Source: Eledone cirrhosa (lineage: Eukaryota). Taken from it: a stretch of DNA of 64,000 nt. Within the stretch, counting starts at the first letter, position 1, and every line of letters begins with the position of its first letter. The stretch covers positions 26,908,001 through 26,972,000 of the forward strand of contig OZ024757.1 in assembly GCA_964016885.1 (NCBI GenBank). Reading direction: 5' to 3'. The notes below the pieces were generated by a model. That model saw nothing but the letters and a program-made list of their open reading frames with translations. It did not search any database and was not told the DNA's origin. Of the stretch, positions 1 through 64,000 are shown piece after piece. Both the position numbers and the translations under genes were made by a program.

Positions 1-20111: not shown

Positions 20112-20147
20112 TCTACTGATGAAGGACTAGTGTCTGAAACTTTAAGA
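20112..20147 (+). ncRNA. Minimal type I hammerhead ribozyme motif in a Penelope-like LTR remnant, partly decayed
   Basis: TCTA-CTGATGA-A-GGAC-tagt-GTCT-GAAA-CT-TT-AAGA. The downstream 70 bp match the inverted copy at 46040-46144. Confidence 0.6.
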
Positions 20148-20214
20148 CCCTCTTCCTGCTATTTCAAGCATTAACCTAATATATTCCTTCCATATACTGT
20201 ACCGACTGTGTTGT

Positions 20215-20572
20215 TATTTCTCACATAATATTGAATCTACTAGATTTTGATATTTATTTTGAGAACAATACCTTAATGTCAGTATGAGCAGCCAGTTACA
20301 GTTGGTTTGAAGAGAAAAAGGTGAGAGAATTCTGGATGGATACGGCCGGTTTAAATGCCAAAGGATTACAAGAGCTGTATCTGGCCAGAATTCTCTCACC
20401 TCTTTCTGTTCAAACCAGCTGTAACTGGCTGCTCATACTGACATTAAGATATTCTTCTCAAAGTAAATGACATCAAAATCTCATAGATTTGATATTATGT
20501 GAGTTAAGTATGTAAGATAAAGCCTTACCACAAAAATTGCAATAGTATATATAGAGTAATGTAAATGTTAAA
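20215..20572. mobile_element. Two partial piggyBac-like MITE copies, inverted relative to each other
   Basis: Homology to 51661-51894 on both strands. Confidence 0.7.
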
Positions 20573-21159
20573 GAGTTGTAAGTAGATGTGTGAAAGTACT
20601 TGGACACTCTACTGACTCTGCCAATCCACTGCTGGCTGACAATTATAAACTGATATTCATATTGCTTACTACATAAGAGAAAATAATATTGCTTTTGACA
20701 GTGTGTATGTGTATCTAAGTGTCTATATTTGCATGTATATTGTATATGTTTAAGTGTCTGTGCGTGTTTGTGTGTGTATGTATGTGTCCATATCTGAATG
20801 AGTGTGTGTGCATATATGTGTATATGTGTCAGCATATGCATGTCTGTGTGCATGTGTCCATATCTGAGAGTGTGTGTGTGTGAGAGCGAGTGTCTAAATG
20901 TGTATATGTGTCAGCGTCAGCATGTGTCTAAGTATGTACATGTCCCTGTCTGTGGTGTGTGTGTGTGTGTGTCTGTTCATCTCTGTGTGTTTATTTGTAT
21001 GCACACGTATGTGTTAATCGGAGGGTGTGGCTGGGTATATATGTGAACCTGCCCATCTGTGTGTGTACATAGAGATAAATTTAGACAATTTCAGTAGCAT
21101 CAGAACTGTGTCAGAGGATCAATACACCCAACACAGCAAAATTCTAGATAAGCCTGGTT

Positions 21160-21660
21160 ATGCTGACTATGATTTTCAAATAATTTTGAAAATACTGAAG
21201 AATTTTGAGCAATTTAGTAATACAACTAACTTTCTCATTATCAAGCTGGTGTCTGGAACATAATAAAGGTCTTAACATAAAATTATTTTGAAAGGTTTTC
21301 AGATAAACATTTTAACCCTTTCATTACCATATTTCCAATGAAAGACACTGCCAATGATTTTCAAATATTTTTCAAAATAACCAAGAATTTTGAGTGATTT
21401 AGTTAATATAACTAACGTTCTCATTATTAAGCTGGTGTTTGGAACATAAAGGTCTTAACATAAAATTATTCTGAAAGGTTTTCAGATAAATATAAACACT
21501 TTAACCCTTTAGCATTTAAATTGGCCATATCAGGCCAGCATTCTCTCACCTCTTTCTGTTCAAACCGGTTGTAACCGGCTGCTCATACTTATGTTAAGGT
21601 ATTGTTCTGAAAATAAATAATATCAAAACCTCATAGATTCGCTATTATGTGAGATAATTA
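21160..21660. mobile_element. piggyBac-like MITE pieces (second subfamily duplicated, then first subfamily)
   Basis: TTAA-CCCTTTCATTACC at 21312 and TTAA-CCCTTTAGCATTTA at 21501, with an internal duplication of about 150 bp. Confidence 0.65.
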
Positions 21661-22703
21661 AGTGCCCAAACAAACCCATGGCAGGGTTCGGGCTCTTTAC
21701 ATTCCAAATTCAAATCTTGCTGAGATTAATGTTGCCTTCCATCCTAAGGGAGCTCTTCTTTCTTATTCTATTGATCATTCGACAAGATCCCAGACCTCAT
21801 TCGCTTGCCAAGTGGGGTGGACCTTGTCAAATTGGACCAGGGAAACAATATTTTTATTGGTCTTTCCATTGCTGATACTATCTACTGGTCGCAACTCCTG
21901 GCATAAGGAGCAAAGTGAAATAAAGTGTCTTGCTCAGGGACAAACGGATCACCTGGTTCAAGAATTGAACTCGCAACCTCACAATTGCAAATCTAACTCT
22001 CTAACCACTAAGCCATGCACCTTCACTAAGAGAGCTAATCTTCCTGAAATCACACCCTATTGCCTTGGGGAAAAAGAAAAAAGCAAAGGGCGGTAAGGCC
22101 ATGCTGGATAATATAATCCCCGATACAGATACATTATACCATCAAAAATATGAGGGATGTCCATGGCTGGAACGTCACTTTTATCAATAGGACTGACCTT
22201 GGACTAAACTAGAACAATGACATAAATGAACTATTATCAACACAGTAGTTTCTTCAAGTATACAGGCAATGAGAGACATCCTACATTTAAAAAAAACACC
22301 TACAATGTTGGGATGATGGTGGTGGGGATGTTTGTGCTGGTGTTTATGCTGGTATTGGTGTTGGTGTTTGTACTGGTGTTGGTGGTGGTGTTTGTGCTGG
22401 TTGGTGGTGGTGTTAGTGGTGCTTGTGCTGGTGTTGGTGTTAGTGGTGCTTGTGCTGGTGGTGCTTGTGCTGGTGGTGCTTGTGCTGGTGTTGGTGGACT
22501 GACCTTTAGAACATTCAAAGACAGGCTGTTAAATTTAGTTCTACAACACAGCAACAATGCTAAATAGTGATATTATACTTGAAAATATGTAAAGGAAACA
22601 CACACACAGAGATACAAACACACACACACAGATAAACATAGACACAAACACACATGTAAAGAGTTACCATCACACATACATAAAGAATTACAAACACAGA
22701 GAC

Positions 22704-22751
<48 letters not shown>

Positions 22752-22859
22752 ACAAACACACACATTCAAATTGTTACAAACACACATACATTATGAGTTA
22801 GAAACACATACATAAAGAATTACAAACACACATACACACACGGTACTGATAATAATTAA

Positions 22860-23075
22860 TGGTTTCTTATATAGGCACAAGGCCAGCAATTTTGGGGGAG
22901 GGGAAAGTCAATTAATTCAACCCCAGTCCGTGACTGGTACTTTATTTTATCGACCCCGTAAGAATGAAAGGTAAAATTAACCTCGGCGGGATTTGATCTC
23001 AGACCATAAAGGACCGTAACTCTATGCTGCAAAGCATGGCGTCCAACCCTCTACCAATACTGCCAATCCACCACG
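22860..23075 (-). mobile_element. SINE family A, full length
   Basis: Same boxes, core and tail as 612-805. Confidence 0.85.
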
Positions 23076-23455
23076 AGCCAATGTTGTCATTTAACCTGCT
23101 GGAGGAGGAATCGACCTCAGTAGTTGACTGGTATAGTGGACTGCTACGTTTTTATCGACATCAAAAGTATGATTGCCTAGTTGACCTAGGTGGGGTTAGA
23201 ACTCAGAACCTAGAGAACTAGAATAAATGCCACAAAGCATTCTATCCAATGTTCTACCAGTTCTGCCAATTCTCAACCTAAATGATCTCTTATTGACAAC
23301 ACATTCTAGGTGCATCCCTCACCAAGTGCACATGTCCGTAAGAATGAAGAATATAGATGTATAAGCTAGAAAATACAGATGTTGCTGCAGGATAACTTTA
23401 TATATATGTGTGTGGGTGTGGGTGTGTGGGTGTGGGTGGGTGTGGGTGTGGGTGT

Positions 23456-23494
<39 letters not shown>

Positions 23495-23994
23495 TGTATA
23501 TAAATATATATATATATACACACACACACAGAGAAACACAGACACACAAACACAAAGATAAAAGCATACACAAATCACAAATAAACACATATACATACAC
23601 ACAGATAAACACACACAGATAAAAACTTACAGAAACACACAGAAGCACATACAGATACACAAACACAGAAAACACACACAGATAAACATAGACATAAACA
23701 CACACACAGAGATAAAGATATATACACACACACACAGAGATAAAGATATATACACACACACACAGAGATAAAGATATATACACACACACACAGAGATAAA
23801 GATATATACACACACAGAGATAAAGATATATACACACACACACAGATAAACATAAATACACACACACAGAGGGAATACTGATTAATTGAGGTTAGCATTA
23901 TAGCAGGAGCAGAACACTTACTTTATTCTAAATATAGTCCACTGAGTAATACCAATGACAATGATAATAATAGTAACTATAATAGTAATGGCAA

Positions 23995-25050
23995 TAATGG
24001 TTTCTTTATTGGCCACAAGGGCTGACACGGAGAAAAACATTAGAGACGGCACAGAACAGTACAGGACGATACAAAGTGGGTTTTGGTCGTGTAAAAAGGT
24101 TATAACAAGACAGAAACGTGTAAAAACAAATAAAAAAAAAATTTTCAAACAACAAAAATTCCCCCAACAAGGGGGAAACCTCCGAGGGTCATTCGTGGCA
24201 AAAACCACACAAAAGACCATGGCCACCCTGATGACCACCAGGGCAAGCGCCCTCTCTCAATTTTCCCACTCCTCAGTCTACAGGCACATACTCAGAGTGG
24301 GCCTGCTCACTCGATTGGCCACATGGGCTAACATGAAGAAAAACATTACAGACGGCACAAATAGGTACAGGACAATACAAAGTGGGTTTTGGCCGTGTAA
24401 AAAGGTTATAACAAGAAGATAGAAATGTGTAAAAAAAAAAAAAAAAAAATTAAAATGACAAAAATTCCCCCAAAAGTGAGACACCTCCAAGGGTCACTCG
24501 TGGCAAAAACCACAGCGACCCTGACCAATATGCTTTCTTTATTAACTGCAAGGGTTGACATAAAGTATAACATTAAGGACAGCACATGTGAAGAAAAAAA
24601 AACCCCCAAAAAATTATATGTATAAAAAAGAAACAAGGAAAAATTCCCCAATAGGGGGCGGGGAGACTTCCAAGGGTCACTCATGGAGAAAACCCACAAA
24701 AAAATCCACGGTTACCCCGACCGCTAGGGAAAGCGCTCTCTTCCAGTCTTCCTTCTACGATGCTATAGGCACTTGCTCAGGGCAGGCCCATTCACACGGG
24801 CCATTCTTGCCTCTCTTACCCACCCCTCAACAAATTGGCTGAAAGGTAACGCTTCCCTCTCCACCCTATTTTCCTTTTCAGGTGAAACCTGAAAAAGTTA
24901 ATGAGGGCATCACCGAAGAGGAAAGTGCTCATCTTCAACCCTTTCAGACACGTCCACCATAGGACTTCTTTTACCATGGCCACCAGACAGATAAAAACTG
25001 CCTGCCCCTCCTGGTTAAAGGAGGGCAGCGGGGTAATCTTCACGACGGAC
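23995..25050 (-). mobile_element. Stack of three 5'-truncated L1/Tx1-like LINE 3' ends
   Basis: The same 3' terminus (CCCTTGTGGCCAATAAAGAAA on the minus strand) recurs at about 23998, 24314 and 24533. Upstream minus-strand translation FICLVAMVKEVLWWTCLKGLK...LINFFRFHLKRKI resembles the L1/Tx1 ORF2 C-terminus. Confidence 0.6.
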
Positions 25051-25939
25051 TCAGCTGATAGTAATAATAATAATGGTTTCTACGTTAGGCACAAGGCCAG
25101 CAGTTACCCAGTGTATTACTGGTACTTTATTTTATCGACCCCGTAAGGATGAAAGGCAAAGTTAACCTCGGCGGGATTTGAACTCAGAATGGCAATGGTT
25201 TCATTATTGGCCACAAGGGTTGACATAAAGTATACCATTAAGGACAGAAGCAACCATCTCCAACTTATATATATATATATATATATATCTTCTTCTTTAC
25301 CCAGATTATTCCTGAGAAGGTCGTGGGGGCAGAGTCCTCAAACACTCCTTCCAGCAGGTCCTGTCAGAAGCAACCGTCTAACTGATCAAGCTGGATCCCT
25401 AATCATGACTGGCCAAGCTCATGGATGTTATCTAACCATCTTGCTGGGACTCTTGCCAGTTGGTTTTACCCGTAAAATCTGTCCAGCGATTCCCCCCCCC
25501 CCCCCCGAGACATTCTAACCACAAGCCCATAGTATCAGAGCTTTGATTTCTGACCCTTTATTGCCTATCCTTTCATTGCCTCCAGCTCTAGACATGAGCA
25601 AAATTCCATACAACCCCCAACATCGCTGCACCCTAGGCCCAAAGCCCATCACCCTCTCCCTTTCCTCCTCTTTTTCTTCTGTGGTCCTAGAGTCCTTGCT
25701 TTTCACCTCCTTTTCCTCTCATATATCATCATCCTCAATATTTAATGTCTGCTTTTCTTGCCAGAAAAACATATATTAAAATATGGCTATGGAAGACATT
25801 TTTGTCCAAATTTAGAATATTATAATTGTTATTAAATAATTTTTTTTTTTAAGAAGGGGGGGGGGGGGGTCACCTCTATTTTAGAGATTGACCTGGATCA
25901 ATGCTGGAATCTCAGCATAGTTCTATGTGTAGGCCTACA

Positions 25940-26535
25940 TAATCATCATCAACATCTAATGTCTATTATCTTTGCTTGCATGGGTTAGACGGGTTGTCAC
26001 CTTATGATGCTGATACAGTCTATTTAGGGCTTTGTTTTCTATGGCTGAAAACCCTTCTTAATACCAACCACTTTACAGCACACACTGGGAGCTTTGTCGT
26101 GGCACCAGCACTACCATCTTGTGGGATGGACTGGTGCTTTTTGTCATGGCATCACCACAACCACCTTTCAAAGGAGTCTGAGGTCTTTTTATCATGGCAC
26201 CAGCAAGCATAACCGCCTTTCAGAGAGGACTGGGTGTTATTTGTCATGGCACCAGCACAACCACCTTTTATAGGGAACTGGGTGCTTTTTTTGTCATGGC
26301 ACCAGTACAACCCCTTTTACAGGGGACTGGGTGCATTTTTTGTCATGGCACCAGTACAACCACCTTTTACAGGGGACTGGGTGCTTTTTTTGTCATGGCA
26401 CCAGTACAACCCCTTTTACAGGGGACTGGGTGCATTTTTTGTCATGGCACCAGTACAACCACCTTTTACAAGGGACTGGGTGTTTTTTGTTATGGCACCA
26501 GTATGACCACTTTTTAGAGTGCACTGGGTGCCTGC
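25940..26535 (-). repeat. SINE B/RTE-type tail with internal 44-45-bp tandem expansion
   Basis: Repeats of TTGTCATGGCACCAGTACAACC-CCTTTTACAGGGGACTGGGTGC follow the tail consensus. Confidence 0.8.
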
Positions 26536-27034
26536 TTAGATGTATTGATAATTTTCATTAAGATTTTTGTGATCAGGTGCTGCGGGCCTCAAATGTTCTC
26601 TAATACAGGGCTTTTAGTTGCTTCAATCCAGCACTGGGTGCTGCTAAAGAAAAAGGAACAGTAATACAACACTTAAACTACCAACTGGTTTACCATTACA
26701 ACTTACTTTGTGGGTACCTTTACCAGGACTCATCCTGCTATAAGCATTTGAGCCAAGGTTATTCAGTTCAAGGAGGATAATTCTCTCCTTTCTCTTCACA
26801 GTCTCAGAAGCTCAGAAAGAAATTTAGGGTCACTGGCATGCCAAATCCATCCCTGACTAAGTAAGGAAAAAGAAATAATAAACATAAAATGAGAAAGATG
26901 GGCAAGACCTCAATCTACTGCCACTTTATCATATCCTTTCCCCAACCCCACTACTTAAAAAAAACCTGGCCTCCTGCCGCGTCAAAAGCTACCATTACTG
27001 GAGCATAGCCAAACCATAATTACGGTCATTTTAT

Positions 27035-28435
27035 CACCACCACCACCATCAAATACACTACCACAATTACCAAATGTAACACCACCACCACCACAATTAC
27101 TAAATGTAACATCACCACCACCACCACCACCACAATTACTAAATATAACATCACCACCACCACCACCTTCACCATAATTACTAAATGTAATACCACCACC
27201 AGCACCTCCACCACCATTACCAAATGTAATACCACCACAATTACGAAATGTAACACCACCACCACCACCACCACAATTTCTCAATGTAACACCACCACCA
27301 CCACCACAATTTCTCAATGTAACACCACCACCACCACAATTACTAAATGTAACACCACCACCACCACAATTACTAAATGTAACACCACCACCACCACAAT
27401 TACTAAATGTAACACCACCACCACCACAATTACTAAATGTAACACCACCACCACCACAATTACTAAATGTAACACCACCACCACCACAATTACTAAATGT
27501 AACACCACCACCACAATTTCTAAATGTAACACCACCACCACCACAATTACTAAATGTAACACCACCACCACAATTACTAAATGTAACACCACCACCACAA
27601 TTACTAAATGTAACACCACCACCACAATTACTAAATGTAACACCACCACCACAATTTCTAAATGTAACACCACCACCCCAATTACTAAATGTAACACCAC
27701 CACCACCACAATTTCTCAATGTAACACCACCACCACCACAATTACTAAATGTAACACCACCACCACCACAATTACTAAATGTAACACCACCACCACCACA
27801 ATTACTAAATGTAACACCACCACCACCACAATTACTAAATGTAACACCACCACCACCACAATTACTAAATGTAACACCACCACCACAATTTCTAAATGTA
27901 ACACCACCACCACCACAATTACTAAATGTAACACCACCACCACCACAATTACTAAATGTAACACCACCACCACAATTACTAAATGTAACACCACCACCAC
28001 AATTACTAAATGTAACACCACCACCACAATTACTAAATGTAACACCACCACCACAATTACTAAATGTAACACCACCACCACGACTACAACATCTACTACC
28101 AACACCACCACTACCACAACCATCACCACAGTCACTACCACAGCTACTATCACCACCACCACTACAACATCTACTACCACAACCATCACCAGTCACTACC
28201 ACAGCTACCATCACCACCACCACAACATCTACTACCAACATCACCACAGTCACTACCACAGCTACCATCACCACCATCACCACCACCACTATCACCACCA
28301 CTACAACATCTACTACCAACACCACCACTACTACAACCACTACCACAGCTACCATCACCACCACCACTACCACCATCACCACCACTGCTACCACATCCAC
28401 TACCACCACAACTACTGCAGCTACTACTAACACCA
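27035..28435. repeat. 27/30-bp minisatellite (CAC)n-AATTACTAAATGTAA followed by a degenerate (CAC/TAC)n tract
   Basis: Seen directly; units differ by whole CCA triplets. Confidence 0.93.
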
Positions 28436-28732
28436 AGTGGTTTCTAAATATGCCTCCAAATTTTTATTAATAGAATAATTAAATTGTCAGAGAAAATTCA
28501 ATTGTGTGGGGAATGGTGAGTGTGACTATAATTATATATAAATATGTCTGTTGACCCTGCACAATTGCATGTATCAAAGGTGATGACACAGGGCCGAAAT
28601 CTTTGGTGTAATGCAGTCATACAGAAGACTCATCTTCTCGCAGTGCACAGGTTGAAACATACATCTAGTATGCCCCTTCACCTCCCACATCCTCACCCAC
28701 ATCCCTAGATCTACCCCTATTACCTCTCAAGT

Positions 28733-29690
28733 CCCCAGCCCATACTGTAAAGTGGTGGTGTTGGTGACATGACAAAAAGCACCCAGCCCATACTGTAAAG
28801 TGGTGGTGTTGGTGACATGACAAAAAGCACCCAGCCCATACTGTAAAGTGGTGGTGTTGGTGACATGACAAAAAGCACCCAGCCCATACTGTAAAGTGGT
28901 GGTGTTGGTGACATGACAAAAAGCACCCAGCCCATACTGTAAAGTGGTGGTGTTGGTGACATGGCAAAAAGCACCCAGCCCATACTGTAAAGTGGTGGTG
29001 TTGGTGACATGACAAAAAGCACCCAGCCCATACTGTAAAGTGGTGGTGTTGGTGACATGACAAAAAGTACCCAGCCCATACTGTAAAGTGGTGGTGTTGG
29101 TGACATGGCAAAAAGCACCCAGCCCATACTGTAAAGTGGTGGTGTTGGTGACATGGCAAAAAGCACCCAGCCCATACTGTAAAGTGGTGGTGTTGGTGAC
29201 ATGACAAAAAGCACCCAGCCCATACTGTAAAGTGGTGGTGTTGGTGACATGACAAAAAGCACCCAGCCCATACTGTAAAGTGGTGGTGTTGGTGACATGA
29301 CAAAAAGCACCCAGCCCATACTATAAAGTGGTCATGTTGGTGACATGACAAAAAGTGCCAAGCCCACACACTGTAAAGTGGTCATGTTGGTGACATGACA
29401 AAAAGCACCTAGCCCACACACTGTAAAGTGGTGGTGTTGGTGACATGACAAAAAGCACCTAGCCCACACTATAAAGTGATTGTGTAGGTGACGAGAAAAA
29501 GGTCCCAGTACACACTGTAAATGTGGTTGGCATTAGGTAGGGCATCCAGCCATAGAAACCAAGCCAGAACCAGTTATGTATGAGCATGACACGGTCACCT
29601 GATTCGACTTGTCTCACAATGGGACAACTAATCTAACCCATGCTTGCGTGGAAAAATAGATGTAAAATGGTGATGATGATTATGATGATG
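28733..29690 (+). repeat. 48-bp minisatellite (about 15 near-identical units) running into a SINE B/RTE-type 3' tail
   Basis: Unit CCCAGCCCATACTGTAAAGTGGTGGTGTTGGTGACATGACAAAAAGCA, followed by GGCATTAGGTAGGGCATCCAGCCATAGAAACC...(GAT)n. Confidence 0.92.
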
Positions 29691-30061
29691 ATATATACAA
29701 TTTTTATGTTTGCTTATCTAAGCTCACAAAAGTAAAATATGACTTCGAGGCAATAGACAAGTGCCTATACGCATTAATATGATGTACCTATTATAAATAC
29801 CATGATACACACAATTAAACACACACTATATATATAATTAGAATTTTATTTCTTGCCGTAGCACAGTTGATACATGAATGTAAGCATGCACACGTAGACA
29901 TATATATGTGTGTGTGTGTGCATACTTGTGTATGTATATATATAATAAAGAATTTATATCTAGTAACATATATATACATACAAATGCATATCGATGCTAG
30001 CAAATATATAGGTTTTGTCTTAATAACATTGTGGTTCAATGCATGGGGTTGCAGAACAATA

Positions 30062-30165
30062 ATATAAGAGACGTAAGATAAGAAAATTATAAAATTAACT
30101 TACTTACTAAAATATTTTAGTAAGTAAGTTAATTTTATAATTTTCTTATCTTACGCCTCTTATAT
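30062..30165. repeat. Spacerless palindrome, 52-bp arms, one mismatch
   Basis: Centre CTAAAAT|ATTTTAG lies between 30113 and 30114; arms compared by eye. Confidence 0.9.
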
Positions 30166-30536
30166 ATATATATATATATATAATAGAAAAAAAACGAGGA
30201 AGTTTCATTTTTTTCTATTATATACACTCTGCCTGCACATAGATTGCTTGATTTGGTACCAACACCAGTATTTCACTGTACTACCCACACTATATATATG
30301 AGAGAGAAAGACTATTGTGTGCATTCAGTTGAGAATTGGGACATCATATGTCATAAGAGATGACGAAAAGGATAAAAGGATTGGCACAAGGAAAGGCATC
30401 CTGCTGTGAAACATTGCTTTAAAAAGAGTACCATAACATGTATAAAAACAGTCCTCAAGGTTATCTCCTATTTTAGCATGTAAAATAGGCTTCAAATGCT
30501 AGTAGCTGTTGTGTATGAGTATATATATATATATAT

Positions 30537-30762
30537 GACGGAGGAAATGTGGTAAGGAACCAGGTGGACCATAATGCACCAAAGTACTCAATACTTAGGG
30601 TAGTAGAGTGGGTAATAGGAACGAGTAGGACCCCGACGGCTGAGCTCAAGCCGTTTCGACGGCTAATTCTGGACTACATTCTAGTCCAGAATTAGCCGTC
30701 GAAACGGCTTGAGCTCAGCCGTCGAAACGGCTTGAGCTCAGCCGTCGGGGTCCTACTCATTC

Positions 30763-30804
<42 letters not shown>

Positions 30805-31008
30805 GTATATATATGTATATATATATATGTATATATATATATGCAGAGCTCAAGCCGTTTCGACGGCTATTTCAGAAATAGCCGTTGAAACGGCTTGAGC
30901 TCTGCCGTCGGGGTTATACTTTTTCCTATTACCCACTCTAGTACCCTAAGTATTGAGTACTCTGGCGCGTTATGGTCCATCTGGTTCCTTACCACATCTC
31001 CTTCGTTA
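30537..31008. mobile_element. Foldback non-autonomous element (two copies) embedded in (TA)n
   Basis: Arms of about 120 bp (GGAAATGTGGTAAGGAACC...GAGCTCAAGCCGTTTC) flank a central hairpin. A third copy lies at 46416-46590, with fragments at 9046-9065 and 59018-59090. Confidence 0.75.
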
Positions 31009-31452
31009 TATATATACATATATATATACATATATATCATCAATTGACATCTCCTTTCCCTGCTAGCAAGGGTTGGACAGGTCTACATAGACCAAGTCAG
31101 TACTGAAGCGGGGCAAGACAGGTCGACCTCCTAGACAGGTCGAAGGGTCGGTATCCTACTTACGTATGGCAATATCAAATGCAGAGGAGAAGTTGTTGTG
31201 TCTTCTGACACAAACTGAAGGGTCCTCTTAACCCTTTGTTTGGCAAGATTTCTACGGCTGGATGCCCTTTCTAACACCAACCACTTTACAGTGTGTACTG
31301 AGTGTTTTTATTGTGTATATCAACCACTCCACCTCACAGGGCCCCTTCTTCAGGTGTAATGCACTTCATATAAAGAAAAAGAGAAAAAGATTAAATAGCA
31401 AAAGTAAAGGAAAGGAGTGGGGGAGTGACAGACTGTACACTCCAGTCTAGGC

Positions 31453-31603
31453 AAGGGATTCTCAAACTTTTTTAAACGCAGAACCCTTTTTGGTTAACCC
31501 TAAAGTCTAATACTGTTATATGGTTGTAATATAAATATACTCCCCTACCTTTTTTCATGGATTCCCATACACACCGTTGCAGAACCCACTTTGGGAACCA
31601 CTG
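31453..31603. mobile_element. hAT/Charlie (MER5-like) MITE with 8-bp TSD
   Basis: GTCTAGGC is duplicated at 31445-31452 and 31604-31611; the ends are AAGGGATTCTCAAAC and CTTTGGGAACCACTG. Confidence 0.75.
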
Positions 31604-31619
31604 GTCTAGGCAGTATATC

Positions 31620-31880
31620 TCAGCTGTGAGCCATGGACGAAATGGCATAGGCATTACTGCAGTGAACAGCCAGTGACGCCCACTGCATCAGCCACTCCAT
31701 CTCACAGGGCTCCTTTATCCGACAAAATGCACAACCCCCCACCCCATTTTTGCCGAAGGAGACAGCAGTTCAGGGACCAAGGACGACAGATGTCTCAACA
31801 ACGACTGGCACAAAAAGGAAGCTATCAATCAAGTCCCAGTATTTGGCTATCTTCCTCTCCTCTACATTATGGGCAGCTCG
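31620..31880 (-). mobile_element. CRE-clade (restriction-like endonuclease) non-LTR retrotransposon C-terminal relic
   Basis: Minus-strand translation AAHNVEERKIAKYWDL...FVPVVVETSVVLGP* and EMEWLMQWASLAVHCSNAYAI match the K..KY / P...ET.G..G / Q..S.A....NA motifs of CRE-type RLE domains. Confidence 0.6.
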
Positions 31881-32387
31881 GATGTTTGGCCAAACCAACA
31901 AACTTTGTGAGTAAATTTCATAGACGGAAATTGTATGGCTGCTGCCAATTATACGTTTGTGTTTGTGTAACATGTCTTTGCATCCAAAATTACCAAAGAG
32001 AGTGAGTGAATCCTGTTTGAGGTCAGAGGTCAAGCGTGTATTGTGTCAAGAAAGAATGTTAACAATTATCAGATGGATGCATGTATGTGTATAATTATAT
32101 GTGTACGAGTGTGTATAATTATGTGTGTATGTTGGTTTGTTTTGAAACAATTAGTAAAAATTAAACAATTAAGCATGAAAACATATACATACACATATGA
32201 ATATATATATATATATATATATATTTATTTATTTGTTTATGAAAACAGACATAACATCTGCCTTCAAGAAACCACTGGTAAATGAAATAATTGTCTTATG
32301 TTGTTTATTACATAACTAATAAGCTCTGTAGCCTACATAGAGCACTCTTTTTTCCTGTACCTTTCCGACGGAAATACTTTATTTACA

Positions 32388-32438
<51 letters not shown>

Positions 32439-32690
32439 ATAAAGATCCCATAACTCCTTGTGGAGTCATACAGGCACCATCACACGGCGTGTCTAGGGCA
32501 CATTTAAACTTGGCAGAGCCCAACCCTCTCCGGGTCTGAACATAGCCGTACTGTTTTTTTTAATCGACCCCCAAAAGGACAAATGTTAAAGTTGACCATG
32601 GCGGGATTTGAACTCAGAGTGCGCAATGAGGTGGGACGAATACCATAAAGTATTCAATCCGATGTCTTAACGACTCTGCCAATTCAATGC

Positions 32691-32732
<42 letters not shown>

Positions 32733-32874
32733 GCATACACACACATACATATATACATACTTATATATAAGTCACAACATGCTTGTGTTTATATTTTAGC
32801 TTCCGTATTTCATGTTCATAGCAAAATTCAATAAATACATTTTCTCAAGTGCAACTGTTTTAGTAAAAAAACTG

Positions 32875-32925
<51 letters not shown>

Positions 32926-33555
32926 ATATATGAGGACAGGTTGAAGACAACATCCAGTGAAGCTGTAAAGTGGTCGTGTATGTTTCATGGCAAAAAAAAA
33001 CCAGCACTCACTGTAAATGAGGTTGGCGCTAGGAAGGGCATCCAGCTGTAGAAACCCCAGCACTCACTGTAAATGAGGTTGGCGCTAGGAAGGGCATCCA
33101 GCTGTAGAAACCAAGCCCAAATCAGTTCTGTATGAGTAAGACATGGTCACCTGACCTAGCATTGCTCACAACAGGATCACTCGTCTAACCCATGCCAGCG
33201 TGGAAACATGGAGGTAAAACGATGATGATGATTATATATATATATATATATGCTGCTACAAGTAAAAAATTATTGAAACAGAAAAAGAGATACTGTTAAA
33301 TTCAATTCTTCCGTTTCACTGGTAGCATACGTATACAAACAGAAACTCAATATGTCTCTATTTTCGTGGCAGCGTATATACACAAAATAAATACATGTCA
33401 TTTTCCAAAATAAACACACTTCGTTCTCTCAGCAGAAACAGAAAGTATGTCTCGCTGTTTACGCTACGATTTCTAATTTTAAGTCTGGATATTTTCACTT
33501 TCACTTCAATGAAACTGTCAAATATTACTTATAGCTAGCTCATTTATACTGTGTG

Positions 33556-33615
<60 letters not shown>

Positions 33616-33651
33616 TGTGAGTGTGTGTGAGTGTGTGTGTGCGCGTGTACA

Positions 33652-33828
33652 TACAGTGAAATTCCGTTATAACGAAGTTCACGGGGTATATATAAAAAAT
33701 TCTTTGTAACGAAAAATTCTTTATCATGAGATCCACCTAACACATCGAGCGTGTGGCTGGGGATTGAAAAAAATGTTCGTTATACTGAAAAATTCGTTAT
33801 GATATTCGTTATAACGGAATTTTACCTA
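33652..33828. mobile_element. pogo/Tigger-like MITE
   Basis: TA-CAGTGAAATTCCGTTATAACGAA ... TTCGTTATAACGGAATTTTAC terminal inverted repeats. Confidence 0.7.
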
Positions 33829-33977
33829 TGTGTGTGTACATGTGTGTGTATATCTGTGTGTGTGTCTGTGTTTATATCTCGAGATCGATAAAATAAGTAC
33901 TGATGATGATGTGTCCCCCAGCATGGCCACAATCTAATGACCGAAACCGTCAAAATAACAACAAAAATCAACATTAT

Positions 33978-34288
33978 AATAATTGTTTCTACTTTTGGCA
34001 CAAGGCCAGCAATTACCCAGTACATTACTGGTACTTTATTTTATTAACCCCGTAAGGATGAAAGGCAAAGTTGACCTCGGCGGGATTTGAACTCAGAATG
34101 GAAAGGGCCGTAATTCTATGCGTCAAAGCATGACGTCCGACCCTCTACCGATACTGCCAATCCACCAAATCAACATTATAATAATTGTTTCTATTTTAGG
34201 CACAAGGCCAGCGATTACCCAGTACATTACTGGTACTTTATTTTATCGACCCCGTAAGGATGAAAGGCAAAGTCAACATTATAATAAT
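33978..34288 (-). mobile_element. Two tandem SINE family A copies
   Basis: Each copy is flanked by TCAACATTATAATAAT, which occurs three times. Confidence 0.85.
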
Positions 34289-34620
34289 CTAAGCTAAAAT
34301 GTGAGAAATCGTTACTCCGAATAACTCGTGCCCTTAGTACCATTACAAAAACTGTTCTATTTTTCATAATAGTCCGAAAATATTTCCCCTTTCTTTCTTC
34401 TTAGGATTGGCAAAAATCGTTAGAGTGGTATTTATTCTGGCTCTTTACTGACCGAGTTCAAATCCTACCGTGATCAACTTTGTCTTTCACCCTTCAGGGG
34501 TTGATAAAAATCTAGTACCAATGAAGTACTAGGCTCCATTTAAATCGACACCCGCCTTCCTCCAAATTGCTGCCCTTGTGTCAAAATTATAAACGATTAT
34601 TCCCCCACCTTCTTTTTAGT

Positions 34621-34652
<32 letters not shown>

Positions 34653-34659
<7 letters not shown>

Positions 34660-34792
34660 ATATTATCGGAGGGTCATGTTGTTATAATATTGCCAGAAAT
34701 ATATAGTCGAAAACATACTCAACAGTCAGTGTGTTTTACTATATATTTCTGGCGATATTATAACAACATGACCCTCCGATAATATAACAATA
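34653..34792. repeat. Palindromic element, 55-bp arms, abutting (TA)n
   Basis: TATTGTTATATTATCGGAGGGTCATGTTG... and its reverse complement, with one mismatch and a 30-bp spacer that is itself partly self-complementary. Confidence 0.85.
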
Positions 34793-35209
34793 GTTGTTTC
34801 AACACACGATTTCATATTAAAAAAAACTTGCAAAATAAATTCATGTATATATATATATATATATATATACACATACATACATACATATGTGTGTGTGAAA
34901 AAATTTCATTGTAAATATAAAAGATCATTGTAATACAACAATTATCAATAACAAAAGGTCCGAGATAGCGATTTGTGAAATTTCCGTTTCCACTAAAATA
35001 TATATTATATAACCATGTCCTGTCTTTAGAACCCACCTCATCCCCGTTTTCTCCCTATTGTTTACACTTAAATTTATGTATGTGTATCAAGCACATATGT
35101 GTGTGTATTAATATATCTGTGTATATTAGTATGGGTGTGAGCAGGTATAACCGTTATGAATTTGTCAGTATCATATTATATGTGAATATTAGTCGTACGT
35201 GTGTGTAAG

Positions 35210-35245
<36 letters not shown>

Positions 35246-35351
35246 TATATATAGGTATGTGTGTGTGTAAAACATATAAGGTTCTTGTCCAGCAGATAAA
35301 AAAAAAGAGACGTTACGCACACACACACACACACACACACACATACATACA

Positions 35352-35387
<36 letters not shown>

Positions 35388-35659
35388 TATATATAAACAA
35401 ATCTATAGATGATGGAAAAAATTATCCTTTAATTCATATTTATTTTCTTACACATGTTTTACTTCTGATTATTTGAAATGATATTACCTTTGCTATATAT
35501 ATATATTATATATTAGGTGTGTATAAATATATATATGTATGCATATATTATATTTAACGATCGACTTTCGTCAAATCGGACCGAGGAAACAATGTTTCCA
35601 TTGGTTTTTCCAATTACTAATACTATATATCAGTCGCAACTCCAGGTAGGAGCAACGTG

Positions 35660-35688
35660 AAATATGTATGTGTGTGTGTATATATATA

Positions 35689-35721
<33 letters not shown>

Positions 35722-35922
35722 GTGTATATATATATATATATGTGTGTATATATATATATATATGTGTATATATATATATATATGTGTATATATATATATA
35801 TATGTGTATATATATATATATGTGTATATATATATATATGTGTATATATATATATATGTGTATATATATATATATGTGTATATATATATATATATGTGTA
35901 TATATATATATATACATATATA

Positions 35923-35953
<31 letters not shown>

Positions 35954-36080
35954 GTGTATATATATATATATACATATATGTGTATATATATATATATACA
36001 TATATATGTGTATATATATATATACATATATATGTGTATATATATATATACATATATATGTGTATATATATATATATACA

Positions 36081-36113
<33 letters not shown>

Positions 36114-36238
36114 GTGTATATATATATGTATACATATATATGTGTATATATATATATATACATATATGTGTATATATATATATATATATATACATATATA
36201 TGTATACATATATATGTGTATATATATATATATACATA

Positions 36239-36278
<40 letters not shown>

Positions 36279-36340
36279 TATATATATATGAATGTAAGTA
36301 TGTATATATATGTATGTATCTGTGTGTGTATATATATTAC
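35660..36340. repeat. Compound (TA)n/TGTG microsatellite
   Basis: Seen directly in the sequence. Confidence 0.95.
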
Positions 36341-36652
36341 ATGTCTATCAATAGGTATGTGTGTGATTTTTATAAGAATGATCGTTGTAAAAATTGAACA
36401 AAACAAAAGAGAAACGAAAACTAAAAAAGAAATAAAGAAAAATATGGGGAAAACATACTGGTATGCGTCATGTCAAACGAAGATCAGCAAATCCTTGTGA
36501 ATTCTTTTCGCTTCCGAGAAAATATCAAGAAGAGAAAGAATTTAGATGTGTGTATGTGGCTAATTGGTTTGTCTGTGTGTTTGTGTAGTATATGTTTATA
36601 TATAAACGGAGAGAGATATATATAGATAGTAACAATAACAATAGTAGCTTAC

Positions 36653-36920
36653 CATTAACGCAGGACTTTTTGAAATATTCCGAGGCAAAGAGATAGGATC
36701 AAAGACAATATGAATAGTAGTCTTTGAAGGTTGGCGTGTATATGCTATAGACGAGCTATATATATATCTATATATATGTACGTGTGTGTATATCGCTATG
36801 TTTTCGTTGAAGTCAAAAGAGTTGTCAAAAAGATATGTCGGTCCTATCACTCTATAGTTGGCTGCTACGTCATAGACCGGTGCAGGGCAAACGAACGTTC
36901 GCTCTAAACAATATTCCCTC
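36653..36920 (-). promoter_or_regulatory. Candidate promoter and first exon ending in ATG|GTAAGC
   Basis: Unique, locally CpG-rich sequence with a CRE-like TGACGTAG at 36865-36872 (minus) and a strong donor immediately after ATG (36655-36653). Confidence 0.35.
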
Positions 36921-39650
36921 ATTACCTTTGAAACTTTCTTTTCTTTCGCCTTGTATTATCTATCATAGATAACGAATTGGCAGGGTTGTTTGAGCGTTGG
37001 ATAGAATGCTTGTAGTATTCGTTCCAGCTCTCCGTTCCCTTTAGACTTCAAATACCACCGAAGTCAACTTTACATTTTGAGGTCGATAAATAAAGTACCA
37101 GTTCAGTACTGAGGTCAATTCTTTCTCTATATCCCTTTCTCAGTTTCACTGTAACACACACAATACCTCTCTCCTCCTCTGGAAGAAATCAACTGTGTTC
37201 AGATATCGAGAGAGGATGTGCTCCACCAGGTTTTAAATGTCCAAGAAACCTCGAATGTCGCTACGGCGCCCCAACAACTTCACCAGAAGTTACGGGTCCA
37301 TATATATATAGATACATAGTAAAATTCTCTTTACGTTTAGGGTGCTTTACCTGAAATATTACATCAATCCCAAAACTTGGCTGCTATTCTATTAAATCGA
37401 TCGTATTTCTTTATTAAATCAATCCCTAGAAGGACGAAATCCAAAATTAGCCTCGGCTGAATTTGAACTAAAAAAAAGTAATTAGAGAGCTGTAAAAATG
37501 CCGCAGGCACTTTGTCAGACCTTCTAACAATTTTGCCAATCTACAGTATGGAGCTGGCTTGGAAACTGTATTGAGGCGAATTTTATTATTATTATTTTAA
37601 TTTTATTATCAATGTTAATTTTGTTTGTTTTTATTGTGGTTTTATTGTTACTTTGTCAGCTTTGTATTGTTTGTTTTTCACCTGATTTTATTTATTATTT
37701 GGAAGGAGATTAGGGATTTTCTGATAAATTTTTATGGTTATTGTTATTGTTGTTTTTAACCCGATGTCAGCCCAGACTAAACAGGCCTATCATCAAAGAG
37801 GTTCCAGCATCGCGATATCGTTATCTTTTGTTTTGGCAGCCGTTCGTTTGTCCAGCCCCTTTCGCCTGCCCTTTGTTGTATGTGGTCCTAGATGTGTGTA
37901 TTACCTGCTTGCAATTTAGGCACAAGGCCAGCAATTTTGAAGGGATGCGAAATCAATTATATCTATCCCAGTATTTAACTGATATATTAGTTGAACTCAG
38001 AACATAGAAAGCCGTAACCACAAAGTATTTTGTCCGACACCCCAACAACTCTTCTAATCCACCTCCGCCGAGGTTAACTTTATCTTTCATCCTTACGGGG
38101 TCGATAAAACAAAGTACCACTGGAGTAATTGCTGGCCTTGTGCCGTCCTTGGCCCTAGGGCTACCTCCCTACTCACCACCATAGGAGATGGGGAAGGCGA
38201 GCGAGATGGAGGCGATTATTATTAATAATTACAGCCGTTCAATAAACCTTTCATGAAGACTATAGCATCCAGCGGGCGATAAAAGCAGACGATAGCAACA
38301 AAAACTGTCTGAATTAATAGAGGGTGGGTTTTAACTATTTTCTCTGAGTCTGTATGTGTAGTAAACCCGTTGCCAGGGTTTTGGGTGCTGGGGAAAGTGT
38401 CCCAGGACACTCTGGGCAGGCATTCTAATTCCCTGGGGAATTTTTTGACCAATTTCTTTGGTTAATGTTTTCAGTTTTTTTATTTTTTTTATTTATTTTT
38501 GTTCTTTAATCTAGGGTGAATATAAGTAAACATACATGAAGTAGTTTGCAAAATGGCCCCATAGAAATGGTTCTTTTACTCGTCTGTCAGTTCTAACTAG
38601 ATTTTCTTTTATTTGATCAATGACTATATTTGAGGGGTGAATAGATGTAAACATACACACACACACACATGTACACCCGGTCCAGACACAGAGGAGCCGA
38701 ACTCCCACTGGCATCGCTCCTGTCTCTCTCTCGCCCTGAAGAAATGTTAGTAAAGACAAGAAAACTTCAAGAAAAAATATTTCACAACGTTTTTTTTTCA
38801 ATAAATGAAAAAAACAACAACACTTTATTGTCTAAATTTGGGGGTGGAGGGGGTGCACAATTAAACTGTAAGGGAGCAGTGCCATCTAGTTCCAGTCCCC
38901 CCTCACATTCCTTAATGACATTTCAAAAGACACCGAGATTAGTTTTATCTGAAACAACCAAATGAAGTTTGTCCAATGTACACACAACAGTTTCTCTATT
39001 ATTGTCAAGATACATCTCTCTTAAGTACATAATTGTTTCTACTTTTGGCATAAGGCCAGCAATTACTCAGTACATTACTGGTACTTTATTTTATCGACCC
39101 CCATAAAGATGAAAGGCAAAGTTAACCTCGACGGGATTTGAACTCAAACCGTAGTAAGTACATAATATTTTCCTCTTAGCTTAACCATTACTTTACACGA
39201 ATGTAAACATGTCGTCTTTGTTTTTCTTCTTTTTGTGTGTGTGTTACATTTTTAAAGGCGTCTCCCTCATTATGCTCCGAGGAAACACCTCTATTCTGTC
39301 CGCCGGGTTGCCAGCGTGTAGGCCCCCATTTGCTCATAATAGTGAGAGATGGAGGAAAACGTGATAGACAGTAGCAGTGAAAGTAGGAGTTTGGTTCCTT
39401 TGTGTTCGGACCTGATGTGTATATGTATATGTTTTACGGACACACACTCACAGTGAGATTAACAACCCGAAAACATTATCACCACCACCAACAACAACTT
39501 CAAAATTTGATTCACGTATCTCAGACTACATTATAGAATAGAGCTTTACAATTTTAAAGACATTATATTTTGATTTAAAAGAGACTTGGCAGCTAATACT
39601 AACAAGTCAAAAAACATATACGGCATAAATGCGTGTTTGTTGGATCGTTA

Positions 39651-40150
39651 TAATAATAATTGTTTCTACTTTTGGCACAAGGCCAGCAATTACCTAGTTC
39701 ATTACTGGTACTTTATTTTATCGACCCGGTAAGGATGAAAGGCAAAGTTAACCTCGGCGGGATTTGAACTCAGACCGTAAAGGGACGTAACTGTGCTGCA
39801 AAGCATGGCGTCCGACCCTCTACCGATACTGCCAATATAATAATAATAATTGTTTCTACATTTGGCACAAGGCCAGCAATTACCCAGTACGTTATTGGTA
39901 TTTTATTTTATCAACCTCCGTAAGGATGAAAGGCAAAGTTAACCACGGCAGGATTTGAACTCGGATCGTAAGGGGACGTAACTATGCTGGAAAGCATGTC
40001 CGACCCTCTACCGATACTGCCAATTCACCGCCCTTTATAATAATAATTGTTTCTACTTTTGGCACAGGGCCAGCAAATACTCAATGCATTACTGGTACTT
40101 TATTTTATTGACCCCGTAAGGATGAAAGGTAAAGTTAACCTCGGCGGGAT
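39651..40150 (-). mobile_element. Head-to-tail array of three SINE family A copies separated by (AAT)n
   Basis: Three consecutive TTGTTTCTACTTTTGGCACAAGGCCAGC starts, at about 39660, 39850 and 40046. Confidence 0.88.
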
Positions 40151-40520
40151 AATGAAAATTATTGTGTACAGTGCCTAGGTGCACTACAACCCATTAAAAG
40201 GTGCAAGTATAGTATATAGAATAATTTTTTCTACTTTTGGTACAAGGCCAGCAATTACTCAGTACATTACTGGTACTTTATTTTATCAACCCCGTAAGGA
40301 TGAAAGACAAAGTTAACCTCGGCGGGATTTGAAGTCAGAACATACTATAGTATATAGAATAATGTACAAATGTCAGGAAAGCGAACAGTGTATGAGTCAT
40401 GATATACACACAGATACATGTGTATGGAGGGGGAATATCGGGTGTAGTGTTGGCGAATTTCGGAAAGCATGAAAGTTTTGAAGGATGCAGTGTCTCGACA
40501 GCTAACAACTGATGCAAGTT
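40150..40520 (-). mobile_element. CR1-like LINE 3' end interrupted by a SINE A with an 18-bp TSD
   Basis: Minus-strand [15 protein letters not shown] is followed by a 3' UTR. TATAGTATATAGAATAAT is duplicated at 40208-40225 and 40346-40363. Confidence 0.75.
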
Positions 40521-40595
40521 GCCCCCCAAAAATGTATGCATACTTCAACAGTATTCTAATCAAAGTGTGTATACATACATTTATGTGTGTTTGAT

Positions 40596-40630
<35 letters not shown>

Positions 40631-40729
40631 CTGAGTATATATGTATATATATATATATGTTTACATATATATATATGTTTATATATATATATGTGTGTGT
40701 GTGTGAGTATATATGTATATATATGTATG

Positions 40730-40783
<54 letters not shown>

Positions 40784-40843
40784 AGTATATATGTATATAT
40801 ATGTATGTATATATATATATATATGTTTACATATATATATATA

Positions 40844-40877
<34 letters not shown>

Positions 40878-41152
40878 CGTACATGTGCTTGTAGTTGTTA
40901 AGATTGTTTTCATTTAAATATAAACAATTTAAAATAAGTAGTTTTGTATATAAATAATAAAACAAAGAAAAATATGAACATCAGAAACATTCTTAGGTTG
41001 TCAGAATATAAAGAACTTGTGAATAAATCTCTTTAACCAAACAGTCATACCTGTGTTTATATTATAAATCCCACCCATTCTTTAATAGAAACAACTTTAA
41101 AAATGTGAAACTTTGAAATTCTTTTTGTGGGGTAGGGGTGCTTTTAAAAAAA

Positions 41153-41194
<42 letters not shown>

Positions 41195-41235
41195 GATATT
41201 AATAAATGGAAACTATATTTATAAAACCATATTTA

Positions 41236-41296
41236 TTTCATTATATATATTTCAGGGATACCACATTAAATTATGGTATGCCTTCATCAGACAAAA
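41236..41296 (-). ncRNA. Minimal type I hammerhead ribozyme (minus-strand copy)
   Basis: Exact reverse complement of 41441-41501. Confidence 0.75.
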
Positions 41297-41440
41297 TACA
41301 ATATATAATAGTTTTACAAATAGGTTTGACGTACCCTTTAAAATACAACCATTACTTTTTGCTTCTGACAGGATCTAAAAAGTAATGGTTGTATTTTAAA
41401 GGGTACGTCAAACCTATTTGTAAAACTGTTATATATTGTA

Positions 41441-41501
41441 TTTTGTCTGATGAAGGCATACCATAATTTAATGTGGTATCCCTGAAATATATATAATGAA
41501 A
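41441..41501 (+). ncRNA. Minimal type I hammerhead ribozyme
   Basis: Helix I TTTTGT/ATGAAA (two G-U pairs), core CTGATGA at 41447-41453, helix II AGGcATACCA/TGGTATcCCT, GAAA at 41484-41487, palindromic TATATA, and a UA cleavage site after 41495. AATAAA follows. Confidence 0.75.
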
Positions 41502-41635
41502 TAAATATGGTTTTATAAATATAGTTTCCGTTTATTAATATCGTATATCTACTCCAAAAATTTGTCGAGTGCTTTATATCAGTTATAAAAATATTTACTT
41601 GTTGTATCCCAACAACTTTAAATAGAACTTTTGCA

Positions 41636-41676
<41 letters not shown>

Positions 41677-41717
41677 GTATATATATGTGTATATATATAT
41701 ATATGTATATATATGTG

Positions 41718-41856
<139 letters not shown>

Positions 41857-42015
41857 ATATATACGTATATATATATGTATGTATATATATGTATATATAT
41901 ATGTATATATATGTGTATATATATATATGTATATGTATATATATGCGTATATATATATATGTATATATATATGTGTATATATATGTGTATATGTATATAT
42001 ATATGTGTGTATATG

Positions 42016-42072
<57 letters not shown>

Positions 42073-42154
42073 GTATATATATATATGTATATATATATAT
42101 ATGTATATATATATATGTATATATATGTATATATACATATATATATATATACAT

Positions 42155-42504
42155 ATCATCATCATTTCATCATCATTTCATTTTACGTCCGCTTTTTCCC
42201 TGCTTGCAAGGGTGGGACGGGAACTGATGCTGGCTTGATTTCTACAGCTGGATGCCCTTCCTAACACCAACCTCATTTACAGTGAGTGCTGGGTGCTTTT
42301 TTGCCGTGGCACCTCCACGACCACTTTGCAGTGGAATGATAGGGACCTCAGTCCCTATCATCTCATTTCTACAGCTGAGTAAACTGGAGCAATGTGAAAT
42401 AAAGTGTCTTGCTCAAGGAAACAACACATCACCCGGTCTGAGAATTGAACTCACAATCTTTCGATTGCAAGGCCAATGCTCTAACCACTAAGCCATGTGC
42501 CTCC
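42155..42504 (-). mobile_element. SINE family B, full length
   Basis: Reverse complement of 18522-18870. Confidence 0.88.
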
Positions 42505-42578
42505 ATCTATACACATATATACATATATATATATATACATCAGCACTATACACACAGAGCTGGCATATCTAAGAACTA

Positions 42579-42634
42579 ACTGCCTGATGAGGTCATAGCC
42601 ATTCAATGGCTATCATCGAAATATATATAGCAGT
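42579..42634 (+). ncRNA. Minimal type I hammerhead ribozyme
   Basis: Helix I ACTGC/GCAGT (perfect), CTGATGA at 42584-42590, helix II GGTcATAGCCA/TGGCTATcATC closed by G-C, GAAA at 42618-42621, TATATA, and a UA cleavage site after 42629. AATAAA follows immediately. Confidence 0.82.
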
Positions 42635-42833
42635 AAATAAAGGATTATGAGTTCATGCAATTGACTTATGTTTCGTCACTATATATGTATATATATATGT
42701 ATATATATATAATTTAAATAATGATAATGATGTAAAGAAAATATTTTTAATGATTATGATGATGATATTGATAATGATGCTGATGATGATGTTGCTGATG
42801 TAAAAAGAAAAACCAAACAGGAAACAATGATGA

Positions 42834-42923
<90 letters not shown>

Positions 42924-42938
42924 ACCCTCCCAAAGTAT

Positions 42939-43000
<62 letters not shown>

Positions 43001-43015
43001 ACCCTCCCAAAGTAT

Positions 43016-43083
<68 letters not shown>

Positions 43084-43098
43084 ACCCTCCCAAAGTAT

Positions 43099-43156
<58 letters not shown>

Positions 43157-43434
43157 CTCAGCCGGATGGTAAAAGAGTATGTATATATACAGGGTGTCCC
43201 CCGAAAATGTATGCACACATTGATTACCTGTATAGGCAATATTTATCAGAATGCTGTTGAGGTATGTATACATTTTTGGGGATACCCTGTGTATACATAA
43301 ATGCATGGCAACATCTGTTTAGAATAAAGTTGTTATATAAATGGGCGGCATTTCATTTGAGAGAATGAATTAATTGAAAATAAAACATAATAATGATAAT
43401 AAATATAATAATGATAATAATAATAATAATAATA

Positions 43435-45245
43435 AAGGCATTCAGCATAGTACCACATTCTTGGATAACCTAAAGCCTAGAGATCTTCAAGGTGGCAGAT
43501 AACATCAGACAGCTATTAAGCACAGTATGAAGTCCTGGGAAGTTAGCATCAGGTGGAGAATCCTTGGGAGGCGTGAAGATCAAGAGAAGTATCTTCCAGG
43601 GAGATAGTTTGTCCCCTTTGTTGTTTGTCCTTGCCATGATACCCCTGTCTGTCATATTGCGAAAAGTGAGAGCAGGGTACAAGTTGGGAAGAGGAGTGCT
43701 TACCATCAACCACCTCCTCTTCATGGACGATCTTAAACTCTTTGGGAAGAGTGAGAAGGAGTTGGATGTACTTGTTGACACTGTCCGTATTTTCAGCAAA
43801 TATATATGTATGGAATTTGGTGTTAATAAGTGTGGAGTCCTAGTGATGAAGAGGGGGTAAATTGAGCAGAAGCAACAGAATCCAGGTACCAACAGGTGAG
43901 ATGATAAAGGAAATTGACCCTGAAGAGGGATACAAATATTTAGGTGTTCTGGAGGCAGATGACATCAAGAACAAAAAAATGAAGGAATTGATAAGATCTG
44001 AATACATAAGAAGAGTAAGGAACATATTAAAATCCCATCTAAGTAGTAGGAATGTCATAAGTGCAGTAAATTCCCGAGCTGTGTCTATTATTAGGTACAG
44101 TGCGGGAATTCTGAAATGGAATGTTGCTGAACAAAAAGAAATGGATAGGAAGACTAGGAAGCTAATGACTATCTACAACATGTTCCACAAGAGGAGTGAT
44201 GTTGAATGATTCTATTTAAAAAGATCTGAAGGTGGAAGAGCCCTTATCAGCATAGAGGACTGTGTTCAGATGGAGAAAAACAACCTGCGCAAATATGTGG
44301 CTGACAGTAGGGAGCCAATGCTCAAAATTGTACTGAAGGAGAAGACGATAGACCAGGGGATGTCCAAGGAGGAAATAACAACAAGGAGGAAGAGCAAAAA
44401 ATCCCTTCATGGCACCTTCTTTAAGAAAATGGAATTTAGAGATCCACAGACATGGAACTGGCTAAAAAGAGGAGACCTTAAAAAAGCTACTGAAGGAATG
44501 CTAATGGCTGGGCAAGAGCAAGCCCTCAGAACGAAGTGGGTGAAACACCATATTGACAAGGAGGAAGCTAGCTCACTGTGTAGGATCTGTGGAGAGAGAG
44601 AGAGGAGACTGTGGCTCACATTGTATCCGAGTGTAAACACCTAGCCCAGACTCACTATAAAGGCTGGAGACATGTTGTGATAGGCAGGGTGATCCACTGG
44701 CATCTATGTAAAGTAAACAATTTACCACATTCTGAGAAGTGGTATGAGCATAAGCCAGAGTCGGTGATAGAAAACCATCAGGTGAAGGTGCTATGGGATT
44801 TTAGGATACAGACGGACAAGAAATTAGAACACAATAGGCCTGACCTGGTGGTTTTGGACAAGGAAAAAAGATTGTGCCTGATTGTAGATGTAGCCTGCCC
44901 ATTTGACATGAGAGTGCAAGAAAAGGAGAGGGAGAAAATTAACTGATACCAGGATTTAAAGTGGGAGGTAAAAAGGATTTGGAACTGCCATGAAATGAAG
45001 TCGTCCTGATTATCATAGGAGCACTAGGTACTATCTCAAAGAGTTTCCAAGGATGGTTAAAGAAGATTAGTCCAGCCCCACTTTTTGGAACACTTCAAAA
45101 GGCATGCTTGCTGGGAACAGCAAGAACCCTCCGATACGGCCTGTATGTCTGAGGCTGCAGGTAGCGGCTTGATATTCATTTCAACAAACCTTCCAGTTAA
45201 ATAACATCAATGACTGAGACTCAAAGAACAATAATAATAATAATG
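43435..45245 (+). mobile_element. R4/Dong-clade non-LTR retrotransposon, 5'-truncated and frameshifted (RT, CCHC knuckle, restriction-like endonuclease)
   Basis: RT motifs IFQGDSLSPLLF, LFMDDLKLF and YKYLG; CRICG...HIVSEC zinc knuckle; RPDLVVLD...IVDVACP endonuclease. Several stops and frameshifts are present, and (TAA)n lies on both sides. Confidence 0.88.
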
Positions 45246-45957
45246 ATTTAAAGAAATATTTTAAAATGGTTATGATGATGATGACAATGAGGATAATGTT
45301 GGGGATATTGATAAGGATGATGATGATGATGTAAAAAAAAAAAAAAAACAGGAAATGCCCAGAATTTCTCAAAAGTTATGTATGGAACATTTCCAACTTC
45401 CACTGGAATCTCCAATTGTATTCACCTTGTTGGAGAAAATTTCAACTATGAGATAATGCATTAATCTCAAAATCAGGGTGGTGGATTGTGAGAATCGGCA
45501 GAGCGTTGGACAAAATGCTTTGTGGTATTTTGTTATGACTTACTGTGTTCTGAGTTCAAATCCCGTCTTTCATACTTCCAGGGTCGATAAAGTAAAATAC
45601 TAGTCAAATGCTGGGGGTTAATATAATAGACTTTCACCTTCCACTAAATTGCTGGCTTTGTGCTTATACTAGAAATCATTTAAAGTAATTGTTCAATCAT
45701 GATGATGATGATGATGACTCTGCAGACATATGGTTACATCTCTTTACATTCCGAGTTCAAATCCCACTGAGGCTAGCTTTGTCTCTCATCCTTTCGGGGT
45801 CGATAAAATAAGGTACCAGTAATGAACTGGGTTGATTTAATCAACTTCCCCTCCCCAAAAATTGTTGGCCTTATGTCTAAATCAGAAACCATCATTAAAA
45901 TGTCCTGTCCATTTCATGCCAGCATGGAAAATCTGGCTTAAAAAACGATGATGATGA

Positions 45958-46023
<66 letters not shown>

Positions 46024-46108
46024 AAAAGGTAAACAGAAATAACAACACAATAGGTACAGTATATGGAAGGGATATATTAGGTTAAAGCTTGATATAGCAG
46101 GAAGAGGG

Positions 46109-46144
46109 TCTTAACGTTTCGGACGGTAGTCTTTAATCAGAAGA
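46109..46144 (-). ncRNA. Minimal hammerhead motif with a mutated core (probably inactive)
   Basis: Minus strand TCTT-CTGATTA-A-AGAC-tacc-GTCC-GAAA-CG-TT-AAGA, with G8 replaced by U. Homologous to 20112-20147. Confidence 0.55.
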
Positions 46145-46378
46145 AAGAATGAGAAATAAGATAGATTAAGGGGACGGGCGGGTTGGAATTGGAAAAAATA
46201 TCTTTAGATAAATATATATCAAGTGAGAATGGAAATAACATGGAAGTATATTTAAAGAATCTTTTTTTCTACTTTAATCCAACAAAGTGTTATTTTTGAA
46301 GAAAGGAGGAAACATTTAAAAAATAAAAAAGGATTTTATAAAACATACATGATTTGTATAGAACTTTACCTCCTTTTC

Positions 46379-46415
<37 letters not shown>

Positions 46416-46417
<2 letters not shown>

Positions 46418-46590
46418 GAAGGAAATGTGGTAAGGAACCGGGTGGACCATAGCGCACCAAAGTACTCAATACTTAGGGTAGTAGAGTGGGTAATAGGAAC
46501 AAGTAAGACCCCGGCGGCTGAGCTCAAGCCGTTTCGACGGCTAATTCGAAACGGCTTGAGCTCAGCCGCCGGGGTCTTACTTGTTCCTAC
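46416..46590. mobile_element. Foldback element copy with collapsed central hairpin
   Basis: Same arms as 30537-31008; the centre is reduced to GTTTCGACGGCTAATTCGAAAC. Confidence 0.75.
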
Positions 46591-47476
46591 ATATATATAT
46601 ATGATGATGATTTCCTTTCAATGAAACAGTTCTAGTCTTGTAGAAGCTATTTCTATATTAAATTTTGTTGTGTTCACTCTACTAATGTATTGAGTACCTT
46701 ACTTACTTTGAACCCGGGATTCATATATATATATATATATATTACTTCAAAATATTAATAAATATAGACATTCATGTGATCAAATATTGTTAAACTCTTA
46801 AATATATATGATAAAGCAAGTTCATGTCAAAATGGAGAGCAATCAAGATAATAAATACAGAGTTAATTTAAATATTTATTACACTCTTAGTATCATTATA
46901 AATCTATTTTATTATGAGTTTCAAGTACACTTAAGCTGGTTGAATGCACTCAACTAGCTTGAGTGTATTTGAAACGAATAGTAACAGGGTCTGACAATGA
47001 TTCTGATTGTAAAACAAATATACTAAATACACACCAATAAAAAAAGGACCTTCAACGCTGCTGCTGAAGATGACTTAAACATACAATAAACTCACTGTTT
47101 GGATTGGGAAAATATTTTTCTTCTTTCTTCTTCTTCATACAAATTGTCGGCGGTATTTGTTCTGACTCTTTATGTTCAGAGTTCAAATCCCACCTAGGTT
47201 CACTTTGTCCTTCATCCATCCGAGGTAGATAAAACAAAGTACCAGTAAAGTACTAGGGTCGGGAAAATTTGACTGCCCCGCCTCCGCCAATACAATCACA
47301 CACACACACATATACACACACAGGGTGTCCCCCAAAAATGTATATACACTTTGATTACCTGTACAGGCAATATTTATTAGAATGCTGTTGAAGTATGTAT
47401 ACTATTTTTGGGGACATCCTATTTATATATATATATATACACACACACACACCCGCATAATATATATATATATATA

Positions 47477-47542
<66 letters not shown>

Positions 47543-47705
47543 CTGGCTCTGTACCTATGTTAGAGACAATTAAAATGAAAACACAAGAGTTGCTTCCCTT
47601 GTAAAATTTCCGATATTGTAAACTAAAATGTAAGTTGAGGGTTTTGACTTATGATTTGTTTGCCTCGCCAGTTTCTTCTAATCACCCGTATCCAATATAT
47701 ATCTA

Positions 47706-48180
47706 AACTACAACAGCAGTAGCCGCAACACCAACAACAACAACAACTACAACACCAACAACAACAACATCAGCAACAACACCACACCAACAACAACACC
47801 ACAACAACAACAGTAGCATCACCAACAACTACAACACCAACAACAACAACAACAACACCAACAACAACAACACCAACAACAGTAGCAACACCACCAACTA
47901 CACCACCACCACCAACAACAACAACAGCAACAGCAGCAGCAGCAGCAGCAACAACAACAGCAACAATAACAACATCAACTACAACAACAACAGTAGCAAC
48001 AACAACAACACCAACAACAACAACAACAGTAGCAACACCAACAACTACAACACCAACAACAACAACAACAACAACACCAACAACTACAACAGCAGCAACA
48101 ACAACAACAACACCACCAACACCAACACCTACAACACCAACAACACCACCAACACCAACACCTACAACACCAACAACACC

Positions 48181-48217
<37 letters not shown>

Positions 48218-50580
48218 CCAACAACTACAACAGCAGCAACAACAACAACACCACCACCAACACCAACAACTACAACAACACCAACAACAACAACTACAAC
48301 AACAACAGTAGCAACAACAACAACAACACCAACAACAACAACAGTAGCAACACCAACAACTACAACACCACCAACAACAACAACAACAACACCACCACCA
48401 ACACCTACAACACCAACAACAACAACTACAACAACAACAGTAGCAACACCAACAACTACAACACCAACAACTACAACACCAACAACACCAACAACAGTAG
48501 CCGCAACACCAACACCAACAACAACAACACCACCAACAACAGCAACACCAACAACTACAACACCACCAACAACAGCAACACCAACAACTACAACACCAAC
48601 AACACCAACAACAACAACACCACCAACAACAGCAACACCAACAACAACAACTACAACACCAACAACAGCAACTACAACACCAACAACAACAACTACAACA
48701 ACAGCAGCAACACCAACAACTACAACACCAACAACAACAACACCAACAACAACAACACCACCAACAGCAACACCAACAACAACTACAACACCAACAACAA
48801 CAACACCAACAACAACACCACCAACAACAACACCACCAACAACAGCAACACCAACAACTACAACACCAACAACACCAACAACACCAACACCACCAACAAC
48901 AGCAACACCAACAACAACAACTACAACACCAACAACAGCAACTACAACAACAACAACTACAACAACAGCAGCAACACCAACAACTACAACACCAACAACA
49001 ACAACACCACCAACAGCAACACCAACAACAACTACAACACCAACAACAACAACACCACCAACAGCAACACCAACAACAACAACACCACCAACAACAGCAA
49101 CACCAACAACAGCAACACCAACAACACCAACAACACCACCAACAACAACACCACCAACAACAGCAACACCAACAACAACTACAACACCAACAACAGCAAC
49201 TACAACACCAACAACAACAACTACAACAACAGCAGCAACACCAACAACTACAACACCAACAACAACAACACCACCAACAGCAACACCAACAACAACTACA
49301 ACACCAACAACAACAACACCACCAACAGCAACACCAACAACAACAACACCACCAACAACAGCAACACCAACAACAGCAACACCAACAACACCAACAACAC
49401 CACCAACAACAACACCACCAACAACAGCAACACCAACAACAACTACAACACCAACAACAGCAACTACAACACCAACAACAACAACTACAACAACAGCAGC
49501 AACACCAACAACTACAACACCAACAACAACAACACCACCAACAGCAACACCAACAACAACAACACCACCAACAACAGCAACACCAACAACAGCAACACCA
49601 ACAACACCAACAACACCACCAACAACAACACCACCAACAACAGCAACACCAACAACAACTACAACACCAACAACAGCAACTACAACACCAACAACAACAA
49701 CTACAACAACAGCAGCAACACCAACAACTACAACACCAACAACAACAACACCACCAACAGCAACACCAACAACAACAACACCACCAACAACAGCAACACC
49801 AACAGCAACACCAACAACAACAACACCACCAACAACAGCAACACCAACAACAGCAACACCAACAACAACAACACCACCAACAACAGCAACACCAACAACA
49901 GCAACACCAACAACTACAACACCAACAACAACAACACCACCAACAGCAACACCAACAACAACAACACCACCAACAACAGCAACACCAACAACAGCAACAC
50001 CAACAACACCAACAACACCACCAACAACAACACCACCAACAACAGCAACACCAACAACAACTACAACACCAACAACAGCAACTACAACACCAACAACAAC
50101 AACTACAACAACAGCAGCAACACCAACAACTACAACACCAACAACAACAACACCACCAACAGCAACACCAACAACAACAACACCACCAACAACAACAACA
50201 CCACCAACAGCAACACCAACAACAACAACACCACCAACAACAGCAACACCAACAACAGCAACACCAACAACAACAACACCACCAACAACAGCAACACCAA
50301 CAACAGCAACACCAACAACTACAACACCAACAACAACAACACCACCAACAGCAACACCAACAACAACAACACCACCAACAACAGCAACACCAACAACAGC
50401 AACACCAACAACACCAACAACACCACCAACAACAACACCACCAACAACAGCAACACCAACAACAACTACAACACCAACAACAGCAACTACAACACCAACA
50501 ACAACAACTACAACAACAGCAGCAACACCAACAACTACAACACCAACAACAACAACACCACCAACAGCAACAACAACAAA
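47706..50580. repeat. About 2.9-kb (CAA/CAC/CAG/CTA)n trinucleotide array with higher-order duplication
   Basis: Seen directly; blocks of a few hundred bp recur. Confidence 0.95.
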
Positions 50581-50600
50581 CTGAAAGAAATGTCACTTAC

Positions 50601-50780
50601 CCTGATCAGTTTAACTGCTGGTTCCATAAACGATGTAGGTAAGCTGTAGCTTTGGTGAACAATCTTACTACAGAGGTTCACTCTGTCGAGTAAGGTTTGC
50701 ATGAATGGCGGCCGGTGTGGGAGCAAGGCGAACTCACGTGGGTTGGTGGATACAGTGTTGACCGTGTACATAGTCTGTAC
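50601..50780 (-). CDS. Candidate internal coding exon of an unidentified host gene (180 nt, phase 0/0)
   Basis: An island of unique, GC-balanced sequence between microsatellites, with acceptor CTAG| and strong donor AGG|GTAAGT. Only one frame is open: VQTMYTVNTVSTNPREFALLPHRPPFMQTLLDRVNLCSKIVHQSYSLPTSFMEPAVKLIR. The polypyrimidine tract is weak. Confidence 0.5.
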
Positions 50781-50798
50781 CTAGATTTCACATTTGTA

Positions 50799-50839
<41 letters not shown>

Positions 50840-50917
50840 TCTGGGCCCTGTTCGGGGTATATGGCAAGCCGGGAAGGAGAAACAGAAAAAGAGACAGTGA
50901 GTGATAGTGTGAGTGAA

Positions 50918-50976
<59 letters not shown>

Positions 50977-51660
50977 AGTAGTGAGTAAGGAAGAGAGTGA
51001 GAGGAGAGAGTAGTTGTGTGTGAGAGAGAGAGAGGAGAGAGAGAATAGTAGTGTGAGAGAGAGAGAGTGAGAAAATAGTAGTGTGAGAGAGAGAGAGAGT
51101 GAGAAAATAGTAGTGGGTGAGAGAGAGAGAGAAAGAGTGAGAAAATAGTAGTGTGTGAGAGAGAGTGAGAAAATAGTAGTGTGTGTGTGTGAGATAGAGA
51201 GAGAGAGAGTGAGAGAATAGTAGTGGGTGAGAGAGAGAGAAAGGAACAAGAGAGAAGAGAGAGATTAATAGTGAATGGGGAAGAGAAATAGAATAGAGTT
51301 GAGTGAATGAGTGAGAGAGGGAGAGAGAACATAGTAGTGAGTAAGTAAGAAAGAGGGAGAGAATTGAATTGAGAGTAAGATAGATAGATAGAAAGAGAGA
51401 GAGAGGATAGATAGATAAATAGAGAGAGAATAGAATTTAGTGAATGAACCAGATAGATAGATAGAGAGAGAGAAAGAGAGAGAGAATAGAATTAATGTGA
51501 AGCCTTATTAGTATCATAATTGACTATATTACATTAAAAATTATAATATTTAGTCTTATACTAGAAATTTTCACAACAATCAGTTCACAAGTAAAGATAC
51601 TATAAACGTATGAATTAACAAACCTGATTTTAGACAGTTTCTGCTCAGTCATTGTATGTC

Positions 51661-51894
51661 TTAACCCTTTAGCATTTAAACCGGCCATATCTGGCCAGAA
51701 TTCTCTCACTTTTTTTCTGTTCAAACCGGCTATAACAGGCCACTCATACTAATGTTAAGGTATTGTTCTCAGAATAAATAATATCAAAATCTCATAGATT
51801 CGATATTATGTGAGATAATTATGTAAGATAAAGCCTTTACCACAAAAATACGATAGTATATGTAGAGTAATGTAAATAAATGCTAAAGGGTTAA
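51661..51894. mobile_element. piggyBac-like MITE, complete copy
   Basis: TTAA-CCCTTTAGCATTTA ... TAAATGCTAAAGGG-TTAA: TTAA TSD and CCC/GGG termini, as in the piggyBac superfamily. Confidence 0.85.
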
Positions 51895-51924
51895 GCCAGA
51901 AGGCTCGTTAGGCCGGTGTGTATA

Positions 51925-52260
51925 TAATAATGAAATTATTATATACAGTGCTCAGGTGCACTGCAACTCATCAAAGGTGCATGTATAGTACATAGAATAA
52001 TTGTTTCTACTTTAGGCACAAGGCCAGCAATTACCCAGTGCATTATTGGTACTTTATTTTATCGACCCCGTAAGGATGAAAGGCAAAGTCAACCTCGGCG
52101 GGATTTGAACTCAGATCGTAAAGGGACGTAACTATGCTGGAAAGCATGGCGTCCGACTCTCTACTGATACTGCCAATCATAGAATAATGTACTAAGGTCA
52201 GGAAAGTGAACAGTGTATGAGTCATGATATACACACAGATACATGTGTGCGTGTGTTTGG
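51925..52260 (-). mobile_element. CR1-like 3' UTR interrupted by SINE A with an 11-bp TSD
   Basis: CATAGAATAAT is duplicated at 51991-52001 and 52178-52188; the flanks match 40150-40430. Confidence 0.75.
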
Positions 52261-52549
52261 AGGAGGAATAAAAAAAATACCAGTCACACACTGGGGTCGA
52301 TTTAATCAACTTTCCCGTCCCCCCAAATTGCTAGCCTTGTGCCTATATAGGAAACCATTATTCATAAAGTTGACAAGGACTTGGGGATGTAACAATTAAA
52401 ATCGTTTTTTTTTTTTGTTGCTATAGTGGGGGTGAAAGATTGAAATGCCAGAGGGATGCCCTGAAACCCCTGAAAGTGTTGGTACCAAGGTATAGGTTAA
52501 TATGACCCTCCCTGGGTAGTTGGTGACACATGGGGAGTTTGTGTAGAGA

Positions 52550-55500
52550 GATGATGATGATGAGAAGGAGGGGGGGCGACAGTGATGATGACAATGATGG
52601 CTACGATGATGATGATAATGGTAATGATGATGGTGATGATGATAGTGATGATGATGATGGTGATGATGATAGTGATGGTGATAATGATGATGATGGTGAT
52701 GATGATGATGGTGATGATGATAGTGATGATGGTGATGGTGATAATGGTGATAGTGGTGGTGATGGTGATAATGGTGATAGTGGTGGTGATGATGATAATG
52801 ATGATGATGGTAGTGGCGATGATGATGATGCTAAGGAGGAGGAGGACGCCGATGATGAAGAGGCTGTGAAAGTGTCAGGCAGATGTGTTATCATTGTTGG
52901 GGGTGGTGATGGACGTAGTAGTAGTGGTGGTGGTGGTGGTAGTGGTGGTAGTGGTGTTGTAGATGGTAGTGGTAGTGATGTAGGTGGTGGTAGTGGTAGT
53001 GGTGTAGGTGGTGGTAGTGATGGTGGTAGTGGTAGTGGTGTAGGTGGTGGTAGTGATGGTGGTGTTGTTGGTGGTAGTGGTAGTGGTGTAGGTGGTGGTA
53101 GTGATGGTGGTGTTGTTGGTGGTAGTGGTAGTGGTGTAGGTGGTGGTAGTGATGGTGGTAGTGGTAGTGGTGTAGGTGGTGGTAGTGATGGTGGTGTTGT
53201 TGGTGGTAGTGGTAGTGGTGTAGGTGGTGGTCGTGATGGTGGTAGTGGTAGTGGTGTAGGTGGTGGTAGTGATGGTGGTAGTGGTAGTGGTGTAGGTGGT
53301 GGTAGTGATGGTGGTGTTGTTGGTGGTAGTGGTAGTGGTGTAGGTGGTGGTAGTGATGGTGGTGTTGTTGGTGGTAGTGGTAGGGGTGTAGGTGGTGGTA
53401 GTGATGGTGGTGTAGGTGGTGGTAGTGGTAGGGGTGTAGGTGGTGGTAGTGATGGTGGTGTTGGTGGTAGTGGTAGTGGTGTAGGTGGTGGTAGTGATGG
53501 TGGTGTTGTTGGTGGTAGTGGTAGGGGTGTAGGTGGTGGTAGTGATGGTGGTGTTGGTGGTAGTGGTAGTGGTGTAGGTGGTGGTAGTGATGGTGGTGTT
53601 GTTGGTGGTAGTGGTAGTGATGTAGGTGGTGGTAGTGATGGTGGTGTAGGTAGTGGTAGTGGTGTAGGTGGTGGTAGTGATGGTGGTGTTGTTGGTGGTA
53701 GTGGTAGTGTTGTTGGTGGTAGTGATGGTGGTGGAAGAGAAAGGTGACAAGAAAAGAAACAAAAACAAAGAAAAGAACACACACAACACCAATCATGGAA
53801 GTATAACATTGTAAAAGAGAGCAAAACTGTTAGAAATTGCTTAAAAAAAGTGAAGGGTGGATATTAAAATAACAATAATAACTGTAATAATAATAATAAT
53901 GATGATGATGATGATGATGATGGTAGTGGTGGTGGTGGTGATGATGATGATGATGGTTGTGGTGGTGGTGTTGGTGTTGGTGGTGGTGATGATAATGATG
54001 ATTTATGATGGTGATGGTGATGATGATGTCAGTAATAATTATTAGATAGCAATAGAAGAAGAGAGAAGAAGGAGAAGAAGAAAAAGAAGAAGTTGAAGAA
54101 GAAGAAGAAGAAGAAGAAGAAGAAGAAGAAGAAGAAGAAGAAGAGAGCAGATAAAGAACAGAGGAATAATAATAAGAAGAGAAAGAAGAAGAAGAGGAAG
54201 AGAAGAAGAAAAAGAAAAGAAGAAGAGAGAAAAAGTTATGAAGAAGAAGAAGATGAAGAAAAAGAAGAGAGCAGAAAAAGAACAGAGGAATAATAATAAG
54301 AAGAGGAAGAAGAAAAGAAGAAGAGAGAAGAAGTTATGAAGAAGAAGAAGAAGAAGAAGAAGAAGAAGAGAGCAGAAAAAGAACAGAGGAATAATAATAA
54401 GAAGAGAAAGAAGAAGAAGAGGAAGAAAAAGAAGAGAAGAAGAGAGAAGAAGTTATGAAGAAGAAGAAGAAAAAGAAGAAAAAGAACAGAGGAATAATAA
54501 TAAGAAGAGAAAGAAGAAGAAGAGGAAGAAAAAGAGGAGAAGACGAGAGAAGAAGTTATGAAGAAGAAGAAGAAAAAGAAGAAGAAGAAGAAAGGCAATG
54601 AAAGGGAGGAAGGAAAGAAGTTGTGTGTTTGGGAATGTTCCAGAAAATTATTCACAGCAAGGGCGTGTGTCATTATGGTTTTGTTTTATTCCATGATAAA
54701 GTTTGGTAAAGATGAAAGACTGCCACTGATGGTGCCAATGGTGGTGTAGTGGTAGTGGTGGTGGTGGTGGTGGTAGTGCTGGTGGTGGTGTAGTGGTAGT
54801 GGTGGTGGTGGTGTTGTAGTTGTGGTGCTAGTGGTGGTGGTGGTGATGGTGGTGTTGTAGTGGTGGTGGTGGTGGTGGTGGTGTAGTGGTGGTGGTGGTG
54901 GTGGTGGTGTTGTAGTGGTAGTGGTGGTGGTGTTGTAGTAGTGGTGCTAGTGGTGGTGGCGGTGTTGTAGTGGCGGTAGTGGTGGTGGTGGTGGTGGTGT
55001 TGTAGTGGTGGTGGTGATGGTGCTAGTGGTGGTGGTGGTGTTGTAGTGGCGGTAGTGGTGGTGGTGGTGGTGTTGTAGTGGTGGTGGTGATGGTGGTGTT
55101 GTAGTGGTGGTGGTGATGGTGGTGTTGTAGTGGTGGTGGTGGTGGTGGTAGTGGTGGTGGTGGTGGTGTTGTAGTAGTGGTGCTAGTGGTGGTGGTGGTG
55201 TTGTAGTGGCGGTAGTGGTGGTGGTGGTGGTGTTGTGGTGGTGGTGTTGTAGTTGTGGTGCTAGTGGTGGTGGTGGTGTTGTAGTGGTGGTGGTGGTGGT
55301 GTTGTAGTGGTAGTGGTGGTGTTGTAGTGGTGGTGGTGGTGATGTTGTAGTGGTGGTGGTGGTGTTGTAGTGGTAGTGGTGGTGTTGTAGTGGTAGTAGT
55401 AGTGGTGGTGGTGGTAGTGGTGGTGTTGTAGTGGTAGTTGTGGTGGTGGTGGTGGTGGTAGTAATAGTAGAAGCAGTGGTGGTAGTTGATATTGTTGTAG

Positions 55501-55610
55501 TGGTAGTAGTGGTGGTGGTAGTTGTTGTTGTTATGGTAATTGTTGTAGTGGTGTTGGTGGTGGTGGTAGATGTTGTAGTTGTTGTAATAGTAGTAGTAGC
55601 AGTAGTGGTG
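52550..55610. repeat. Series of trinucleotide low-complexity arrays: (GAT)n, (GGT/AGT)n, (GAA)n, (GGT/TGT/AGT)n
   Basis: Seen directly in the sequence. Confidence 0.93.
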
Positions 55611-55776
55611 CTGCTGCAACATCTCGCTGTCATACCAACTGTAGAAATATTAATTTAAATATGGTTGTTGTTGTTATTGTCTTTAGCTGTACATTGATGT
55701 TATAGAAGATAAAATGTACAGACGTGTGTGTGTGTGTGTCTAGACATGTATGTGTATAAACATGTATATATGTATT

Positions 55777-55816
<40 letters not shown>

Positions 55817-56097
55817 CAAATATGTATAAAGATATATATATATATATATATACATATATGTATAAAGATATATATATATATATGTATATACATATATGTA
55901 TAAAGATATGTATATATATGTATATACATATATGTATAAAGATATATATATATACATATATGTATAAAGATATATATATATATATATACATATATGTATA
56001 AAGATATATATATATATATATATACATATATGTATAAAGATATATATATATATATACATATATGTATAAAGATATATATATATATATAAATGTATAA

Positions 56098-56156
<59 letters not shown>

Positions 56157-56445
56157 AATGTATAAAGATATATATATATATATATATACATAAATGTATA
56201 AAGTTATATATATATATATTATATATATGTATAAAGATATATAAAGATATATATATATATATATATATAAATATATATATGCATATAGTTGTTCATTGAT
56301 AGTTTGAAAGATAAACGACTTATTCATGTTGTACATGTCTGTGTAAGTGTCTGTACATGTACAAATATAAATATATATGGCATGTATGTATGTGTATTTA
56401 CATTTGTATATATATTTTTGCATATATATATATATGTGTGTGTGT

Positions 56446-56500
<55 letters not shown>

Positions 56501-56744
56501 CATAAGGAATGGATACTGTGTATGCTTTGTATTTAATCTTATCTTATATTTAGCCTAGCCTGGAGGCCCTAAACCCTACTTTATTTCTGTTCCTTAATTT
56601 TCCAGGCCCTTTTAACTTATCTCCTTATTTTATCTTTTGATGGTGGAGTATATATTTCATCCTATGCAATCCCAGTTCACAGTACTTATATTTGCTCATC
56701 CATTAATATATATATATATATAGATGTGTGTGTGAATGAATATG

Positions 56745-57065
56745 TGCGGAGTAAGGTTAAAAGTTTTGTGGGTTACCAGGAACCTCTCCTCGCCACAGTC
56801 AAGAGGAGGAAACTGGTATGGTTTGGGCATGTCACATGACATGACAGCCTGTGCAAGACCATCATGCATGACACCATTGAAGGGGGATGCAGGAGGGGGA
56901 CGCCAACGAAAAAACTGTTTGGTCAATGTCAAAGAATGGGCATAAATGATGACACCAGATTTTTTGCCGGCCACCGTTTATAGACTATTTTGAGTGTGTG
57001 CTGCTTCTGCAATAGCATCCACCCTGACGACTACAGAAGTCAAGGGACTGATGATGATGATGATA
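56745..57065 (+). mobile_element. RTE-clade LINE 3' end with (GAT)n tail
   Basis: Frameshifted WYGL/GHV...GGGRQRK..L.NVKEW motifs, then GTCAAGGGAC-TGATGATGA. A related minus-strand piece lies at 16370-16570. Confidence 0.65.
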
Positions 57066-57216
57066 TATATATATATATATATATCATCATCATCATCATC
57101 ATTCTACATATATATATATATATATATATATATGTAGAATGATGATGATATATATATATATATATATATATATCATCATCACCGTTTTACGTCCGTTCTT
57201 CCATGCTAGCATGGGT

Positions 57217-59002
57217 TCATCATCATCATCATCATCATCGTTTAACGTCCATGTTCCATGCTTGCATGGGTTTGGACGGGAGTTTTCCCACTTGAGGCAA
57301 GAGTGGTTGTCTTGCTCGCATAGGACTGTCTGGCGGGTTTTCTACAGTTGGATGCCCTTCCTAACACCAACCACATTTACAGTGTGGGGCTGGGAGGTTT
57401 TTACCGTGTTGCCTACACGGCCACATTACAGCGTGGACTGTCTGGCAGGTTTTCTACAGCTGGATGCCCTTCCTAACACCAACCACATTTACAGTGTGGG
57501 GCTGGGAGGTTTTTACCGTGTTGCCTACACGGCCACATTACAGCGTGGACTGTCTGGCAGGTTTTCTACAGTTGGATGCCCTTCCTAACACCAACCACAT
57601 TTACAGTGTGGGGCTGGGAGGTTTTTACCGTGTTGCCTACACGGCCACATTACAGCGTGGACTGTCTGGCAGGTTTTCTACAGCTGGATGCCCTTCCTAA
57701 CACCAACCACATTTACAGTGTGGGGCTGGGAGGTTTTTACCGTGTTGCCTACACGGCCACATTACAGCGTGGACTGTGTGTTTTTTGTCGTGACACCTAC
57801 ACGATCTCATTTGTTTCGGCCTGGATTTTGTGGCACCAACATAACTTTACATTGAAAGGGGCGGTGTGGATGGGGTGGGGGTGGTGGGACGGGGGTGTAT
57901 TTTGTGAGAGATGCCTACTGACTGTAGTAGGTTTTACTATGTATTTAGGTAACGCGATCTTCTCTGTTACTGAGTACCGCCAAAGGTCTCGGTCCAGTGA
58001 CATTGTCTTGGAGAGGTGTAAGTGTGTGAGGTCGGAATGTATCAGCTCGTCCCAGGTTTTTCTGGGTCTGCCTACTCCATGGCTACCATCTATCTTTATT
58101 GCCCTGCACTTTGTTATACAGCTGTCGTCTTTCATGCGCATCACGTGACCATACCAACGTAGCCTTCTCTCGAGTAAACAACATCTGATCCCTCTTATTT
58201 CTAATTTTTTCCTTAGTTCGTGTATGCTTTGCCGTTCGCGTATATTACTATTACACATCCAGCGGAGCATGCAAGCTTCGTTCCTCTCTAGTCTGCGTAT
58301 ATCCTCTGCACACAATGCCCAGGTCTCACTGCCATGCAACATTGCTGTTCGTATGCAGGCATCATACAACCTGCCTTTCACTTTTAGGGAGAACCCTTTA
58401 GCGGCTAATAGTGGTATAAGCTCTCTGAACTTTTTCCATCCAGTTCTGACTCTAGCTACTGTACTTTCGGAGCACCCTCCCCCACTGCTGATTTTGTCAC
58501 CCAGGTAACGGAAGCTGTCCACTATTTCTATAGAACCCTCTGCGCAGTTGAAAGAGCTAGTATTTTGTGGGCATTTGCTGCTACTTATTGCACCAGAGCA
58601 CCGGCCACATGTAAAATCTGTGTTCTTAGTTAGCTTACCTGTGATCCCACTACATCTTTTATGCACCCATACTTTGCATTTGGGACATAAAATGGAGTTT
58701 CTACCTACGCCTTTCCTACACACTGAGCATGGCCATTTCCCGGAAGGGACCGGCGCCTTATTTTCTTTCCTACAAACTAGAACTTTAGTCTTAGCCATGT
58801 TAATTTTAAGGCCTTTTGATTCTAGGCCGTGCTTCCATGTTTGGAATTTCTTCTCTAGCTCGGCCATTGATTCAGCTATGATCGTTAGGTCATCTGCGTA
58901 TAGGAGTTCCCATGGGCAGCCGGTCTTGAACTCCTCTGTTATAGCCTGAAGAGCAATAATGAATAGTAGGGGGCTAAGAACAGAGCCCTGATGGACACCA
59001 AC
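57217..59002 (-). mobile_element. Young 5'-truncated RTE-clade LINE (RT C-terminal half with embedded PHD-type finger, 3' UTR, (GAT)n tail)
   Basis: Uninterrupted 402-codon frame 59002-57797: VGVHQGSVLSPLLF, LLYADDL, GLKINMAKTK, C4HC3 insert, FRYLG, LHGSETW, RLRWYGHVMR, GRPRKTW. The tail reads CCATGCAAGCATGGAACATGGACGTTAAAC(GAT)n. Confidence 0.93.
57323..57777. repeat. 112-bp tandem repeat, 4 copies, in the RTE 3' UTR
   Basis: GGACTGT recurs at 57323, 57435, 57547, 57659 and 57771. Confidence 0.93.
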
Positions 59003-59392
59003 TTATATATATATATAAGAGAGTCAGGGCCCTATGGCTGAGCTCTTGCCTCAGTATTGAGTACTCTACTGAATAATGGTCTTACTAGTTTAAACTGGTT
59101 AAAATCATAACCTATATATCTATTCATTTATATATATATATATATAAGGGTTTCCTGGAGAAGAACATGAGGGAACCATGGTTAAATAAGGTACTAAATA
59201 CTTTAGTAGAAAAGGTGCATATTTATTTCATACAGAAATGACTTCTATAACTCTAACTCTAACCTTAACAGTTCTATCACTGTAGAAATATATTATATAT
59301 ATGTATATCATCATCATCATCATCACCGTTTAACGTCCACCTTCCACACTAGCATGGGTTAGATGTGTGTGTATATATATATATATATATAT

Positions 59393-59719
59393 TCATTCAT
59401 TTCATTTTACGTCCGCTTTTCCCTGCTTGCAAGGGTGGGACGGGAAATGATTCTGGCTTGATTTCTACAGCTGGATGCCCTTCCTAACACCAACCTCATT
59501 TACAGTGAGTGCTGTGTGCTTTTTTGCCGTGGCACCTCCACGACCACTTTGCAGTGGAATGATAGGGACCCCAGTCCCTATCATCTCATTTCTACAGCTG
59601 AGTAAACTGGAGCAATGTGGAATAAAGTGTCTTGCTCAAGGAAACAACACATCACCCGGTCTGAGAATTGAACTCACAACCTTTCGATTACAAGGCCAAT
59701 GCTCTAACCACTAAGCCAT
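59393..59719 (-). mobile_element. SINE family B, near full length
   Basis: Reverse complement of 18522-18870. Confidence 0.88.
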
Positions 59720-61749
59720 CCAACACTAGCAACAAATGACCACATAGATTCTTTTCCAACAAATCTCCAAAGGTCCTTCAGAATCCCCCGACGATGGATG
59801 TGAAATCCAAAAAATAGGGACAAATATCTATTCCAAGTGAACCTCATCTCTGGTTTTCATTTCATTTTACATTTCTCTTCCTCCTTATCCCCTTTCTCCC
59901 TACTATCACCTCATTTTGTTACCTACATCTGCATTGTAGAGGCTTCCAGAACGGCTATTCTTCATATTCCACAATGTTTCAAGCAAACTTATATATATAT
60001 ATATCATCAGCATATATATATATATATATGTCATCATCATCATCATCATCATCATAAATTTGCTTTCCATGCTGGCATGGTTTGGTTGGGTTGTCACAGT
60101 CCCAGACAAAACAGGTCACAGAAACACATCTTGCACATACAATCTATATTTTGGTATGGTTTCTACAGCTGGATGTCCTACCTACCGCCAACCACTTTAC
60201 AGAGTGCACAGGGTGCATCAGCTTTCTTTAAATTTCCATAACATTTTTAATTTTGTTTCAGAATTCTAAAAATTTGCATTTGAGCATAACTAATATTTAA
60301 AACAGCAAATTTTAAATTTTGTTTCATAAAATTTATAAAATTATGTTTTCAAAATATTTCAAATTATGTTTTCATAGATTTCGAAATATTTTTACTAGCC
60401 CCACCCTTTAGTATCATGAAATCCAAGTCAAACTCATGAAGCTGGTACCATAAAAACAGGTACCCAGTATAATCTGGAAAGTGGTAGTGAGAATGTAGTG
60501 TTGAGAGGCCCTGTAATGGCAGAGTTTATTTTCAGGAAATTTTAAAACTGCACAAATTTTTGAAGCAAATGCCATGACCCAGCATTTGAGAAACAATTAT
60601 ATTGGCTATATTTAACATTTTATGAGTCACTCCAGGTAGAACTGCTACTTCTCCGAATTGAGAGATCACAGCTCTAATATTATGGGCATGTGGCTAGAAT
60701 GTCTCAGGAAAAAATTGCTGGACAGATTTTACAGGAAAAAACCAACCGACAGGAGACCCAAAGGTAGACCCCATGCAATATGGTTGGATAACGTCCATGA
60801 GCTTGGCAGATCTCGCTTGGGGATAGGACCCACTGGAAGGAGTGTTTGAGGACTCTGCCTCCATGACCCTGTCAGGAATAAGTGGGCAAAGAAGAAGAAG
60901 AAGGAGAAGAAAAATTTAATTTAGAAGTACACAAGCAGGATCAACTGCATGTTAAAATAATAACTGGAGTATTGCCTCTTTTTTGAAAAAGATAGAATAG
61001 AAATTAGTACTATTTTCTGATTTTGTAAGCATGTCCACATATGGAATTCAAAAAGGTGTTGTTGAAAAGATGATTGATAATCTTGTGGGTGTCTACCAGA
61101 TGGAGCTTTAATGTATCAATGCCCAGGGAAGCAAAACGTTAAGAGTATGGTAGATGTCTGAGGGAGGGTATTCATCTGGTTTCCAGGAGATCAATATTCT
61201 AAGCAAGATAGGTGTTTCAGACTAGTGATGTAAAATCTAAGTGTGGATGCACAATAGTTCTATGCAGCTTTAAATAGATATCAGGAGTACTGCTGATCAT
61301 AAGTCCAACACACTTACCACTAGGCCACATGCCTTCACACTGCAGAGTTTATTTTAAGTAAACATTACAACTGCACAAATATTTGAGGCAGATGTCATGA
61401 CCTAGTGTTTGATATTCTCTGAGTCTGAGAATAATTAATGGCTATTTTTAACATTTTATGGGTGTTTTATATCTTTTAACCATCATTTATCATGTACACA
61501 CATGGTTATCAACACAAAATGTACACGTCTTCTTCTTCTTCTTTGATCATTTATTCCTGAGAGGGTCGTGGGGGCAGAGTCCTTAAACAATCCTTCCAGT
61601 GGGTCCTATCAGAAGCAACTGTCTCCAACTGATCCGGCTGGATCCCCAAGCATGACCAGCCAAGCTCATGGATGTACACTAACTGCACAAAATTATATTT
61701 AGGACTACTCAATCAATGGTCAGTTGTACATTAACATAATCACAGCCCT

Positions 61750-61901
61750 TTAACCCTTTAGCATTTAAACCGGTCATGTTAAGGTATTGTTCTCAAAATA
61801 AGTAATATCAAAATATCGTAGATTTGATATTATGTGAGATAATGCTTTTACCATGAAAATACGATAGCAAATATAGAGTAATGTAAACACTAAAGGGTTA
61901 A
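61750..61901. mobile_element. piggyBac-like MITE, internally deleted
   Basis: TTAA-CCCTTTAGCATTTA ... CTAAAGGG-TTAA. Confidence 0.8.
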
Positions 61902-62065
61902 TAATGATTTCTAGTATAGGCAAAAGGCCAGTAATTTGGGGGTAGGGGAAAGTTGATTAAATTGAACCCAGTACATTACTGGTGCTTCATTTTATTGACC
62001 CCGACTCTACCGATACTGCCAATCCACCAAGGGTTAATAATTGTTTCTACTTTTGGCACAAGGCC

Positions 62066-62628
62066 AACAACTGATGCAGGGAGTTTGTTCCATTGAGGTT
62101 TTAAAGGATGCAGTGTCTCGACAGCTAACAACAGACGCAAGTAGTTTGTTCCATGGAGGTTTTAAAGGATGCAGTGTCTCGACAGCTAACAACTGTTGCC
62201 GGTAGTTGGTTCCATGGAGGTTTTAAAGGATGCAGTGTCTCGACAGCTAACAACTGATGCAGGTAGTTTGTTCCATGGAGGTTTTAAAGGATGCAGTGTC
62301 TTGACAGCTAACAACTGATGCAGGTAGTTTGTTCCATGGAGGTTTTAAAGGGTGCAGTGTCTCGACAGCTAACAACTGATGCAGGGAGTTTGTTCCATGG
62401 AGGTTTTAAAGGATGCAGTGTCTCGACAGCTAACAACTGATGCAGGGAGTTTGTTCCATGGAGGTTTTAAAGGATGCAGTGTCTCGACAGCTAACAACCG
62501 ATGCAAGGAGTTTGTTCCATGCTTCAGCAACTCTGAGCGTGACAAAATGTTTCTGAAAGTCATGGGAACTGTGCTGTTTTCTGACTTTGTGGACATGTCC
62601 ACGTGTGTTAGACACATGGAAATTAAAA
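62066..62628 (-). mobile_element. CR1-like LINE ORF2 C-terminus with 61-bp tandem expansion (about 7 units)
   Basis: Minus-strand NTRGHVHKV...[28 protein letters not shown] fits the CR1 TRGH/RV...WN.LP motif. GATGCAGTGTCTCGACAG recurs at 62107, 62168 and 62229. Confidence 0.85.
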
Positions 62629-62894
62629 TACAATAGTATATATAGAGTAATGTAAATACTAAAGGATTAATCTTGTGATGGTGCCATGATGAAATACCTT
62701 CTGGTAGCCAGCTGTAGAAACCATAGCAAAAATGGAACATAATTGTGAGACATGGACTTCTGACCTGTTTAGTCTGAAACTGTGACAACTTGGCCAGCAG
62801 ATGGCAGCATGACAAATGGAGGTATGGTGAGGAGGAGGAGGAGAATAAAGTTGAGGAGGAGGTGGGTGGGAGGGGGGAGAATGAGGATAAGTGT

Positions 62895-63245
62895 GATGAT
62901 GATTACGATGATGTAATGACGATAATGAGGGTGGTGATGATGATGATGATGATGATGGCTATGATAAGGATGATGATGATGATAGTGATGAGGGTGATGA
63001 CGATGGTGATGATGACGATGATGATGATGATGATGATGACCATGATGATGGTGGTGATGATGATTATGATAATGATGATGATGATAGTGGTGAGGATGAT
63101 GACGATTAAGATGATGATGATGTTGATATTAGTGATGATGGTAATGATGATGGTGATAATGGTGATGTTGATATTAGTGATGATGGTAATGATGATGGTG
63201 ATAATGGTGATGTTGATATTAGTGATAATGGTAATGATGATGAAA
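62895..63245. repeat. (GAT)n degenerate trinucleotide array
   Basis: Seen directly in the sequence. Confidence 0.93.
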
Positions 63246-63449
63246 ATGGCAACTACCCCGCCCAAACTACTAATTTCTCTTTTCCTCTCTGTTTTTTGTT
63301 TGTTTGCCTGTTTTATTTTTATTTATGTCTTCTTTTAGATTGTTTTGTTTTTGTAAAGAATTAAAAACAAAAAGGTTAAGATTGGATGTCTTTGCTGTGA
63401 CTGGTTACAGCACTACCATCTGTTTAAGCCACACATTGGGAGGAAATAA

Positions 63450-64000
63450 CACACATATATATATATATATACATATGTACACACACATATATATCTACAT
63501 ATACATATATATGTGTGTGTACATATGTATATACACATATATATGTGTGTATACATATGTATATACACATATATATGTGTGTATACATATGTATATACAT
63601 ATATATGTGTGTATACATATGTACATATATATATATGTGTGTATACATATATATGTGTGTATATATATGTATATACATATATATGTGTGTATATATATGT
63701 ATATACATATATATGTGTGTATATATATGTATATACATATATGTGTGTGTATACATATGTATATACATATGTGTGTATACATATGTATATACATATATAT
63801 GTGTGTATACATATGTATATACATATATATGTGTGTATACATATGTATATACATATATATGTGTGTGTATATATATATATAAATATATAAATATATGTAT
63901 ATATACATACATATATATATAAATATATGTATATATACATACATATATATATAAATAAATGTATATATATAAAAATATATAAATATATGTATATATACAT
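63450..64000. repeat. Compound (TA)/(TG)/(CA) microsatellite
   Basis: Seen directly in the sequence. Confidence 0.95.

Follow-up and report, generated by a model that had tools for sequence, protein, structure and literature searches.

How did two hammerhead ribozymes on opposite strands come to face away from each other in a near-perfect palindrome embedded in (TA)n, and would such ribozymes be able to act? These questions are raised by a locus in a window of 64,000 nucleotides of Eledone cirrhosa DNA, the window being the whole stretch that was analysed.

The palindrome and its hammerheads

The palindrome is composed of two arms of 172 bp each, at positions 41189-41360 and 41377-41548, which differ by 2 mismatches (41207/41530 and 41309/41428) and enclose a centre of 16 bp (41361-41376); the arm length, mismatch count and spacer given in the earlier note were thus reproduced. 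Its boundaries, 41189..41548, proved too short, since public contigs and reads show that the element runs 86 bp further right (41549-41634). The whole insert, at approximately 41189-41634, therefore comprises the palindrome and this 86-bp right tail, and it lies inside (TA)n. On the left it is bordered by a (TA)n tract (41156..41193), which covers the outer 5 bp of the left arm and, judging from the sequence, is the likely insertion target; on the right it is bordered by a (TA)n-rich tract (41635..42155). Both insert junctions are inside (TA)n, and no target-site duplication is readable there. The left arm, oriented on the minus strand, stops at a short family end (the mirror of 41548), and the right arm, on the plus strand, stops at a long end 86 bp further out; both appear to be 5'-truncated 3' ends of an element. 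The one-sided tail, also on the plus strand, contains an AC-rich stem-loop of 6 bp (41599..41615, +; fold z -2.0), the last base of which coincides with a frequent end of family copies.

Each arm holds a complete minimal type I hammerhead that points away from the centre, in agreement with the earlier reading. The hammerhead of the right arm (41439..41503, +) has its core from 41447 and a predicted cut after 41495, and that of the left arm (41234..41298, -) has its core from 41290 and a predicted cut after 41242. Read outward, the order of parts is an 8-bp helix I, CTGATGA, helix II (3 bp, a C.C mismatch and 8 bp), GAAA, TATATA, TA and then AATAAA; on the plus strand helix I occupies 41439-41446/41496-41503, the core 41447-41453, helix II 41454-41483, GAAA 41484-41487 and the palindromic TATATA 41488-41493. 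The AATAAA said to follow the hammerhead is present (41500..41505, +), but it overlaps the 3' strand of helix I rather than standing clear of it. At the bases after A9 the arm copy reads A-U, or a bulged A plus G.U, with U at position 11.1; the family variant 41483 T>C would give G-C at 10.1-11.1. Both ATGs located just 3' of the predicted cut site meet stops within 3 codons. The palindrome locus carries only this head-to-head pair, and no head-to-tail hammerhead tandem was found there.

A strict hammerhead descriptor gave 3 matches in the window vs. 0 in 30 block-shuffled windows, a relaxed descriptor 3 matches vs. a mean of 0.075 and a maximum of 1 in 40 shuffles, and a pattern search 3 matches vs. 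0 in 100 shuffles; per these shuffles, the arm hammerheads are not chance pattern matches. The motif and covariance searches suggested earlier agreed only in part: the descriptor and pattern scans rise above the shuffles, but the Rfam covariance models gave no match at the gathering score in the window, and no hammerhead family was among the 18 Rfam matches at E<=10 in 41100-41640. The miRNA-type Rfam matches at the palindrome occur because of the hairpin only. Separately, 11 pattern matches in metagenomes were all rejected as chance, as they showed pairing of helices I and II in 0 of 11 cases and no blastn similarity to the element.

The third match is a diverged hammerhead of a second family, located outside the palindrome at 42579..42634 (+), with its core at 42584 and a predicted cut after 42629; it was overlooked in the earlier note, whose count of hammerheads was incomplete. 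It sits in a solo unit of about 140 bp (42539-42680, +) between (TA)n-like runs, and this unit ends 50 nt past the predicted cut, the short ends of the main family being 46-53 nt past theirs. The core, the palindrome, the C.C at helix II pair 4 and the downstream AATAAA, here just after helix I, are shared with the arms; it has G-C at 10.1-11.1 and no extra nucleotide after A9. Between the arm and the third hammerhead, compensatory changes that keep the pairing are found in 6 of 11 pairs of helix II and in 3 of 5 pairs of helix I. Thin as it is, with two distinct sequences compared, this covariation is the best local evidence of selection on the fold. We also note that the C.C mismatch (41457/41480 and 42594/42614) is retained in two otherwise diverged families; it is possibly a site of tertiary contact.

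Folding predictions concern both the single ribozyme and longer transcripts. For a single ribozyme, the predicted MFE fold is inactive (-14.9 kcal/mol, the active monomer being at -8.9 kcal/mol), and the predicted probability of helix I is below 0.004 when one arm is folded together with its flanks. When two arms are co-folded without constraints, the predicted MFE structure is the active dimer, at -35.0 kcal/mol and with an 8-bp intermolecular helix III, and the arm hammerheads are predicted to self-cleave as dimers; the predicted dimer MFE of the third hammerhead mispairs the core. A 2017 paper in RNA Biology reportedly describes PLE hammerheads that cleave as dimers. For a read-through RNA of the whole insert, the predicted structure is a hairpin, at -276.5 kcal/mol on the plus strand and -265.4 kcal/mol on the minus strand, in which the pairing probability of hammerhead helix II is about 1e-20. 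On either strand the antisense arm is transcribed before the ribozyme arm. Given these two points, the hairpin, which had been thought to compete with self-cleavage, would rather abolish the hammerhead, and read-through is predicted to switch the ribozyme off completely. Dimerisation, by the same modelling, would be possible only for RNAs that start near the centre.

Copies of the arm and tail in public sequence data

Four (X1, X4, X5 and X12) of the 14 sequencing runs listed were aligned at 85% likeness to 41340-41634, i.e., to one arm, the centre and the tail; the small-share runs X6-X11 were left out of the family counts. No RNA run was among those listed, which says nothing for or against expression. 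The contigs of X1 and X4 carry species label A and come from one study, the contigs of X5 carry label B, and the reads of X12 carry label A and come from another study. X1 may be related to the source of the window; X5 and X12 are from other studies. Pieces that match the arm or tail number 5434, 856 and 75 contig pieces in X1, X4 and X5, respectively, and 33711 reads in X12, a RAD-seq run in which proportions are skewed by restriction sites; most of them are 90-99% alike. The arm belongs to a large diverged repeat family, seen in all four runs, three studies and two species labels. Across 41549-41634 the family depth and family variants persist in all four runs, and therefore this stretch is element and not host flank.

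The ends of family copies fall at a few recurrent places. Copies stop before (TA)n at 41548 in 58 contigs of X1 and 5645 reads of X12, and near 41632 in 3 contigs of X4. Mixed flanks follow the family ends 41541 (1253 reads of X12) and 41615 (2727 reads of X12), the latter being represented by 2727 loose ends and 2054 molecule ends in that run. As a side observation, one X1 contig joins the predicted cut at 41495 to the start of helix I at 41439, with 2 letters between, at a depth of 629 (contig depths are summed depths, not copy numbers); either bare ribozyme cores arranged in tandem or a misalignment in low-complexity sequence may explain this joint. The runs X4 and X1, which have the same species label, differ strongly in their variant spectrum, e.g., 41559 A>T at approximately 92% vs. 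43%.

Among the rows listed, in which variants are unphased, 15 variable places lie in 41430-41510; the 12 core positions that are invariant hold none of them, and one is at N7 (hypergeometric P=0.07 for core avoidance, and 0.04 inside the ribozyme). The conservation of core and helices that was anticipated for a genuine ribozyme is thereby observed, in the 12 invariant positions as the lack of a listed variant and in both helices as covariation against the third hammerhead (two sequences). Pairing survives with 41498 G>A, 41478 A>G, 41473 G>A and 41482 C>T and also, within the dimer helix, with 41491 A>G; it is not obviously kept by 41473 G>T or 41461 C>A.

The two mismatches between the arms could be assigned to one arm each. 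At 41530 the family base is A (17390 of 17556 and 3183 of 3237 reads of X12), which makes the G of the right arm a private change; at 41428 G stands in the loose-end consensus of X1, X5 and X12, and the change at 41309 is private to the left arm. Relative to the family base, the private changes are therefore an A>G and a G>A. Each arm has changed once, and in the opposite direction to its partner, a pattern that agrees with neutral decay of a young insert and with neither an editing imprint nor a fold-back artefact; an ADAR (A-to-I) imprint in the two mismatches is ruled out by the same directions. The earlier description of the insert as recent is plausible on the strength of one private change per arm, but gene conversion could mimic youth.

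The centre has no depth in the contigs of X1, X4 and X5 (bin 41360-41369). Raw reads of X12 cover it at a depth of 1+1 and extend into the left arm to about 41345; they probably represent one molecule and give weak independent support for the junction. Two contigs have a head-to-head arrangement of their own. In record 1 of X1, one arm corresponds to 41382-41548 (26 differences) and the other, which enters the tail, to 41380-41581 (1 difference); 19 letters separate them. The arms of record 8 of X4, separated by 61 letters, show 14 and 0 differences. These two records may be other loci, an allele, or assembly chimeras. The 13 listed joints of opposite strands (12 reads of X12 with at most 2 starts, and 1 contig of X1) were left out as possible chimeras.

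Origin of the insert

The repeat search of the unmasked whole window was dominated by microsatellites; after masking, 8 self-palindromic matches were obtained, and the palindromes measured were 5 at >=89% identity and 1 included by family similarity. All six (ours and five others) have one end at most 4 nt from (TA)n and the other end 53-101 nt away, an asymmetry found in 59 of 14054 random stretches and in 0 of 4 MITE-like repeats. Three of the others are head-to-head inserts of one family (~30537-30766, 30843-31008 and 46417-46590), whose centres differ and whose common tail, about 78 bp long, is found on one side only. Two more are near-perfect palindromes (34653-34846 and ~29976-30165) with one end flush with (TA)n and the other 53 or 85 nt off; the putative tails at 34653-34792 and 30062-30165 are single copies. 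In the palindromes designated B and E, the centres are 1 and 0 nt long. The retained part of the five other palindromes contains no hammerhead. The head-to-head architecture is thus routine in the window (6 in 64 kb).

Other repeats of the window include two MITE-like families with imperfect terminal inverted repeats, one at 6178-6526 and 20220-20503 and one at 8152-8256, 43190-43290 and 47321-47420. A Pfam search of 148 of the 150 complex ORFs of at least 55 aa in the window revealed 0 GIY-YIG domains and no convincing host exon. Matches to the RVT_1 domain are at 43531-43857 and 57800-59002, in separate fragments. They fall in broken LINE-like RT fragments at 43531-44943 (+) and 57800-59002 (-), the second of which has a PHD finger within the RT region; homologs of its part 57800-58900 are hundreds of LINE-like proteins of marine animals, including Hydractinia and Branchiostoma.

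Very probably the palindrome is one Penelope-like (PLE) insertion into (TA)n, made of two 5'-shortened hammerhead-bearing 3' ends placed head to head. That the insertion is of PLE type can be said with still greater confidence, and separate priming of the two arms is slightly favoured. The PLE origin is supported because four hallmarks are found: a minimal hammerhead, head-to-head inversion, a one-sided tail and a (TA)n target. As in EN+ PLEs, the minimal hammerhead is located near the 3' end, with the cut 46-53 nt before the short end, and the tail is present at one end only, but it measures 86 bp vs. the published 30-40 bp. The idea of an inverted pair of PLE pseudo-LTRs lacking a coding region, put forward in the earlier note, fits these four hallmarks; the extent proposed for it missed the tail, and none of the 148 ORFs searched is a GIY-YIG one.

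In the proposed mechanism, a GIY-YIG endonuclease would nick both strands of the TA tract, and each 3' end would prime reverse transcription on the element RNA. One priming start would be distal, at the tail end near the AC-rich stem-loop, and the other proximal, about 50 nt past the site cut by the ribozyme. The two cDNAs would halt about 70 nt upstream of the core, and they would be end-joined head to head with a 16-nt filler. The hammerheads would be passengers in this process: selection would maintain them in active donor elements, and cutting is predicted for dimers only. Separate priming is modestly favoured by the X1 and X4 contigs, in which the arms are unequal, and by the centre, which is apparently not family sequence. 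Priming on (TA)n by the UA-rich 3' end of the cleaved RNA was considered and rejected, there being no family end at 41495 among the ends listed.

It is conceivable, with clearly less probability, that the insertion was of PLE type and that a single cDNA folded back and primed its own mirror arm, or that unequal arms were later made alike by gene conversion, the tail being a product of endonuclease resolution. The identity of the arms save for one private change each and the minute centres of palindromes B and E agree with this, and the relevant parts of two papers propose self-priming for head-to-head PLE junctions (PMC3846280) and EN-mediated resolution as the origin of the tail (PMC8557442). 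Conversion would in addition suit the arm in record 1 of X1 that is 1 letter from ours over 202 bp, a contig that could be an allele of the same locus. However, fold-back cannot make unequal arms such as those of record 1 of X1 (1 and 26 letters from the window) and record 8 of X4 (0 and 14), and our 16-bp centre, which lacks depth in three contig sets, is unlike upstream family sequence, even if a hole in depth proves little. A further proposal, which is compatible with the preferred explanation and alters the donor only, seems doubtful to us: the donor would be a short non-autonomous, retrozyme-like hammerhead element that a PLE mobilised in trans and whose own 5' boundary would lie near 41377-41430. 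Record 1 of X1 indeed turns at 41380/41382, at most 5 nt from our junction, family depth falls steeply upstream of 41430, and retrozymes are argued, in the text available to us, to derive from PLE pLTRs (bioRxiv 10.64898/2026.07.22.740005). Yet record 8 of X4 turns at 41414/41415, the locus has no head-to-tail tandem, and the sequence of the loose ends before 41432 is homologous but diverged, which explains at least part of the fall in depth.

The locus might also be maintained as a regulatory unit, either as a ribozyme switch or as a read-through hairpin supplying ADAR or Dicer and silencing the family; such a hairpin is predicted (-276.5 and -265.4 kcal/mol on the plus and minus strands), and antisense small RNAs against Penelope families are reported for a rotifer in the part of PMC3846280 that was available. 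This is nevertheless very improbable, as no host exon is recognised in the window, the same architecture occurs five more times with no hammerhead in the retained part, and the arm differences, one A>G and one G>A, are as in neutral decay. A DNA-transposon MITE or a fold-back element that carries a hammerhead by coincidence would account for the long inverted repeat, the missing ORF and the TA-rich site, and MITE-like repeats are common in the window, but the ends are asymmetric (the 86-bp tail), the same arm occurs with other centres and ends among the copies, and the end pattern is seen in 0 of 4 MITE-like repeats, which makes this explanation extremely improbable. We give the least credence of all to an assembly or library fold-back artefact: the centre is uncovered by the contigs of X1, X4 and X5 and no listed piece spans the whole stretch, but each arm has its own private change where the other arm keeps the family base, both outer ends coincide with family ends, and reads of X12 (depth 1+1, probably one molecule) cross the centre into the left arm to about 41345.

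Under the PLE insertion with two separately primed arms, a bolder generalisation can be offered, tentatively and as rather less probable than its opposite: in this genome, every head-to-head PLE insert may have one short and one long end, with an unusually long tail of 53-86 bp and arms that possibly derive from different subfamily RNAs. If true, this one-short/one-long rule would mean that asymmetric double priming by a PLE RT dimer has left a fossil record throughout the genome, and it would settle how PLE inversions form; each head-to-head insert would in addition be a hairpin gene, already assembled, with the capacity to silence the family it came from. The single locus is of little weight, being one scar of an abundant repeat family. 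The genome, however, seems to be rich in very short, young head-to-head inserts, in which one can count which ends were chosen and where the arms came from. Should A-to-I editing be hyperactive in this species, the hairpins would also serve as easy test substrates.

Comparison with known systems

The literature search yielded no description of the arm family, and no paper on PLE hammerheads in octopus or other cephalopods was among the matches listed; subscription papers and, for the arm family, Repbase and Dfam were outside the search. Recently active Penelope families are described in an octopus, in an account whose available part does not mention ribozymes (PMC13282606). The head-to-head arrangement itself has already been described, and the mildly new point is a tail about twice the published 30-40 bp.

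Various features of the arm hammerheads agree with those of metazoan PLEs as far as the latter are covered by the accessible text of Cervera and De la Pena 2014 (PMC4209133). Dual minimal hammerheads located approximately 100-700 bp apart on opposite strands were reported there, and the minimal hammerheads of PLE repeats were characterized as mostly truncated PLE remnants with low, dimer-only cleavage. Common to both are the type I fold, the long helix II, the palindromic helix III region, the predicted activity as a dimer, and the U-rich 5' and AU-rich 3' flanks. In contrast to that description, our palindrome has 6 nt and gives an 8-bp dimer helix, helix I has 8 bp instead of 4-5 (in the dimer fold, 6 more follow a bulge), a C.C common to two families is present at helix II pair 4, and position 11.1 is U, though C in part of the family.

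Similar short, non-coding, AT-rich units with a type I hammerhead, likely related to PLEs, are known as animal non-LTR retrozymes (PMC7229834; bioRxiv 10.64898/2026.07.22.740005). According to the parts of these sources that were available, retrozymes form head-to-tail tandems that yield circRNAs, whereas this locus is a head-to-head pair.

The insert as a whole resembles those of EN-bearing PLEs (Penelope/Poseidon, Neptune, Hydra and Naiad), for which the accessible portions of two papers (PMC8557442, PMC3846280) describe an inverted 5'-truncated copy joined at the 5' end, a tail at one end only, (TA)n targets and no readable TSD. The one-sided tail of 30-40 bp and the (TA)n bias are given in the first of them (PMC8557442). 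Unlike these elements, our insert has a tail of 86 bp (53-85 bp in the neighbouring families) and retains no ORF. The formation of PLE inversions and tails is still called unresolved in the available text of PMC8557442 and PMC11167929.

A recent paper by Frangieh et al. 2024 (PMC11167929) provides a close experimental system, PAc (Poseidon of Anolis), for which the part of the article at hand reports that both strands are cut and extended in vitro, that two RT starts bound the tail, that an AC-rich stem-loop is present, and that insertion does not require the hammerhead. The mechanism proposed above is patterned on these findings. The hammerhead of PAc overlaps the ORF start, whereas here the ATGs after the cut soon run into stops. 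Our insert shares with PAc the two ends that bound the tail, the AT-rich target and an AC-rich stem-loop at a frequent end, and the tail ends of our family may, by analogy only, correspond to the RT start sites of PAc.
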